Sequence record: LR745208.1
Strand: one strand, 5' to 3'
DNA length: 64,000 nt
Under the pieces are notes generated by a model. The model had not been told where the DNA came from. It saw nothing but the letters and a program-made list of their open reading frames with translations, and did no database searches. Position 1 is the stretch's first letter. Each line of letters begins with the position of its first letter. Position numbers and translations under genes: made by a program. Below are positions 1 through 64,000 of this stretch, piece after piece.

Positions 1-2965
1 CTTGCTCTGTAAGACCAACAACGACACCCCCATAGGTGGTGGACCCAGAGGGTAGTGCGGGAGCTGACATGCCCTTGGAAGGCAAGCGGTTCCAGAGTTG
101 GACCTGTGTTGCCCCATACACCCTATCCCCACTCGGGTACCCTGTCTCCGTGACAAACACAGGGTCTAGTGATCCAATGTCATTCCGCACGAAGGTGGCA
201 GCGGAATTTTTGGCTGAAAATCGAACAATCTGATCTGGCACGCGGGTGCTGGCCCCACGATTAGGGGACCACATTACGTTAGTCGTAATGACAGCCCTGC
301 TATCTATAGGCACCAATTTCCCCGTTGTTGCCGGGGCATCCGCAGTAGCAATAGGATTTGTGGGTGGGAAAACTGTCCCTCCAGACCATCGCATATCCGT
401 GAGAACCACCGCTACGCCAGAAGGTGGATTTGTACTCCCGTTGTCATCCTCGGCATTGATCTCCTGTGAACGGAACTCAATGGTGACTATATTGCCTGTG
501 TTGTCAAAAGCTATCCAATCCGCAGACAAGGGGCGTACGATCAGACTGTCTGCATTAGCCGCCGCTGCGTGATCTGTATAGGGGGAACCGCCATCCGCGG
601 CTGCTGTTCCAGCCCCAATAACCTGGAAGGCCCCATTGTTATCTTGGGAATCCTTGTCCCCATACACTACGATGTATAGACCGGATGAGCTTCCAGTGAT
701 ATCCTTACCATCATTGGTAAGGATATCCCGCAATGTGCGAACACTTCTTCCAAGAGGCAGAAGGTTCACGACGGTGTTGAAGTCTAGCCCCGTTGCCCGA
801 ATGGTGCCTATTGCGGCCGTAACAGAAACGAAATTGGCAGCATTGGCCACAACGGTCGCGGCCACCGCTGCATTAAGAATCCCACCGAGAACAATGAAGG
901 GGGACTCAAAATTCGTAGCAGCCAAAGGATACATTGGGCCTGGATGCTCGAAGGCATCCTCCCCAAAACCTCCTGGAGAGGTAACCATTGCCGCCCGATA
1001 GCCATTTTGACTTTCTGTGGGAAGTGCTCCACCTACACCATTACCTGACACACCCCCAACGAAGCGTAGCTTCCATGGGTACTGAGTTCCGACGAGGGAG
1101 TCTGTGTTCTGAAGATATACTTCAGCGGGAGACAAGAAACGAACGGACTCCTGTCCCCCCACCAAACCTGCATGAGCACCATCATTTCCTGTGGCCCCAC
1201 CAATGTCCATGAAGATAACAGACCCATTGGTCCAACCTTGTACTACCCCGACCCCCAAATTGAGGAACCCATGGGGTTGGAAATCTGCCCCCACAGCCCA
1301 CTTGGAAGAAACAGTTGCATCAAATGTTGTTGCCGTGATGTGGTTGGCGTCCAGAGTCACTCCAGGGTCGAGGATATTCGTGATGTCACCCTGTATTGCT
1401 GCACTGTCTGACCACACCGTACGAATGCCATCCGGCCCATCTACCACGTCCACTTGTGTGGGGGCCGGGAAGGGAACAGCACTGGGGGCCTGTAGGTAAG
1501 AAACCTCAGTGGTAACCGTGCCCACAGTATCCCCGCCAGTACCGGCCTTCTTCCACGAAGAGTGCAAGTTATTCTGGACCAGTGCCGCCACACCATTCTG
1601 AAGAAGACGGGTGTAGTCCCAGTCACCGAAGTTCACGGACCGGCGAAGGTCAATAATGTCTGTAATGTCAATCTGATCAGCATACAAACCGTCCGGATTG
1701 GTGTTGTACAGCCGAAGGGCCGAGCCAGCGGCATGATACTTAGCCATCGTCCCAGCACGTCCACGACCAGCAGCATCAATGAAAATGTCACTCGGATGCC
1801 CCCCCGGATCGGAGTTCACATTGATGGCGATGACCTCGGCATCAATTCCTTCACCAATGACGAGATACCTACGGGTTGTCCCAATGGGAAAAAGGTCGGC
1901 ATCACCCAATGCTGATGTGCTGTAGTTGGTGAGCGTAACCCACCCTGTCGTTGTATCCAACAAGGCAGCCGTCAAGGAAGCAAGGGCCAGAGTTCGGGCC
2001 CCACTCTGTGGGTCTGCCAGGGCATGAGAAGCCGGAGTACGTTCTGCAGCCCCATTCTGATTTGGGTTGCCAGCGTTAGCTACAGCCGTGAAGGCCCCGG
2101 TGTTTCGTCGAAACACGGCACACATTGGAATGGCATAAACATAGCCATCAACCGTTCCGAGAGCATTGGCTGGATCACCGCTACCAGCCCTCCACAGGGA
2201 GGGGTCCCCAAGCTCTTGGCGCATGTTGGTAAACACCGCCCCACCCACAGGGGCCACAGTGGTGCCTTGTGCCAGAACCTGAGGGTCTGTCAGGCCATCT
2301 GGGAAGTTTGCTAGATCGACCGAGGTACCACCAGCATCACCGGACCCAACCACACGAATCCGGTATTGAAGTTGGACCCTTTTCGTGGTCTCAAATCCAA
2401 GCGAGGGATCCTCAAGGTCATCTGTGACATTAGTCCCGCCGTACTGTGTGTTACCATTCTTCCAAATGAAGCCAGCCGAAGGCTTATTGGTCGTGGATGG
2501 ATTTGCCGATACTAGAGCACGCCAGACCTCCAGGAATACTAGGTCAGAACGAGCGTCAGTCGTCGGTGGCGGAAAAAGACGCACACGATTTGCGACTTCA
2601 TCCGGACCAGCGGACTCGGGAAGATAGGAGCCTGCCACAGGGATAACCCACCCATTGACCGCTGCCAGAAGGACCGGGGATGCCTCTTCGGTGCCACCGA
2701 CTGTGGCCGGTGGAGCAATGACAAACTGGTTGGCATACAGAGGGTCCGTCAGATAGTCCTGTTCGGTCCGCGTGGGATCAAGGAAGAATCCAGAATGAAC
2801 CTGTGCACGAACTGTTTGGGAGAGAGCCTCAAATTCCACCTGAGAAATCAGGTTCAACTCGGCATCGGTTGGCGGCTTGTCTGCCTGCCACACCACAGAT
2901 GTGAACTGCCGAGCGAGGGCAGAAAGCACACGAGAAACCCCAGGACCCCAGTTTTCAGCAGTCAT
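1..2965 (-). CDS. Large baseplate/tail-fibre-anchoring structural protein (DUF4815/DUF6519-like N-terminus), runs off the window start; not in the ORF track
   Basis: ATG at 2965-2963 reads MTAENWGPGVSRVLSALARQFTSVVWQADKPPTDAELNLISQ..., and the same frame at the window edge reads ...PSGSTTYGGVVVGLTEQ. The ORF track lists no ORF closing in this frame, so it appears open to the edge (>=988 aa). VVWQADKPPTDAELN resembles the VLxQxGRxxxxxELN start of DUF4815/DUF6519 baseplate proteins. Confidence 0.6.
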   Translation of the reverse strand, partial: MTAENWGPGVSRVLSALARQFTSVVWQADKPPTDAELNLISQVEFEALSQTVRAQVHSGFFLDPTRTEQDYLTDPLYANQFVIAPPATVGGTEEASPVLLAAVNGWVIPVAGSYLPESAGPDEVANRVRLFPPPTTDARSDLVFLEVWRALVSANPSTTNKPSAGFIWKNGNTQYGGTNVTDDLEDPSLGFETTKRVQLQYRIRVVGSGDAGGTSVDLANFPDGLTDPQVLAQGTTVAPVGGAVFTNMRQELGDPSLWRAGSGDPANALGTVDGYVYAIPMCAVFRRNTGAFTAVANAGNPNQNGAAERTPASHALADPQSGARTLALASLTAALLDTTTGWVTLTNYSTSALGDADLFPIGTTRRYLVIGEGIDAEVIAINVNSDPGGHPSDIFIDAAGRGRAGTMAKYHAAGSALRLYNTNPDGLYADQIDITDIIDLRRSVNFGDWDYTRLLQNGVAALVQNNLHSSWKKAGTGGDTVGTVTTEVSYLQAPSAVPFPAPTQVDVVDGPDGIRTVWSDSAAIQGDITNILDPGVTLDANHITATTFDATVSSKWAVGADFQPHGFLNLGVGVVQGWTNGSVIFMDIGGATGNDGAHAGLVGGQESVRFLSPAEVYLQNTDSLVGTQYPWKLRFVGGVSGNGVGGALPTESQNGYRAAMVTSPGGFGEDAFEHPGPMYPLAATNFESPFIVLGGILNAAVAATVVANAANFVSVTAAIGTIRATGLDFNTVVNLLPLGRSVRTLRDILTNDGKDITGSSSGLYIVVYGDKDSQDNNGAFQVIGAGTAAADGGSPYTDHAAAANADSLIVRPLSADWIAFDNTGNIVTIEFRSQEINAEDDNGSTNPPSGVAVVLTDMRWSGGTVFPPTNPIATADAPATTGKLVPIDSRAVITTNVMWSPNRGASTRVPDQIVRFSAKNSAATFVRNDIGSLDPVFVTETGYPSGDRVYGATQVQLWNRLPSKGMSAPALPSGSTTYGGVVVGLTEQ

Positions 2966-2979
2966 AACTTACCTTACCA

Positions 2980-3774
2980 TTAGAACATCACCGCGTAAGC
3001 AGTAACGTAGACTTTTGAGCGTGTATGGTTGATGAACGCGAGTCGCACATCATTCCCTGGAACACCTGTCGAAACTGTAGCCAATCTAGAAGCCTGTGTG
3101 TAACCCACCCCGTTGTCACAGGATAGGAACACATCCAAAATGTCCTGATCCACCTCAATCAGGTTCTTGAGGGCTGGGGTGTTCACTCCTGACGTGTAGT
3201 TCATCACGTCATTGGTGACTGACATCTGATAGACCTTCCAGTAAACCACGAAGGAACTAGCGCCAAGCCCCCCGGTGTAGGCAGCAATATCGATCTTGTC
3301 CGTAATCAATACCCCAGGACGAATCGGGGTGGTTGTGGAGTTCTCAGGAAGAACTGCCACCGAGTTGGGGGCCACCCCCTTCGTGCCCCCCAGTGGGGTT
3401 CCCGTCTGAAACCGTGAGGACCACGTTTTTATAGGGGGCCCAGGATCCCAAGGGAAAACCGCAGTGGCATCGAGTTTTGCGATATCCGATGCGTTAAGTA
3501 TCGGATTGTAAAGGATATTGCCATATGTTGGGTACTGGGCCAGCAAACTATTGTAGATCGTAGGAAGGATGCCAGGAGGAACCGATGGGTCCAGCAACCT
3601 GGACGCCGAGGTAATTACTGGTGGGGTGACCCCATCGGGGATACCCACCACGAATTTGCCGTTAATAGGCGTGGCTGTGTTTACCTCAGGGGTTCCAGCC
3701 ACCTGAATGATAACAGAACTTGTCTCCCCGGCCAGCAAGTCCGGGAACCGATTCACGTCAGCATAAATCCGCAT
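2980..3774 (-). CDS. Hypothetical virion/baseplate protein (264 aa)
   Basis: Long ORF with GGAGG Shine-Dalgarno (3780-3784), co-oriented between the hub and baseplate genes; beta-rich composition; no family recognised. Confidence 0.6.
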   Translation of the reverse strand: MRIYADVNRFPDLLAGETSSVIIQVAGTPEVNTATPINGKFVVGIPDGVTPPVITSASRLLDPSVPPGILPTIYNSLLAQYPTYGNILYNPILNASDIAKLDATAVFPWDPGPPIKTWSSRFQTGTPLGGTKGVAPNSVAVLPENSTTTPIRPGVLITDKIDIAAYTGGLGASSFVVYWKVYQMSVTNDVMNYTSGVNTPALKNLIEVDQDILDVFLSCDNGVGYTQASRLATVSTGVPGNDVRLAFINHTRSKVYVTAYAVMF

Positions 3775-3876
3775 GCTACCCTCCTGGGGGGATAGCTACT
3801 CTACCGATGACCACCGCCTATCTGACTCAACAACGTGTGACCATACATGACCCCATATGCTGATTTGCCGATTTCT

Positions 3877-3907
3877 CTAAAAAGTAGGTGCCCCATGCCG
3901 ATAGGGT
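3877..3907 (+). promoter_or_regulatory. sigma28 (FliA/SigD/WhiG)-type promoter, copy 1
   Basis: CTAAAAAGT-aggtgcccca-TGCCGATAGGGT, i.e. TAAA-N15-GCCGATAG, 17 nt before ATG 3925; the conserved blocks and spacer length are identical at 39734-39764. Confidence 0.75.
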
Positions 3908-3924
3908 TATGAAGGACATCCCCA

Positions 3925-4452
3925 ATGAAGACCGCAACGTTTCTGCTCTGCCTTGCCACCCTGCTAGTCCCAGTCCCCGGGCTCAGCCAGCCCGCCGCCA
4001 GGGTCCCCCCTGTGGTCGTTTCAAGGACGGTCCATGAATCCCCCGTCCCCACCACGGGTAACAACGACTTCCGCCTCCTGTGGGCTGAAGAGGTGGTTCG
4101 CATCGGTCCAAGAGTGGAATCACGACTGTACCTGGAACTCCACGACGCCTTCAGAGAGCCAGACCTGTTGGCTCGCATCGAGATCCGTGAAGCCCGTGGG
4201 TACCAGTTCTGCAACCCCCTCACCAATCCCGGAGCGTGGCGTGCCAGCCGTACCCCCGCCCTGATGGGGGTGGCCTGTGCCATGGGCAACAACGTCAGCA
4301 CCGCGGTAGCCATTTTCCGCACAGGCCCTGGGCACCTGACCATTCACGTCATCGCCGAAAGCCAGGAGTTCGTCCTGGACACCCTGGACATCCCACCCAC
4401 GGAAACTCTCTCCATTCCCGGAACGGAAGCATGGCATGTTGAAGTAGACTGA
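3925..4452 (+). CDS. Secreted/periplasmic hypothetical protein (175 aa)
   Basis: N-terminal signal peptide MKTATFLLCLATLLVPVPGLSQ; GAAGGA SD; first gene after the promoter. Confidence 0.65.
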   Translation: MKTATFLLCLATLLVPVPGLSQPAARVPPVVVSRTVHESPVPTTGNNDFRLLWAEEVVRIGPRVESRLYLELHDAFREPDLLARIEIREARGYQFCNPLTNPGAWRASRTPALMGVACAMGNNVSTAVAIFRTGPGHLTIHVIAESQEFVLDTLDIPPTETLSIPGTEAWHVEVD

Positions 4453-4464
4453 CCATCCCACGGT

Positions 4465-4953
4465 ATGGTTGGCATGCACCTGGAAATGGTACCTGAACCC
4501 ACCAAAAGTTGGAGCCTCAAATCGGAACTGGGAGCCAAGCAATGGACCCTACTCAATCAGGTTGTGTGCCAACGGGCCAGCAATCGCTGTGAGGAATGCC
4601 TGTGTTCCTCCCAAATCGAATGCCTGGAGCAATGGGAATACAACGACACCACCCACACCCAAACTCTGGTAGGCTTCAAGGCTCTATGCCCCGCCTGCCG
4701 TGAAGTAAGAGACTTGGGCCGTGCCTGTTCCAGGGGCGATGGAAAACGGGTAGCATCTCACCTTCAAGCTCTTAACCGATGGTCGCCAGAGGAACTTGAC
4801 GCCCAAATTGAAAAGGCATTTGACGTGTGGATGGAACGATCCGCACATGACTGGACTCTCGACCTCCGGCTACTTGTTGTCGTCCAAACCGACCCGGAGA
4901 TCATCGGCCGATCTTATTGGATGCCCTTTCAACTTGGGCAGCCTGCGAATTGA
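4465..4953 (+). CDS. HNH-family zinc-binding protein, apparently catalytically degenerate
   Basis: LEMVPEP...RCEEC...ECLEQWEYND..TQTLVGFKALCPACREVRDLGRA...AFDVWMERSAHDWTLDL matches the layout of a common phage HNH family (ECHE.W.YD...LC..CH.VKH.G), but the histidines are replaced. Confidence 0.65.
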   Translation: MVGMHLEMVPEPTKSWSLKSELGAKQWTLLNQVVCQRASNRCEECLCSSQIECLEQWEYNDTTHTQTLVGFKALCPACREVRDLGRACSRGDGKRVASHLQALNRWSPEELDAQIEKAFDVWMERSAHDWTLDLRLLVVVQTDPEIIGRSYWMPFQLGQPAN

Positions 4954-7900
4954 GCCGGTTGGTTCCTGTTGTGTTCGTCAGGTTGCTCGCCAGACTATCC
5001 GCCTGAGACTGAACCCCGCTCGCAATTGACTGCCATCCCGACACACTATCCAAGAGGGAGCGGCGCCCACTGCCTGTGGTAATACCCCGTAGAGCCGACT
5101 GAGCGGCTGCCCAGGCAGGTGCCGCCTGTACCATCTGCCCCGCCACCCATCGAGCCGCATCATCCGGAGTCTGGACACTCACGAAGGTAGTGTTCTCAGC
5201 TCCAGACATATAGGCCGCTAGAAGCAGATCCGCCTCAGCCCCACGACAAGCACAGGAATCCTGGCCCCCCAATGGGTCCCCCATTGGAGTCAGGTCGGTG
5301 AGGTTGAAAGCTGCGTTATTGACCGGGAGCTTCATCACGGCATCACGATCCGACATGATGTAGTTACGCAGCCCATTAGCGATCTGGGTTGTACGGGTCC
5401 CCGTGGCACCGGCTGTTGGGTTCTCTGCCCACTGCAATACCCTTTGGGCACCTTCTGCGAATTGAGGGTCGGCCGCAATTCGAGCCAAGACCCTGGCTTC
5501 AGTATCCGCATCCTGCCTGCGCATTGCCCTCAACAGAGCTTCCAGGTCTGCCGGGTTGGCAAAACGAAGGGGGTCACTTGACATCAACCGCTCGTAGTTG
5601 CCCCCCGGCTCGATGGAGAGCCCCCGGCCATATTGGTAGGACCCATAATGCTCATAGCCCTTGGCGTCGGACACGGGAAACACAGGGGAAAAAGTAGCGT
5701 TGTCCACAGAGGCGAACCGGGTTTCTGTGGACCTCTGGAAGGGCCTGCTGTTTGGAAGGGGCCTCCCAGCAAACAATGCCGTGATGGAATCCTCCCAGGG
5801 ACGAAGAAGCTGTGTTATTGTGGCTGGGATCTGAGTGGTTCTTGAGGGGAGATCCTGCAATGCAGAAATAGCTTGGGCCAGAGCCTCACTGTTTGCCTGA
5901 CTCACCTCTTGCACCAAAGCATGGGCCTTGGCACCTAGCACCGTCATAGTATGATGCCTGTTGGTCAGCATCCCGGTGTTGCTTGGGTCCACGTCATTCG
6001 GGGTACCATTTGAGATATTGGGGGTTCCATCAATGGGACCTGTAGCAGTATTGAGGTTGGCGATGCCTGTGATGGCCCCCTGAATTGCCTCGGAGGGGGG
6101 CCTAATCATTGTCATGTTCCCCAACACGGCCGCCATGTTGTTGGTTAGAGCCCGGACAAGGGATGTTGCAGTGCCTGCGAGGCAACTGTTAATGAAAACA
6201 ATGGCCGACTGTGGGGTGTGCCCAACGGCGAGAACCGTGGAGGTTCCCCTCGTGGGCCTACTGATCTGACTGGTACCAAACGTAAGGGACACAATCTCAC
6301 TGGTAGGCACGATCCTGGTGTTAGTGAAGGTACGGACCCGCAACCCTTTGGTAGGACGGTGTTTGGTGCCTATTTCCACGAAGTCCTGGCGCCTATCCTC
6401 AGGAAGCCCCTCAATGTTTGACGCCTGACGAACCACCGTTGTGGTCAAGTCCTCCTCCGGGTTCACATGGGTGCTACTACTCTGGGTCCCTGGGGTTGGG
6501 GCTGTATCCTCCGTTGTCTGGCTCTGAGGGATCCACTCCCTAAGGGAAGTTGTCGCCAATCTGTGGATGTTACGGGCATACTGCCCCTGATCCCCGGTGG
6601 AATATCCACTTCTCGATAACTGCGGGGCATACAGGTCAATGTTCCCTGTGGTCAGTACCTGATCAATTGCCTCTCCGTGGTTATGCAGGAGGTTTCGCAA
6701 GTAGTCTCTGGACCCCTCTTCTGCTGACCCATATGCCCTAAACCAAGCATTAGTATCATGAAGGGTTACAGTACCATCCGCATTTGTGGTTCCCTCCTGG
6801 GTTCCAAGATGTACTCTCCCACCCACCCAACGGTTTCCTGCCTTCACCCCTCCAAAATTGAAGTTATACATACCCTGACCACGAGCACCATTCTCCAGCG
6901 CCCACTGGGCTGACATTACAGCCAATACAGCATCTGGAGGAGATTGCCCCCGCTCTGCAATGTATGCCTGCCGCAAATACCGCACAGCTTCCTGTGGGCT
7001 CATCTGGGTGTGCTCTGCACGTTGATCCCCAGATAGGGTGGGTGAGTCCGATGTGGGGGTCGTGGTAGTCCCACCACTCGTTGTCGGCCTAGTGATATCA
7101 GCATCCCCTTGTTGAGCCGGATTGGGGTGGGAGGCGGAATAATAGCGGTACTGTCCTGGGGTGTTGACCGACATTGATGCCTTACGGTCTGACAGTAGCT
7201 CCAAAGTATTAGAGGACAGGTTGATGGTGCCGGTGGGGTCGAAGTCCATATCCCTTTGAACTGCTCCGGTCGAGCGGGTTTGAAGCTGTTGGATCAGGTA
7301 GGAAAGCAATACCACCTTGTCATTGTCCTGCAATGTGGTCGCATGACTAGATAGGCTGCTCGGATGGGCTGTGTGGTTGCCATTCACCTCATGAAGAATG
7401 TGTTCCACCGCAGTGAACTGATTGGCATAGGCAAGCAAAATGTCATTCTGTGTACCAGATGGGTCCGATGGGGGGGAGTCAAAATTTGTGGTCAGAGTTG
7501 TAAGCCGTTGTCGGGCGGTATCCAATTCAGATTGAAGGTGTGCAACATCCACATGCGAAGGGGCCCGGGGCCTGGGTGCCGGGTGAGGGGCCGTTGCAGG
7601 AGTGGTGGCCGGTGGTGTGGCCGGAGGCGTTGGGGCCGCTGGGGTAGCTGCGGGTGTAGCTGGGGCCGGATGGGTGCCCGTGCGGGGTCTCGTCGGTGTC
7701 GTTGTAGCCGGTGCTTGCACCCCCCCAATGTTTGCCAATTCAGCCGCCTGAATTTGACGCTCAAGCCTCTCCACCGTGGCACTGAGTGTTGTGATGCTGG
7801 TCTGCGTGAGGTCTCTGGTGGTAATGAAGGTGCCCAGAGCCCTAGTAAGGTCGGCCTCATTCACCGTGAAGGTGCTAAATTGGCTTCCAATAGCGACCCC

Positions 7901-9958
7901 CCATGATTGGGTAGTTGAGTTGCCAGTACTTCGATAATCGGTATTTCCCCTCGCTGAGGATGTTGAGGCCCCCTCATTTCCAGGGGATATAAGCACACCA
8001 CGCTCCAACAGGGCTTGAATGAATCCCCCAATGAAGGTCTGACGCCGGGCATCTGTTACCTCCCGTCGATTGGTACCTGTGGTGGCTGTGAGGTTTCTAG
8101 ACTCCGCTCCAAACCCATACGAGTAGAACATCGGGTTGATGTGCATAGGGTCAAGCGCCATGACCACGTTGGGGAACCCTATTAGCCGTGGGATCCCACT
8201 ATTGTCAAGGACCTGGAGAGGCCGGGGAGACATGTTGGTCTTATCCAACTGCACCTGGGGAAGGTCTGCCCCAACGGATGCCCCTGAGTTGTCTCCCGGT
8301 GGGATGAACTTCCTTCGGCGAGCCGTCAACGACAGGGTCGTGGTGCACTGGCCCCCAAAATTGAAGGCATGCGAGATGGACTGGACATAGTAGTAACAAT
8401 CAATGTGGGGGATGTATACGGGGTAGCCTGGACGAATCTCAGGCCGAAGTGGGATCGTGATCGAACAAGCGTTCACCCCCGCATTGATCCGGTCTAGCTG
8501 TGAGATGCCAAAGAAGAAGGCTGACTTGGCATTGTTGTAGTAGGTTGACTCGATGGAACTTTCGCGCCACCCATATTGGGCCACGAGTTTGTAGTCTACG
8601 TATGTGGACCGGGTACCCCACTCACTCTCGTCCACCAACCCACGGGTGTTCTGGAAAGCCCCTCCCTTGATGATGATGTATGTGGCCTCCGGCTCGGTCT
8701 CCGTAAACGAGATGGAGATGATGTCAATGGGCTCGATACGATAAACCCGCGAGGAGCTGGTATCCAGGTTGAACAGTGGGGGCTTGAAGACAAGGTCCCC
8801 GTCCACATCCTGGTAGAACTCATAGCCCGTGACCCCCGTCACCGAGGTAGCAATGTCAAGTTTTGACTCATAGGTGGACTCAAACAAGTTCACCTGCCCA
8901 TAGCTACCATAGTCAGTGGCGAAAGCTTGAAGCTGTTGGGCATTCGTACTGAGGCGGCTCCCATTTTCCGAAGGCAGCAATCGAGTTGCTTGCCTGAGGA
9001 CCCGACTATCAACCAAAGAACTGAGAGGGATGTCCTGGGCAAATGGGTCCCCAGATGGGCGGGCCGTTGCAGCACTGTGTCCAGCAATGTGCTGGTGACC
9101 CCCCTGGGCACTAGACCCTGAACCATAGAGGGACAGGAATGCCTGTTGGGAGGATGTGAAAAGCTCTCCCGTCGCCCCGTGCATACGGAGCCCATAGATA
9201 CGGCTGCGGAACCGCTGCTCCCAGTAACGGATAGTCAGTGCATACAGGGAGTCTCCCGTAGTCGCATTGACAGCCCCATAGTTGGACCTGCTAGACAGGG
9301 CAAACCCCACACCGGCTGCGGCCCCCGCAGTATCCCTGTAGAGGGAGTACATGATCGAATAAGGGGACTTGCCAGACAGGGGATGCCCTGTAACGGTGGT
9401 GTGCACCCCGCTGTTTGTGGGTCTTGCCCCGAAGAACGAACCAGAGGTGGAAAACTTGAGGTGCTGCCAGAAATGGAGCATCCCGTTACAGGTCAGGGTG
9501 GCCGAGTAGTATCCCCCCGAATACTCATAGCCAACCGAAGTCACTACCCCGTGAAACACTGGGTAGTAGGGATATTGGGGGATGTCTCCAAGGTTGATGC
9601 CACCAACCGCTGTGGGGGCATTGGAGGTAGTCATTCCCTTTACGGGGAAGTACCCTCGGAAATAGATATGTACCTCCAGCCCCGTCCTCAAGAGGGTGTT
9701 CCCATCCCTGAAAATGGAGTCCCCATAGGTCCGTGGGACTGCCAGGGAGATGCTGGAGTTGGAGGCTCCGGGCTCGACCCCACAGTCAATCGAGACAGAT
9801 GTCACGAACTTTTGGATGTCGATATTTCTACGGCATTGCCTGCAACCTGGAAGAGAAGTGTCCCCGTTGAGGTACACAAGAAAATCGCAGACCGTTTGCA
9901 CAACCTCCCTCTTGTTGGGAGCCCAGGTTCCAGCGTAAGGTCGATTGACTATGGACAT
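4901..9958 (-). CDS. Baseplate hub / central tail protein with inserted GH73 glucosaminidase-like domain (1685 aa)
   Basis: Position after the TMP and tube initiators; N-terminal hub-like region (FYQDVDGDLVFKPP, ITIPLRPEIRPGYPVYI); Pro/Thr/Ala linker; internal GH73 motifs. Confidence 0.7.
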   Translation of the reverse strand: MSIVNRPYAGTWAPNKREVVQTVCDFLVYLNGDTSLPGCRQCRRNIDIQKFVTSVSIDCGVEPGASNSSISLAVPRTYGDSIFRDGNTLLRTGLEVHIYFRGYFPVKGMTTSNAPTAVGGINLGDIPQYPYYPVFHGVVTSVGYEYSGGYYSATLTCNGMLHFWQHLKFSTSGSFFGARPTNSGVHTTVTGHPLSGKSPYSIMYSLYRDTAGAAAGVGFALSSRSNYGAVNATTGDSLYALTIRYWEQRFRSRIYGLRMHGATGELFTSSQQAFLSLYGSGSSAQGGHQHIAGHSAATARPSGDPFAQDIPLSSLVDSRVLRQATRLLPSENGSRLSTNAQQLQAFATDYGSYGQVNLFESTYESKLDIATSVTGVTGYEFYQDVDGDLVFKPPLFNLDTSSSRVYRIEPIDIISISFTETEPEATYIIIKGGAFQNTRGLVDESEWGTRSTYVDYKLVAQYGWRESSIESTYYNNAKSAFFFGISQLDRINAGVNACSITIPLRPEIRPGYPVYIPHIDCYYYVQSISHAFNFGGQCTTTLSLTARRRKFIPPGDNSGASVGADLPQVQLDKTNMSPRPLQVLDNSGIPRLIGFPNVVMALDPMHINPMFYSYGFGAESRNLTATTGTNRREVTDARRQTFIGGFIQALLERGVLISPGNEGASTSSARGNTDYRSTGNSTTQSWGVAIGSQFSTFTVNEADLTRALGTFITTRDLTQTSITTLSATVERLERQIQAAELANIGGVQAPATTTPTRPRTGTHPAPATPAATPAAPTPPATPPATTPATAPHPAPRPRAPSHVDVAHLQSELDTARQRLTTLTTNFDSPPSDPSGTQNDILLAYANQFTAVEHILHEVNGNHTAHPSSLSSHATTLQDNDKVVLLSYLIQQLQTRSTGAVQRDMDFDPTGTINLSSNTLELLSDRKASMSVNTPGQYRYYSASHPNPAQQGDADITRPTTSGGTTTTPTSDSPTLSGDQRAEHTQMSPQEAVRYLRQAYIAERGQSPPDAVLAVMSAQWALENGARGQGMYNFNFGGVKAGNRWVGGRVHLGTQEGTTNADGTVTLHDTNAWFRAYGSAEEGSRDYLRNLLHNHGEAIDQVLTTGNIDLYAPQLSRSGYSTGDQGQYARNIHRLATTSLREWIPQSQTTEDTAPTPGTQSSSTHVNPEEDLTTTVVRQASNIEGLPEDRRQDFVEIGTKHRPTKGLRVRTFTNTRIVPTSEIVSLTFGTSQISRPTRGTSTVLAVGHTPQSAIVFINSCLAGTATSLVRALTNNMAAVLGNMTMIRPPSEAIQGAITGIANLNTATGPIDGTPNISNGTPNDVDPSNTGMLTNRHHTMTVLGAKAHALVQEVSQANSEALAQAISALQDLPSRTTQIPATITQLLRPWEDSITALFAGRPLPNSRPFQRSTETRFASVDNATFSPVFPVSDAKGYEHYGSYQYGRGLSIEPGGNYERLMSSDPLRFANPADLEALLRAMRRQDADTEARVLARIAADPQFAEGAQRVLQWAENPTAGATGTRTTQIANGLRNYIMSDRDAVMKLPVNNAAFNLTDLTPMGDPLGGQDSCACRGAEADLLLAAYMSGAENTTFVSVQTPDDAARWVAGQMVQAAPAWAAAQSALRGITTGSGRRSLLDSVSGWQSIASGVQSQADSLASNLTNTTGTNRLNSQAAQVERASNKIGR
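6560..6990 (-). other. GH73 (FlgJ-like) peptidoglycan hydrolase domain within the hub protein
   Basis: AQWALENG, NFNFGGVKAG..W.G, GTQE, FRAYGSAEEG.RDYL..L, LSRSGYSTG..QYA correspond to the GH73 motifs AQAALESG, NLFGIKA, FRxYxS, GYATDPxYA. Bounds approximate. Confidence 0.75.
7560..7710 (-). repeat. Low-complexity Pro/Ala/Thr linker repeats in the hub protein
   Basis: PAPATPAATPAAPTPPATPPATTPATAPHPAPRPRAP. Confidence 0.7.
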
Positions 9959-9961
9959 GTC

Positions 9962-11179
9962 CTACCGCCTCCGTGATGAAACGGTTGCGGGCTGCACACC
10001 AGCAGTAGTTACCGCAGCACCTGCCCAAGGCTGGGCTGGGGCCTGTTGGCTCTCTATGCCTATAGTGGGGGCCGTAAAGAACTGAGACCCCCCCCTGCCA
10101 CTACGATTCAAAGACCCACCGGACACCCCCCTGTAGAGTGAATCCGGCCGGGTCATAGGGGACACCACAGAAACCTGAGGAGCGAAATCAAACTCCTTGA
10201 TGGCCGTGAAGTCAACCGATATCTCCAACCCCCCATGCTGTTGAGACTCCTCCTCCCCAAATGAAAAGGTGTCCATGTGTCCAACATAAGTTTTTTGGTC
10301 ATACTCGATGGCCAAGTTCCCAATCATCGGGAAGGCCCTGGAGTTCTGGACCATGTCCTGCAAATAGGCCCCACTCTTGAAAAGCATCAGCAATGCCTGG
10401 AGTTGCTGGAAAGAAGCACTATCGTTCCTGGACGCCCTCTGGACCCCTGACACCGCCTGTTGAGTCAATGATGCGTGTCCGGCCACATAGGCCCCTATCT
10501 TGAACGTGAAGGTCAGCTTGGGGAGTTCCTCTCCCCAAGACTGGTAGATATACCCGTAGCGGTTGCGTTCCTGGAACTGTCCAATCTTCTTGTACTGTAC
10601 CTGCATTGAGGTAGGGTTGATCAGCAATAGCAACGGAGGGATCTCAGACATCCTCTTGAGCTGAAGGGCAAGGCTCAGGGCGGAAATGTCATTGGTCATC
10701 GCCGGGACAATAGCAGGTCTGTGGTTTGGGTCTCTGTTAGGGATGGCTCCCCGAACCGCTGGTCCGAACACCTGATTGAAGACTGCTTGGTTATATTGGG
10801 TTTCCAGTTGTGCCGTGGATGTGGTAGACAGACCCGGAAGGGATCCCCCCAACTGAGTCAGCTTCCTATACTCCACAGCCGCATCGGCCGAAACGGTCTG
10901 AGCCGGTTGCGAATAGTTGGTGAGACTCCTGTTGTCCTCCCGAACCGACCCAGGTGGAGGGTTCCTGTTGTGGGGTTGCGGTGCAGCAAGCAGGTTGGAC
11001 CCATTGTCTCCGAGAATAGAAGGGAGCAACACCCGTATGAGGAATGGGGACAGGCTCCTGAGTTGGGCATTGCTGCCATCTATAGGAATGCCATCCTGGA
11101 CCACATAGTCACGGGCCGTGTTGTTGGTATCCGGGATGCCCTTGAAGAAGCTGGCTGGCTGAACTGGGTTTCTTGGCAT
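9962..11179 (-). CDS. Tail tube initiator / baseplate inner-ring-like protein (paralogue 2)
   Basis: LLINPTSMQVQYKKI...GYIYQSWGEELPKLTF parallels the next gene; lies between TMP and hub as tube initiators of contractile systems do. Confidence 0.5.
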   Translation of the reverse strand: MPRNPVQPASFFKGIPDTNNTARDYVVQDGIPIDGSNAQLRSLSPFLIRVLLPSILGDNGSNLLAAPQPHNRNPPPGSVREDNRSLTNYSQPAQTVSADAAVEYRKLTQLGGSLPGLSTTSTAQLETQYNQAVFNQVFGPAVRGAIPNRDPNHRPAIVPAMTNDISALSLALQLKRMSEIPPLLLLINPTSMQVQYKKIGQFQERNRYGYIYQSWGEELPKLTFTFKIGAYVAGHASLTQQAVSGVQRASRNDSASFQQLQALLMLFKSGAYLQDMVQNSRAFPMIGNLAIEYDQKTYVGHMDTFSFGEEESQQHGGLEISVDFTAIKEFDFAPQVSVVSPMTRPDSLYRGVSGGSLNRSGRGGSQFFTAPTIGIESQQAPAQPWAGAAVTTAGVQPATVSSRRR

Positions 11180-11183
11180 TGGC

Positions 11184-11963
11184 TTACAATCCTGCCAAGT
11201 CTCGGGCTATGGCCTGCTGTTCTGCAACAGAAGGATCTGGGGAGGCAAATGGTTGTGGCGCACTGGGGGGGGCCACAGGTGCCGTAGGAGTCTGAGGAGT
11301 GGCCAGAGTTGTGTTGGGCACCACTGGCAGAATTGAGTTCGTGGACTTCATCAGGAAGCGTTCCTTTTCCACGATGAAGTTGGTTGTCAGGCTAAACTGA
11401 TAGGGCTTGTCAGCAGTCTCCTCAACCGAGAATCCGTCGAACCACCCCCACCATGCCCCACCATCATAGAGGATCCGAATGCAGCCCTGCATGGCTAGGT
11501 TCCCTTGGCTATCATAGATGGCCCCATTGTTGTGGAACAGGGCCAGCAGGTCCAGGAACTTGTCATAGGCGATGGTATCCCTACGGGTGCCATTGACCGA
11601 CCTAGCACGGGCACTGGCAGGCTGGATGAGATCGTTGGATGGGGTTGGTCCCGTGACGTTCGAGAGTCCACTGTAGAGGCGTACAAACCCCCCTGTGGCG
11701 ATATTGAAACTGATCTCCGTGGGGTTCTCCCCCCAGTGGAACTCCACGAACCCCCCGAGAGTCTGTGTCCTCTCGATGGTCTTGGCATAAGTGAATTGCA
11801 TGGAGGTGGGGTTCACATGCAGAACCATCTTAAGGTCCATTGGCAGAAGCGATGTTTCCCGGTCGGGCCCAAGGATGTCAAACACAACAGGACGCTTCCC
11901 TGACCCCGTAAACTCGTCCAGGGGGGATTGGAAGGCCGACTTGACTGTGTACTGGGATGGCAT
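11184..11963 (-). CDS. Tail tube initiator / baseplate inner-ring-like protein (paralogue 1)
   Basis: LHVNPTSMQFTYAKTI...GFVEFHWGENPTEISF and FDGFSVEETADKPYQFSLTTNFIV, a CIS-tube-like pattern; immediately after the TMP. Confidence 0.5.
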   Translation of the reverse strand: MPSQYTVKSAFQSPLDEFTGSGKRPVVFDILGPDRETSLLPMDLKMVLHVNPTSMQFTYAKTIERTQTLGGFVEFHWGENPTEISFNIATGGFVRLYSGLSNVTGPTPSNDLIQPASARARSVNGTRRDTIAYDKFLDLLALFHNNGAIYDSQGNLAMQGCIRILYDGGAWWGWFDGFSVEETADKPYQFSLTTNFIVEKERFLMKSTNSILPVVPNTTLATPQTPTAPVAPPSAPQPFASPDPSVAEQQAIARDLAGL

Positions 11964-11966
11964 TGG

Positions 11967-14900
11967 CTAGGCGTTAGACCCAACCCGGTTAGGCTGGATT
12001 CCAGATTGTTGGAGGACCCTTCGCACTACGTCATACACTCTACGCTCGTCCCCACCGTAGATATTGACGTGAACGTTGCCACCACCACCTGACCTAGCAA
12101 TTGGACCCCCAGGCTTCGAGCCAACCACTTGATCCTCTCTATCAATTGGAGTAATGATGGGTCTCCCGCCACCGTTCTGGTAGACGAAGTCATGGGCAGC
12201 AGGGGCCACTGAGGCACGGGCCGAATTCAGGGTACCGAGCATCCTAGTGATATTGGCATCACCCGCCACATTGGTCCCAGCCGCCGAGCCGGTCTGCATG
12301 ATCCTGTTAATAGTGTCCGGGTCAATATCTTGTCCCACAAGGGTGTCCCGCAACTGGAGCTCATAGTTGGCTTGCGCGTTTGCTCTCCCGAGATCCATAG
12401 GCAAACTACTATTGCCAAGGGCATCACCGACGGCATTTCCTGTGAACAATCTTGTCTGTGCTCGTGCCACCCGTTTTGTTTCTCTTAGTGCCCGCTCACC
12501 CTGGGCTTGGGCGGTATCCGTAATAGCTGTGGCATCTGCTGAGGGCCGATTTGAAGCCTCTGGAGTTGCCGAGGGGGCACCTCCCCCAGGCATTACATCA
12601 GCCACAGTTCTCCCAGACACCCCGGCCCCAGACATTAGGTTTCTGAGGTATTCCGTGGGAGAAGCAGTGGTTGTGCGAGTCGTAGGCCGCCCCGGGGTTC
12701 TTGCGGCATCCCCAACCCCAAACATGTTCTCCAATCTGGTAATTACCCCACCACCCCCCTCAAGCAATTCGGAATCCTGTTGCTGAGGAGCTACCGTTAC
12801 GGTCCGCTCAACCCCCGTCATATCCCCAGTAGACAATCTCCGTTGGGCATCTGTTAAGGTGTCTCTCCTTCTTCTGGACTCCTCATACCTGCCCCGAAGG
12901 CCAGTCAGCTCTCCCTGAAGCACCCTCTTCCTAGCTATCGTGGTATCTGCGGATGAAGCCTCCCGCTCACGCGTCTTTATCTGACCGGAGATATTGGAGG
13001 CAGCTTCCTGTTCATGCCCCAACTCTTCACGAATTCCCCCACGGATCTCTGTAGCTGCGGCTCTCCTTGCCTCCCCAGCCGGATCCAATTGCTTGCCGAG
13101 CCATTGGATCAAAGGCTCCCCAACATTTTCATACAGGGATCGCGTGTAGTATAGGAGCTTGTTCTCAACAACATCGGCGAGAGAGGTTGTAGCCTCCATC
13201 GTCTGAAAAGCCAGTTCCGTTTGCTCATCCCGGGTCTTTATCTCATCCGCCCCCGATTGCTGCATGTAGGACAGAAGAAGCCCATTGGAGTCGGAGATCA
13301 CCTGCCCTGTACTAGAGGACACCACCTCCCCGCTACTGTTAATCTCTGCCCCCAATTCACTTGCCATCCGGGAGTTTTCCTCAGCGGTTACATTCCCCCT
13401 GGCCTGAAGGGCTTGCAGTCGAGTGAATCCCCCCCTCATGTTGAAGGCAAGTGTAGACAAAGCATCGGACTGAGGACCGGATACACCAATGAATGCCTCA
13501 GCCCCCGCCCTCTCTGCACCAGACAACTCATCAAATCCTCTACCAAAATGCTCCTGAATAGTGGCCAAACGTAGTGCAATTGACCCCCTAGGACCAAGGG
13601 CCTGGAAGGCGTTTGTCTGTGCCCCAATCCCCCCCTGAGTGGCGCGAGCGAGCTTCACCATTTGTTCCATCTGTCTACCCAAGTTGGATAGTTGTGGGTT
13701 GGAACTGCTAGTAAGGGTATTCACCATGGCTGCTTGCTGACCATGTGACATCGAGTTCATCTGATGAATCAGGTTTTGAGATGCCTCCTCTGCTTGATCC
13801 GAGGATGCTGTGCCTGCCCGCTCTATTGCATCTACAAGGGGCCCACTTCCCAACGCCACAGTAAGGTCATTGATCATGGACCTCCCCCCAGTACCTCCGG
13901 AGGTGGCTGTTGTACCAAGGGATCTGGCTTGTGAAACTGCCTCCCTACCAATAACTCTCCTGGTTGCCCTACCTCCCACCAAAGCCGTCCGCATTCTCTC
14001 TTGGGTGTTCATCTGGCTTAGGTCACCCCCATACTGACCAACCATCTCGGTGGCTTTCTTGGCCCCCATGATCTTCGTCATCTTCATAAGAAGGTCGGCA
14101 GTATCCTCCAACCTAACATTCAGGGAAGACTGGCCAGCTGTTGCCTGGACAACCATCGAATAGAAGCGTCTGGTTCCAAAAGCACTCTGTGATGCCATCT
14201 TCGAGATGGTGGCAAAAGAGTTGTTGACCGTCTCCAGACTCATACCAAGGTCATTGACATAGTTGGTCAGATTATCAGCATACTCTGTGAGCCCCACACC
14301 TGTCGCATTTGCAACCCTATGGATATCTGCCAGTGTCGTGGACAACTCCCTCTGGGCTACCGCAGCATTGGTTGAGCCGCGGGTAAGTCTATCGAGTGTG
14401 ATACCCCCTTTGTCCAAGGCGTCAAAAAGAGCCATTGCCTCCTCTTGATTAACCCCGAAGTTAGTCATCAGGTCGGTAACAGTATGGTTCAAGATGCGAA
14501 GACCCTTGGACAGATCTCCAGACCCTAAACTGGCCAAGGTAAGAGCCCCAAAGGTCTTTACCGTCGACCTATTGAATTCCTTGATCTTCTTGTCGGTGTC
14601 AAACATCACCCCGGCAAAAACACCAAGCATCCCAATGATGGCCCCAAGCGGACCCAGGAGCATCTTGAATGCCCCACCGGCCTTATCCCCTATAGACCCC
14701 AGACCTTTCCCCAAAGCGGCCCCTAGACTCCGGGCAATTGCCCCTGAATCAATACTGCCTGTCAGCTTGGAACCGAAGTTATCAGCTACCCCGGTAATGG
14801 TCTCCGCGAACTCCTTCGATGTCTTCTCCAGGTACCAAGCCATGACCTTTGAGGACTTCTCAGCCTTCTTCATGCCATGGACTACATCCGTAAGTTCCTC

Positions 14901-15326
14901 AAATGCCTTATTGAGCCCCTTCTCAAGTGCCTCAGCGGATTCTGTAAACAAAGCCAACTGCTGTTGGGCCACCTTTTTCTGTGATGTGAGCTGGATCTTC
15001 TCCTTCACCTTTATGGTCTTATTGTTAAGCCTCTTCTCCAAGTCAGCCAGTTCTTCAGCCAGTTCTTCCTTTACCTCAGCCTCCCTTCCAAGGTCCCGAA
15101 GTTTCTTGACAGCTAACCGCTTCTCAATCTTCTCTTTTACCTCAGCCTCTTTCTTCGCAGATTTCTCCAGATCCCTAGCAAGGGTCTGAAGCCCCTTGCT
15201 ATTGACCCCCTGTTTAATGGCGGCTGCAAACAAGTCCTCCATCTTGGAGGACGCCTCTTGGGCGTTCTTGACAAGACCCTTGAAGTCTGCCTCAAACGAG
15301 ACCTTGTATTTCTGGTCATTGCCCAT
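11967..15326 (-). CDS. Tape measure protein (~1119 aa)
   Basis: Long helical Ala/Gly/Lys/Glu-rich protein with an N-terminal coiled coil, a hydrophobic GA-rich segment and a typical C-terminus (GGNVHVNIYGGDERRVYDVVRRVL); follows the chaperones. Start placed at ATG 15326 (MGNDQ). Confidence 0.8.
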   Translation of the reverse strand: MGNDQKYKVSFEADFKGLVKNAQEASSKMEDLFAAAIKQGVNSKGLQTLARDLEKSAKKEAEVKEKIEKRLAVKKLRDLGREAEVKEELAEELADLEKRLNNKTIKVKEKIQLTSQKKVAQQQLALFTESAEALEKGLNKAFEELTDVVHGMKKAEKSSKVMAWYLEKTSKEFAETITGVADNFGSKLTGSIDSGAIARSLGAALGKGLGSIGDKAGGAFKMLLGPLGAIIGMLGVFAGVMFDTDKKIKEFNRSTVKTFGALTLASLGSGDLSKGLRILNHTVTDLMTNFGVNQEEAMALFDALDKGGITLDRLTRGSTNAAVAQRELSTTLADIHRVANATGVGLTEYADNLTNYVNDLGMSLETVNNSFATISKMASQSAFGTRRFYSMVVQATAGQSSLNVRLEDTADLLMKMTKIMGAKKATEMVGQYGGDLSQMNTQERMRTALVGGRATRRVIGREAVSQARSLGTTATSGGTGGRSMINDLTVALGSGPLVDAIERAGTASSDQAEEASQNLIHQMNSMSHGQQAAMVNTLTSSSNPQLSNLGRQMEQMVKLARATQGGIGAQTNAFQALGPRGSIALRLATIQEHFGRGFDELSGAERAGAEAFIGVSGPQSDALSTLAFNMRGGFTRLQALQARGNVTAEENSRMASELGAEINSSGEVVSSSTGQVISDSNGLLLSYMQQSGADEIKTRDEQTELAFQTMEATTSLADVVENKLLYYTRSLYENVGEPLIQWLGKQLDPAGEARRAAATEIRGGIREELGHEQEAASNISGQIKTREREASSADTTIARKRVLQGELTGLRGRYEESRRRRDTLTDAQRRLSTGDMTGVERTVTVAPQQQDSELLEGGGGVITRLENMFGVGDAARTPGRPTTRTTTASPTEYLRNLMSGAGVSGRTVADVMPGGGAPSATPEASNRPSADATAITDTAQAQGERALRETKRVARAQTRLFTGNAVGDALGNSSLPMDLGRANAQANYELQLRDTLVGQDIDPDTINRIMQTGSAAGTNVAGDANITRMLGTLNSARASVAPAAHDFVYQNGGGRPIITPIDREDQVVGSKPGGPIARSGGGGNVHVNIYGGDERRVYDVVRRVLQQSGIQPNRVGSNA

Positions 15327-16497
15327 TGAGAATGGTCTTCCTAGTTGCAATCAGTTCTTGGAGGCTGGGTTTGGGGTCCTGGGATGTCCCTTGTGCCATG
15401 TCCGCCGACACAACCCTCCCGTCTGGGTCTACTTTCAGGTTCCCTGGAGTTACATCGTGTCTTAGGTAGCGATTGAAAGTCCGACTAACGGGATCCGCCT
15501 CAATGATGAACTTGGCCCCCGGCTTTGCACCCTTGAACTTTTGCTCCATTTGCTCCTGAGTGAGACCCACCAAGGCTGGCTTCCTGACTCCTAGCACATG
15601 TGCCTCTTGCAGCTTTCTAGCCTGAACCTTTCGTAGGGCCTCTTCCCGGGCCCCTTCCTGCTCTAATTGTTGCGTCCTAATCCTGTCTTTGTAGTCTGCG
15701 ATGATCTTATCGTGACTATCCATATCCCCAGTCACCCACCTACGCATCTCATCCGCCAACTCTTGGTCAGTTCTGGCCGAACGAACACCATTAGGCAACT
15801 TAGAGTTCCCAGCATCATCAAGCTCCCCTCGATATATAGCCCCAACCCGATCAATTACAGCCCGACGGCGACCCTTCTCGGTCTCAATACGAGACTTGTC
15901 TCGATTGTCCATCTTCTGATAGGACTTGTGAGATTGAAGAGACACCATCACCTTCGTGTTGGACCAAATGTACTCCTGTTCCTCCCGGGTATCCTCAAGC
16001 TGGTTCCAGGACATCCACGCCGACTGTAGGGAGTTCAACCCCAGCCTCTCCAGCCCAGGCACAGGAGATTTTCTCCATAGTGGCACAGCCCCTCTTCCAA
16101 CGGCCCCCCATAGGCGCCTGGATTCCTCCTCATAGAGGAAGGCCTCCAGAAAAAGGTTAGCCTTCCTGACCCGTCTGAACAACCACAAGACCGTCCCAAA
16201 CAGGTCTGAGATCAACGCTCGGTTGGATCGGGAAAGGGCTTCAAAAACTACCTTTGGGGCATATACCACGTCTTCTAACAGAAAAATGCCATCCGCCACC
16301 CAAAGGCTATGAGCAACAATCCAAAGCTTCCACGTAGGGTCATTCTCATTGACTGCTTGGTCCAGTAGGAACAAGTCCCCATGTGATAGGGACTTCAGCC
16401 CATACCTATGCCCCCCCACGTTAACAGTCGTGGATAGAAACCCCGGGGTGAGGAGCTGCCGCAAATCCACATACGGATCCTGGGTGGTGGTAGCCAC
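15316..16497 (-). CDS. Tail assembly chaperone-like protein (393 aa, GTG start)
   Basis: Directly upstream of the TMP; N-terminus (TVNVGGHRYGLKSLSHGDLFLL) resembles that of the neighbouring gene. Confidence 0.45.
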   Translation of the reverse strand: MATTTQDPYVDLRQLLTPGFLSTTVNVGGHRYGLKSLSHGDLFLLDQAVNENDPTWKLWIVAHSLWVADGIFLLEDVVYAPKVVFEALSRSNRALISDLFGTVLWLFRRVRKANLFLEAFLYEEESRRLWGAVGRGAVPLWRKSPVPGLERLGLNSLQSAWMSWNQLEDTREEQEYIWSNTKVMVSLQSHKSYQKMDNRDKSRIETEKGRRRAVIDRVGAIYRGELDDAGNSKLPNGVRSARTDQELADEMRRWVTGDMDSHDKIIADYKDRIRTQQLEQEGAREEALRKVQARKLQEAHVLGVRKPALVGLTQEQMEQKFKGAKPGAKFIIEADPVSRTFNRYLRHDVTPGNLKVDPDGRVVSADMAQGTSQDPKPSLQELIATRKTILNGQ

Positions 16498-16502
16498 GCA
16501 CC

Positions 16503-17612
16503 CTATCCCTTGTTTACTGGCGGCTTAAACCTGGGATTGAGGTTGCTCTTCACTACCTTGGGAAGCACCACAGAGGCAACAGGGGGTTCAGTGGATTCAA
16601 CCTGATGCTCCGTCTTTTGTACTTCCTGAAATGCCTCTCTGGCCGAAAAATGTGGTGGCTTTACAACTGTTCGGCTACGTAGCTCCATAAGCCTGTGATT
16701 TTCAGCTTCAATCACATTTGGATCTGATGTATCAACGAATGAAGATTCTAACGGATCCTGAGGGGCCTGAGCGGGAACCTGAGGGACCCGAACAGGGATT
16801 GGTGTCATGGGCTTCACCATATCAAAAAGGGGCTTCCTGACCGGTGGGACCACTTGCTTAGGATGCTCCTCCGGGAGCTCAACACTCTTCTTCACATCGG
16901 AGGGGACTGCAACAAAAGACCCCTCCTCAGTTACCATATCCCCCTGGCCAAATGGTTCCTTCGAAGGGGCTTCGGGAACAGCTCCGTCATCTGTCGGAAG
17001 AAGGTCCTCTTTGGTAGAAGCAAATGGCCTGTCCATGGCGGCTCTCTTTACAAGGCCAGAACGAAGATCATTCGACCCAAGGTCCTTCTGGGACTTCTGA
17101 ATCTTCAGATCCCCTATCTTTTCCTCCAATCTGGCAATTTCCGCATCATAGTCAACATCATCGAAGTGAATGGTGGTTTCAACCTCCTTCTCCACTTTAT
17201 CAACCAACTCACTGAACTTCTTGAACACCGAAGTGGTCATCCCCCGACTCCACGTCTGGATAATGCCCATAAGGGCCTCATGCTTGCGGACCTTGACCGC
17301 AGTCCCATTGGCCAACTTCTCCCCAGTCTCCACGTACTCCACCCCACGAAAATCCATGGTCCCAATCTGGGTGATTGCATGCCCAAGGGTGCAGTTACGA
17401 AGCCGGTCCAGGAAGTCTAGTGCCCCCGTCTGATCCGTCGTATCCCCCTCGGCAAAAGCTGCCCGGGCATACCTCTGAATGAATACCTCCTCCTCCGGAG
17501 TCAACGTCCTCAGCGTAACCGCCAACCCGTTAACATCAAAAGTGTCCTCCTGTTTCCCCACCAGGGAAAGAGGGGCCATTATGGTTTCAAGATCTTTTAG
17601 GGTGAGGGCCAT
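16503..17612 (-). CDS. Tail assembly chaperone-like protein (369 aa)
   Basis: TFDVNGLAVTLRTLTPEEEVFIQ N-terminal chaperone-like domain plus a disordered Pro-rich tail; between tube and TMP. Confidence 0.5.
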   Translation of the reverse strand: MALTLKDLETIMAPLSLVGKQEDTFDVNGLAVTLRTLTPEEEVFIQRYARAAFAEGDTTDQTGALDFLDRLRNCTLGHAITQIGTMDFRGVEYVETGEKLANGTAVKVRKHEALMGIIQTWSRGMTTSVFKKFSELVDKVEKEVETTIHFDDVDYDAEIARLEEKIGDLKIQKSQKDLGSNDLRSGLVKRAAMDRPFASTKEDLLPTDDGAVPEAPSKEPFGQGDMVTEEGSFVAVPSDVKKSVELPEEHPKQVVPPVRKPLFDMVKPMTPIPVRVPQVPAQAPQDPLESSFVDTSDPNVIEAENHRLMELRSRTVVKPPHFSAREAFQEVQKTEHQVESTEPPVASVVLPKVVKSNLNPRFKPPVNKG

Positions 17613-17625
17613 GTTTGGGGACTCC

Positions 17626-17633
17626 GATAGGGG
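17626..17633 (-). promoter_or_regulatory. Recurrent upstream motif CCCCTATC (candidate late promoter)
   Basis: 13 nt before ATG 17612. CCCCTATCGGAGTCCCCAAACATG matches the 41522-41545 upstream region at 20/24 nt. Confidence 0.45.
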
Positions 17634-17681
17634 CGTGTGATGTGGTACCCCTCACCATACCAACCAAATAGGAGCTACCAC

Positions 17682-18863
17682 CTACCCTAGAAATCCCTGC
17701 ACCCATCCCTGATCGAGAAGTCCCTTGACATCCTCAGGTTGTACGCGGCGATTCTTGGTCCCATTGTTGATCCACACAAGCCCCTTTTGCTGAGAGGGGA
17801 TACCCGTGGAGTGGTGGGTCTTACCCCGTTCCCATCCCTGCTTGGTTAGTTCCTCAACCTCATTGGGCCAGACCTTCCGGCTTGTATAGCCATCATTAAT
17901 CCAGAGCAGTCCTTTTTGCAGGGTCTGCCCATTACCTGCTAGCCATCCCTGGGCAATGAGTTCCTCGGCCTCCTGGGGCCATACTAGACGGCTCTCCCCA
18001 GTAGTGGTGTGAACCCACACCTGCCCACTTTTCTGGTCCCCCAACTCCCACCCCTGCTTGAGGAGTTCCTCAGCTTCATCGGGCCACACCTTTCGACTGG
18101 TAAGGCCCTTGCGAATTCCTATCCGCCCTTTTTGCTTATCTGGGATAGCCTTAAAATTGATTTTGCCCAACACCCATCCCTGGCCGATTAGTTCCTCTGC
18201 CTCCTTGGGCCACAACCGGCGATTTGTGGTGGAGTTATGAACCCATATCCTCCCCTTTTGCTGGGTGGAAATAAGGGTGCGGGTATCTTGGTCGTGGGCT
18301 TGTGGGTGAGCTACGCAACGAACCTTGGCGGACTCTGACATCTGCTTGATGGTCTCGGGGGGGTGCCTTAATCCTAGAGTGGTTTTCACCATTTTGGCAA
18401 TGGGCTTTGGCCTCTTTGGACCCCGTTTGGCGGCAAGCGCGAGGTGTGCTTGTGGACGAATCCTATCCAGGATCTCCCTCTGTTTTGCAGCCAATCCTGG
18501 TTTGGTCCTATAGGTAAGTCTGGACTTCTGACGAGATTCCTCAGACCATTCCCCGCCACCACCATCTGAGGTACTACTCAAATTCACGCAACCCGGCTTC
18601 CGGAAATGCTCATCAAGCCACTTCTGTTCTACTGCCTCCAGGTCCATTCCTTCCTCCCATGGGATGGCGATCTCAGGCTCGAATCGACCATGGATATTGA
18701 ACACAGCCTGCATGCGCTTGTTAACGTGTCTGTTTGCACGAAGATCCCACAGATGTTCCTTCCACCGACGTTTACAGTGGACGGAGCGGCCCCCGTAATA
18801 ATGGACATCAGAGAGACGGATGACGTAAAGACCACTATTGGTAGTGGTAGGGTGAGTTAGCAT
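17682..18863 (-). CDS. Free-standing GIY-YIG homing endonuclease with NUMOD3-like segment and five C-terminal W..G..(N/S)R..WP.E.EEL..QGW..G repeats
   Basis: SGLYVIRLSDVHYYGGRSVHCKRRWKEH GIY-YIG-type catalytic motif; HPPETIKQMSESAK; five tandem repeats. Confidence 0.85.
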   Translation of the reverse strand: MLTHPTTTNSGLYVIRLSDVHYYGGRSVHCKRRWKEHLWDLRANRHVNKRMQAVFNIHGRFEPEIAIPWEEGMDLEAVEQKWLDEHFRKPGCVNLSSTSDGGGGEWSEESRQKSRLTYRTKPGLAAKQREILDRIRPQAHLALAAKRGPKRPKPIAKMVKTTLGLRHPPETIKQMSESAKVRCVAHPQAHDQDTRTLISTQQKGRIWVHNSTTNRRLWPKEAEELIGQGWVLGKINFKAIPDKQKGRIGIRKGLTSRKVWPDEAEELLKQGWELGDQKSGQVWVHTTTGESRLVWPQEAEELIAQGWLAGNGQTLQKGLLWINDGYTSRKVWPNEVEELTKQGWERGKTHHSTGIPSQQKGLVWINNGTKNRRVQPEDVKGLLDQGWVQGFLG

Positions 18864-18892
18864 TTCGACCTGTTTGTTAGGTGGGATTGTTA

Positions 18893-18927
18893 GGGCCAGT
18901 GAGGCGTTCGTTGCGCTTCACTGGCCC
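18893..18927. terminator. GC-rich hairpin after the tail tube gene
   Basis: GGGCCAGTGA (18893-18902) and TCACTGGCCC (18918-18927) form a perfect 10-bp stem 15 nt past the tube stop; no clear U-tract on the minus strand. Confidence 0.55.
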
Positions 18928-18942
18928 GTCTTATTTCAGAGA

Positions 18943-19740
18943 CTAGATTGCGCCACCAGCTGTTCCGACTGTACTGGTACCATACCGGATTGAGCCCAGT
19001 TGGCCCACGGTGGGATCCCCACCGCTCAAAAGTTGCTCCCCGTAGGTCGAAGCAAAATCGTGCACATCGCTCACGGTGACGTCCCCGGACTCCATAATCT
19101 GACCCTGGTCTTGCGAGTAGGTGGCCGACCAGCTCGTAAACCAGCATGCCTCATACATCGTGATGATTGCGGAGTGGCCAGGAGAGGCAGCATACCCTGT
19201 AGCCCCTGTAGCTGAGGCAGACACCCCAGGGGACACATTGGGATATCGCACTGGCTGGACGCCCTGTGCAAACCCGCTCGTGGGCATGTGGGTACCAAGG
19301 TTAGCCGCACCAAGGTCATTGTCCGCAAGGGACGAGAAGACCAGCTGGTGCTCAATGTCAAATGGCCAACGGTGATGGGCCAGTGACCTGACCGGGCCGT
19401 CAACGCCAGCCGCATAGCCCACTGCCTGCCAAAGATTCGACAAATACAGAAGAGCCCGTTCCAATGATCCAGTGACAGGTTCTGTAACTGATGGAACTAA
19501 TTCAGCAATTACGTCACCCATGCCGATTCCTCGAACGGCATCGACATTTCGGCTCTGGCTTGGAGAGAAGGAACTGACCACGCCCATTTGATACAGGCTG
19601 GTTGTTCCCGACCCGAATACAGGGGCAAGAAGACGGACCTTCTGGCTCACTGCCACGCGGGTATTGGGAGAAGTCCCGTAGTCATACAGGTAACTTGAGC
19701 CCTGTGCCCCGTGTGAATGATTGGTGTCCTGATTTGGCAT
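18943..19740 (-). CDS. Tail tube protein (265 aa)
   Basis: GVVSSFSPSQSRNVDAVRGIGMGDVIAELVP and ITMYEACWFTSWSATYSQDQGQIMESGDVTV follow the tube-fold pattern of Herelleviridae-like myoviruses; downstream of the sheath. Confidence 0.75.
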   Translation of the reverse strand: MPNQDTNHSHGAQGSSYLYDYGTSPNTRVAVSQKVRLLAPVFGSGTTSLYQMGVVSSFSPSQSRNVDAVRGIGMGDVIAELVPSVTEPVTGSLERALLYLSNLWQAVGYAAGVDGPVRSLAHHRWPFDIEHQLVFSSLADNDLGAANLGTHMPTSGFAQGVQPVRYPNVSPGVSASATGATGYAASPGHSAIITMYEACWFTSWSATYSQDQGQIMESGDVTVSDVHDFASTYGEQLLSGGDPTVGQLGSIRYGTSTVGTAGGAI

Positions 19741-19789
19741 CTTGTGTCTTCCTTACCTAATCGCGTGTGATAGGGGAAACATTGAGCAT

Positions 19790-20362
19790 CTATGGATGCA
19801 ACCTTCGCCATTCGGCGAGGTCTAGGTCAGTGGGGGTGTCCTGTGAGATTCCCGTGTACTGTGTGGATCCAGATACGGGGTCCCCATAGAGAAGTTCTGG
19901 GTTCATAACAGCAGAACCAATCCCCACGGGGCTACAGACGGGCAATTCCCCCGATTCCATGCAGATGTGTTGTAATCCTAGTGCGTGGCCCAACTCGTGT
20001 CCTACGGCTGCTCGGAGGCCCAATCCACCACCCGTACAAGCAGGATCTACCTCTACAAAGTGGGTTCCAATTGTGTATTGTCCACCACCATGTTCACAGT
20101 GAGGGCCTGAGTACCAATCCCTGACCACTAGATCTGGCGAGGACCACTCTGGAACCTCAACAAACGTTGGGCCTAGGGCGTTTAGGGCTGTAAGCTCGGT
20201 CCGAAGGTCTACCAGTTGATCGGTGGACCAATCCCATGCCCCATCAAGGGATGGCCCGAAGGCGACGGTAACCCTACCATAACGAGTCTCGTCATGTTGG
20301 GAGGGTGCCACACAGGCAACTATTAGAGTGGACAGTGCAAAGGCGAGGATTGAGAGCTTCAT
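19790..20362 (-). CDS. Metzincin (matrixin-like) zinc metalloprotease lipoprotein
   Basis: Lipobox I-V-A-C17; HELGHALGLQH (HExxHxxGxxH); Met-turn SAVMNP. Confidence 0.85.
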   Translation of the reverse strand: MKLSILAFALSTLIVACVAPSQHDETRYGRVTVAFGPSLDGAWDWSTDQLVDLRTELTALNALGPTFVEVPEWSSPDLVVRDWYSGPHCEHGGGQYTIGTHFVEVDPACTGGGLGLRAAVGHELGHALGLQHICMESGELPVCSPVGIGSAVMNPELLYGDPVSGSTQYTGISQDTPTDLDLAEWRRLHP

Positions 20363-20370
20363 AATGGTCT

Positions 20371-20404
20371 GGGTCCTATAGGGCGGTTATGCGCTATAGG
20401 ACCC
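20371..20404. terminator. Hairpin between the sheath and metalloprotease genes
   Basis: GGGTCCTATAG (20371-20381) and CTATAGGACCC (20394-20404) form a perfect 11-bp inverted repeat. Confidence 0.55.
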
Positions 20405-20420
20405 TTCCTGGCGGTCACTA

Positions 20421-23400
20421 TCAGGTGCTGGTGACGCGCTGTGTGACCTGGATGTAGAGGAGTGGGAAGACTGGGGCGAAGTACGAATCCGCCAGCACAC
20501 CCGTTGGATCCTCCGGGTCTGGAATGACCGAGATGCCCTTGAAGGCTGCGATGATCTGCTCAGCGACTGCCCTCTTGTACATCTCCGAGAGCTGCCCCTC
20601 GATCTGTCCGAGAACTTGTGGCAGGAACTTCTGGCCCTTGAAGGGGTCCAGGACTGCCCTGACGCGACGTTGCATCTCGTCCGTGATCTGGATGACCGTT
20701 GGGGTCTTGGTCAGGATATTGGACATATCCGATGTCAGACCGTGGCGGACCTTGACGAATGGGGGCTTATTTTCCAGGACTGTGATGCCCTTGATCGCGA
20801 TCTGGTTTGCCGTTGTCGTGCTGAGGCGACGGCTAAGGGTGAAGCCAACCAGTTGGCGGCTCTCCCAGGGGGTTGCCGGGTCAATGGTTGGGGAGGTGGT
20901 TGCCGCTGCAAGAGCCGCAGCTGGGTACCGACCATCCACCAAGTAACTCTTCACCTTCCCAAAAACATCCGTGAGAGACACGGTTGCGATCTCTGGGTAG
21001 ACAAACCGGACACGGGTGGAGCCCGCGGTCTGGGCGATTAGGCCCACTTGGTCTGCCCTGGTACCTGCTGCGAACCCGAAGATTGCGGTACGCTCTGCCT
21101 TGAACCGGATGGACGATTGCACATCACAGTGGATAGACACGTTCTTGACAAGGTTCGCGGTTGCTGGGGTCAGGAACACCAACACTGTGGGGCTGAGTGA
21201 CCCTGGGAGGCAATCCCCCGCTGAGTCATCCATTGCCGTCAGGTAAGCTGCTTCCGATGCCTGTGAGGAACCGGTGGTCTTCTGTACCTGCATGGTACCG
21301 ATGACTGTTGACCCATTCAGGAAGGCAAGGTGTGCGGCCAGCGAGAGGGGGTTATCTGGAGAGACGGGGCCATACTCGTTGACCACGTCAGACAGCTTCG
21401 CGAAGAGCTTAGGAGTGAAGTCCGTCTTCGTGTAGTTGTAGCTGACGTAGTAGGCCTCCCCAATTGAGGGCTCCGACCCACCACGCTTGAAGGTCTCCAC
21501 CAAGGCGGTATCCCCTGCTGGGACATCAACCGTGTTGGACACTGTCAGCTCCAGGCCAGGAATGGCCAGGACTGGGATGTTGCTATCCGTGAGGATAGTT
21601 GTGGAGGACCGGAAGGTCAGGGTGGCATTTGATCCCGTTGGGTAGTCTAGGCCACCGTCTCGTGGAAGTATTGTGAAGGTGAGGCCCGTCACATCGTCCA
21701 CGTAAGTCTGTCCAACCGACCCATCCTGGCCTGTACCTGCGGTTGCGGTATTGAGGACCGAGGTGTTTGCGGATCCCGACCCATTTGTTGGATCTGAGGA
21801 CTTGACGAAGAAGCCATTGATGGCTGCCTCACCGTTCGCCCCATCACCGGATACCAGACCCAGGCCTGTTCCGGTTCGAAGTGCGTCCAGGGTTGTAGCA
21901 TTCGCGAAGGCAAAGCTTGATGCTGTGCCCAGGGTCCTGCTCTGGATGTACACGTACTCCTTGTTCGTGAGACCCACTTCGACGCCCGCAATTGCCTTGC
22001 TGGCGAAGTATCCTGCACCCACCGCTGAAGGGTCGAGAACCCATGAAGCATAGGTCTGAACGTGAGACATCAGGGTCGAAGCAACCTGCTTGGCCGTGAC
22101 ACCCGTTGCGGTTGCCACTGCACCTGTGGTGAACCCAAGGGTGGCATTGGCAGAGCCACTACCGATGATGAAGGTTGCCGTCTGTGAGAAGGAGTCTGTC
22201 CCTGCCCCGTAGATTCGGATACCAGCCCCCTCTTGAATTGCAACTGGGGTGATGGTTCCCGGCACTGCCGAAAAAGCTGCCTGGATGGTATTGAGGATTG
22301 AACCAGCTGTGGTCTTGGGACCAAGGGCCGTTAGAGTTCCTGCGCCAGATCCAGTGAACGTAACGGCGACCAACACCCCATTGACGGTGATATTGAAGAC
22401 ATTATTCGCCGGGAAGCTAGGATCGCTGCCATCATAGAAGCGAACCACTGGCATGCCATCTCTGGCATCCGCGAAGCCGGTTCCAATTCCATCAACCCAT
22501 CCTGGCACTCCCAGGAAAGTTGGCCCCAAGGCTGTTCCTCGATAGGCTGCCTCCCCGGTTGCTCCTGCTGGTAGACCCGCCTTTACTGCCCCTGTCCCAC
22601 CCTGTGAGGCAAGGCCTGTAATGGACAGGGCGTGGAATGGTGCAAGGGATCCGGCACCGGGCATGATACGATTGCGTAGGATCAGGCGATCGTATGGAAG
22701 TCGCCCACCCGTTGTTGCAACTGTGTGTCGGGTAGCAATTGGACCACTGTAGAGCTTGGTCTGTGCTCCGGCGGCAGCTGCCGCTGTATCGATACCAGCG
22801 ATAATTGCGAAGTCTCGGGCAGGAGTACCACCAACGATAAACTCCAGAACACCCGAGGCATCACCGGCTGCTTGGGTGAGGGTGAACCGCATCTTGCTGT
22901 CTGCGGTTGCCGTACACACGATGGCCAACCCCAGGAAGGGGGCTGCCAAGAGACCCACTGCGATTGCAATCTGAGCGGATATCTCTGCCGCCAAGGTGGC
23001 TGCGGTGTAGGTGGCTGGGGTCAGGGTCACTGTCTGGCTACCCGAAGTACCCGATGTGGCACCCGTGTAGTTAAACATGAGACGGTCATACTCGTTGATA
23101 GTAACCGTGTACCCCTGTGCGAAACTACCCGCTGCCGTGTAGTAGGGGTCCGCTGCCCCACCCGCAATAGCTGCTGCGTTGATGGCAGTAGCATATGCCG
23201 CGACCGTCACAGCACCTGCGGCTGAGGTAGCCGTGAGGGAAACCCCATCCACAAGCACCGAGACCACGTCATCCACACCGGCCACCACAGTGTAAGTGGT
23301 CTCACCGGATGCCGCAGTGTAGGCAACCTCACCACCCAGAAGAGAAGCAAAAGCTCCCGCACGTCCAACACCCGAGGGGAGAGTCAGATCAATACCACCC

Positions 23401-25379
23401 ACCCCACCCGTGCTGCCTGCGACACCATCGATGGTAACTCGAAGGTTGCTGGACTGTCCAGGAACCGTGAAGTAGGGCCCGGATGCTGGGAATGTGAACC
23501 GGGCTGGAGTCGTATCGGAAGTCTCGAACCGGACCACCACAGTCTCGTCGATTGGTGTACCCCCCTCGATGCGGGCATCTGGGAACAGCTCAGATCCCGA
23601 AGGGAAATTCACTGTTACCGTTGCAAGGTCGGTGCCCTTTGAGGTAAGAGTCACGCCGTATTTTGAGCGGCTGAGACCGTCTACGAGCGAGTAGGTACCC
23701 ACTCCCGAAGTACCAGGAGTCACACAGGTCAGTGTGTATCCACGAGACGACCCTACAAACGCCTGATCAACCAGGGTGTTGTAGTAGAAGGTGGCGTACA
23801 CCGTGGCTCCCTCAGGAACCTCAGAACCCAGGGTGATTGTCGACGTTTCGCTGTCAACCTTGAGAACCGTGACTGCACCACGATTCAGGGCATCCAGCAC
23901 CCCAAAGCCCCAGTAAGCTGTTACCAGCTCTGGCTGATCGGTCGGGAGGTCCATCCGGTCATTGGCCACTGTCAGGTACATCGAGGATCCGAGGGGATTG
24001 CTCCGGCCGTTTCCTGTCGTGGGCTGGAAAGCAAGCTGGAACTGTGTGCGGCTCTCAACCGAGACGTTACCAGAGGTTACCAGTACCGTGCTGCATGGAG
24101 AGAGGTATGCCCGATTGTCCACAAGGCTGGCGGTCACCTGGGTCGAACCGAAAGCCGTAAACCCTTCCGTGTGCAAGCCTGAAGACACCAGGGAAGCTGT
24201 TCCCCAAAGGATTGTGTCATTCTTGAGGATGTAGTCCGAGCCCTGGATGAAAACACCAGCACCGTTGCTGTTGGGAGTAATTGCAGCACGAGTGATTGCT
24301 GAGATCCCTGTGTTTGCCAAGTAATCGAAAGTGTCTTGCCACGTATTGAAGTAGTACTGGATGGTGACCGTGCTGCCCACAACTGGAGCCGCAGGAAGGG
24401 TCACCGCTCGGGTACGACCATCAACCGAAGTGGCCGTTACTGCCACCCCGTCCACTTCGACCACCAGATCGGCTGGATTCGTGGAAGTAACGCCACCACC
24501 GTCGCCGGTCACAATTGGGCCATTGAACACGTAGAAGGTACGGTTTCGAGCCGTCGACTGATTGGCCACGAAACCGAGAACCCCATTCGCGTTCCCGTCA
24601 CCCAGAACAATCGAAACATCCGCGGTCAAACGAATGCAAACCCGCCCAAGGTAGTTGGTATAGGCTGTTGCTACCAGGGACCCGATACCCGAGGCACCGT
24701 TGATCGTTGCCACCACCACTGCCGCTGTGAAACTGACAGCACTCGTGGGCATCGTGATGCTGACTTGGGCCAGACCATCCACGGCAACCTTGAAGGTATC
24801 TGTCGTGCTCAGCACAAACGCGAAGTTCTCTCCCGTTTGGCCATCTAGAATAGCTGCGGTTGTGGTCACCTGAGACGAAACGTCATCGGTCACCTGTGTA
24901 TCCGTACGGTCGAAGAAGTAGGTGCAGAGCACCACATCCGTTGCAAGTGGGTACTCAGAGATCTCAACCAAACCCGTTGCTGAGTCCAGACCTAGCACCA
25001 CAATGGCGTCACCATTCACCGTGACGGACACGGCCGAGGTATCCGTTGCAGCTGTTCCCGTACCGTCCCCAGAGACGATCGGGAAGTTCTTCACCTGGAA
25101 GCGATTGGACGTCCCGTCAAACGCCCCAAGGGTAATTGACCCATCGGGGTTGACAGAAACCACCATCCTATCGGCTTCATCCTCGCTGACAATCTGCTGG
25201 TCCACCGTCGAGGAACTCCCACGAACTACTGGGAGGTTGCTCTGTGACAGTGTCTCCAATCCCGTTCCAATGAACAGGGGAAGAACTGGAGGAACCGAGG
25301 GAGGAACTGGAGGAGCCCCGAAAAAGGTCTGTGTGTAGACACCGGGAGGGGCATAACCGCCGTTTAGCAAACTTGGCAT
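20421..25379 (-). CDS. Tail sheath protein, unusually large (1652 aa)
   Basis: N-terminus MPSLLNGGYAPPGVYTQT; C-terminal sheath domain (VNEYGPVSPDNPLSLAAHLAFLNGS, GITVLE, FKGQKFLP, FAPVFPLLYIQVT); upstream of the tube. Start placed at ATG 25379. Confidence 0.85.
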   Translation of the reverse strand: MPSLLNGGYAPPGVYTQTFFGAPPVPPSVPPVLPLFIGTGLETLSQSNLPVVRGSSSTVDQQIVSEDEADRMVVSVNPDGSITLGAFDGTSNRFQVKNFPIVSGDGTGTAATDTSAVSVTVNGDAIVVLGLDSATGLVEISEYPLATDVVLCTYFFDRTDTQVTDDVSSQVTTTAAILDGQTGENFAFVLSTTDTFKVAVDGLAQVSITMPTSAVSFTAAVVVATINGASGIGSLVATAYTNYLGRVCIRLTADVSIVLGDGNANGVLGFVANQSTARNRTFYVFNGPIVTGDGGGVTSTNPADLVVEVDGVAVTATSVDGRTRAVTLPAAPVVGSTVTIQYYFNTWQDTFDYLANTGISAITRAAITPNSNGAGVFIQGSDYILKNDTILWGTASLVSSGLHTEGFTAFGSTQVTASLVDNRAYLSPCSTVLVTSGNVSVESRTQFQLAFQPTTGNGRSNPLGSSMYLTVANDRMDLPTDQPELVTAYWGFGVLDALNRGAVTVLKVDSETSTITLGSEVPEGATVYATFYYNTLVDQAFVGSSRGYTLTCVTPGTSGVGTYSLVDGLSRSKYGVTLTSKGTDLATVTVNFPSGSELFPDARIEGGTPIDETVVVRFETSDTTPARFTFPASGPYFTVPGQSSNLRVTIDGVAGSTGGVGGIDLTLPSGVGRAGAFASLLGGEVAYTAASGETTYTVVAGVDDVVSVLVDGVSLTATSAAGAVTVAAYATAINAAAIAGGAADPYYTAAGSFAQGYTVTINEYDRLMFNYTGATSGTSGSQTVTLTPATYTAATLAAEISAQIAIAVGLLAAPFLGLAIVCTATADSKMRFTLTQAAGDASGVLEFIVGGTPARDFAIIAGIDTAAAAAGAQTKLYSGPIATRHTVATTGGRLPYDRLILRNRIMPGAGSLAPFHALSITGLASQGGTGAVKAGLPAGATGEAAYRGTALGPTFLGVPGWVDGIGTGFADARDGMPVVRFYDGSDPSFPANNVFNITVNGVLVAVTFTGSGAGTLTALGPKTTAGSILNTIQAAFSAVPGTITPVAIQEGAGIRIYGAGTDSFSQTATFIIGSGSANATLGFTTGAVATATGVTAKQVASTLMSHVQTYASWVLDPSAVGAGYFASKAIAGVEVGLTNKEYVYIQSRTLGTASSFAFANATTLDALRTGTGLGLVSGDGANGEAAINGFFVKSSDPTNGSGSANTSVLNTATAGTGQDGSVGQTYVDDVTGLTFTILPRDGGLDYPTGSNATLTFRSSTTILTDSNIPVLAIPGLELTVSNTVDVPAGDTALVETFKRGGSEPSIGEAYYVSYNYTKTDFTPKLFAKLSDVVNEYGPVSPDNPLSLAAHLAFLNGSTVIGTMQVQKTTGSSQASEAAYLTAMDDSAGDCLPGSLSPTVLVFLTPATANLVKNVSIHCDVQSSIRFKAERTAIFGFAAGTRADQVGLIAQTAGSTRVRFVYPEIATVSLTDVFGKVKSYLVDGRYPAAALAAATTSPTIDPATPWESRQLVGFTLSRRLSTTTANQIAIKGITVLENKPPFVKVRHGLTSDMSNILTKTPTVIQITDEMQRRVRAVLDPFKGQKFLPQVLGQIEGQLSEMYKRAVAEQIIAAFKGISVIPDPEDPTGVLADSYFAPVFPLLYIQVTQRVTST

Positions 25380-25473
25380 TGGGAGTCTCCAGAGGGAAGG
25401 AAAGCGGCGAAAGCTCAAATGGTAGACCTGGAGAATCCTGGTCCAAGGGAAAGCTCACGACACAACCGCTCTA

Positions 25474-25833
25474 CTAGACTCGCCAGTATATACTGGATAC
25501 CGGGACCGGAACTTGTTGGTAGAGAATGGTGGGGATCTCGGTTCCAATAATTGTTATGCTTCCAGTTGTGTCCCCAGTATATACCGCTGGCCTACACTGT
25601 GCACACACGCACATGCATACGGTCCCGCAGTGGCATCCCGTCAACTGCACAGAAGTAGGTGACACCGGAAATGCTTGGTACTTCAAGTACCAAAAGTCAT
25701 CCTGTGGGCCTACCTGTGTCTCAACCACACCGAGACCTCCACATGGCTTACACTTGGTGAACTTACTGGGCTTCGCCCGATGAGGACGAGTTCCATAACC
25801 ATCACAAACCATACACTTTTCCATGACTTGCAC
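25474..25833 (-). CDS. Small Cys-rich zinc-binding protein with two DnaJ-type CxxCxGxG motifs
   Basis: CMVCDGYG and CKPCGGLG, plus CHCGTVCMCVCAQC. Confidence 0.55.
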   Translation of the reverse strand: MQVMEKCMVCDGYGTRPHRAKPSKFTKCKPCGGLGVVETQVGPQDDFWYLKYQAFPVSPTSVQLTGCHCGTVCMCVCAQCRPAVYTGDTTGSITIIGTEIPTILYQQVPVPVSSIYWRV

Positions 25834-25835
25834 CC

Positions 25836-26276
25836 CTACTTGAAAGGAACCTTCTTCAGAATCGGATGGGCGTCTAACACTTTGAAGTGGAATTCCCTGG
25901 ATCGCTCACTGGCAGCCCGTTCCTCGGGGGCCATCACCCGATAGCTACCATCGGCTTGTTTGGACAGGTCGAACCCTGTGGCCCCCTTGTTGGCGCTAAT
26001 CACGTCCAGTTTGTCCCGTTGTCTGGCAGCAATCCCCTGCCAGTTCTTCCTGGATGACTCCCCAACCGCCCGGTCGAAGTTGTAGTCCACCCCAGATAGA
26101 CCCGTAGTCGGAGGACCTAGCCCCTGAACGTTACCTGACACCGAGACATGGATCCCTTGGGGCAGTGTTCGCTTAGCTACCTTCCCGCAGTCACACTTGT
26201 ACTCCAGGACCTCAGCCCCTGCTCTTGCTGTGAAGCTCAACCCGCAGGCATTGCATTGAAAACGATAGGTAGGCAC
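25836..26276 (-). CDS. FmdB-family zinc-ribbon protein
   Basis: MPTYRFQCNACGLSF...CDCG..AKR N-terminal signature. Confidence 0.75.
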   Translation of the reverse strand: MPTYRFQCNACGLSFTARAGAEVLEYKCDCGKVAKRTLPQGIHVSVSGNVQGLGPPTTGLSGVDYNFDRAVGESSRKNWQGIAARQRDKLDVISANKGATGFDLSKQADGSYRVMAPEERAASERSREFHFKVLDAHPILKKVPFK

Positions 26277-26278
26277 GG

Positions 26279-27397
26279 TTAGGCCACCGTTGGGTAGGCA
26301 AACTTGGTGGTAAAGAAGGGATCCCGGAACCCTGCCAAGGTCAGCTCAGGTGGAAGAGTGGCTACCGTTTCATCATAGGAGAGAATTCTTGGGAGGATCG
26401 GCTCAAACAGGAACCAGTCTGTCTGCATGGTCATTGACAAGGTGGAGTTGTAGAAATAGTCATCCCCATTCTCATCATAGACTTCCTCACTCTCACCACT
26501 CATGGTGACATCGGAAATGTCTACCCCCTGATCCACCACATTGGGCCTGAGGTTGGCCCAAAGGTACATGGCCGTCTGGTCCGCAATCTCCATCTGGGAT
26601 TCCACATCCCGGGCAATGATGTCAATGTCCACAGACACTTCCCACCGCCCGCCATACTCCAGACAGGCATCCTCCCTCTTACGGGATACCAGCACCGCAA
26701 ACCGGTCGCCTACCTGAAGCTTCCTTCCGAAAACCAACACACATCCAGGAATAGGCTTGTTGTACCCCTTCAAAGTCTCAATATCCCAAGGTCCAGTGGC
26801 AGTTCCAGGATATCTATAGTCCACCACAATTGAGATCCCACGCACGATGGGGGTCCGCAACAAAATGGTAACCCCGTCTTCACCGATGGTGTAGTCCGTC
26901 TCCGGCCGGAGCAACTTTCCACTGGGCTGCTCAAACAGCCTCAAGCTACCTGGATATGGGACCTGCTGAAGCACTGCCTCGGCATTGGTCACCATGGACA
27001 GAGGCTCATTCCGTACCTCCAACAGGGGATCTATGAAGAGCTGAGGACCCTCCTCAACGGAACAGTAATAGATGCCGGGTTCCGACGGGAACAGGGCTCC
27101 ATTTTGCTCAATTGCTATGCCATCTTCTCGAACCCACTCCACTGAGGACCCGGGATACCCTGGGATCTTGGCAAGGGTCACATGGCTCTGCTGCACTCCA
27201 ATGAAGTTGTCTGGAGACAGTTGCACCTTACTGGCAGATCCCGTCTTGACGATGATTCCATACTGGGGGCGCTCCTCAAAAGAGTACTTACCCTGGATGT
27301 TGTCAACCAGATCCTGATACTCTGGGTGTGTAGACCAGTACGCCCTAAGGTTCCGGATAATCAGTTTCTTCGTGGCGGAGGACAGAAAAAAGTACAT
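26279..27397 (-). CDS. Tail terminator/completion-like protein with inserted beta domain (372 aa)
   Basis: EVSVDIDIIARDVESQMEIADQTAMYL and YFYNSTLSMTMQTDW fit a tail-terminator-like fold; located between neck and sheath. Confidence 0.45.
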   Translation of the reverse strand: MYFFLSSATKKLIIRNLRAYWSTHPEYQDLVDNIQGKYSFEERPQYGIIVKTGSASKVQLSPDNFIGVQQSHVTLAKIPGYPGSSVEWVREDGIAIEQNGALFPSEPGIYYCSVEEGPQLFIDPLLEVRNEPLSMVTNAEAVLQQVPYPGSLRLFEQPSGKLLRPETDYTIGEDGVTILLRTPIVRGISIVVDYRYPGTATGPWDIETLKGYNKPIPGCVLVFGRKLQVGDRFAVLVSRKREDACLEYGGRWEVSVDIDIIARDVESQMEIADQTAMYLWANLRPNVVDQGVDISDVTMSGESEEVYDENGDDYFYNSTLSMTMQTDWFLFEPILPRILSYDETVATLPPELTLAGFRDPFFTTKFAYPTVA

Positions 27398-27410
27398 AGG
27401 TTTCGACTAC

Positions 27411-28454
27411 TTAATATTCCTGGCTGGCTTGCACTAAGAGTCCATGTGCCACTGCATTGAGGGGGTCACTGGCTGCTCGAATCTCACTGATCTGAATGGG
27501 GAACTTCTTCCTCTTCCGGTCAAACACTGACTTGAACAGTTCCAGGAACCCCCCTGCCTTGGATGTGCCACCCGACACGACCATTGGGATGGGATTCGGA
27601 AGCGCAAACCTGCCTTGAATGGTCTGAAACTGAAGAGCAATCTGATCAATGGTGTACTCAATCAGGTTCCGAAAATAGAAGACCAAGGCTTCCTGCTCAC
27701 GGCCCACAGGAGCATTCAGGTCAATGCCCTTTTCCTTGATGGCACACATCCTGGCTTGAGTGCCACCAATGGACTTTGCCGCCCCTGCGTCGATAAAGTC
27801 CCCTCCCCGGGCAACCGAAAAAGACAGCCCCTCAATCGTGTTGATTGCGAGAGCACAATTTGTCATACCGGATCCATAACTTAGGGCAACTGCTGAGAAA
27901 TTCTCCTTAGCTGTCTCCGCAAAAACCAGAGACATGGCCTCATTCGCCGCCGTAGGGGTGTAGCCACATTCCCGAACGATCTTCTCCAGGACACCACGGT
28001 GATAGATCACATCCTGTCCGGGACGGTCCACAGGGGCGGCAGGAACCGAGAAGTAGCAATGCTCGTTTGGTACCTTAGGCTCCCCCAAGACATTCTTGAT
28101 CAGGAGCCCTAGCACTTCCATGGCATCAATGTCTGACGAGGACATCAACCCAGCGGCAAGGGGCCTACGAGCCTCCTTGCCGAAAATGTTGGCTGTGTCC
28201 AGGGCGGCATCCCCCAAAATCAGAAGCTCATCATCTCGCTCCACATAGCTCACGTTAGCGAGCTTCAGCATCTTCTTGGATTCCAGAGGAAGCTCCAGGA
28301 AGGCATCCCGAATACGGCGGGTCTCAATGCCCTTGTCCGTACGACGGGCAGCCACAATATTCATGGTCCCCACGTCTAAACCCGCGGATAAATTGGTCTT
28401 TTCACCCAGGTCCCCTGCAATGCTCTCCAGGATGTCATTCTTTGGTCGTGCCAT
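27411..28454 (-). CDS. Actin-fold ATPase (MreB/MamK/ParM-like)
   Basis: Phosphate-1 GLDVGTMN, RRPLAAG, connect-1 EAMSLV, phosphate-2 LSYGSGMT, adenosine VVSGGTS, connect-2 PLNAVAHG. Confidence 0.8.
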   Translation of the reverse strand: MARPKNDILESIAGDLGEKTNLSAGLDVGTMNIVAARRTDKGIETRRIRDAFLELPLESKKMLKLANVSYVERDDELLILGDAALDTANIFGKEARRPLAAGLMSSSDIDAMEVLGLLIKNVLGEPKVPNEHCYFSVPAAPVDRPGQDVIYHRGVLEKIVRECGYTPTAANEAMSLVFAETAKENFSAVALSYGSGMTNCALAINTIEGLSFSVARGGDFIDAGAAKSIGGTQARMCAIKEKGIDLNAPVGREQEALVFYFRNLIEYTIDQIALQFQTIQGRFALPNPIPMVVSGGTSKAGGFLELFKSVFDRKRKKFPIQISEIRAASDPLNAVAHGLLVQASQEY

Positions 28455-29058
28455 GGCTCTTCTTCCGTACTGCCTTCAGTGCACCCATTGCATCGGATAC
28501 CCCGACATCGGAAGCACTCTCTGACAATACCGTCAAAGACACATCTTGAGTCCCACTGCCCGTCAGATTTGAAGGAATGAACATCACATCATCCCCAGCA
28601 TTGTTATCCCCCTGTGGCTTACTGATAGGTCCCATCCCCTGCACTTGTTGCAGTAATGCCAGGACGGGTCCCATATCCACGGGAGTCGCCCTAGGGGCTT
28701 TGGCCAAATCTTGACGTAGACCCCTAATCTCTGCCACCAAGTCACCCATAACCCCCACAAAAGGGGTCATGTCCACCTGAGGGGGTACCACAACTTGGGG
28801 CACCACGGGTCGGGCCCTGGGAGACTGAGATGTCACCGTATCTGAGGACACATTCTCTTGTGTCCGTATGGCCGCAAACCGAAGGGTCTGGGTTACTACG
28901 GTTCCATCGATTTTGGCGTTCTTCAGGTCTCTAGACTGCTCCGCTGCGGTCAGGGAGACATAGGCCCGGGATCCCCGAGTCATATGGATCCCCAAGTCCC
29001 TCAAATGGACAGCATCTGTAATGCAAGTGATTGTGACTTCAGGTGAATTTGTAGTCAT
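28435..29058 (-). CDS. Hypothetical protein (207 aa)
   Basis: ORF coupled to its neighbours; no recognised motif. Confidence 0.55.
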   Translation of the reverse strand: MTTNSPEVTITCITDAVHLRDLGIHMTRGSRAYVSLTAAEQSRDLKNAKIDGTVVTQTLRFAAIRTQENVSSDTVTSQSPRARPVVPQVVVPPQVDMTPFVGVMGDLVAEIRGLRQDLAKAPRATPVDMGPVLALLQQVQGMGPISKPQGDNNAGDDVMFIPSNLTGSGTQDVSLTVLSESASDVGVSDAMGALKAVRKKSHGTTKE

Positions 29059-29064
29059 GTGGAT

Positions 29065-29565
29065 TTACCGAAGGTTCTGGAACGCCATTGGCAATGCTCG
29101 CCCAATGAAGTTCTTGACACATTCCTGTTTGGCCCGTCGAAAGGCCCTTTGAATGAAGCTGTGCTTGGCAATTTTGGGGTGAATCCAAGCCGTTGCCGTG
29201 GTCAAGGGGGCCGTTCGGATCGAGATGGACCCATCCCTATTCCGCAACGGGACCTTGTTGACCCCCTTCTCCTGTGTTAGCCACGCCATTTTGTAGGGAC
29301 CCTTCGTCCCCTCTACGATGATACCCAACCACTCCCAATTCGAGTAGATGACCACCATGTCATCCTCTACCTTGTAGGAAAAACTGGAGTAGAAATCCTG
29401 GTCCCTAGGAATGAATGTGCTCTTTGCAGCATCCTTGTGGGCTTCCTCTTTAATGTACTTGACCCATGCCTTGCCAAAAACCATAAGGTCCCTACGATCG
29501 GCCTTAAGGGTATCTTCCAGAGAGGGCTTGGGTGCCCTCCCTTTGGGCTTATTGGAGATCGCCAC
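29065..29565 (-). CDS. HK97 gp10-like neck/tail-completion protein
   Basis: Basic 166-aa protein with IIVEGTKG and C-terminal WIHPKIAKHSFIQRAF; neck position. Confidence 0.4.
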   Translation of the reverse strand: MAISNKPKGRAPKPSLEDTLKADRRDLMVFGKAWVKYIKEEAHKDAAKSTFIPRDQDFYSSFSYKVEDDMVVIYSNWEWLGIIVEGTKGPYKMAWLTQEKGVNKVPLRNRDGSISIRTAPLTTATAWIHPKIAKHSFIQRAFRRAKQECVKNFIGRALPMAFQNLR

Positions 29566-30953
29566 TAGGGTCGCCTCGCCGCGATGTTAGCCCCGGTCCC
29601 GGTATTGAATCGGACCTGTAGGGACTCCGTTACCCCTGCCTCATCCGTAGCCATTGGCAACGCAGCATCTGGCGTAACTGGCCATGCTGGATCCTCACGA
29701 GCATCATAGGTCTCCCGGAGAGGGGAATACGTGTACCGAGTCTGTGGCCAAGGCAGGTTCGGGGACACTAGTGTGCCGTCAATAGGCACTGAATACCTGA
29801 CATCTGGAGAGTCCAAATACTGGATGTTGAAATGCTGTTGCATCACGTTCCCTCGATTGGTTGGCCTGCGGACTGGACCAATCGAATAGCGGTCATTGTT
29901 CTGCTTGACAATGAAGTCCCTCTGGGAAACAATTGGGGTGTAAGACATCCATACTTCGTAGGTATGTTCCTTCCTGCGGCCAGTAGGGGTCTGTGAGATC
30001 CGCCTCTCAGCATCATCGGGGGCAATGATAATGTCATAACCCCCCTCATACCCCCCCACATATCCTACACCGTAGCATATGGTGCACCGATTACTGGGCT
30101 GCTTGTTGTAGGTCCGAGACCGCTCATCCTCATTCAATCGGCACAAGCAGGGAACCCCATTAACCTTCATTACAAACAGCTTCACCCGTTCCCCACCTTG
30201 CTCTAGAATCCACCTATTCCTCCTAATCCCCTCCCGCCAGATGTAGTCCAGCTGCTCAATCTGCATATCGGAAGCTGGGGCCGTGACATTCAAGGGGGTC
30301 TCTACTAGGCCCCCGGGCTGGGTGGCATCCTCTGCCACAGTTGTGACTCGGTAGAATGACTTCTTGTCCACCCCCGGAGACACGATATTTTGCAACGTGT
30401 AATAGGTGATAGTTACTACGCTGTCCACACTAATAGGCAGTGGTGCCCTCACGTAGCGGTCACTCTGGGGGTCTATCTGAATCGTAGTATCCAGGGTGAC
30501 TTCCCCAGTCGGCCCAAACACATCTACCACCCAAGCCTGGACCCCATCCACCATCACCTGAACGTCCTGTGGGGCATTGGCCAGGACCCCTTGAGTGCGT
30601 GGTTTGTAGATTGGCAATCTAGTCTTTAGGGTCCACCGACCCAGATTGGCAGCATCCCCCTTTGCTTGCCATCCTGTATCCCACAGAATGGTCTCCAGAC
30701 TTACCAGAGACACATCAGTGAAGTCCCTGAAGAAGGACCCACTCACCGGGTAGGAGTTCAACCTCCGGAACGGGCCACGATCTGAAGAAATAGACTTATA
30801 TACGTTGACCCCCAGAACGGACCACCCGGAGTTGGCCCCCAATAGAGAGGGGTCATCCCAACGGATGTCCAGAACCCCCTTTTCAAAGGGGGATACTACC
30901 AACACATTGGTTGGTGGAGAGGGGTATAGGGCTGCTATCCATCCTTCGGTCAT
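29565..30953 (-). CDS. Head-closure/neck protein with N-terminal fibronectin-like domain (462 aa)
   Basis: PCLCR...RCTICYGVGYVGGY zinc motif typical of myovirus head-completion proteins; DFIVKQNNDRYSI. Confidence 0.5.
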   Translation of the reverse strand: MTEGWIAALYPSPPTNVLVVSPFEKGVLDIRWDDPSLLGANSGWSVLGVNVYKSISSDRGPFRRLNSYPVSGSFFRDFTDVSLVSLETILWDTGWQAKGDAANLGRWTLKTRLPIYKPRTQGVLANAPQDVQVMVDGVQAWVVDVFGPTGEVTLDTTIQIDPQSDRYVRAPLPISVDSVVTITYYTLQNIVSPGVDKKSFYRVTTVAEDATQPGGLVETPLNVTAPASDMQIEQLDYIWREGIRRNRWILEQGGERVKLFVMKVNGVPCLCRLNEDERSRTYNKQPSNRCTICYGVGYVGGYEGGYDIIIAPDDAERRISQTPTGRRKEHTYEVWMSYTPIVSQRDFIVKQNNDRYSIGPVRRPTNRGNVMQQHFNIQYLDSPDVRYSVPIDGTLVSPNLPWPQTRYTYSPLRETYDAREDPAWPVTPDAALPMATDEAGVTESLQVRFNTGTGANIAARRP

Positions 30954-30992
30954 AGGGGTCCCATGACTAACGGACTAGAGCCTGAATACCGC

Positions 30993-31349
30993 CTAAGGCT
31001 GAATGACAGGAGGCGAGGCGGAGGGTTGGGTCACCGTTGTGACAGGCTGGCCCGTCTTGGGATCCAGAATCACGACAGTGCCATCCTGGGACATCTGCCA
31101 GGGGGTACCAGCTGGAATCTTCAACCGGGCTCCCGCCCCATTCATCACTTGCTGAGCACGGTCCTCAATGCCACCCAGCTGGACAATCAGGCGTTGCTTG
31201 CGAACTTCTGTTTGCCCAATTATGGAAACCAGTTCCTGGGCTTCCTTGTGGAAGTTAACTAGCGAGCTAACTTCCTCTGGGCTCAACTTCATCTCTATCT
31301 CAACGGGCGTTTCAGTAACTTCTGTGTTCAGTTCCGTAGCATTCGTCAT
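30993..31349 (-). CDS. Hypothetical coiled-coil protein
   Basis: Acidic helical ORF in operon context; start placed at MTNATE. Confidence 0.55.
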   Translation of the reverse strand: MTNATELNTEVTETPVEIEMKLSPEEVSSLVNFHKEAQELVSIIGQTEVRKQRLIVQLGGIEDRAQQVMNGAGARLKIPAGTPWQMSQDGTVVILDPKTGQPVTTVTQPSASPPVIQP

Positions 31350-31668
31350 CGGCTTCATTCCTCTCGGGTGGTGTTACCGCGTTTGCGGTTACCAGCACCT
31401 TACCCCGAAAAGAGCCTCTGAAGCACCGCATACGAATGGAAAGATCAGAAATCTCTGCTCTGAGCCCAGCGACTTGGCCCCTCTGATCCCGGGTCACCTG
31501 ATCTAGCCTCACCACATTCTCTCGCATTGCGTCATCGGAACGAACTTGTGGGACCCGACTGGAGGCATCTGCACTTCGAGAAGTGGCATACATGGGCACG
31601 GAAACCACTGAAAGGATCACACCCAGGGAAAAAAGTATCCCCAATGTTGTTTTACCATGGAAAGTCAT
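31312..31668 (-). CDS. Single-TM coiled-coil membrane protein (118 aa)
   Basis: N-terminal hydrophobic helix LGILFSLGVILSVVSVPMYA, then a coiled coil and two Cys; ATGA overlap with the upstream gene. Confidence 0.55.
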   Translation of the reverse strand: MTFHGKTTLGILFSLGVILSVVSVPMYATSRSADASSRVPQVRSDDAMRENVVRLDQVTRDQRGQVAGLRAEISDLSIRMRCFRGSFRGKVLVTANAVTPPERNEADDECYGTEHRSY

Positions 31669-31985
31669 TGACGTACTCCAGAACGTGTGTCAGCCGCAAT
31701 CCGCTCCCGAATGAACTCCAGGATTGTGCGAAGCTCCCGAATTTGGGCATTAGTGTCGGTCGCTGTGATCGCCACCTGATTAACCCTGGACGTGATGGCC
31801 TCAATCTGTTGTTGGTTTTCGTCCAGACGGTGTTGGGCCTGGGCAACTCGTTCCTTCTGGACCGAGACATCCGTGTACACGGAGATACCCATCGCCATAA
31901 TGGGGATAATCAGGATAGACAGGAATTTGAACCCGAGGTCTACCCAATTGACCGACTGGTTTGCAGGAGGTGCCATTAGTCCCAT
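31665..31985 (-). CDS. Single-TM coiled-coil membrane protein, holin/XhlA-like (106 aa)
   Basis: FKFLSILIIPIMAMGISVY followed by a heptad-rich segment. Confidence 0.5.
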   Translation of the reverse strand: MGLMAPPANQSVNWVDLGFKFLSILIIPIMAMGISVYTDVSVQKERVAQAQHRLDENQQQIEAITSRVNQVAITATDTNAQIRELRTILEFIRERIAADTRSGVRQ

Positions 31986-32494
31986 CCCTCTATATTAATA
32001 GGAGGGTCATTGAATTCCGACATCATGTCCGAAACCACCCGCTCGGAAATGTCCAACCCAGCCTCGTCATCCAATAGGGCGAAGAAGGTCTCAATATCCT
32101 GTGGCTCCAGGAAGTACACATCTTTCAGGAAGTCCTCATAGTCAGCCCTCAGGTCCTCCTCAGGCTCTGACAGCAGGCAATAGACTACCTCCTGGCCCTC
32201 AATACCCGTCAGAACCCCATCCCCCCAGTTGTGGGACCAGAATGGGATCTGAACAGACAAGGACCCCATAATCCTATGGAACCGCTCTGGATGTAGGCGC
32301 CGAAGCTTTTGCTTCCGCTTGAACATCGGATTATTCTTCATCCGGCGATACCGCTTGCGGGACCGTTGAAGGTTCTTAACCCGATTCTTCCTGTAGTTTC
32401 GCTTAGTTTGCGTCCGTGCCATACCTCGCTGTCTGTGCTGGCGTTGAAACGCCTCAACAATACGTGGTATGGAGGGGGAAACCGGGTCGGCCAT
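31976..32494 (-). CDS. Hypothetical protein with basic N-half and acidic C-half (172 aa)
   Basis: ORF in operon; RTQTKRNYRKNRVKNLQRSRKRYRR basic patch. Confidence 0.55.
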   Translation of the reverse strand: MADPVSPSIPRIVEAFQRQHRQRGMARTQTKRNYRKNRVKNLQRSRKRYRRMKNNPMFKRKQKLRRLHPERFHRIMGSLSVQIPFWSHNWGDGVLTGIEGQEVVYCLLSEPEEDLRADYEDFLKDVYFLEPQDIETFFALLDDEAGLDISERVVSDMMSEFNDPPINIEGWD

Positions 32495-32531
32495 ATGAGG
32501 TATGGCTTAAAGGTGGGATACCGAGATTGGG

Positions 32532-35003
32532 CTAGTTTCGAGTGAAATTTTCGCCCTTGACGTAGACGGTAATGACCACCCCATCAGGCAGGACAAAGAA
32601 GGTACCCTCTTCAGTCTCGTCCTTGGAGAGCTTGGCATTCGGGTAGGCGGTGGCGAACTGCTCGGCCGTCATGGACTTGGCATTGAGGGAATCTGGAACC
32701 AGCCCGGTTGCCCCGACGTAGAAGGCCAGTGGCCGAACCCGATCATAGATACCCTCGATGGCCTTGTTGACTTGGATGTTGGCATCTGTAGCTGCTGCCA
32801 CGATGGCATCCTTGTCCCCCCCATGGAGAGTCTTCAGGAAGGTGTCCGGGTCAGTGACACCGGCCACCTTGAGGACAGTCTTGACATCTGCACCACCCCC
32901 CAGCCCGAGGACCCCCTCGTAAATGGGATAGGAGAGAGTATCCACTGCATCCAACACAGTCTTAGATGAAAGCTTCTTGATGTCCCACTTAGCTTTGGGG
33001 GTCAGAAGCTGCCCTACAGTCGCCTTCTCGACTGCTTTTCCGGCAACCCCCAGGGTGAACCGCCTCTGGAGGTACTCATTCCCTGACTTGAGCTTGGACA
33101 CCGATGTCAACTCTGGCACCCCCACATTGATCTTGTAGGACAGCCGTGTATCCACCTTGCCAGTTGCCATGGCATCGGCCAGATCTGAATACTCATTGGT
33201 CGTGGGCGGAGAGAAGTTCAGGGAGGCAGACAGGTGGTGGGCCTTAAGCTCTGCTACCTGTTGGGTCGTCAGGGAGGTGGACTCCCCCTTGACCAGTTCT
33301 GACAGGATCTTGGACAGAACCGTCATCTTTGCCAAATCCTGAAGAGTGCCCTTGTCAATCCCACTGTTGTAGTTCATGTCGTAGTCCACCAGTGGCAGCT
33401 TGGACAGGTCCAAATCGAACTCAGCTCCCGGGGTGTACTCCCCTGACACAAGCCCAATATCCTTGAGGTCCTTGAAGCACCTCTTGTCAGTGGTTCGCAT
33501 CGGAAGGGCTGGCAGGTTGAGCTGCCCATCTCCCACTAGGGTGTAGGAATTGAAGTTGGTCAGGTCCAAGTTCACACCAGAGACGGAGGCAATCCGGTTA
33601 TTGGTCCCCGTACTGTAGAGATCAATTGGCTGGGCCAAGAGCATATTGGCCGTGGCTGTATTCCTATTGAGCTCAAACTTACCCACCGAAGCCCACCCAT
33701 CTGGGTCCCGAAGTCGGGACTCCACTGTGGGCACCTGAATGCTCCCGTCCTTCTGGCGTGTGCCTGGAATCTTCTTAATCCCACGACGCTTGTAGCTTGC
33801 TGACATCTTCTTGACGTTGACGGACAGCGAGCTGTGGTGCTTCTGTAGCACCGAGAACACCGTGAGGAGGGAGGGTCCAGTGGAAGTCAAACCATAGGTC
33901 TCCGTGGGTTTGTAGGAGGTCAGGTCGAACAGGTACCCCTCAACCGCTGCAGCAAATGCTGCCACATCCGAGGAAACCAATGCCTTTGCATGGGACGCAA
34001 GGAGTTCCCCACATCGTGTGGCCACCATGGCATACTTGGCGATATTGAGGTTGCCCTCCGAAATCTGAGTGCGGCAGTAGGCAAAAATGGGAGCCACCTC
34101 TACACTGGTATCCCCTGCCACAGGTGCTGGAATGGCCTTATACTCATCCTCTGAGATCTCGAAATACCGGAAGGCCACCTTGTCATCCGTTGCCGCTAGG
34201 CCCTGGACGGTCATGGTATCCTTGGACCCCAGGAGCTTGCGGGCCGACCGAGACACAAACGCCACGTAGTCTGCATCCCCCTTCCCTACCTCCAGGGCCG
34301 GGGACAGAGACCCCGTAAGGAGCTTGGTTGTGTCATAGATGGCTGAGTACACCTGACGAATGTCTCTAGCCTGGATGCACACCCCGGAGAGGGCGTTGCT
34401 GATCGAGCTGAGTAGCCCGAAGTCACAGTAATCCCGATAGGCGATGGTATTGGCAAACAGATTGGCATGGGTCTTTAGCTTAGTCACCACTGCTTGGATT
34501 GCCTTGCTCTCCGAAGTTGGGGAGTAGTCATTGGCAAACCCGTCCGTGTGAAGGGTCACACAGGTCATTTCCTTGTCATCCACAAGGGTCTCAGCCATTG
34601 CCAGCCCCTGTGAGATGCAGGTCATTGCCGTCGCCCGAATGGCTCGAATCTCCGCAAGATACGGAGATGATGTCTTCATCACATCCGCAACGGTGACCTT
34701 GGCGAAATGCAGCTTGACATCCCCTTGTGAGGAGTAGGTGATCAGGGACACCCGCAGAGATGGGTCATTGAACTCCGTCAGCGTGAGGAGCTTCTCTATT
34801 GTTGAGCGAATATCTGGCATATCCGCATGCATCGATCCGCTCCTGTCTACTACCAAGACGTGATGAGAGGGCTTCTTGACAGGTACCGTCGCCTGAGTGG
34901 CCAGATCCTCCCTCTTAACCAGAAAGAACTTGGTGGGCTTACCTGCAAATGTGTGAAGTGCGAACTTAGACGTATTGCTGTTGGATGATCTGCCGTGTGC
35001 CAT
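32532..35003 (-). CDS. vWA domain protein (823 aa)
   Basis: MIDAS motif VVDRSGSM, conserved T (TAMTCISQGL) and TDG (LHTDGFAN); GAGGA SD. Confidence 0.85.
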   Translation of the reverse strand: MAHGRSSNSNTSKFALHTFAGKPTKFFLVKREDLATQATVPVKKPSHHVLVVDRSGSMHADMPDIRSTIEKLLTLTEFNDPSLRVSLITYSSQGDVKLHFAKVTVADVMKTSSPYLAEIRAIRATAMTCISQGLAMAETLVDDKEMTCVTLHTDGFANDYSPTSESKAIQAVVTKLKTHANLFANTIAYRDYCDFGLLSSISNALSGVCIQARDIRQVYSAIYDTTKLLTGSLSPALEVGKGDADYVAFVSRSARKLLGSKDTMTVQGLAATDDKVAFRYFEISEDEYKAIPAPVAGDTSVEVAPIFAYCRTQISEGNLNIAKYAMVATRCGELLASHAKALVSSDVAAFAAAVEGYLFDLTSYKPTETYGLTSTGPSLLTVFSVLQKHHSSLSVNVKKMSASYKRRGIKKIPGTRQKDGSIQVPTVESRLRDPDGWASVGKFELNRNTATANMLLAQPIDLYSTGTNNRIASVSGVNLDLTNFNSYTLVGDGQLNLPALPMRTTDKRCFKDLKDIGLVSGEYTPGAEFDLDLSKLPLVDYDMNYNSGIDKGTLQDLAKMTVLSKILSELVKGESTSLTTQQVAELKAHHLSASLNFSPPTTNEYSDLADAMATGKVDTRLSYKINVGVPELTSVSKLKSGNEYLQRRFTLGVAGKAVEKATVGQLLTPKAKWDIKKLSSKTVLDAVDTLSYPIYEGVLGLGGGADVKTVLKVAGVTDPDTFLKTLHGGDKDAIVAAATDANIQVNKAIEGIYDRVRPLAFYVGATGLVPDSLNAKSMTAEQFATAYPNAKLSKDETEEGTFFVLPDGVVITVYVKGENFTRN

Positions 35004-35080
35004 TTGTGTTTCCTCGATTAGGTTACACTACCCAGGAGGCACCAGACCACAAATGGCAAAAGGGAGTGACAGGTAATGTC

Positions 35081-35341
35081 CTAAACTGGAACCCGCTTCT
35101 TCCGGCAATTGATGTCATGTCCGCGGCACTGCATGGTAGCGGAAGGAAGGGATTTGGCCCAAGAGAACCACTCGCAAGTGGAGTTCTCCTCATGTCTCGC
35201 CAACCACACCAAACCTACATCCCGCACCCGCTCCGCCAGGAGATCCGGGTCATGGTAGCGAACTTCGTATCCCTGAGGAAGCCTAGGCTCCGTCTGAGGG
35301 GTCGTGAGTTTCGGGGGGTTGGATCCACGGGGGGGCATCAT
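35081..35341 (-). CDS. Hypothetical protein (86 aa)
   Basis: ATGA overlap with the upstream gene; fills the gap before the vWA gene. Confidence 0.4.
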   Translation of the reverse strand: MMPPRGSNPPKLTTPQTEPRLPQGYEVRYHDPDLLAERVRDVGLVWLARHEENSTCEWFSWAKSLPSATMQCRGHDINCRKKRVPV

Positions 35342-35784
35342 TTCCTCTTATCAAACAGATCACTGAAGTCGTCAAAAGCTGTTTCCTTTGACTTGATTTC
35401 TGGCCTGATCTCGGGATCTGGATTTGCTGTGGGGGTATATGTCATGCCATAAGGGATTGTGTCTTTTAGCACAATTTCCATCTCAGGGATATCTTCCCAC
35501 GTATCGAAGGGCATCATCTTCACAAACCTACGATAACCATAGGCTTCCAGGATCAACTGTCTCAAGTCCGCCCTAATATCATTGGCAAAGGAGGAGCAAA
35601 TTCGGTCGATCTCCGATTCAGCCTCTATGTCCGTAGACCCAAGATGCCCCTTGATAACTCTTCGACGTTCCAGCAATGCTGAGAGACGAGCAGTCAACTT
35701 CATCTGGTAAGAAGCAATCAGATGAACAGGACCACCAATATTCTCCAACTCTTGAGTGGGGGTTTTCTTGGGGCCTGTGCTCAT
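35338..35784 (-). CDS. Hypothetical protein (148 aa)
   Basis: Helical ORF in operon context. Confidence 0.55.
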   Translation of the reverse strand: MSTGPKKTPTQELENIGGPVHLIASYQMKLTARLSALLERRRVIKGHLGSTDIEAESEIDRICSSFANDIRADLRQLILEAYGYRRFVKMMPFDTWEDIPEMEIVLKDTIPYGMTYTPTANPDPEIRPEIKSKETAFDDFSDLFDKRK

Positions 35785-35807
35785 ACTTCAGTAAAGGTAT
35801 GACTACT

Positions 35808-36608
35808 TCACCGAGCCATGAAGGGCTTCCCCATGAGGGCCAAGGAGCCTTCCAATTGAGGCATCTGCTCGTAATGGGCTGCCCTGAGGGCCACATTCAG
35901 GTTTGTCACCACCTGTGTCATCGGGGCTCCAGGACTCCGTACCAGTTCCTTCAACAGGTAGTACGTACAGGCCCCGTTGTATCGGCCATTGATGAAGGCA
36001 TCAGCCGATGTCTGGTTGCTCTTGCACCCACTGATCAGAGCCACGTTGAGGGGCACTCCCGGCATCCCAAGACCCATTCCCTGTGGGGTGATACCCGCCT
36101 CCTTGGCCGTCTGGACCCCCCAGCTAATGTCCTCAGGCATTGGCATCGAACGGGGAACGGAGTTGCTGAAGGAGCGATCCAGCGTTCCACTGTGACAACT
36201 ATCGGAAACCCATACAAAATTCACCCCGACTGGCACTTTGGAGAACATCTGATTGAACTCCTTATCCCGAATCATCGTGTCATCAGACCAGTTGAAGTTT
36301 TGAGGGCAAATTGCCTCATCCAAATTGTCCACTTCTCCCGCGGGGTTACGAGTGGGGACCTGCACCCCATGCCCTGAAAAATGGAAGAACAACCTATCCC
36401 CTGGCTTGGCTCCGTCCACCAACCAGTGCAACCTGTCGACAATTGCCTGCTTGGTCGCCCGACCATCCACCAAGAGCCGAATGTTGGCCCTCGGCATGGT
36501 ACAATGGTCCATCAGATAGTGGGCCATGTCTGTGATATCGTTGACACACCCATTAAGAGGGCAGCCTGGGTACTTGTTGATCCCAACCATCAAAGATTTA
36601 TCAGTCAT
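35808..36608 (-). CDS. Metacaspase / peptidase C14 (caspase-like)
   Basis: ALxxGINxY-like KSLMVGINKY, LNGCVND, catalytic His in HFSGHG, catalytic Cys in DSCHSG, SGCKSNQTSAD, QMPQLEG. Start placed at MTDKS. Confidence 0.92.
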   Translation of the reverse strand: MTDKSLMVGINKYPGCPLNGCVNDITDMAHYLMDHCTMPRANIRLLVDGRATKQAIVDRLHWLVDGAKPGDRLFFHFSGHGVQVPTRNPAGEVDNLDEAICPQNFNWSDDTMIRDKEFNQMFSKVPVGVNFVWVSDSCHSGTLDRSFSNSVPRSMPMPEDISWGVQTAKEAGITPQGMGLGMPGVPLNVALISGCKSNQTSADAFINGRYNGACTYYLLKELVRSPGAPMTQVVTNLNVALRAAHYEQMPQLEGSLALMGKPFMAR

Positions 36609-36631
36609 GCTAGAGCCCGATGATAGACGGC

Positions 36632-37165
36632 CTAATGAGAAACGAACGGGATACACCTGTAACTGAGTCGGCGCCCGGCACCCACCAAAAAGGAAACCCC
36701 AGTCCGCTTCCAGATCTCGGTTGTGAGGGCCAGACGGGCCTCCTCATCCATGTCATCGAGGATATGCTCGGTATAGAACTTGTGGGTCAGGGAGGGCCCC
36801 TCAGGACGTGGCTCCCCAGGAGTGCAGATCCCGTTCACGTAGTGGGCACTGCGGACTGTAGGCACACCAGCTAATGGGTTGGGAATGCCAGACACATACA
36901 GCTTGTGGGGCCAGCCATACTTCCAGTCTGCCACTTCCATGGTGATCAGGTCGGGATGTGCCTGTGTGAGGTTGAACAGGTCCTCGGGGTTCAAAGATCC
37001 ACAATAATCGCAGGTCCTGAAGGGGTAGATGTAAGGCCCATAGTCATCGGGACGGGCAACACAGCCCTTCGCCGACACCTCAGGTGCCCGCCATAGCCCC
37101 TTGGCTAGATGAATGAATGGACTGGGAGTTCCCTCGTGACAAGTATGTCGGTCTGGCCATCGCAT
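36632..37165 (-). CDS. Hypothetical protein with CxxC motif (177 aa)
   Basis: RTCDYCGSL...ADWKYGWPHKLY; ORF in operon. Confidence 0.55.
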   Translation of the reverse strand: MRWPDRHTCHEGTPSPFIHLAKGLWRAPEVSAKGCVARPDDYGPYIYPFRTCDYCGSLNPEDLFNLTQAHPDLITMEVADWKYGWPHKLYVSGIPNPLAGVPTVRSAHYVNGICTPGEPRPEGPSLTHKFYTEHILDDMDEEARLALTTEIWKRTGVSFLVGAGRRLSYRCIPFVSH

Positions 37166-37194
37166 GATGGACCATACCCACCATCCCAGGAGCC

Positions 37195-38679
37195 CTAGCT
37201 ATCTGAAATGCTGTAGGGGGCTGGCTTGGCCCGGAGAGCCTGTTTGCGGTGGCTTGCCCGCATCTCCGCGTGGTGCTTGGCGTCATCGGTCTCCCCCACA
37301 GCCTCATATGCCTGTTGGGCCATGTGATGGGCATGGGCAGCATCGAAATGCTGCTCCTTGTCAAAATCCTCCTCATCAGAGGCCATGGAGAGTTCGTTGG
37401 CCAAGTTGGCCCACTGGAGAGCTGATTTGCCCTTGAACAACTTGGATGACTGCAAATACTTGGAGGCTATTCTGGCAGCAGATTGGGACATGACTACTCC
37501 TCCTGACTCTCTCGAAGCCATCGTGGTCAATTCCGCTGGGGTGAACACCGCTTGAACAATGTCCGATGCCTTGGCCCATTCGACCCGGGCATCATAGCCC
37601 GCAACAGGTCCCAGCATGGAGGGTTGCTGTCGCCAATTGTCCAAATGTTTCAACTTCCCACCCAGCCTCGAAACCACAGACCCAATGGCTGGGCGAATAT
37701 CCTCCGGCTCCTCCCCACGAGCCAAAGCACTACGGTCCAACAACTCCCCATAGAAGGTTAGGGCACTTGAAAAAACGGCACCCTTAGCGATGAACTCGGG
37801 GAAGATTTCAAGGAGCCCCACACTTGGTGCATTCCTATTGAGGTAAACCTGAATTATGTCCTCCAGCTCCTCGCTGAATGGACTGTACAGTGCCCTATCA
37901 TCCAGGAAGAATTCCTTAGGCATTCGAGTCACAAGTGCGCCCAAAACCAACTCCGGCGTTGGTGCCTTCAGTTTCTTTAGGACAGCCCAGATTCCGGCCC
38001 CAACCCCCTCTGACAACCACTTCTTGTTCTCGGGCCGAGAGAAGTACTTGACCAGCCAATTCTGGACCGTCCCCGTCAATGCAGCTTGATGCCTCGCGGC
38101 TACCCTGGCTGCTTGAGAACCCATTGACACATTCTTTCTATCATCTCCGACCCAGAACCCCACCTCATTGAAGGCCACCGGAACCGCGTCCACCCTCTGT
38201 AGGGGCATATCAGCATCCTTGGGCGTGTAAGACAGGGTCATGTGAGGAGTATACCCATGGTTATCTTTCCAGGTCACCCCAAGGATCTTGAGAGCTTGGC
38301 CCACCCGGTCCCGGAACTCATTGAGCCCTGGCACATCCACACTGAGGAAGACCGGGTCTCCCCCATCCTCAGCCTGCCCAGCAAACCGCCCAATACCTCC
38401 CAGGACCCCCACTAAAGGCTGACTGGAGGCTGCTACCTCTCGGAGGACACCCAAAATAGCGTCGGGTGATACCGCAAGGTCAGCTGCCTTACCAAGGGCG
38501 AACAGGGTAATGTGCAGGTTTTCCACGGGCTCTGCACCCTCCCCCTCCAAGACAACCTGATTGGCTACCTCAACGGGAATGGGCAGACAGATCATCGATC
38601 CAGTATGGGCTGCCTCAAGAGCCCTACGAGCTACTTTGTGCACCAACAGGGTGTGCATTATGGGGTCCCACACGGGCAT
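37195..38679 (-). CDS. Multidomain protein with N-terminal 2H phosphoesterase (2'-5' RNA ligase/Acb1-like) domain
   Basis: Two HxT motifs, NLHITLF (~38501-38520) and TPHMTLSY (~38227-38250), with typical spacing; two further unknown domains. Start ATG 38679 (TTG 38688 or ATG 38658 possible). Confidence 0.85.
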   Translation of the reverse strand: MPVWDPIMHTLLVHKVARRALEAAHTGSMICLPIPVEVANQVVLEGEGAEPVENLHITLFALGKAADLAVSPDAILGVLREVAASSQPLVGVLGGIGRFAGQAEDGGDPVFLSVDVPGLNEFRDRVGQALKILGVTWKDNHGYTPHMTLSYTPKDADMPLQRVDAVPVAFNEVGFWVGDDRKNVSMGSQAARVAARHQAALTGTVQNWLVKYFSRPENKKWLSEGVGAGIWAVLKKLKAPTPELVLGALVTRMPKEFFLDDRALYSPFSEELEDIIQVYLNRNAPSVGLLEIFPEFIAKGAVFSSALTFYGELLDRSALARGEEPEDIRPAIGSVVSRLGGKLKHLDNWRQQPSMLGPVAGYDARVEWAKASDIVQAVFTPAELTTMASRESGGVVMSQSAARIASKYLQSSKLFKGKSALQWANLANELSMASDEEDFDKEQHFDAAHAHHMAQQAYEAVGETDDAKHHAEMRASHRKQALRAKPAPYSISDS

Positions 38680-38706
38680 CTCTCTCAATGGGTCGGGATA
38701 GGCCAG

Positions 38707-39120
38707 TTAACCGCCCGGCTGGAACGTGGTGATCTCCTGCTCAATAATGAGGTCCCTCAAATTTGGGTGTAGATGCCGCATCTTAGCCACCAAGATCCTG
38801 TTGTGTACTAGAATGTCCTTAGGGGCAACAATCGCTGTTCGAATGAGGATGTCATCACTGTCATTGAAGGAGGCGTTTAGCACGTCCCCAATATTGTCCA
38901 CCCAAGAGAGCAGGAGCTTGGATTTCTCAGGGCCAGGGTTTTCAACGTATCGCCAAAGCTGGATTGGGGATGTGGGTCGGAAAGGGGACAACTCCTCAAT
39001 AACCCTCTGTGGAGGAAGCCCCCGGGGTGCATGTAGCATCCACTCCTGAAGCCAGCCCATAGTTTCTTGGGATAGAGGCTTCAAAATCGCCCTTGCTGCC
39101 ACCCGTTCTACCAAGCCCAT
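38707..39120 (-). CDS. Hypothetical protein with N-terminal RVAAR motif (137 aa)
   Basis: MGLVERVAARAIL...; ORF in operon. Confidence 0.55.
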   Translation of the reverse strand: MGLVERVAARAILKPLSQETMGWLQEWMLHAPRGLPPQRVIEELSPFRPTSPIQLWRYVENPGPEKSKLLLSWVDNIGDVLNASFNDSDDILIRTAIVAPKDILVHNRILVAKMRHLHPNLRDLIIEQEITTFQPGG

Positions 39121-39126
39121 AGCAGG

Positions 39127-39378
39127 TCAGTCCCATAAGGGGCCTAACGAGACCTGCCGTTGCCCCGTGTAAGAAAACAACCGGCCAAACTTCCGGATCC
39201 CCTCTTCCGTCAGCACCACTGTTAGTGCCTGCGCCCTGGGGATGACGTATCGGTCTCCCGTCTTGGGATCGAAATAGATGCAGCTGTCCTCGGTGCTGTC
39301 CATTGACAACTTGAGGGCCCCGACTCCTGGGTTGTCCGCCGAAGGTGCTGGAATGGTTTCGGGGACTACTGCGTCCAT
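39127..39378 (-). CDS. Hypothetical protein (~83 aa)
   Basis: Start placed at MDAVVPE, directly after the upstream stop. Confidence 0.45.
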   Translation of the reverse strand: MDAVVPETIPAPSADNPGVGALKLSMDSTEDSCIYFDPKTGDRYVIPRAQALTVVLTEEGIRKFGRLFSYTGQRQVSLGPLWD

Positions 39379-39380
39379 CG

Positions 39381-39671
39381 TCAATCCTCCTGGAATTCCG
39401 TAGTACACAGGTACCCAGGACCCATTGCACGGGCCCACTCATCCATGGTCTTGGTCACCTCAACGGCCCCCGGCTCCTTGGGGTCACACATTGTACCATG
39501 TGTGACCACACCATTCTTGAAGGCAATCCCAAAGGGCTTCCAGGAGGGACACTCGGCCCAACCCGCCATGTCCTCCGCCTCATACCCGGTGGCAACCTGA
39601 AGGAGAGCCTCAGCCTCCTCCGCGGATCCAGCCACAACATAATCCACCTCCGAATAACACCACACAGCCAT
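39381..39671 (-). CDS. Hypothetical acidic protein (96 aa)
   Basis: First gene on the minus side of the divergent junction. Confidence 0.55.
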   Translation of the reverse strand: MAVWCYSEVDYVVAGSAEEAEALLQVATGYEAEDMAGWAECPSWKPFGIAFKNGVVTHGTMCDPKEPGAVEVTKTMDEWARAMGPGYLCTTEFQED

Positions 39672-39733
39672 CCGAAAAACCTCAACCTTTCCGCTATCCC
39701 TCTACCTTACACTCATAGGAGCATCATTTAGTC

Positions 39734-39764
39734 CTAAAAAGTTGCCTTCTCGTGCCGATAGGGT
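39734..39764 (+). promoter_or_regulatory. sigma28 (FliA/SigD/WhiG)-type promoter, copy 2
   Basis: CTAAAAAGT-tgccttctcg-TGCCGATAGGGT followed by GAGGA SD and ATG 39778; same blocks and spacer length as 3877-3907. Confidence 0.75.
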
Positions 39765-39777
39765 AGTGAGGAAACCG

Positions 39778-40065
39778 ATGAACTACCGTGACCACAACCG
39801 CCTGATCGCCATCCAGGAAGAGATGCTAGACCTCCTGAACGAAGCGAAGAGCCTCATCAAGCACGAGGGGCTAGCCTACGACCGGGCCAAGGCCTACTGG
39901 ATCGGAGCAGTGGAAATGGGACTCACCAACGACCACAGCTACCTCGGAAGTGCTGGAGTTTCCATGCAGGATACCATCGAGGAAACCCACCCCGAAGACG
40001 AGGAGGAAGATGGAGAAGACGAGGATGACGAGGATGACGAGGAAAAAGACGAAGATGACGAGTAA
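39778..40065 (+). CDS. Small protein with acidic C-terminal tail (95 aa)
   Basis: MNYRDHNRL...EDEEEDGEDEDDEDDEEKDEDDE; GAGGA SD. Confidence 0.65.
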   Translation: MNYRDHNRLIAIQEEMLDLLNEAKSLIKHEGLAYDRAKAYWIGAVEMGLTNDHSYLGSAGVSMQDTIEETHPEDEEEDGEDEDDEDDEEKDEDDE

Positions 40066-40070
40066 GGAAG

Positions 40071-40334
40071 ATGAACATGTGCACCAAGCCCACCCCAAAC
40101 AACCTGGACACCCTCTTTGCCAAGATCGCCAAGGAAGAGCTGTATATCGAAACCTTGGAACCCCGCCACATGGACGGCCTGGACTTCCATGAGGTGGGCG
40201 TGTGGGGGCTCAAGCGAGCCTTGAAGCGTGCCTACGAAGCCGGGGCAGCCAGTCAATGGCTCCCGACCACTGGGCCCAAGACCCGCCGTGTAAGAAAACC
40301 AAGATCCGCCCCGTCAAAAACAGAAAAACCATGA
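40071..40334 (+). CDS. DUF6900-like small protein
   Basis: IAKEELYIETLEPRHMDGLDFHEVGVWGLKRALKRAYEAG matches the IAxxxLxIETLExRxxDxLDFHDVxVWxxxxALxxAYxAG pattern. Confidence 0.7.
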   Translation: MNMCTKPTPNNLDTLFAKIAKEELYIETLEPRHMDGLDFHEVGVWGLKRALKRAYEAGAASQWLPTTGPKTRRVRKPRSAPSKTEKP

Positions 40335-40954
40335 ACCCCACCCCACACATCGAAAACCGGGAAACCTTCTTCGCCCGCCTTCGCCCCATCCTGGCCCCCT
40401 CGGAGTTGCTCAACGTCGAAGTCGCCTACGCGCTCGCCAAACATGCACACCGGGCACAAACCCGGAAGGAACTCGACGATGAGGGCCGCCCCCTCCGCTA
40501 CTTCGAGCACCTGCGTGGAACAGCCCTGATTGCCATCGAGGAGCTGGACCTTGTGGAGCCAGAGATCATCATCTCCGCCCTGATGCACGATGCGCTGGAG
40601 GATACCCGAGACATCTCGGCCCCCATGCTTGAGCACCTGTTTGGGGCCGAAGTCGCTAAGATCGTGCTGCTCCTCACCAAGGACCCCAAGGAGGGCTACT
40701 ACGAGCGACTCCTCCATTGGGGCACCGAGAAGGTCTGGCTGGTCAAGGGCTGCGACCGGCTACAGAACCTCCGCCACCTGAAGGACACCACCCCTGCCTT
40801 CCAAGCCAAGCAACTGGCCGAAACCCGGAAGGTCATCTACCCCATGACCCTCAAAATGGTCTTGCAGGCACGTGGCTCCAAGTATGAGTCCGCTGCCACT
40901 GCCCTCCAGGACAAAATCTACCAAACTGTCGAGTCTTTCGAGGTAGCAACGTGA
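40331..40954 (+). CDS. HD-domain small alarmone hydrolase-like protein (SpoT/Mesh1-like)
   Basis: AYALAKHAHRAQTRK, YFEHL, ALMHDALEDT, VLLLTK, VKGCDRLQNLR. Start placed at ATG 40331 (ATGA overlap). Confidence 0.85.
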   Translation: MNPTPHIENRETFFARLRPILAPSELLNVEVAYALAKHAHRAQTRKELDDEGRPLRYFEHLRGTALIAIEELDLVEPEIIISALMHDALEDTRDISAPMLEHLFGAEVAKIVLLLTKDPKEGYYERLLHWGTEKVWLVKGCDRLQNLRHLKDTTPAFQAKQLAETRKVIYPMTLKMVLQARGSKYESAATALQDKIYQTVESFEVAT

Positions 40955-41214
40955 GCCGAAAATCACCCCCAGGAACTTGCCGAATCTGTGGCACTCCCAC
41001 CGATGACCCCTCCGTGGCCAAACCCGTGTGCTCCAAATGTTGCCACCGATTCAACCTTCTTGCCAACCACTGCCGTGCCTGTCGAGAAGAATCGGAAGCC
41101 ATGGACCGAGGGATTGCCCGAGACCGGGCATCAGGGAAGCTTCCACCCCTCCCGGCCCCCATGGCCCCATGGGATTCCAGTGACTGGTCCCTTTTGGGAA
41201 TCCTGAAGTTCTAA
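40951..41214 (+). CDS. Small Cys-rich zinc-binding protein (GTG start)
   Basis: CRIC, CSKC and CRAC motifs; GTGA overlap with the upstream gene. Confidence 0.5.
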   Translation: MSRKSPPGTCRICGTPTDDPSVAKPVCSKCCHRFNLLANHCRACREESEAMDRGIARDRASGKLPPLPAPMAPWDSSDWSLLGILKF

Positions 41215-41243
41215 ATCCTGACCCCCGAGAAGAGGTAACAACC

Positions 41244-41495
41244 ATGCTCCCCACCCATGTCATCTGCGAAACCTACCCAGCCTACGTCAACCACATCCGC
41301 CCCGTCACCAAGGCCACCAAACTCAAGCCAGGAGGGGGACTCAAAGACATCCAAGCCCTCTGTGGCTACACCTTCAAAGAAGGCTGGGACAAGCCCGAGG
41401 TGGTCCTCACCCACCGCTACAGCGAGGCCATGGTGACCGGCAATGGCTCCAATTACTGCGCGGAATGCGTGAAGCTCTACCGGGAAGCCCCGTAG
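41244..41495 (+). CDS. Hypothetical protein (83 aa)
   Basis: AGAGG SD; ALCG...YCAECV putative Zn ligands. Confidence 0.55.
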   Translation: MLPTHVICETYPAYVNHIRPVTKATKLKPGGGLKDIQALCGYTFKEGWDKPEVVLTHRYSEAMVTGNGSNYCAECVKLYREAP

Positions 41496-41532
41496 AGTCC
41501 CATGCCCCTGCCCTGATAGTCCCCCTATCAGG
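41475..41532. terminator. Two tandem hairpins separating the sigma28-driven genes from the leader-peptide genes
   Basis: CTCTAC-c-GGG-aag-CCC-c-GTAGAG (41475-41497) and CCTGATAG-tcccc-CTATCAGG (41512-41532); the second contains the CCCCTATC motif. Confidence 0.45.
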
Positions 41533-41542
41533 ACCCCCAAAC

Positions 41543-41824
41543 ATGACCCTGCGTTCCAAACTCATCCGTCTCGCCCATGACAATCCCGAGCTTAGGCCCC
41601 AGCTGCTCCCACTCTTGAAGGAGGCTGCCCAAGCCTTCAACAAGCCCAATGTCACCAAGTGGATGAGGAATCATGCCAGCGAATTTGATACCGCCACCGA
41701 ACTGGCCGAAGACGCTGCCGATGAGTTCGGAGCCAAAGACAAGGGAGGCCCCCTGGACGATGACACCCACTGGATCTGGGACCTTGCCCAGGACGCCATG
41801 AGTTGGTCCAAAGACCACGCCTAA
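41543..41824 (+). CDS. Small protein with conserved N-terminal leader (93 aa)
   Basis: MTLRSKLIRLAHDNPELRPQLLPLLKEAA leader shared with the next gene. Confidence 0.7.
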   Translation: MTLRSKLIRLAHDNPELRPQLLPLLKEAAQAFNKPNVTKWMRNHASEFDTATELAEDAADEFGAKDKGGPLDDDTHWIWDLAQDAMSWSKDHA

Positions 41825-41837
41825 CAGGAACCCACCA

Positions 41838-42536
41838 ATGACCACCCTTCGATCCAAACTCATCCGTCTCGCCCATTCGGACCCGGCTCTCCGGCCCCAT
41901 CTCCTTCCCCTGTTGGCAGACCGCACAGCAGCCCTCCCCTCTGGCACCGTCCAGATGTTCCTGGAGGTCCTGAAATCGAAACTGACCCAGCATGACAAGC
42001 GGGTGAGCGAGGCGGAAGCCAAGAAGGGCCGGTCGAATATCTACCGCCTTGGGTTGCTCCTGGAAGCGGCCCACAAGGTAGATGGCGACGTACATAGTGT
42101 CATGGACCAGGACACCCCAGAGGCCCTGGAGGTGCTCAAGAAGTCCTTGGATCGCCGCTTTGAGGCGACCTTCCCACCCGTGAAGGCCACCCTTAAGCAA
42201 ATCGACGAGTTCCTCAAGTCGGGCAAGAAACCCTCCCTCATCAAGAGCGCCGCCGCCCGTTGGACCCCCAAGGCGAAGGTTTGGTACCAGCTCCCCGACA
42301 GGGATGGGAGTGACTTTTACTTCTACGCCACTGAGATCCAGAAGAATGGTGGTGCCAAAGGGGTCATGGTCGAATGGCGTCTAGGCAGCCGAGGAAAACG
42401 CCCACAGCCCCGGGCCAAAAGCTACAGCACAGGTCAGCTCTTTGAGGGTGATAACAGAGTCTACAAGGAAATCCCAGTGAGTGATGTTCCCGAGGAAGTG
42501 GTTTCGGAAGCTAAATCCTCAGGGAAGATGGGCTAG
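41838..42536 (+). CDS. Two-domain protein with conserved N-terminal leader (232 aa)
   Basis: MTTLRSKLIRLAHSDPALRPHLLPLLADRTAA leader; internal KSAA junction. Confidence 0.7.
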   Translation: MTTLRSKLIRLAHSDPALRPHLLPLLADRTAALPSGTVQMFLEVLKSKLTQHDKRVSEAEAKKGRSNIYRLGLLLEAAHKVDGDVHSVMDQDTPEALEVLKKSLDRRFEATFPPVKATLKQIDEFLKSGKKPSLIKSAAARWTPKAKVWYQLPDRDGSDFYFYATEIQKNGGAKGVMVEWRLGSRGKRPQPRAKSYSTGQLFEGDNRVYKEIPVSDVPEEVVSEAKSSGKMG

Positions 42537-43129
42537 CAGATCGAGGCCACCAACTTCAAGGTGGCCTGCCCATTGGCATCTACGGGGGTGCATGTCTGAG
42601 ATAGGGACACACCGGGATGCTTCCACTCCCGCTCTTGTGGCAATCCGGTCAGGATTACCTCCCGAATCTGCTTTCCTACCCGCTGTGCTCTAAATGCCTT
42701 TGGGATACTGTTGGCGGTCACCGTTAAGGTGACTTGACCACGAGTTGGGGACAGCCTATCCGTTACAACCAAAGGAGAGCTACTTGGGAACAGGTCGGAT
42801 CCAAGCTTTTCCATAGCCTTGTGAACATCCCCTGTGAGGTGTTCAACCTCCCCATGGATACGGGAGATTGTGACCCTGGCAGAGAACTTCTTGGTTGTCC
42901 TGAGGTTGGACAGGGGACTCGTAACCTGCATCCACCACGTCTGATCCTCATCCGGGTCGAAGACAAACGACTCCCCCTCCTTCAACTGCCCCGGCACCTT
43001 ACCCGTAAACGTGAAGGTAATCCCTCCCTCCCCAAGGTCCATCTGAACCTCGCAAAACGCCCCCAGCCTAGGGAACTTGACTGTGACCAACTTGGGCCCC
43101 GGACCATCCATATTGACAAAACCACCCAT
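42533..43129 (-). CDS. Hypothetical protein (198 aa)
   Basis: GGAGG SD; convergent 4-nt overlap with 41838..42536. Confidence 0.55.
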   Translation of the reverse strand: MGGFVNMDGPGPKLVTVKFPRLGAFCEVQMDLGEGGITFTFTGKVPGQLKEGESFVFDPDEDQTWWMQVTSPLSNLRTTKKFSARVTISRIHGEVEHLTGDVHKAMEKLGSDLFPSSSPLVVTDRLSPTRGQVTLTVTANSIPKAFRAQRVGKQIREVILTGLPQEREWKHPGVSLSQTCTPVDANGQATLKLVASIC

Positions 43130-43141
43130 TGAGTCCTCCTT

Positions 43142-44575
43142 CTATACTGACTGCATCACGTCTATCAGAAACCGTCGAATCCTCTCGGCTACCTCTTGGG
43201 GGCGCTTATTCACATCTCGCTCCCAAAGGATCAAGCACCGCATTCCACAATCCTTGTAGAAGGCGACCACATCATCATGGTGTGCCTCTCGGGACTTCCC
43301 AGTCTTCTCAGGGCCGTGCCACCAGTCACCAAACGCCTCAATGACCGCTGGGATGCGAAACAACTTGATGTCTGCCCCATTACGATGAGCTTCCATCTGC
43401 CCCCCCGTCAGGACGATGAAGTCCGGGTACCTGTCCTTAGGAGTCCCCGGACGCCTAACAGGATACACCCGGCTAGGACGTGATCGGTCCCCTGTGAAGA
43501 GAACCCCAGGAGGAGACAACTCCTGTACCCGTTGTTCCAACCCATTTGGAGACTCATGCTTCTGATTGCGCCACAGGAACTGAGGGGGATAGGGCACCCC
43601 ATACTTGCCATTCCATACCTCCTTGATCTTGAACCACACAGCTTCTACCTTCGAGGGGTTATCAGTCCCGTACTTCTCCAACCACGTCTCTCGGGCTTTG
43701 GCCAAGACATCAGGGCACTTCTGGGAATGCTGGCCATTGTGGTTGGCTAGGTTGGTCTCGTAGGCTCGCTTCTGTACTTCTGGCAAAAGCAATGGGGTAC
43801 GGACCCCAAAAACCTTCAAATTGCTGGTCTCCCAGACCAATTTGCCTCCAGGAGACATCATGGGGTGCCGGACACCCCAGTTCTTCATTGAGGTATCCTT
43901 GAACTGCACCTTGAAGGTGTCCGTTAGAAGATAGTGACCGACCCCATACTTCTCTTGATTGGTCTGTATCCTCTTCGCCATTACCTCTGGGGCCTGATTG
44001 GGATTCTCAACCCCAAACCGTTCGAGATTGGAGACACGGATCCGCCTCTGAATCTCCTCAGACCCAAATGGGTTCTCGGCCCCATACCTCTCCAAATTGG
44101 TAGCAGATGCCCTGGCCTTGATCTCTGGAGACTGAAGGCCCCAACCACCATATTTGATAAGCATTGTCTCCTTGGACTGAGCCTTCACATCCCCCGCCTG
44201 GAACACATTGTCCACTCCATACCTGTCCTGAACAGTGGCCACCCTCCGCTGAAGTGTCGCCCCAATTCTCACAGAGGCTTCAGGGAACTTGGCCCGGTAG
44301 GTTTCTTCGGTCATACCATGGACCTTCTTCAGGTGGTCCATCATCCGCTTGAACCGCATATCCCTACCCGTAAGGAAACACTCCTGGCATCGAACCCAAT
44401 CTGTTCCTTCCACCAACCCGTCAGCGTATGGGCCCCGCTTGAAGTAGGCCTCCCAATTGAACTCTGCGTAAGGAATACCGATCTCTGTGTTCCAGGAAAG
44501 GCAGGCTAAAGCATGGCTAGGGAGTCCCTTGTGGGACATTGACTTCTTACAGGCAGGGCAGAGGACATCACTCAT
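43142..44575 (-). CDS. Free-standing homing-endonuclease-like protein: Zn fingers, ~10 T(N)xE(R/K)YGxxNP repeats, C-terminal Vsr/PD-(D/E)xK nuclease
   Basis: CPAC and CQEC..HLKKVH Zn fingers; ~23-aa repeats (TNLERYGAENPFG, SNLERFGVENPNQ, TWLEKYGTDNPSK...); YPDFIVL...VIEAFGDWWHG...CLILWERD. Confidence 0.8.
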   Translation of the reverse strand: MSDVLCPACKKSMSHKGLPSHALACLSWNTEIGIPYAEFNWEAYFKRGPYADGLVEGTDWVRCQECFLTGRDMRFKRMMDHLKKVHGMTEETYRAKFPEASVRIGATLQRRVATVQDRYGVDNVFQAGDVKAQSKETMLIKYGGWGLQSPEIKARASATNLERYGAENPFGSEEIQRRIRVSNLERFGVENPNQAPEVMAKRIQTNQEKYGVGHYLLTDTFKVQFKDTSMKNWGVRHPMMSPGGKLVWETSNLKVFGVRTPLLLPEVQKRAYETNLANHNGQHSQKCPDVLAKARETWLEKYGTDNPSKVEAVWFKIKEVWNGKYGVPYPPQFLWRNQKHESPNGLEQRVQELSPPGVLFTGDRSRPSRVYPVRRPGTPKDRYPDFIVLTGGQMEAHRNGADIKLFRIPAVIEAFGDWWHGPEKTGKSREAHHDDVVAFYKDCGMRCLILWERDVNKRPQEVAERIRRFLIDVMQSV

Positions 44576-44581
44576 GCCCTC

Positions 44582-44609
44582 ACTATACCCACTCGGAGGG
44601 TCTTGTCAA
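44582..44609 (-). promoter_or_regulatory. sigma70-type promoter giving a probably leaderless mRNA for the 477-aa endonuclease
   Basis: TTGACA (44609-44604), N16, TATAGT (44587-44582), then 6 nt to ATG 44575; no SD. Confidence 0.6.
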
Positions 44610-44612
44610 CTC

Positions 44613-44637
44613 GGAATTGTCGGTGGCTGACAATTCC
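44613..44637. terminator. Hairpin downstream of the C-extein gene
   Basis: GGAATTGTC-ggtggct-GACAATTCC, a perfect 9-bp stem. Confidence 0.55.
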
Positions 44638-44703
44638 TATCCTGTACTTTGGGTGTGGGGTTCGGGGTTTCTTACTATTTCATAACTATGCGAAACTAAT
44701 GGA

Positions 44704-45597
44704 TTAAAGGAAATTCCGAGGTGAAAGCACACCCCTACCCACCGAACTTCCAAATGCCGATTTTATCCCTATCCCATACTTAGGCTGTGAAATTCCTCTC
44801 AAGAACTTAACTGTCCTAGCCTTAGCCTCCGCCGCCTTATCAAACTGGGATTCCGCGTTCTGCTTGAGGGACTCATACTTGGAGGATCGCTCAATGGACA
44901 ACGAAATGCCGCCAATTGAGTAGTCGAACTCTTCATGGACCATCATAGCCGCAAGGGCAAAGCAGGCGTGGGAGATGGCCTCCCAGAGGATGGCGGTCCG
45001 CCACGCTGGCTTTTCCATGACGAGCTTATCAATGGTGTCGAGCCCCTCAGTCATGGGAGGCATCATATTAAACCAGTCCAATCCCCGCTCAAGGTAACAA
45101 AATAGCTCATCCTCTCGCCATATCTGGCCAAAGACCCGATTGTAAGCCCCAATGTTCCCCTCAGCCTCTGGAGGAGCGAAGTGATAATCGCGATCAGGGC
45201 AGTTGTGACCCGTTATTGAGGACTTGGACAGCACAAGGTTGTGGTTGCCCTCAACCGTGATGTCATACATGACATCCCTAGGTGGGAGTGGATGGAGCCC
45301 CCTGACTCGACTGTAGGCAATCTGACCTCCAACAACGGCCAATACATAAGCACCTGCTTGAAGGTCCTTCGCCTCAACAGCCTCTGTTGGTGAGGTATAG
45401 ATCCGATGTCCGCCAGTAACCACAGATGCCCCATAATCCGTTACCAATTCCCAAACCGTCTCAGCCCCAATCTGTGCTTGGTGCACTCTTTCAACCTGAC
45501 GCCACTCTACTTCCCCACCAGGAGAGACAGAACGGACTCGGAGGGTTCCGGCTCGATAGGAGGCTTGGAGTTTTTCTTTTTGCGTCTCAGTAAGCAT
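44704..45597 (-). CDS. C-terminal half of fractured head-tail adaptor-like gene: C-intein (132 aa) + C-extein (165 aa)
   Basis: GAGGAG SD + ATG; intein blocks B (VVTGGHRIY), F (MYDITVEGNHNLVL) and G (GHN/C); C-extein CPDRDYHFAPP...FDYSIGGISLSIERSSKYESL. Confidence 0.85.
   Translation of the reverse strand: MLTETQKEKLQASYRAGTLRVRSVSPGGEVEWRQVERVHQAQIGAETVWELVTDYGASVVTGGHRIYTSPTEAVEAKDLQAGAYVLAVVGGQIAYSRVRGLHPLPPRDVMYDITVEGNHNLVLSKSSITGHNCPDRDYHFAPPEAEGNIGAYNRVFGQIWREDELFCYLERGLDWFNMMPPMTEGLDTIDKLVMEKPAWRTAILWEAISHACFALAAMMVHEEFDYSIGGISLSIERSSKYESLKQNAESQFDKAAEAKARTVKFLRGISQPKYGIGIKSAFGSSVGRGVLSPRNFL
45202..45597 (-). other. C-intein (long half) of an atypically split intein
   Basis: 132 aa ending His-Asn (45207-45202), followed by Cys+1 (45201-45199). 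Confidence 0.85.
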
Positions 45598-46550
45598 TCC
45601 TTCAGCTCCTCTTCGGTCCAGATGGCAAACCCCCAGCCGCGGGCGGAAGCTTCCATCTCTGCTACCCTAAGGCGTTCGATAGCCTCATCATTCTCTGGGC
45701 GTGACTTGAGTACATAGGCTGGCTTCACCTCCACCAACACAATCCTACCATCTGAGTAGGTGACCAGGAAATCTGGAAGGATCCATTTCCCGACCCATTT
45801 CTCCAGGGTTATTGACGAAAGGTACAGCACCTTCTCATATTCATAACCAAGCACCCTAGGGTCCCCCTCCAAATGATCTATGGCAGCTACCTCATAGGAG
45901 CTTCTCACGTACCCACGGGGCTCAACCCCTTTGGGTGTATCCATCCACTGCCCTTTGCCATGACTGTTGTGGTCAGGATGCTCTTTCATCCAGAGGGTCT
46001 TTTGCTTCGACAGGAGGGCACGATGTTCGGGAGCATTCATGGCCTCAAGAGTCTTGGCCCTGAATGCTGGGTCTTTCCAATTGGCCTTCTGCCTCTCTGA
46101 CATCATGGCAAGAACCTCAGGAGTGAAGGATTCTCTCTGTTTGGCAATATCCTCAGGGGTGCGAACCCTTCCCTTATGGAAATCGAAAAACCCATCCTCC
46201 CATAGTTTTTTGAGCTTAACAGAGGCCGTGGGGTACTTCCTGCCCTTTCCTGCCCGGCCATTTTTTGCTGAGTTATCAAGTCTATTCTGCCTAGAAGCTG
46301 GGTTCCACATTGCTCGGGTATATTTCTGAATCGCAGATAACCCTGTAATCTCCCGCATCTTTTTCCAAGGAGTTCCCGCCGCATGAAGTTCCGTGATAAT
46401 TAGGGATCGGACCTCCAGGATAAGGTCTCTCCGGTCTGCTGGAAGATGGTTTCTCTTCACAAATTCTTCATTGGTTACCCCATGTTTCTCCAACATGGGG
46501 ACTAGAAGTGGATGTGGGACTGTAACAACAGGCTTAGGTGATTTGCGCAT
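45507..46550 (-). CDS. Free-standing TnsA-like PD-(D/E)xK endonuclease between the split-intein halves
   Basis: RSSYEVAAIDHLEGDPRVLGYEYE...ILPDFLVTYSDGRIVLVEVKP...GWGFAIWTEEEL; NUMOD3-like segments; own ATG; overlaps the C-intein start by 91 nt in another frame. Confidence 0.8.
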   Translation of the reverse strand: MRKSPKPVVTVPHPLLVPMLEKHGVTNEEFVKRNHLPADRRDLILEVRSLIITELHAAGTPWKKMREITGLSAIQKYTRAMWNPASRQNRLDNSAKNGRAGKGRKYPTASVKLKKLWEDGFFDFHKGRVRTPEDIAKQRESFTPEVLAMMSERQKANWKDPAFRAKTLEAMNAPEHRALLSKQKTLWMKEHPDHNSHGKGQWMDTPKGVEPRGYVRSSYEVAAIDHLEGDPRVLGYEYEKVLYLSSITLEKWVGKWILPDFLVTYSDGRIVLVEVKPAYVLKSRPENDEAIERLRVAEMEASARGWGFAIWTEEELKECLLRRKKKNSKPPIEPEPSESVLSLLVGK

Positions 46551-46580
46551 ACCTAAGCACGTCTATAGAAGGAATAGCTC

Positions 46581-47078
46581 TTACCCGGGATTGACTTCGA
46601 GGGTTTCCCAAAGGTCATCCAATCTGACTATCATCCGTTCCCCCTCTACATCCAGCTCAACCGTTTCTTCCCCCCCAAGGCACTGGTCCCTGAGGAGCAT
46701 CCTCAACTTGTCGATCATGCCTTGGACGTTGGTCGAGTAGGCACCTGGAACGATGATGGTACTGTCGACGACAACGGCCCATTCCTGGACTACCTGTTGG
46801 GCAGGGGAGCTTGAGAACTGTTGGAAGGTCCAACGGATCCTGTAGTCGCCCGGGGTGGCAGAGCCGGGCACCTGGAGGGAAGCGAAATATTCCCCAACGT
46901 TGGGATGAGCAGGAATCCTAGTTGGGGACCCAATCAGAACCTCTGTGGGTCCTGGAGCCACGAAAAAAATGGCATAGGTGATGGAAAAAGCATCGGAAGG
47001 ATTGCCCGATGCGTTTGTCAAAAATATGTCCAGACCCCCTTGGGTTAGAAGATCATTGGGATGCCAGACTACAGCCAT
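46581..47078 (-). CDS. N-terminal half of fractured gene: N-extein (132 aa) + short N-intein (33 aa)
   Basis: ...KLRMLLRDQ|CLGGEETVELDVEGERMIVRLDDLWETLEVNPG-stop; block A begins with Cys1. Confidence 0.85.
   Translation of the reverse strand: MAVVWHPNDLLTQGGLDIFLTNASGNPSDAFSITYAIFFVAPGPTEVLIGSPTRIPAHPNVGEYFASLQVPGSATPGDYRIRWTFQQFSSSPAQQVVQEWAVVVDSTIIVPGAYSTNVQGMIDKLRMLLRDQCLGGEETVELDVEGERMIVRLDDLWETLEVNPG
46584..46682 (-). other. N-intein (33 aa) of an atypically split intein
   Basis: C1-L-G-G-E-E-T-V block A, then the RLDDLW helix, then TAA at 46581-46583. Confidence 0.8.
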
Positions 47079-48193
47079 TGTCGGTTCCTCCGTGAAATGA
47101 GAAGCACTTGAAAAGGAAGGTCAGGAAAATCAATTCGGAATTGCTTGATCTTGTCATAGGAAGGGTGATGGGGGGCAAACCATCCTTTTGTATCCTCAAT
47201 TCTCACCAGATGCCGAGAAATAAAAGTTCGGATATCTTTCAAGGTTGGCCACTCCCCCAGCTGTTGTTGTGCCTCGCTTAGGGAGACATCTGTCACCCAG
47301 AAGTCTGGCAGGTAAGATCTCCCGTCTGACAGTGGGTAGACCATAGCCTCATAAAACCATGCTTTTCCTTCCCGGCTCAACTCTCCTGCCCTCATTGCCT
47401 CGGTGGCACTCCTCATTGTCAGCATGCCTTGAAATGGTGTGCCCGCACGAGTCTTAGCCCCATACCCAATACCCTTAGGCACCACCCTCTTTTCCGTACT
47501 ATAGTCAGAGAGGGCAGTTCTGGACCGCTTGATCCCTGCCCATAGGGCTTGATCTACCCCGAACAACTGACAGAGGAGGGCGAGCTTAACTTCTGTGATA
47601 CTGAACAGCCGGATAATCTCATCTGTGGCTTTGAGGCCGATAGTGTGGGCTGTCAAAGCCCCAATAATCTCCTCCCTAGAGAACCTCCGTTGTGCAAGCT
47701 GTGAGAACTCTCTAGGATCCCCCAGAACCCCATTCAAAATGGCCCCCCAGCGTTGTGGGTCAACACTTCCCCATCGCTCTAACGGGGTGGTGCCTGCACG
47801 AATCAGGTCCTGTTCTTCCTCCACAGCAATCCTAACCAGATGAGAAGCCCCCCTGATATCTCCAATCTCCTTGCTCAACGCCCCCCTAGACATGTCAATA
47901 TGCTGTCGCACCTGTAGTCTGGTCAGACCAGATGCCCCCATTATTTCCCCAAGGCCCATACCGGCCACCACAAAACCACGAACAACCTTCGATATGTTGG
48001 GGTCCAAAGGCTCCTTTCTGGCCGTTCTAGTCCTGCCCATTCTTGAGGCAGTGGTCAGAATGGTACCCTTAGATTTACCCGTTAAAGCCATAATTTCCGC
48101 TACACTACAGGTACCCTCAGCATAACTATCAAGAAGTTGTAGCCCCTCTTGTGTCCAAGGTGAATGAGTCCCAGTGGTTAGGCTAACAGGCAT
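47069..48193 (-). CDS. Free-standing PD-(D/E)xK endonuclease-like protein with N-terminal HTH-like repeats (374 aa)
   Basis: WFYEA..Y.LSDGRSYLPDFWV...IEDTKGW C-terminal nuclease pattern; overlaps the start of the N-extein gene. Confidence 0.7.
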   Translation of the reverse strand: MPVSLTTGTHSPWTQEGLQLLDSYAEGTCSVAEIMALTGKSKGTILTTASRMGRTRTARKEPLDPNISKVVRGFVVAGMGLGEIMGASGLTRLQVRQHIDMSRGALSKEIGDIRGASHLVRIAVEEEQDLIRAGTTPLERWGSVDPQRWGAILNGVLGDPREFSQLAQRRFSREEIIGALTAHTIGLKATDEIIRLFSITEVKLALLCQLFGVDQALWAGIKRSRTALSDYSTEKRVVPKGIGYGAKTRAGTPFQGMLTMRSATEAMRAGELSREGKAWFYEAMVYPLSDGRSYLPDFWVTDVSLSEAQQQLGEWPTLKDIRTFISRHLVRIEDTKGWFAPHHPSYDKIKQFRIDFPDLPFQVLLISRRNRQWL

Positions 48194-48239
48194 CGTATCC
48201 TGGTAGGGCTATAACCCAAGTAGAGGCGAGTGGCGTGGG

Positions 48240-48467
48240 TCACCGTACTAGGAGCAGTTCCAATGCCTGTTCACGGAACAGTTGCTCGGTCTGCACGTAC
48301 GTCTCCGTCCAGGGCCACCGTGGCAGGTCAACGACCGTTTCTAGGGGCACGTCGAACCTCACTGCAACTCCATGCTCAGTGTGCCGGTCCACGACGCCTG
48401 TGGCGCCGAGGAACTTGCCATGTTCGACCACTTTCACGGGGTCTCCGCCGAAGAACTTGGGCTCCAT
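48240..48467 (-). CDS. Small KOW/SH3-like protein (75 aa)
   Basis: FFGGDPVKVVEHGKFLGATGVV; TGATG overlap with the upstream gene. Confidence 0.5.
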   Translation of the reverse strand: MEPKFFGGDPVKVVEHGKFLGATGVVDRHTEHGVAVRFDVPLETVVDLPRWPWTETYVQTEQLFREQALELLLVR

Positions 48468-49936
48468 CAGAACAACTCCTCCCATTCGGACCCGACTACC
48501 ATGTCAACATTTGCGGCACTCTGTATGGTGACCGTGATTTGCTCTCCCGGGTTCAGCACATGTGAGCCATGTTTTTCATGTCGGATCTCAATGTTGTCTA
48601 CTTTTGCCATACCACGTCCATGAAGCAAAGTACCCCCTGAAAAGGACGTGGCCGCCGTGTCATATGAAGCTGGAGATGTTGATGCGGACACATCCGTGAA
48701 AGACGCTGCAACCAGCGTAGCATTCAGGTAGACTCGCACCACTACATTCTTGGTGCCATCAGATGATGCTGCAATCCCGTGGATGTCCAAAACGATGCGG
48801 TTGAGCTTTGATGCATAGGTCGACTTATTCCGAATGGTCAGGACTGGGGTCTCAGTTGTGATGCCCGTTTTGATTGCCACAATCCCACGTGCAATACCGA
48901 AGAGGTTATTTTCACCCTCATGGAAGATCCCAAAAGAACTGACGAGGGGTCCTACAACCGTTGCATTAGTTGTATTGGCCGCCTCCATCATGAAGGGCAG
49001 GGAAGGGTTAGTGATCGAGGGTGTGGTGGCCGTCCCGGCGTATTGAATCCGGTGCACGAGCACAAACTTGCCTGTGGCAGGGTTCTCCACATAGAATGTG
49101 ATCATCCCGTAACCCAGCCATTGGAACCGGATCTGAAACACTTGCCCTTTCGTCCAGTCCAATATGGGTAGCTCCACTTTGGCATCCGCCCGGTCATCAC
49201 TCCAGGCAGATTGGGCCACGAAGTTGGTGTCATTCGCAGCAACCCCAACTACAGATGAGGCGAAGGCCCCGACAATTGTGGAACCAGCAACGGAATAGGC
49301 TCCAGGAAGAGACCCTGACCGATACGACCTGAAGATCACGGTATTGCCGACTGCTTCGGTTTGCCAGCCTCCATTGGTCCCCACCTCAGAGAAGTCGACG
49401 GCTGCGATCTCATTGGCGGTCACAGTAGAATCGGCCCCATTGGTCACGGGGCACAACTTGGCGACCCCATTCAAAGTAACCGTAACGGACTCTAGTGTAC
49501 TGGATTTGGTCGTGATTGTGAGTGTGCGTACCTCGCTCGATCCACCATAACGTCGCAGCACCCCGAAGGTAGTTCCCTGGTACCCAAATGCAAAGGCGTC
49601 ATTGACCGACCCATAGCCAACGTACTGTGTTGAGTTGGTGGCCCCTGTAACGAAGAACCCAGCGAACCTAGCCACAATCCCCTGACCGGGAACGTATTTG
49701 ACTGACTTGCGCGAGAGCAATTGAGAAAAACTGTTGTTTGCGGCTGCCGTAGAGATCACAGCCATGCTGTTGGTCTGGGCCGATGTGCCACTACCATTTT
49801 TGCGCAAAATCAAAGCATCGTTGGAGAGGTTGTACGTGAATCCCTGAGCCACGACAGGAAAGGGTTCCGTAACCAGCAACTCATTGAAGGCTGACTTCTG
49901 GTTACCCGAATCGGTCTGGGAGAAAACGGTACTCAT
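48467..49936 (-). CDS. Putative virion collar/fibre-associated beta-rich protein (489 aa)
   Basis: SRKSVKYVPGQG, FAFGYQGTTFGV and FQIRFQWLGYG..FYV segments typical of large-phage structural proteins; GGAGG SD. Confidence 0.55.
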   Translation of the reverse strand: MSTVFSQTDSGNQKSAFNELLVTEPFPVVAQGFTYNLSNDALILRKNGSGTSAQTNSMAVISTAAANNSFSQLLSRKSVKYVPGQGIVARFAGFFVTGATNSTQYVGYGSVNDAFAFGYQGTTFGVLRRYGGSSEVRTLTITTKSSTLESVTVTLNGVAKLCPVTNGADSTVTANEIAAVDFSEVGTNGGWQTEAVGNTVIFRSYRSGSLPGAYSVAGSTIVGAFASSVVGVAANDTNFVAQSAWSDDRADAKVELPILDWTKGQVFQIRFQWLGYGMITFYVENPATGKFVLVHRIQYAGTATTPSITNPSLPFMMEAANTTNATVVGPLVSSFGIFHEGENNLFGIARGIVAIKTGITTETPVLTIRNKSTYASKLNRIVLDIHGIAASSDGTKNVVVRVYLNATLVAASFTDVSASTSPASYDTAATSFSGGTLLHGRGMAKVDNIEIRHEKHGSHVLNPGEQITVTIQSAANVDMVVGSEWEELF

Positions 49937-50071
49937 ATCAGGTAGACCCTCCTGATAGTGGCAAAGCTAATAGGTCGAATATGGAACCTCAGGAACCTGG
50001 ATGGGTCTCCTGGTTTTTGAGGATAAGGGTCTACTGACTTTCAGGGAATAGCCTGAAGCCTTGAGCCCGGT

Positions 50072-52324
50072 TTAGCCCTCTGCTGTTACAGAAAGCAGCC
50101 AACAAGCGAGCTGATTCGTTGCGCCGTTGCAACCAATGTCTAAGGTTGTACCTGCTGGTACCACGGGCTGTGCTGCTCCTGCCACTGCGGGAGTGACAGT
50201 GGCCCCACCGTTTACGCTATATGTGACTACAGCTACCTTGTTGCCTGTGTCCACCATAAGGTCCACCGTATCATATTGAGCCCACACGATAGCTGCCGTG
50301 GTGTTGCTGGTTCCACCAACCACAACGGTCATCACACCTGTGGTGGCAATCTCACAGTAGTTGGTACCGTTTATGTACCAGATCGTTTGAGCTGAGTCAG
50401 CATTGGCAAGAGTAGACTTGGGCCGGAATACAATACGTACCTTGAGCTTACCCGTGATGCTGGCAGCGGCATTGGGGTGGTACAGACGCTCCGGCTGGCG
50501 AGTAGCTGAGGCTCCTGCTGTTATGACGTGCTCGCTTCTGTACGCCCCAACTTCGTATTGAGCGCCCCACGCCCCTACGTTACTAATAGACTCTAGGGTG
50601 CCTTCTGTAGGGCTTATGACGTAGTAGGTTGCAGCAGTATGGGTGGCAGTCTGCTCGACTACCTTCCACAATGTGGATGTCGTGAAATTTGTGGTTGTGG
50701 GCGGATTCACGGTCTGGATGAATCCTACACCACTGTAGGCCCACTTGTACCACACGGATTGAGTGTATATTCCGGCCGCCCCCAGAGGATTCTGAGACAG
50801 GTACTGCCAAACAGTAGGACTCAGTGCGATCATCTCCTTAGCTGTCCCGCCATCTGGTGCCTGAGTGTTCCTGAATGTGAGACCGAACGAATTTAGCCAG
50901 GAAGCATTAGAAATATCTGTGCTACGTAGAACGACGTTGATTCTGGTAGGTTCCAGGACCAGACCTATTACATCGGCATCCAACCGCTTACCGAATCGCG
51001 GTATATTAGTGGTGATACCTGTGGTGACCACGGTGCTGGTGCCAGTCTGCACAGTCTCACTGGCAGCCGTACCAGCAGCCCGTAGGAACACCGCATCGTT
51101 GGGTAGCACCCCACCCCTGAAGTCCCAGTTGATGAGCGAACCAGTTTGTGTAGACGGGGTTAGGTCCCGTGGCCTACCAGTGTTGAGAACTGTTGCCAGT
51201 GTTGGTGCAGTGTGAACGACATTGGACTGGCTTATCTGGACCCTAGCGAATGTCATGGTCCCTGTACCGTCACCCTGATATGTGTAGGTCCCAGTTCCTG
51301 CCCCATAGATTTGGAGAATCCACGAGGTTCCTGAAGCAACATTTGAGGGCCATGTTGCTTCACAACGATAGAACCCATTCGGAGCTGGTATAATGCGCCC
51401 AGTACGGCCGCTCACTGCCGGAGTATGCGTCACTACTAGGGTTTGCAGGTTAAACTCAGTCGCCGTACCCGTGGAGGCGTCCCAGAGCGAAAACATGTAC
51501 TTAGTTCCGGGTTTGGCATAAATGAGGATAGAAAATGGCTTAGCAACGAGTAGACCCGCAGAAGTCTGTCTGTAGTAATGTGACGTAGGAGCCCCATCCA
51601 CAGTATCAGTGAACAAGCAGGCTGTAGTTCCACCAAATGGGTCTATTTGTCCACCAGTTGTGGAGCCCACATTGGTCTTCACCCAGTTTGCATTTGTCTG
51701 GTCATCACTGTAAGTGAAAAAGTTCTGTGCCTCAGCGTCAATATTTCTGATGTTCCCATCATCCACCGGTTGGACGGTAGTGGGGCAGTAGGGACCTTCC
51801 CAGTTAGCTTGCACAAGCTGGAAACCAAACAAGTACAAGCCCTTCGTTGCGTCACCGACGTGGATTGCACCACCATTCCCAGAAGCTGTGAATATCTCAG
51901 AGTAGAAGGCGGTAGAATATGGTGTTGTCCGTGTAATTGAACAGCGATACCACCCAGGATACCCAACAACCGGAGTGATTTTCGGTGTTTGGGAGGCGTG
52001 AGTGGTACCAACAACACCGTTGGCCAAATCGAAGTAACTAAGGTCCTCAGTTCCTACGACATTGATAGCTAATGCCAACCACGTCCACTCACCAGCCTTG
52101 GCATAGACAGACAAAGTGTATTGTCCAGGTGGCAGTGTAAGTGGTGCACCAGGGTAGCAACCATGGTAGTTGTTTGCGACACCTGTGTCCGCGAGACGAT
52201 CAGCGGTCAGTGCACTGTCGATGGGATTTGTGACAGCATTAGCAGAAATGGCGCTCAGGAATTTCGTATATAATGCGTTGTCGAACTCCTCAGAGTACTT
52301 GAGTTTGTTCTGCTTAGTAGCCAT
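50072..52324 (-). CDS. Head/tail fibre-like protein (750 aa): two spike-fibre-type domains + module A + module C
   Basis: N.L.YSEEFDNA and NFFTYSDDQTNANW...DPFGGTTA spike-fibre-type repeats; RAAGTAASETVQTG and ERLYHP modules shared with the neighbours. Confidence 0.7.
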   Translation of the reverse strand: MATKQNKLKYSEEFDNALYTKFLSAISANAVTNPIDSALTADRLADTGVANNYHGCYPGAPLTLPPGQYTLSVYAKAGEWTWLALAINVVGTEDLSYFDLANGVVGTTHASQTPKITPVVGYPGWYRCSITRTTPYSTAFYSEIFTASGNGGAIHVGDATKGLYLFGFQLVQANWEGPYCPTTVQPVDDGNIRNIDAEAQNFFTYSDDQTNANWVKTNVGSTTGGQIDPFGGTTACLFTDTVDGAPTSHYYRQTSAGLLVAKPFSILIYAKPGTKYMFSLWDASTGTATEFNLQTLVVTHTPAVSGRTGRIIPAPNGFYRCEATWPSNVASGTSWILQIYGAGTGTYTYQGDGTGTMTFARVQISQSNVVHTAPTLATVLNTGRPRDLTPSTQTGSLINWDFRGGVLPNDAVFLRAAGTAASETVQTGTSTVVTTGITTNIPRFGKRLDADVIGLVLEPTRINVVLRSTDISNASWLNSFGLTFRNTQAPDGGTAKEMIALSPTVWQYLSQNPLGAAGIYTQSVWYKWAYSGVGFIQTVNPPTTTNFTTSTLWKVVEQTATHTAATYYVISPTEGTLESISNVGAWGAQYEVGAYRSEHVITAGASATRQPERLYHPNAAASITGKLKVRIVFRPKSTLANADSAQTIWYINGTNYCEIATTGVMTVVVGGTSNTTAAIVWAQYDTVDLMVDTGNKVAVVTYSVNGGATVTPAVAGAAQPVVPAGTTLDIGCNGATNQLACWLLSVTAEG

Positions 52325-52357
52325 GACCTAGACCATACCCTTCAAGGTTGTTTATGC

Positions 52358-55300
52358 TCATACCCATGATGGTCGGGCTCCGTTGGTCCACTTCCACACT
52401 GACACGTTAGTAACCCAAGCTGAGAACTGGCTGGCGGTACCATTACAGAGGACATCCAAGGTACTGGCTACCGAGATGTTCCCGAGGGTAGCCCCGGCTA
52501 CAGCTGGACTGGTCTTGGCCCCACCATTGACCCTGTAGGCGACTGTGGTGGCAACGTTGCCACCCGTGGCGATATACAGGTCCAAACTATCATACTGGGC
52601 CCACACGATCGCGGCCGTAGTATTGGTTACGCCACCTACACTAATAGTCATGACTCCGTTACTAGCGATCTCACAGTAGTCTGAACCTGAGGTCCAGACC
52701 CGTGAAGTAGCCGTGAAGTTAGCGGCTGTAGACTTGGGGCGTAGGGATATGCTGATGGCCAGCCTACCGTTGGTAATCAGGTTTGCGGCTACCGGGTAGT
52801 ACAGACGCTCCGGGGAACGAGTTGCTGTGGCAGAGGCGGCCGTGATGATAGCTTCTGAGGGCCATTTTCCGAGTTCCACCTGTGGCATGTCTATGTACAT
52901 GCTTCGATTAGCTGCCGAGAGTCCTGGAGTGGCAGCTCTTCCATCGTTTGGTACATACTGCACGTTAGCCGTACCGGTAGCAGCCAGAGGTGAGAAGGCG
53001 TAGCGCAACCAATTAGCCGTGGCAGTACCTGTAATGAAATTGGTTAATGGGGATTGTGTCCATGAACCGTAAGTGTCGTTTGCCCCTACGCTGACAGCCT
53101 TCGTCCACTGGGATACTGTGTAAGTCAGACCACTCGTTACGGAAGCTGCTCCTGAGTTGTATGACCCGTACTGGGCACTGGTACACACTATAGACACCGC
53201 AGCCGTGGACCCATCGGGTGCAGCTTGTCCTACGGTAGTAGTACCCGTACCCGCTGTCCAACCAAGTGTAGTTCCCGAAGGTATAGAATGTGACGCCGGT
53301 ACACTATTCGTTCTCGTTTCCTCAAGCACCAGACCCACAGGGAAGATGCTTGGGGTATCGGTATTGGTCCAAACTGGCGAGTTGGTCAGGACGATGTTCT
53401 TGGCTCCTGTCCCGTTGTCTATTATGGTTGTTTGCCCGGTGATGTTGGTCCAGTTGTAGTTGGCAAGTAATGTCCCACCTGAAGGGTAGACACCAGTCTG
53501 GTACTCAGCCAGGGCTTCAGCGGCAGTGTAAGCCTTACCGGTTGTGATACGATCTAGGACAAGACTACCAGAAAACCGATTGGTGCCACCAACTCGGAGA
53601 CCCACAACGAGAGAATTAGTGTCGATTCCTGCCAAGCATTGTTGGTCACTTGGTCGAGAAGCTGTGTTGGCAATACCATCTAGGTATATGAGAGCTTGTG
53701 CACTCCCTAAGGTCTCATCAATTACCAACGTGAACCTATACCACCTATTCGTAGCTAATGCACCTGTGTTGACAGTTGAGGTTCTGGCGTTCGTCTGGTC
53801 GTGTACCCTCATCTGGAGAGTACCACTCCCGTTGTTTAGTAAGAAAAAGGCGTTGGCCACACCAGAGTCAGATGACGTTTCTAGAATGATCTCCCCACCC
53901 ACGTTATTGGGATTTTTGACCCAACCACAGAGCGTGGTCTGAGTAGCAGCCGCAAACGGGACCGCGGTAGCAGTACCATACTTGACAGTTCCATCAAACT
54001 GTAATGCTTGTGGGTAGTTCCTAGCCGTATAGGGGCTCAGGTGGCGTCCAGCACGGGCGACGTTGGCCGTGATGCCGGTGGTGACTACCGTAGACAAACC
54101 AGTCTGGACTGTCTCACTAGCAGCCGTTCCAGCCGTACGGGTCAACACAAACCCACTTGGCAGGGTAGCAACCGCACCCGGTGTCAGAGCTGTGAAGTCT
54201 GCATTGAGGATGGTAGGTTCTGTGATCGCCCACGTCGGTACCTGCCCGCTCTTCCATGCGGTGATGTTGGTGATCCAAGCACTGAACTGGCTGGCAGTTC
54301 CATTGCAAAGTAGGTCCAAGGTGCTTGCAGTGGAGACATTGCCCAATGGCAGCCCTGTCACGGTCACATAGGTTGGGATACCACCGTTGACTCGGTAGGT
54401 GACCTGCGTGACCGAACCACCACCAGTGGCCACATAGATGTCCAGGGTGTCATAGGCTGCCCAGGTGATAGCCGACGTGACGTTAGTGACCCCACCAACG
54501 CTAATGGTCATGACCCCGGTTGAAGCGATTTCACAATAATCGCTACCAGAGGTCCACACTCTACTGGTTGCTGTGAAGTTCGCTGGGGTACACTTTGGCC
54601 TCAGGCTGACCGACAACGACAACCTGCCCGCCTGGACCAGTGAGGAGGCAGTAGGATGGTAGAGACGCTCCCCATTACGAGTCGCCGAGGCTCCTGCAGA
54701 AACTATGGCTTCAGACGACCACCTACCACTCTCCCAGTGGATTAGGTCAACCACAACATCTCTGGCTCCAGCCGCTACCCCATTTAAGGCCCTACCATCA
54801 CAGGGCTGTGCATACTGTGATGTGGCTGAAGTTGTAATGATTCTGGTATAGCTTGTAGCAGCAATACCACCAACGGCTGAGCCATCAGCAGCACTTGCCT
54901 GCTGCTGAGCCATTCCATAAGCTCCAGTGCCAGGACCCTTAATAACCCATTGGGACATGACATGCGTGGTAGAGGCGGTGTTCCAATTTTTACCCCAACC
55001 TCCACTTGGCACTACCATCTCAATACCCAACACACCTCCATCGGGTTGTGCATTATTAGTTGTGGGGTAACTATCCCCTGACCCAGCGGCCAAACCTACA
55101 GCATTAGGGGCACGTGCGTAAGGGAACCAGTTGACCCGGCTCTCCTCCAGAACTAGACCCAATGTGTCTGTGGTCAAGCGTCTGCCGACTCTGGCTACGT
55201 TGGCGATCAAGCCTGTGGTGACGACCGTGCTAGTACCTGTTTGTACCGTTTCAGATGCCGCGGTACCGAGAGCACGAGCAAATGCCAGCCCTCCAGGTAG

Positions 55301-56554
55301 GGTTGCTGCTGCCCCCGCTGCCAGGGTCGTGAAGTCAGCCGCCAGAAGGGTAGGCGTGGAATCCACAACCCATGAGGGACTGGTTCCAACCTTCCACGCC
55401 TGGATGGACGTGATCCACGCACTGAACTGTGACGCTGTACCGTTGCATAGCAGGTCCAGGGTTCCAGCGATGCTCACGTTGCCTAGTACTGCCCCAGTGA
55501 CTGTTGGGTACGTGGTGGCACCACCGTTGACCCGATAACCCACCCTCGTGGCAATCCCGCCACCGGCACCAACGTACAGGTCAAGAGAGTCATACTGTGC
55601 CCAGGAGAGAGCAACGGTAGTGTTGGTGACCCCACCGATACTAATCGTCATCACGCCAGTACTGGCAATTTCACAGTAGTCTGACCCGCTGGTCCACACC
55701 CTTGAAGTTGCTGTGAAGTTTGCAGCAGTGCTCTTTGGACGGAGACTGACTGAGAAGGCTAGGCGCCCAGACCGAACTAGGGTACTAGCTGTGGGATGAT
55801 AGAGACGCTCTGGTGAGCGGGTAGAGTTGGCACCTGCTACTAGGATTGCCTCGCTGACCCAACCACCCGCCTCACTTTGTACCAAGTCCACCACAAAATC
55901 TCGGGCCGCTGCTGCGATAGGAGCATTACTCCTACCCTCTACAGGACCAAGGTACACAGTGGAGTTACCCACCGGGGATTGAACATTAGAGTACCTAGTG
56001 AATGCAGTGGTTCCAGTCGTACCGGTTACGTGGGAATTGAGGGTTCCAAATTGCATCAAGATACCAACAGTATCGTTGGTTCCTGGAGTTGTGGCCCGCA
56101 TCCAGCCCGACAGGGCTACAGGAGCACCCACTGTTTGGGACGAGGGTCCAAGGTTGCAGACCTGACCAGAGGCCGCACTCATGCGGAACGCTGTGGTGGG
56201 TGAACCATCAACACCGGCGGCATATGCTTGCGTAGTGGTCCCACCTTGTGCAGACCACCCGGTCACACCATCTCTATTGTTGAGGATCTTGTTAACCCGA
56301 GTTTCCTCCAGAACCAATCCAGGTAGGTCGGTGTCTAATCTCCTACCGACGCGGGGCACGTTGGCGGTGATATTGGTGGTAACGACTTGGGACGTGCCCG
56401 TCTGTACGGTCTCTGAGGCTGCTGTACCTGCTGCCCTAGCTAGAACTAGTACATCCGGTAGTTTGGTTGACGTGAGCCCGCCCAGAGGCAGGACAGTGAA
56501 GTCTGCGTCAAGTAGCTTGTCACTATCCTGTGCCCAAAATGGTTTCGTACTCAT
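52358..56554 (-). CDS. Modular fibre/lectin protein (1398 aa): three A-B-C units with one LamG module inserted
   Basis: Three copies each of AGTAASETVQTG and ERLY(H/Y)P...CNGTASQFSAW, plus one LamG module. Confidence 0.8.
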   Translation of the reverse strand: MSTKPFWAQDSDKLLDADFTVLPLGGLTSTKLPDVLVLARAAGTAASETVQTGTSQVVTTNITANVPRVGRRLDTDLPGLVLEETRVNKILNNRDGVTGWSAQGGTTTQAYAAGVDGSPTTAFRMSAASGQVCNLGPSSQTVGAPVALSGWMRATTPGTNDTVGILMQFGTLNSHVTGTTGTTAFTRYSNVQSPVGNSTVYLGPVEGRSNAPIAAAARDFVVDLVQSEAGGWVSEAILVAGANSTRSPERLYHPTASTLVRSGRLAFSVSLRPKSTAANFTATSRVWTSGSDYCEIASTGVMTISIGGVTNTTVALSWAQYDSLDLYVGAGGGIATRVGYRVNGGATTYPTVTGAVLGNVSIAGTLDLLCNGTASQFSAWITSIQAWKVGTSPSWVVDSTPTLLAADFTTLAAGAAATLPGGLAFARALGTAASETVQTGTSTVVTTGLIANVARVGRRLTTDTLGLVLEESRVNWFPYARAPNAVGLAAGSGDSYPTTNNAQPDGGVLGIEMVVPSGGWGKNWNTASTTHVMSQWVIKGPGTGAYGMAQQQASAADGSAVGGIAATSYTRIITTSATSQYAQPCDGRALNGVAAGARDVVVDLIHWESGRWSSEAIVSAGASATRNGERLYHPTASSLVQAGRLSLSVSLRPKCTPANFTATSRVWTSGSDYCEIASTGVMTISVGGVTNVTSAITWAAYDTLDIYVATGGGSVTQVTYRVNGGIPTYVTVTGLPLGNVSTASTLDLLCNGTASQFSAWITNITAWKSGQVPTWAITEPTILNADFTALTPGAVATLPSGFVLTRTAGTAASETVQTGLSTVVTTGITANVARAGRHLSPYTARNYPQALQFDGTVKYGTATAVPFAAATQTTLCGWVKNPNNVGGEIILETSSDSGVANAFFLLNNGSGTLQMRVHDQTNARTSTVNTGALATNRWYRFTLVIDETLGSAQALIYLDGIANTASRPSDQQCLAGIDTNSLVVGLRVGGTNRFSGSLVLDRITTGKAYTAAEALAEYQTGVYPSGGTLLANYNWTNITGQTTIIDNGTGAKNIVLTNSPVWTNTDTPSIFPVGLVLEETRTNSVPASHSIPSGTTLGWTAGTGTTTVGQAAPDGSTAAVSIVCTSAQYGSYNSGAASVTSGLTYTVSQWTKAVSVGANDTYGSWTQSPLTNFITGTATANWLRYAFSPLAATGTANVQYVPNDGRAATPGLSAANRSMYIDMPQVELGKWPSEAIITAASATATRSPERLYYPVAANLITNGRLAISISLRPKSTAANFTATSRVWTSGSDYCEIASNGVMTISVGGVTNTTAAIVWAQYDSLDLYIATGGNVATTVAYRVNGGAKTSPAVAGATLGNISVASTLDVLCNGTASQFSAWVTNVSVWKWTNGARPSWV

Positions 56555-56555
56555 A

Positions 56556-59500
56556 TTAGCGCCATACCGTGATGTTAGTTATCCAAGCTGAGAACTGGTT
56601 AGCCGTACCATTGCATAGCAGGTCAATTGTGGTACTGGCTGTCGAGACGTTACCCAATACTGCCCCTGCGATGCCAGGGGCTTGTGTGGCACCATTGTTC
56701 ACCCTGTACCATACCTGTGTGGCTTGGCTGCCACCAGCGGCTACGTAGATGTCTAGGGTGTCATATTGAGCCCAGACAATCGCTGATGTGGTATTGGTCA
56801 CGCCACCAATGGAGATTGTCAGGACACCAGCCGTACTGATCTCAGCGTAGTCTGCACCACTTGTCCACAGCCTACTAGCAGCCGTGAAGTTGGCCGCCGT
56901 GGACTTGGGTCGGAGCGTGAACGAGATAGCCAGACGACCACCAAGGATCAAACTGGCAGCCGACGGGTGGTAGAGTCGCTCTGGTTGACGAGTCGAATCA
57001 GCCCCAACCGAATAGATGAACTCTGATGCCCACTTACCAGACTCCCACTGCATCATATCTATGACGGCATCCTTATTAGCTGCCGCTACACCGCCGATGG
57101 TAACCTCATTTCTTGCATCTTGTGGAACCAAGTAGGCGCCACCACCTGCTAGAACAGTGGTAGTCATAACCCTAGCGTAGGCCGTTGCGGCTGTCCCCGC
57201 TGTACTTGTCGACGGTGGTGTGTTTGGAAGGGCAGTCTCCTGATTTGTAAGCTGGTAAGTACCTGCCCCTGGGCCCTTTAGCACCCACTCTGAAGCCGTG
57301 TAGGTCCCAGAGATTGCCCCTAGAGATCGATACCTGGAAAACCCTACGGATGTAACCACAACCTCAACACCAGCTGTACCACCATCTGGTTGAGCATTGT
57401 TGGTTGTGGGGTAGGAGTCTAGTGAACCTGCCGTAAGACCAGCATTGTTAGGAAGACGAGACCAGATCATATTATTGATCCTTGTCTCCTCCAAAACCAG
57501 ACCTGCTTTATCAGTGTCCAATCTCCTACCAACACGGGCAATGTTGGCGCCCATACCCGCTGTAACGACCGTGGAGGTACCCGTCTGTACGGTTTCGGAG
57601 GCTGCTGTACCGGCGGCACGGGTGAGCACCAAGGAGCCCGGTAAGGTCGTCAGAGCGCCTGGGGTTTGTGAGGTGAAGTCTACGCTAAGTACGGTGTTGT
57701 AGCGGTTGTTGAAGTAGGCTTCAAGGGCTGCAATCTCCGCAGCAGATGGCACTGTGCTCGTTACTATGACTTCACAGACTTCGATGTTGGTGGTGCGAGT
57801 ACCTAATGCGTTCCCGCCTAATGTAAAGCCTTGTCCCGCAGACGCCCCCGTACCACTGGACACAACATCAACCCCGTTGACACGGATCTTTGAAGATACC
57901 CCATTAAAAGTGAGAACTGCATGAGCATAGGACCCCTCGGCAATAATTGGTGCTGCCGAGGTAAATGGGCTTCCTGCGTACAGCTTGGATTCCTTGGGTG
58001 GGACATTGTATGACGACATAAACATGGTGGTGTCCGTAGTCCCATCAAATACCCCATCCTTTCCAGCGGTCCCAATGGTCACATGTCTGTACACAATGAA
58101 CACAGTGCTTGGCTGGACCAGCGTAAACGCAGCCTGCAAGTAATCGTTCACACCGTCGAACAGCACGGCTGGTTGACCGGCAGCCCCAACGACCACCCTG
58201 GGTTGGTTGGCTACCGTAGCTTGTGTGAGTGCCCTACCAGTGTGCCCAGAGAGGTCTGCCCAAGAGGCCACTGTACCATTGACGATGGTCAACCCTCGGT
58301 CAGCCCTGCACCACAACTGAACACCAGAGATGGTGCTTGGGACTTCGTTGTCCTGGACCCTTGGGTGTGAAGGGGTATCGTTGTTCCAGATGGCTAGCGT
58401 CGGGGCTACCACTCCGGTGTAACCACCCGCTGAGTCAGATAACGCGGTACCAGATCCTTCAACCCCGTCCCACGAGGCTACCAGATTGGCCGTTACTGGT
58501 CTGCCTGTAAGATATACGGAACGGATCTCAGCGGGGGTCAGGTTTCGGTTATAGTACCTGACCGCAGCTAGGCTACCTCCAAAGTGGTAGTAGACCGACC
58601 CACTCCAACCAAACAGGAGGTCAGCAGTAGCAATCACCATGTCAGAGGCCACAGTGGTTCGTGCCAGTAAGGCCCCGTCCCTGTAGATGGAGAGTACCTT
58701 AGCTGCGTAGGTACAGACAATGTGATTCCACCCGGGGTGGATATTGATACTTGGACCATTGGGCCAGCTGTTTACCCAAAAGATAAATCCAAGCTGCCCA
58801 GGAGAACGGGTAATTGCCCAACCGTCCGTGCTCCAACCGGCTCCAGACGAGCTCTTCAAGAAGAGTGTTTCGTATGTACCTGCTGCGGCTGGTAGGTTGA
58901 CATAGAATTCTAGTGAGAAGGTGGAGCCTCTAAGCGCAGGGGAGTCAGTCACGCGGACCCCACCATTACCAACATCTCCAGCGGCCACTGTCCGTAAACT
59001 ATAGGGGATGTTCCTGATCTGTGGACGTGCCTGTGATGGGGTATCGGTGGTCCACACCGGGCTGTTGGTCAGAGCAATGTTCTTTGCCCCAGTACCGGAA
59101 TCTACAATGCTCGTGAAGCTAGTGTTTGGGTTCCAGGCATAGTTCGCCAGAATAGTACCACCAGTGGGGTAGCGACCAGTCTGATACTCTGAAAGGACTT
59201 CAGCGGCCGAGTAGGCTTTACCGATGGTGATCCTATCGACTACAACGTTACCAGTAAATGGAAATGTTGCCGCACCACGCATTCCAATATACAGGTCGTC
59301 AGTTGCGATTCCCGCTAGACAATGGGAATCCGTGCTCTGTATTGTACCACTAGCTGAGCCATTCAAGTATAGTGCCGTTTGTAAACTTGCCAAGGTTTGG
59401 TCAAGAACCATGGTGACCCGAACCCAGCTAACGGTGTCAACAGCACCTACGGCAGATAGGCGTAATGAGTATCCGACTGCATCATGGGCACCAAATACCA

Positions 59501-59732
59501 ATCGATGTGTAGGTTGATCCCAGTATAGTACTAGACTGTTACCAACACCGTAGTTTGTTGATGTTTCAAAGATAACCTGTGATGCTGCCCCAACCACGAT
59601 TTTCAACCACAAATGGATGGTAAGCTGTGTAGCATTGGCAAATGGTACAGCAGTAGCCTTCCCGTACATGGTTGTACCGGGATTATTGAAGGATAGACTG
59701 TGCGTGATATCCCGTTGAGTTACGCGCGACAT
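56556..59732 (-). CDS. Modular LamG/concanavalin-like fibre protein (1058 aa)
   Basis: Two LamG domains (FSLEFYV, WNHIVCTY..KVLSIYRDG), a WCRADRG..SWADLSG..LFDGVNDYL domain, then an A-B-C unit. Confidence 0.8.
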   Translation of the reverse strand: MSRVTQRDITHSLSFNNPGTTMYGKATAVPFANATQLTIHLWLKIVVGAASQVIFETSTNYGVGNSLVLYWDQPTHRLVFGAHDAVGYSLRLSAVGAVDTVSWVRVTMVLDQTLASLQTALYLNGSASGTIQSTDSHCLAGIATDDLYIGMRGAATFPFTGNVVVDRITIGKAYSAAEVLSEYQTGRYPTGGTILANYAWNPNTSFTSIVDSGTGAKNIALTNSPVWTTDTPSQARPQIRNIPYSLRTVAAGDVGNGGVRVTDSPALRGSTFSLEFYVNLPAAAGTYETLFLKSSSGAGWSTDGWAITRSPGQLGFIFWVNSWPNGPSINIHPGWNHIVCTYAAKVLSIYRDGALLARTTVASDMVIATADLLFGWSGSVYYHFGGSLAAVRYYNRNLTPAEIRSVYLTGRPVTANLVASWDGVEGSGTALSDSAGGYTGVVAPTLAIWNNDTPSHPRVQDNEVPSTISGVQLWCRADRGLTIVNGTVASWADLSGHTGRALTQATVANQPRVVVGAAGQPAVLFDGVNDYLQAAFTLVQPSTVFIVYRHVTIGTAGKDGVFDGTTDTTMFMSSYNVPPKESKLYAGSPFTSAAPIIAEGSYAHAVLTFNGVSSKIRVNGVDVVSSGTGASAGQGFTLGGNALGTRTTNIEVCEVIVTSTVPSAAEIAALEAYFNNRYNTVLSVDFTSQTPGALTTLPGSLVLTRAAGTAASETVQTGTSTVVTAGMGANIARVGRRLDTDKAGLVLEETRINNMIWSRLPNNAGLTAGSLDSYPTTNNAQPDGGTAGVEVVVTSVGFSRYRSLGAISGTYTASEWVLKGPGAGTYQLTNQETALPNTPPSTSTAGTAATAYARVMTTTVLAGGGAYLVPQDARNEVTIGGVAAANKDAVIDMMQWESGKWASEFIYSVGADSTRQPERLYHPSAASLILGGRLAISFTLRPKSTAANFTAASRLWTSGADYAEISTAGVLTISIGGVTNTTSAIVWAQYDTLDIYVAAGGSQATQVWYRVNNGATQAPGIAGAVLGNVSTASTTIDLLCNGTANQFSAWITNITVWR

Positions 59733-59757
59733 ACTGGCCTCAAGTCATCTATGCTGG

Positions 59758-61857
59758 TCATAGCGCCCACTCCGCTTTGGCGTACGCTTCCCACGTTGCA
59801 ATCTCTGCTGCTGAAGGAATGGCCGAGAGTACCCGTAGTTCGTGAAGGAGAGAGTTGGTGGGTCGGGTTACATTCCCCGTCCCGCTGCCCATCCCACCCA
59901 TTGTCACACCAGTGGTTCCAGGACCTAAGTTACCTGTACCCCGACCCATCTCGACCCCGTTTACGCGAATGAAGGATGCGTTACCACCGCTACCACCATG
60001 ACAAAACACGGCATATACGTAAACACCATTTCCAGCGGCACCAGCGTATGTAGCACTAATACCGACGGAGTCGTCATAGATCCTAGTGAATGGTGTTGCT
60101 GGATCAACCCATACCACCCGTCTCGCAGAGGCGATATCGTCAATCAATCCATCGTTGGTTCCAAAGATGGGCGGGGTTACGAACTTGTAGACCATCATAT
60201 ACGTAATAGGTGTGGCAAGAGTGACCCCCCAAGTAATATTGAGGAAATCGTTTACACCGTCGAACAGCAGTCCAGGTCTACCATTAGACCCACGTGACAG
60301 CAACGGCCGTACGGTTGTAAGTGCAGCTGATGGACGGGCCAGCCTACGATTAAGGTACCCTCTCGTGTCACCCACGGATTCCACGGCCCCACCAATCATC
60401 TCGACATAGCGATCTGGGCGGATTATGAGTTCCTGGTTGGCAATACCTAGGTCAATGTCCCTGAGGCGTGCGTGGCAAGGCGAATCGTTTGTCCACCGGG
60501 GGACATTTATGCTACCATGAAAACTGTTGCCCGAAAAGTCTGTGAGAACACCACCCGACCCATCACTATATTGCCAATCAAGGATCAACCCATTTGTTAC
60601 GCGCCCGTTTTTGGAGGCGAAACTGATCTCTGTTAGAGACAGAACTCGTGAGTGTTGGCGGACGAGAGCGATCTTCCCATTGAACGGGTAGGCATTGTTC
60701 GTTGTACCGTCGACACAAAATGTTCCGTTGCACTGAGTGAGAGCCAGTACTGCCATCCCCACCAGGGCACCATTCACATATACCTTATTTGTTGTTGTCC
60801 CACTATCGTAAGTCAATATTAGACTGAACCACTCCCCTGTGGGGACTATGAAGTCAATTCCTGTTGTGTAACTGCTCTGCCAAAATCTCAGGATGTGGTT
60901 CGGTTGACCATTGATGGCCGAAAGCCCCCAACCGTCATTCCACGCGGAGCTGGTTGTTTTCGTACAGATGCTCTCATAGTTGGGGTTTGCTCCAGCTTTA
61001 TTGCGTTTGACCTTTAGCTCAATAGTGAAACTTGCAGGCTTGATCGTAGCATTGTCAGCTAGTTCGGTCTTGGCGGTTGTGGTCCCGTCTATGCTGTACG
61101 GCATCTCGACGATCGCCCTCTTAGCCTGTATGGGAGTATTCAGGCTCCACACGGGGCTGTTCGTCAACGTGACGTTCTTGGCCCCAGTGCCGGAGTCCGT
61201 GATGATCGTCATCGAATTGTTCGGTGTCCAGTCGTAGTTCGCTAGAATGGTCCCACCAGTCGGGTATCTTGCCGTGGTGTACTCTGAGAGTGCTTCAGCG
61301 ACGGTATACGCCTTACCTATCGTCACCCTATCAACGATCAGGTTACCTATAAGCGGGAACGCAGCTCCCGCGCCCCGACATCCAAAATACATATCATTGG
61401 TATCGATACCAGTGACCACGTTCTGGTTGTTAGGACGAGCATTGACATTGAGAACACCGGCCACATAGATGTTGACCTGATTGCTGGCTACGGACTGGTC
61501 AATCGTGAGGAGCACACGCATCCACTGATCGAATGGTAGGGCAGATGTATTGGCCCTATTCGCCAGACCGCCTCCTTGCGTGTACCAAGACAGGATGTTA
61601 CCATCTCTGAATAACCAGAAAGTCTTCGCACCACCTGTGGTTCCATTCGTGGTCATCTCCAAGATGGTTTCTGTCGTGACAGAAACGGAGAGCCTCAACC
61701 AAATGGCGATGGTGATCTGGGTGGCGTTGGCGAAAGGCACTGCCGTAGCAATGCCGTACTGTGTCGTTCCAGGCGAGTTAAACAGCACCGAGTGCGTGAT
61801 GTCCCGGATCACGACACGCGACGAGTCTGGTACTTCTCTGGTCCAAGTGCTTGTCAT
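59758..61857 (-). CDS. Modular LamG protein (699 aa)
   Basis: Module D, a second LamG (FTIELKV, WFSLILTYD..NKVYVNG) and an LFDGVNDFL domain. Confidence 0.8.
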   Translation of the reverse strand: MTSTWTREVPDSSRVVIRDITHSVLFNSPGTTQYGIATAVPFANATQITIAIWLRLSVSVTTETILEMTTNGTTGGAKTFWLFRDGNILSWYTQGGGLANRANTSALPFDQWMRVLLTIDQSVASNQVNIYVAGVLNVNARPNNQNVVTGIDTNDMYFGCRGAGAAFPLIGNLIVDRVTIGKAYTVAEALSEYTTARYPTGGTILANYDWTPNNSMTIITDSGTGAKNVTLTNSPVWSLNTPIQAKRAIVEMPYSIDGTTTAKTELADNATIKPASFTIELKVKRNKAGANPNYESICTKTTSSAWNDGWGLSAINGQPNHILRFWQSSYTTGIDFIVPTGEWFSLILTYDSGTTTNKVYVNGALVGMAVLALTQCNGTFCVDGTTNNAYPFNGKIALVRQHSRVLSLTEISFASKNGRVTNGLILDWQYSDGSGGVLTDFSGNSFHGSINVPRWTNDSPCHARLRDIDLGIANQELIIRPDRYVEMIGGAVESVGDTRGYLNRRLARPSAALTTVRPLLSRGSNGRPGLLFDGVNDFLNITWGVTLATPITYMMVYKFVTPPIFGTNDGLIDDIASARRVVWVDPATPFTRIYDDSVGISATYAGAAGNGVYVYAVFCHGGSGGNASFIRVNGVEMGRGTGNLGPGTTGVTMGGMGSGTGNVTRPTNSLLHELRVLSAIPSAAEIATWEAYAKAEWAL

Positions 61858-63167
61858 GTTAGGGTACCCGTATTAGTCCCGGTGGTGTCTGCAATCACAG
61901 TCCCGGTGCCTTCAGTGATGGGCCACGTCGACACGAGACCTGTCGTCGGTTTACGGCCGGTGAGGTACCACGCTCGTATCTGAGCCGGTGTCAGGGCAAC
62001 GTTGTGGAATGAGGCATCAGCATAGTAAGCGCCTACTATTGCGGCGCTCGCTGATGCGTAACCTCCAATTGCCATCTGGGTGGCATCATTGTTCTTTGTC
62101 ATCAGTCCAGACACAACCATACACCCGTCCACGTACACAGCGGACCCGTTTGCTACGCCACTCTGGTACACAAACGCTACCCAATGCCAACGGTCATCGT
62201 TGATATAGTAGTTGCTGGTCCGATGTGTGGTGGTTGCGTAATCGTAGAACCCAAGCACGGGGGTGGCGATGCTGTTCAACGTACAGATAAGCCATGCATT
62301 GTCCTTAGCTACTAATCCCCAGAAGGTGGCTGAAGCTGTAAGAGTCTTAGGTATCTTTGTCCAGAATGCTACTGTCCCGTTCGCCGTCTGGAGAGATGCA
62401 GCGTTACCAACAGTAATCTTGTCACCGATAGCATTGATCTGCACACTGTATGGGATCTGTACCTTTTGGTGTCTGGCAGAGACAGGTGTATCGAGTGACC
62501 ATACTGGGGCAGTAAGAGTGATGTTCTTCGCTCCTGTGCCCGAGTCTGTGACCACGGTCATTGAATTGTTGGGGGTCCAATCGTAACTTGCCAGAATAGT
62601 ACCACCAGTGGGGTAGCGGGCGGTCTGGTATTCGGAGAGGGCTTCAGCGGCGGTATACGCCTTACCTGTGGTAATTCTATCAACGACCAAACCGCCGCTG
62701 AGTGGGAGTGTGACGCTATTACGCGCCGCGAAGTACATGTTATTAGTCGCGATGCCTGCGGTGCAGTTCTGATTGGACGTGTAAGTGAGCGGTGATGGGG
62801 CACCGTTGATGTACAACTTCCCTTGTGATGACGAGACACTTTGATCGATGACGTGTACAAAACGCAACCAGACGCCTATAGGTAGTGGTGCTGTGTAGCC
62901 AGAGCAAATCAGTCCTCCGTGAGTCGCATCTGCATGAGCGGCATACAGGGTATTTTGTGCTGCGAAAACCCCACTGCTCAATACGAAAGCGTTAGCAGCA
63001 GAATACAGCCCGCTCGTTTCGTACACGAAACCATCGCCTATACGGAGCTTTACCCACCCGCAGATCGTCACCTGCGTTGCATTCGCGAAGGGTACGGCTG
63101 TGGCCACGCCAGATGTCACACCCTTACAATCAATGGAGTGTGTGATATCTCTAAGTATCTGCCTCAT
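61854..63167 (-). CDS. Tandem LamG protein (437 aa)
   Basis: Module D plus a second LamG (TVAFWTK, WHWVAFVY..SAVYVDG). Start placed at MRQILRDITHS. Confidence 0.8.
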   Translation of the reverse strand: MRQILRDITHSIDCKGVTSGVATAVPFANATQVTICGWVKLRIGDGFVYETSGLYSAANAFVLSSGVFAAQNTLYAAHADATHGGLICSGYTAPLPIGVWLRFVHVIDQSVSSSQGKLYINGAPSPLTYTSNQNCTAGIATNNMYFAARNSVTLPLSGGLVVDRITTGKAYTAAEALSEYQTARYPTGGTILASYDWTPNNSMTVVTDSGTGAKNITLTAPVWSLDTPVSARHQKVQIPYSVQINAIGDKITVGNAASLQTANGTVAFWTKIPKTLTASATFWGLVAKDNAWLICTLNSIATPVLGFYDYATTTHRTSNYYINDDRWHWVAFVYQSGVANGSAVYVDGCMVVSGLMTKNNDATQMAIGGYASASAAIVGAYYADASFHNVALTPAQIRAWYLTGRKPTTGLVSTWPITEGTGTVIADTTGTNTGTLT

Positions 63168-63274
63168 AGCGTCGACCTCCATGCCAGTCCGCCGTAAAAC
63201 GGCTCAGCCGCCCCCGTGAGGCGCAGGAACGCGTCGAGGTTGTCGGCAGCGGGGGGTGCGAAAGTGAAACCCAC
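63164..63274 (-). CDS. 36-aa micro-ORF missed by the ORF track
   Basis: GTG overlaps the upstream TAG (TAGTG) and TGA overlaps the downstream ATG (ATGA): (M)GFTFAPPAADNLDAFLRLTGAAEPFYGGLAWRSTL. Confidence 0.55.
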   Translation of the reverse strand: MGFTFAPPAADNLDAFLRLTGAAEPFYGGLAWRSTL

Positions 63275-63564
63275 TATGCCACCGTCATTCCGGCACCCAC
63301 TGCGAGATTCTGACCCAATGCGACCAGGACACGTCGCAGAGCATCCACGTCCTCCTGTGCGATGACACCGTCCGTCACTGCCTTGGTGAGATTGAACTCC
63401 CCACGTAGGCGGTCCAGCACTCGGCCATTGGCCCGCACCGCAAGCACCCTCCCCACATTGAGACTTGGACTGCCGTCAGGGTCAATGGCTACGGCGAAGT
63501 TGATGATGTGCTCTGGGTCCCCGACCACTACTGAAAGAGCACTGCTTGCGATTGGATCAGCCAT
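63274..63564 (-). CDS. Hypothetical protein (96 aa)
   Basis: AGGAGG SD before ATG 63564 (MADPIASS). Confidence 0.6.
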   Translation of the reverse strand: MADPIASSALSVVVGDPEHIINFAVAIDPDGSPSLNVGRVLAVRANGRVLDRLRGEFNLTKAVTDGVIAQEDVDALRRVLVALGQNLAVGAGMTVA

Positions 63565-63800
63565 GGACTTGCCTCCTGAATTCTTCTTCTTCCCCTTATT
63601 CCAGGGGGTGTTCCCTATATGGGCATCAACCATATGCTGTCTATAGGCAGGATCTTACCATCTCTCCTTACCTAATTCCCGCAACCTCTCTTTAGCTTCC
63701 TCTGTTTGACTTAGCCCCTTGTTCCAGGCCACCTGACCCATGTGGGAGGCACTAGCCTTAGCACGAGTCTCCTCGGGCATGACCCCATACCTTTATTCCA
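63565..63800 (-). pseudogene. Degenerate NUMOD3-type (WNKG repeat) homing endonuclease remnant
   Basis: GWNKGM, then a frameshift to MPEETRAKASASHMGQVAWNKGLSQTEEAKERLRELGKERW*DPAYRQHMVDAHIGNTPWNKGKKK, with in-frame TAA at 63655-63657; no nuclease domain. Confidence 0.7.
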
Positions 63801-63833
63801 CCCCCATTATCCCAATAGGTATAGGAGGATAAC

Positions 63834-64000
63834 CTAGAGGGCCACCACAGCCCCATCAGCGGACATTGCCTGCCACTCTACGAAGAACTGGATGACACCA
63901 CTACTTGCACCGGCATCCTTCGTGAACAGAAACTCAATGTCAGTATTGATGGCTCCAGTTTTCTGGGTCATCTCAAACATCGTGGTGGGGACTTGGTTCA
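63834..64000 (-). CDS. 3' end of a gene entering from the right edge
   Basis: Open frame ...NQVPTTMFEMTQKTGAINTDIEFLFTKDAGASSGVIQFFVEWQAMSADGAVVAL-TAG (63834-63836). Confidence 0.65.
   Translation of the reverse strand, partial: NQVPTTMFEMTQKTGAINTDIEFLFTKDAGASSGVIQFFVEWQAMSADGAVVAL

Follow-up and report, generated by a model that had tools for sequence, protein, structure and literature searches.

A phage virion-module gene divided by a free-standing TnsA-like nuclease gene within a predicted, atypically split intein

Layout of the three-ORF locus

The stretch of DNA analysed here (the window) comprises 64,000 nucleotides of LR745208.1, positions 310001-374000, and derives from an uncultured phage of 485 kb. 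Within it, a conserved gene of the virion module is split into two ORFs, and a nuclease ORF lies between them, inside the coding sequence of a predicted intein. The features are as follows, in window coordinates:

46581-47078 (-): N-half ORF, 165 aa, made up of a 132-aa N-extein and a 33-aa N-intein, with its own stop
46683-47078 (-): N-extein, 132 aa, ending ...LRDQ
46584-46682 (-): predicted N-intein, 33 aa, starting CLGGEE, with Cys1 (block A)
45507-46550 (-): free-standing gene for a TnsA-like PD-(D/E)xK nuclease, a putative homing endonuclease, 347 aa
45606-45953 (-): nuclease catalytic domain, about residues 200-315 (Pfam match, residues 230-313)
45507-45597 (-): 91 nt shared by the nuclease 3' end and the C-half 5' end and read in two frames
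45606-45611 (-): ribosome-binding site of the C-half, GAGGAG, inside the nuclease gene
44704-45597 (-): C-half ORF, 297 aa, made up of C-intein and C-extein
45202-45597 (-): predicted C-intein, 132 aa, with block B T61/H64, block F D112 and block G H131/N132
44707-45201 (-): C-extein, 165 aa, starting with Cys+1 (CPDRDY...)
43142-44575 (-): free-standing DUF7487/Vsr-like, homing-endonuclease-like neighbour, 477 aa
47069-48193 (-): neighbour ORF, 374 aa, with a weak N-terminal HTH match, found in this phage only

All three ORFs exist as the initial annotation had described them. In the window, the N-half and nuclease ORFs are in one frame, with a 30-nt spacer containing two stops between them. 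The C-half is in a different frame and has 91 nt in common with the nuclease ORF. The two stops and the change of frame had both been reported, and both are there. The C-half has its own ATG with GAGGAG 8 nt upstream, also as annotated. The N-half has GGAGGA 7 nt upstream of its ATG, and its start overlaps the end of the ORF at 47069-48193 by 10 nt. Summed, the exteins come to 132 + 165 = 297 aa, the modal length of intein-less homologues (295-299 aa), which agrees with the clean 297-aa joined extein that had been proposed.

Database gene calls for this locus are shortened, with the C-half given as 260 aa (P0001) and the nuclease as 329 aa (P0241). Since the MLTE N-terminus of the C-half is kept in the C-halves of relatives (M1 in at least 90%), we favour the ATG at 45597 over the 260-aa call. 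The nuclease ATG at 46550 is likewise favoured over the shorter call because the nuclease N-terminus is conserved. In the window and in the related loci L002, L004 and L037, the ATG and Shine-Dalgarno sequence of the C-half lie within the conserved nuclease 3' end, and these three relatives carry purine-rich equivalents of GAGGAG upstream of that ATG. Such a placement of the start signals is also on record in Dassa et al. (PMC2677866). The overlap between the two genes is about 7 nt in most relatives (7 nt in L002) and 91 nt in the window and L037. In the latter two and a few others the nuclease reads on about 30 codons into the C-half, an unusual tail with pLDDT <50 in the AlphaFold2 (AF2) model. 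The dS of the 91-nt overlap segment is low (0.25), as would be expected of dual coding.

Identity of the intein, the nuclease and the host protein

Our analyses of the C-half located all of the intein motifs listed in the initial annotation, namely block B (TGGH), block F (YDITVEGNHN) and block G (GHN|C). Profile searches with the two halves, which had been suggested as a check, gave a divided outcome. The C-intein matched TIGR01443 (25.1 bits against a cutoff of 15.6), whereas the 33-aa N-intein alone matched none of the library models. As a single sequence, the C-intein scored below threshold in Pfam (19.6 vs 35.8 bits) and gave only weak intein matches in the PDB (E=0.13), but these became significant once a profile of 19 C-halves was used. 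The top matches were then solved inteins (KlbA, 2e-9; Pho RadA, 2e-6; CDC21, 9e-5), and 11 inteins or BIL domains ranked ahead of any other protein. The known short-N inteins AceL-TerL, GOS-TerL, VidaL and PolB16 were not among the named matches of this profile in the PDB.

The identity of the N-intein rests on conservation within the family and on contiguous homologues. The 33 residues align to the start of the contiguous intein of a relative (L018), although TIGR01445 matched even the contiguous homologues at only E=0.032. All 101 site-a N-halves have Cys1, and their N-inteins span 27-43 aa (median 34). T61, H64, D112 and N132 do not vary among the 19 C-halves. At +1, each of the 22 alleles with an intein has Cys or Ser, and most empty alleles have Asn. 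The locus thus combines a nucleophile at position 1, TxxH in block B, Asp in block F, a terminal Asn and Cys/Ser at +1 with insertion in frame into a conserved host protein of which intein-less forms exist, and its 33-aa N-intein is far shorter than its 132-aa C-intein. Together these features support the prediction of an atypically split class-1 intein of 33 + 132 aa.

The nuclease had been called TnsA-like, and this assignment held. It matched Pfam PF08722 (TnsA-like) at 39 bits against a gathering cutoff of 26.5, and E220, D260, E274 and K276, which form an E...D...ExK motif within the conserved core RSSYE...PDF...EVK, are invariant in 16 relatives. The AF2 model has a pLDDT of 78.8, with 84-96 for the strands and helices of the catalytic domain. 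When this model was searched against the PDB with Foldseek, the top four matches were TnsA (1t0f, 1f1z; E 5e-6 to 1e-5, probability 1.00) and the best match to another protein stood at E=0.04. The likeness emerged from this fold search, as a sequence profile of the nuclease family found no match in the PDB. The window nuclease shares with Tn7 TnsA the fold of the catalytic domain (about 20% identity over 132-160 columns) and the E...D...xK active-site pattern; it differs in having a helical N-terminal region of about 190 aa and in sitting inside an intein gene. We also considered whether it is a Tn7-type TnsA transposase subunit. This was rejected, as the full-length TnsA model NF033179 (NCBIfam) gave 23.5 bits against a cutoff of 110 and no TnsB or TnsC partners or transposon context are present around the gene. 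Its neighbours are virion genes and homing-endonuclease-like ORFs. PADLOC defence models did not match any of the three nuclease-like ORFs, and our literature search found no paper linking TnsA-like nucleases with inteins or homing.

The host protein had been annotated as a structural head-tail adaptor. Its placement among virion/tail-module proteins stood, and the adaptor identity drew support from two matches only. A match to PHROG 17327 lies at E=0.0067-0.08, and a homologue in Tunturi_5 (29% identity) is annotated as a connector. A profile of the host protein found no match in the PDB. The AF2 model of an intein-less homologue (pLDDT 65.6) shows the N-extein part as a beta-sandwich of high pLDDT; Foldseek comparison of this model with the PDB gave a best E of 2.5e-3 with TM <=0.26 and no neck protein, and its best matches in BFVD were uncharacterised phage proteins. 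The phage G paper held nothing usable on the function of the host protein, and no description of inteins in this huge-phage protein was found in the literature search. We therefore refer to it as a conserved virion/tail-module protein, for which neck or adaptor is a tentative label.

Relatives, intermediates and selection

The split arrangement is not confined to the window. The three-ORF layout occurs in 8 distinct loci from independent metagenomes, and in 8/8 the same nuclease family lies between the halves. This recurrence indicates that the layout is not due to chance. The view that it does not stem from a sequencing error, argued at the outset for the window alone, also held. The frames of the three ORFs vary by locus (2/1/3, 2/1/2, 2/3/1, 2/3/2, 3/2/3, 3/2/1 and 3/1/3), and in L037, the closest relative, the nuclease frame differs from that of the N-half. 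More than 100 homologous N-halves of 161-177 aa were found, and at least 101 distinct N-halves in public metagenome data end in a Cys1 N-intein of 27-43 aa. They had escaped notice, since the C-half and the nuclease are cut short by gene callers.

Homologues of the C-extein number about 950 (54-85% identical), and the N-extein aligns with the first 132 residues of homologues that have about 297 aa and no interruption. The initial annotation had proposed a search for intein-less homologues, and these proved abundant: at least 90 of the best 120 homologues, and 21 of 31 viral loci, are uninterrupted exactly at the insertion point. By extein identity, the closest relatives (85, 82 and 79-80%) are without the intein, and the closest one with a split, L037, stands at about 77%. 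Other relatives represent intermediates. A contiguous form of the same intein, of about 165 aa, occurs in L018/L033 and L026, in ORFs of 462 and 474 aa. The window halves map to residues 1-162 and 170-462 of L018, so no part of the intein core is missing. In L004 the intein halves are intact and a single in-frame stop interrupts the adjacent nuclease gene, and nuclease genes are visibly decaying in some relatives. The core of the first description, a fractured gene with an atypical 33/132-aa split and a TnsA-like nuclease between its halves, withstood all of the tests applied.

Estimates of dN/dS against distant split relatives were uninformative owing to synonymous saturation, and L037 was used instead. 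The values obtained were 0.16 for the N-extein, 0.37 for the N-intein (32 codons), 0.095 for the nuclease, 0.21 for the C-intein and 0.085 for the C-extein; they are rough, since synonymous sites are near saturation even in this comparison (dS 1.1-2.2). Every piece is under purifying selection (dN/dS 0.09-0.37, rough).

A second intein site also occurs in relatives. It holds atypically split inteins with Ser1 and Ser+1, together with a DUF559/Vsr-like nuclease.

Proposed mechanism, alternatives and known systems

Based upon these observations, we propose that the locus is a fractured gene in which a TnsA-like nuclease gene has been inserted in a mini-intein and the N- and C-halves trans-splice. 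We put the probability of this reading at roughly 0.85. In outline, a virion/tail-module protein of about 297 aa would have acquired a mini-intein of about 165 aa after ...LRDQ, and a free-standing TnsA-like nuclease gene would then have entered the intein coding sequence about 33 codons in, at the loop between block A and block B and not at the canonical endonuclease site. The nuclease cassette would give the upstream half its stop, and the 3' end of the cassette would give the downstream half its ribosome-binding site and ATG, so that three proteins are made from the locus. Docking of the 33-aa N-intein on its 132-aa partner would complete a class-1 Hint fold, in which Cys1, T61/H64, D112, N132 and Cys+1 would perform the predicted trans-splicing and release the mature protein. 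By analogy with other fractured genes, the nuclease may cut cassette-less alleles during co-infection, with the cassette then copied in. The patchy distribution in the extein family and the purifying selection are consistent with such a putative homing role.

The rival with the greatest, though small, probability is that no splicing takes place and the intein pieces act solely as domains of non-covalent association between the two subunits of a protein, as has been proposed for the fragmented NrdA of phage Aeh1. A phage enzyme whose fragments assemble via domains derived from a mobile element provides a precedent (PMC3045599). Atypical splits can also be slow splicers (reviewed in PMC11766414). 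However, the residues that serve only the chemistry (Cys1, the block B Thr and His, the block F Asp, the terminal Asn and Cys/Ser at +1) are invariant, which makes this alternative unlikely. It is more improbable still that the gene is simply decaying, with its halves never rejoined, whether after insertion of the nuclease or after stops and a frameshift that broke up a formerly large intein. The pieces are indeed separated by two stops and a change of frame, and the decay of some relatives' nuclease genes would fit. However, purifying selection acts on the two exteins and the two intein pieces, the halves have conserved start and stop signals, the host protein is kept in about 950 relatives and more than 100 diverged lineages retain the split form with no change in its catalytic residues.

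Two further alternatives would restore a single product at the level of RNA or translation. Nuclease genes of this broad kind do occur in phage group I introns (Dassa 2009, PMC2677866), and the frame shared by N-half and nuclease in the window could be read as support for a group I or other intron that carries the nuclease ORF and whose removal by RNA splicing restores a contiguous intein gene. An intron had been named at the outset as a finding that would overturn the fractured-gene reading, but a search of 43000-49000 against Rfam (E up to 1) returned nothing. Furthermore, a ribozyme core would have no space in the insert, which the nuclease ORF fills, with 30 nt of spacer before it and an overlap behind it. 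The C-half has start signals of its own, an ATG and a Shine-Dalgarno sequence that are both conserved, and the frame relations of the three ORFs vary among relatives. We consider an intron very improbable. The shared frame and the 30-nt distance would equally suit read-through or programmed frameshifting into one large intein with an embedded nuclease domain. Here there are two stops and not one, the frames of the three ORFs differ from locus to locus and in L037 the nuclease frame is unlike that of the N-half, and this is the least probable reading of all. The fractured gene with trans-splicing halves is accordingly the reading we prefer.

Fractured genes and natural split inteins with a short N-piece are both known kinds. 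The fractured genes of Dassa et al. 2009 (gp41-1, NrdJ-1, IMPDH-1 and others) combine split inteins with a free-standing endonuclease gene, whose 3' end overlaps the start of the downstream half by 6-69 bp in 15 loci (PMC2677866). The window resembles them in its order of N-half, nuclease ORF and C-half on one strand, in the overlap of the nuclease 3' end with the downstream start (91 nt here and in L037), in its phage and metagenome occurrence and in its fit to the gene-breaking model. In contrast, their nucleases are GIY-YIG or Vsr-like and the one at the window site is a TnsA-like PD-(D/E)xK enzyme; their hosts are DNA-metabolism enzymes and terminase and ours is a virion-module protein; and the break lies about 33 residues into the intein, away from the usual site. 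In the usual split, the N-intein has about 100 aa and the C-intein about 35-40 aa (PMC10189870). The jumbo phage MIJ3 has a split PolB with an HNH endonuclease gene between the halves (PMC6892783). This phage, too, has a large genome and a fractured gene in which a split intein is presumed; however, its split is canonical (blocks A, N2, B and N4 in the N-part), its nuclease is HNH and its host is a replication enzyme.

Few natural short-N split inteins have been characterised: AceL-TerL (25/104 aa), GOS-TerL (37/115 aa), PolB16 OarG (15/168 aa) and VidaL (PMC10189870, PMC11766414). The 33/132-aa window intein shares with these inteins a short N-intein and a long C-intein, and with AceL-TerL itself class-1 chemistry with Cys1/Cys+1; from all four it differs in host protein and insertion site. 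What is unreported is this type of nuclease in the fractured-gene role, which here accompanies an atypical short-N split. A new split intein had been suggested; it is not a one-off, as more than 100 N-halves were already public.

Because their N-piece is open to chemical synthesis, such inteins are highly valued in protein semi-synthesis. The present family would provide more than 100 natural variants with N-pieces of 27-43 aa and Cys1 with Cys or Ser at +1, beside a sister Ser1/Ser+1 family at the second site. It also offers, within one family, a rare series that runs from the empty site through the contiguous intein to the intein split by a nuclease gene, which supports the gene-breaking model of Dassa and suggests that insertion of a nuclease gene off the canonical site can fix an atypical split. 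Fractured genes would thereby extend to a virion-module protein and a TnsA-like nuclease, in loci that routine gene calls hide. More tentatively, and at somewhat below even odds, the TnsA-like nucleases may represent an unrecognised family of homing endonucleases that targets intein DNA at a non-canonical loop. The host family would then keep all stages of gene breaking (empty site, contiguous mini-intein, split with live nuclease and split with decaying nuclease) at both intein sites, where the paralogous inteins would have been broken by two unrelated families of nuclease at a shared position, about 33 residues in. If so, the origin of atypical split sites could be read straight from sequence, and the more than 100 natural short-N split inteins would include Ser1/Ser+1 ones.

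The genes on either side of the locus were also examined. The ORF at 47069-48193 has no homologue in the other 42 loci and gave only weak HTH matches. A string resembling PDF...E.K raised the possibility of a paralogous nuclease, which was rejected as BLASTP found no similarity and there was no family support. On the other side, the ORF at 43142-44575 matches Pfam DUF7487 (3.4e-33) and a PHROG annotated 'homing endonuclease' (1.8e-26), and a DUF7487/Vsr-like gene follows the host gene in 13 related loci, whether or not these bear an intein.

Layout of the split gene and state of the site in relatives

The initial annotation of the window (LR745208.1, positions 310001-374000; the record is a 485-kb 'uncultured phage' genome that carries no annotation) had described a virion neck gene broken by an atypically split intein, with a TnsA-like nuclease between the halves. 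The three-ORF layout was borne out exactly as described:

46581-47078, minus: N-half ORF, 165 aa; a 132-aa N-extein (host-protein part) ending ...LRDQ, then 33 residues from CLGGEE and a stop
45507-46550, minus: nuclease ORF, 347 aa
44704-45597, minus: C-half ORF, 297 aa; a 132-aa stretch ending ...GHN, then a 165-aa C-extein from CPDRDY
45606-45611, minus: ribosome-binding-like GAGGAG, 8 nt upstream of the C-half ATG

The N-half and nuclease ORFs share a frame and are separated by a 30-nt spacer holding two stops, while the C-half lies in a different frame from the nuclease ORF and overlaps it by 91 nt. GGAGGA stands 7 nt upstream of the N-half ATG. In public gene calls at this locus, the start lies 37 codons too far downstream for the C-half (P0001, 260 aa) and 18 codons too far downstream for the nuclease (P0241, 329 aa); conserved N-termini are thus dropped, and the overlap and split-intein architecture are hidden.

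The window's exteins were compared with homologues as separate pieces. Intein-less homologues, which the initial annotation had proposed as a check, were found: among about 950 C-extein homologues, the top 120 include at least 90 that are uninterrupted at this point, being ~295-299 aa long with ...LRDQ followed directly by (mostly) Asn-Pro-Asp-Lys. The summed extein lengths in the window (132 + 165 = 297) equal the size of these proteins. Related IMG/VR loci (n=31) were also surveyed for the state of this site and of a second intein site, after ...DEF. Both sites are empty in 21 loci. A contiguous in-frame element of ~165 aa is present in three, representing two distinct contigs (L018/L033 and L026, with ORFs of 462 and 474 aa), and one more, L027, has the window's split arrangement. 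The second site is interrupted in five, and a contig end cuts the remaining locus. Aligned with L018, the two window halves fall on residues 1-162 and 170-462, which indicates that the two intein pieces together span the whole contiguous intein and that the break corresponds to a short linker.

The intein and the nuclease between its halves

Judged by its sequence, the interrupting element is an intein. The C-half passes the NCBIfam intein C-terminal model (25.1 bits vs a cutoff of 15.6); the 33-aa N-intein alone matched no library model. A profile of 19 C-halves found solved inteins first (KlbA, 2e-9; Pho RadA, 2e-6; CDC21, 9e-5), followed by the PolII, TFIIB, DnaX and NrdJ-1 inteins. Invariant in that alignment are T61 and H64 (block B), D112 (block F) and the terminal Asn, N132; C-intein parts elsewhere are just ~40-65% identical. 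Every intein-bearing allele has Cys or Ser at +1, and in 101 of the 120 N-half relatives listed the last 27-43 residues (median 34) form a piece with Cys1. In L026, where the protein is contiguous, a weak match to the intein N-terminal model (E=0.032) starts exactly at the Cys. We predict that the two halves are joined by trans-splicing. Read-through or frameshift fusion of the three ORFs is excluded, since their frames vary from locus to locus. An Rfam scan of the split-gene region (43000-49000) matched no family, intron or otherwise.

The nuclease exceeds the gathering score of Pfam Tn7_TnsA-like_N, and its PD-(D/E)xK site (E220, D260 in PDF, E274, and K276 in EVK) is invariant among sixteen relatives. 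The top four PDB matches of its AF2 model (pLDDT 78.8) are TnsA (E=5e-6); the next fold follows at E=0.04. Identity with Tn7 TnsA itself was rejected, as the NCBIfam TnsA-like model scored far under cutoff and no transposition partners lie nearby. Searching 1.84 billion representatives with a profile returned 44 proteins at E<=1e-30, 731 at <=1e-10 and 3329 at <=1e-3. The catalytic domain is therefore part of a large family, and the full-length form has few members. Nuclease-homologous DNA lies between the halves in all eight distinct split loci, and the enzyme may serve in homing.

Against L037, the closest relative (synonymous sites are saturated in distant ones), dN/dS was 0.16 for the N-extein, 0.37 for the N-intein, 0.095 for the nuclease, 0.21 for the C-intein and 0.085 for the C-extein, values that are approximate because dS is 1.1-2.2. 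Some relatives keep both intein halves intact around a nuclease gene that is decaying or was poorly called: one in-frame stop breaks it in L004 (3715-4620), and in L038 (4058-4954) the frame is open, yet the gene caller gave just a 129-aa ORF. The nuclease domain in the window also matches PHROG 218 (E=3.2e-9). The 'head closure' label of that PHROG probably mis-annotates a family of nucleases and could lead automated annotation of phages astray.

The C-half ATG lies inside the conserved nuclease 3' end, behind a purine-rich stretch, in the window and also in L002, L004 and L037. The nuclease ORFs of most relatives end ~7 nt further on; those of the window, L037 and a few others continue for ~30 codons, as a tail predicted to be disordered (AF2 model). 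Dassa et al. reported the same overlap of nuclease and downstream half, 6-69 bp in 15 loci, and proposed that the invading element supplies stop and start signals (PMC2677866).

A paralogous intein and comparison with known systems

Some relatives carry a paralogous intein at the second site of the host protein; it is absent from the window's phage. It is contiguous in L037 (1772-3208) and P0065 and split in L031, L032 and L034-L036, for example:

L031:5599-7934: split second-site locus
L034:5599-8002: split second-site locus
L036:4612-7020: split second-site locus

Here a Ser1 N-intein of 31-36 aa is followed by a DUF559/Vsr-like nuclease ORF (314-335 aa) and a C-intein ending ...HN, then Ser or Thr. 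The paralogous inteins are thus interrupted at one common position, ~33 residues in, by nucleases of two unrelated families: TnsA-like at the first site and DUF559/Vsr-like at the second. The split second-site elements are candidate cysteine-independent short-N split inteins.

Fractured genes, in which a free-standing endonuclease gene separates split-intein halves, are established with GIY-YIG and Vsr-like nucleases (PMC2677866) and an HNH nuclease (PMC6892783), whereas the nuclease here is TnsA-like; a literature search found no paper on a TnsA-like nuclease in a fractured-gene or intein role. Natural short-N split inteins include AceL-TerL (25/104 aa), GOS-TerL (37/115 aa) and PolB16 (15/168 aa) (PMC10189870, PMC11766414); none of them was among the named PDB hits of the 19-C-half profile. 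What is new is the combination of a TnsA-like nuclease in this role, a virion-module host protein and a preserved series of evolutionary states.

Host protein and neighbouring genes

The reading as a split intein gene with a TnsA-like nuclease was supported; the 'neck/adaptor' label is tentative. PHROG 'head-tail connector' matches of the host protein are weak (E=0.0067-0.08), and the sole annotated homologue (29% identity), from Tunturiibacter phage Tunturi_5, is labelled connector. A host-family profile found nothing in the PDB. The AF2 model of intein-less P0002 (pLDDT 65.6) shows a beta-sandwich at the N-terminus and helices in the C-terminal part; it matched no neck protein among PDB folds and only uncharacterised phage proteins in BFVD, including phage G gp165. 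Both intein sites lie in highly conserved motifs, where monomer model confidence is low. The surroundings form a virion/tail module with a virion structural protein, a tail protein, Laminin_G_3 fibre-like proteins and a 1685-aa protein bearing glucosaminidase.

Some homologues, both intein-bearing and intein-less (P0011, P0012, P0022, P0027, P0055, P0059, P0075, P0101, P0114), have an extra hydrophobic C-terminal tail of ~20-25 aa past the conserved ...SPRNFL end; the window protein is tailless. In three relatives the N-extein beta-sandwich has weak matches (24-28% identity) lying 1-3 kb upstream of the host gene, suggesting that a neighbouring virion gene carries a paralogous domain:

L027:3293-3574: weak beta-sandwich match
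L028:2566-2859: weak beta-sandwich match
L029:4347-4625: weak beta-sandwich match

Two ORFs flank the split gene:

47069-48193, minus: 374-aa ORF, weak N-terminal HTH match; its stop overlaps the N-half start by 10 nt
43142-44575, minus: 477-aa ORF with DUF7487 repeats, a ROS/MucR-like zinc-finger match and a Vsr-like C-terminal motif

The 374-aa ORF has no homologue in the other 42 loci compared and so looks like a lineage-specific insertion. The 477-aa ORF, directly downstream of the split gene, matches PHROG 'homing endonuclease' (E=1.8e-26), and in 13 related loci a homologue of it comes after the host gene, with the intein present or absent. Just upstream of it lies a promoter-like site (44582-44609, minus), the region's only 11/12 sigma-70-like match.
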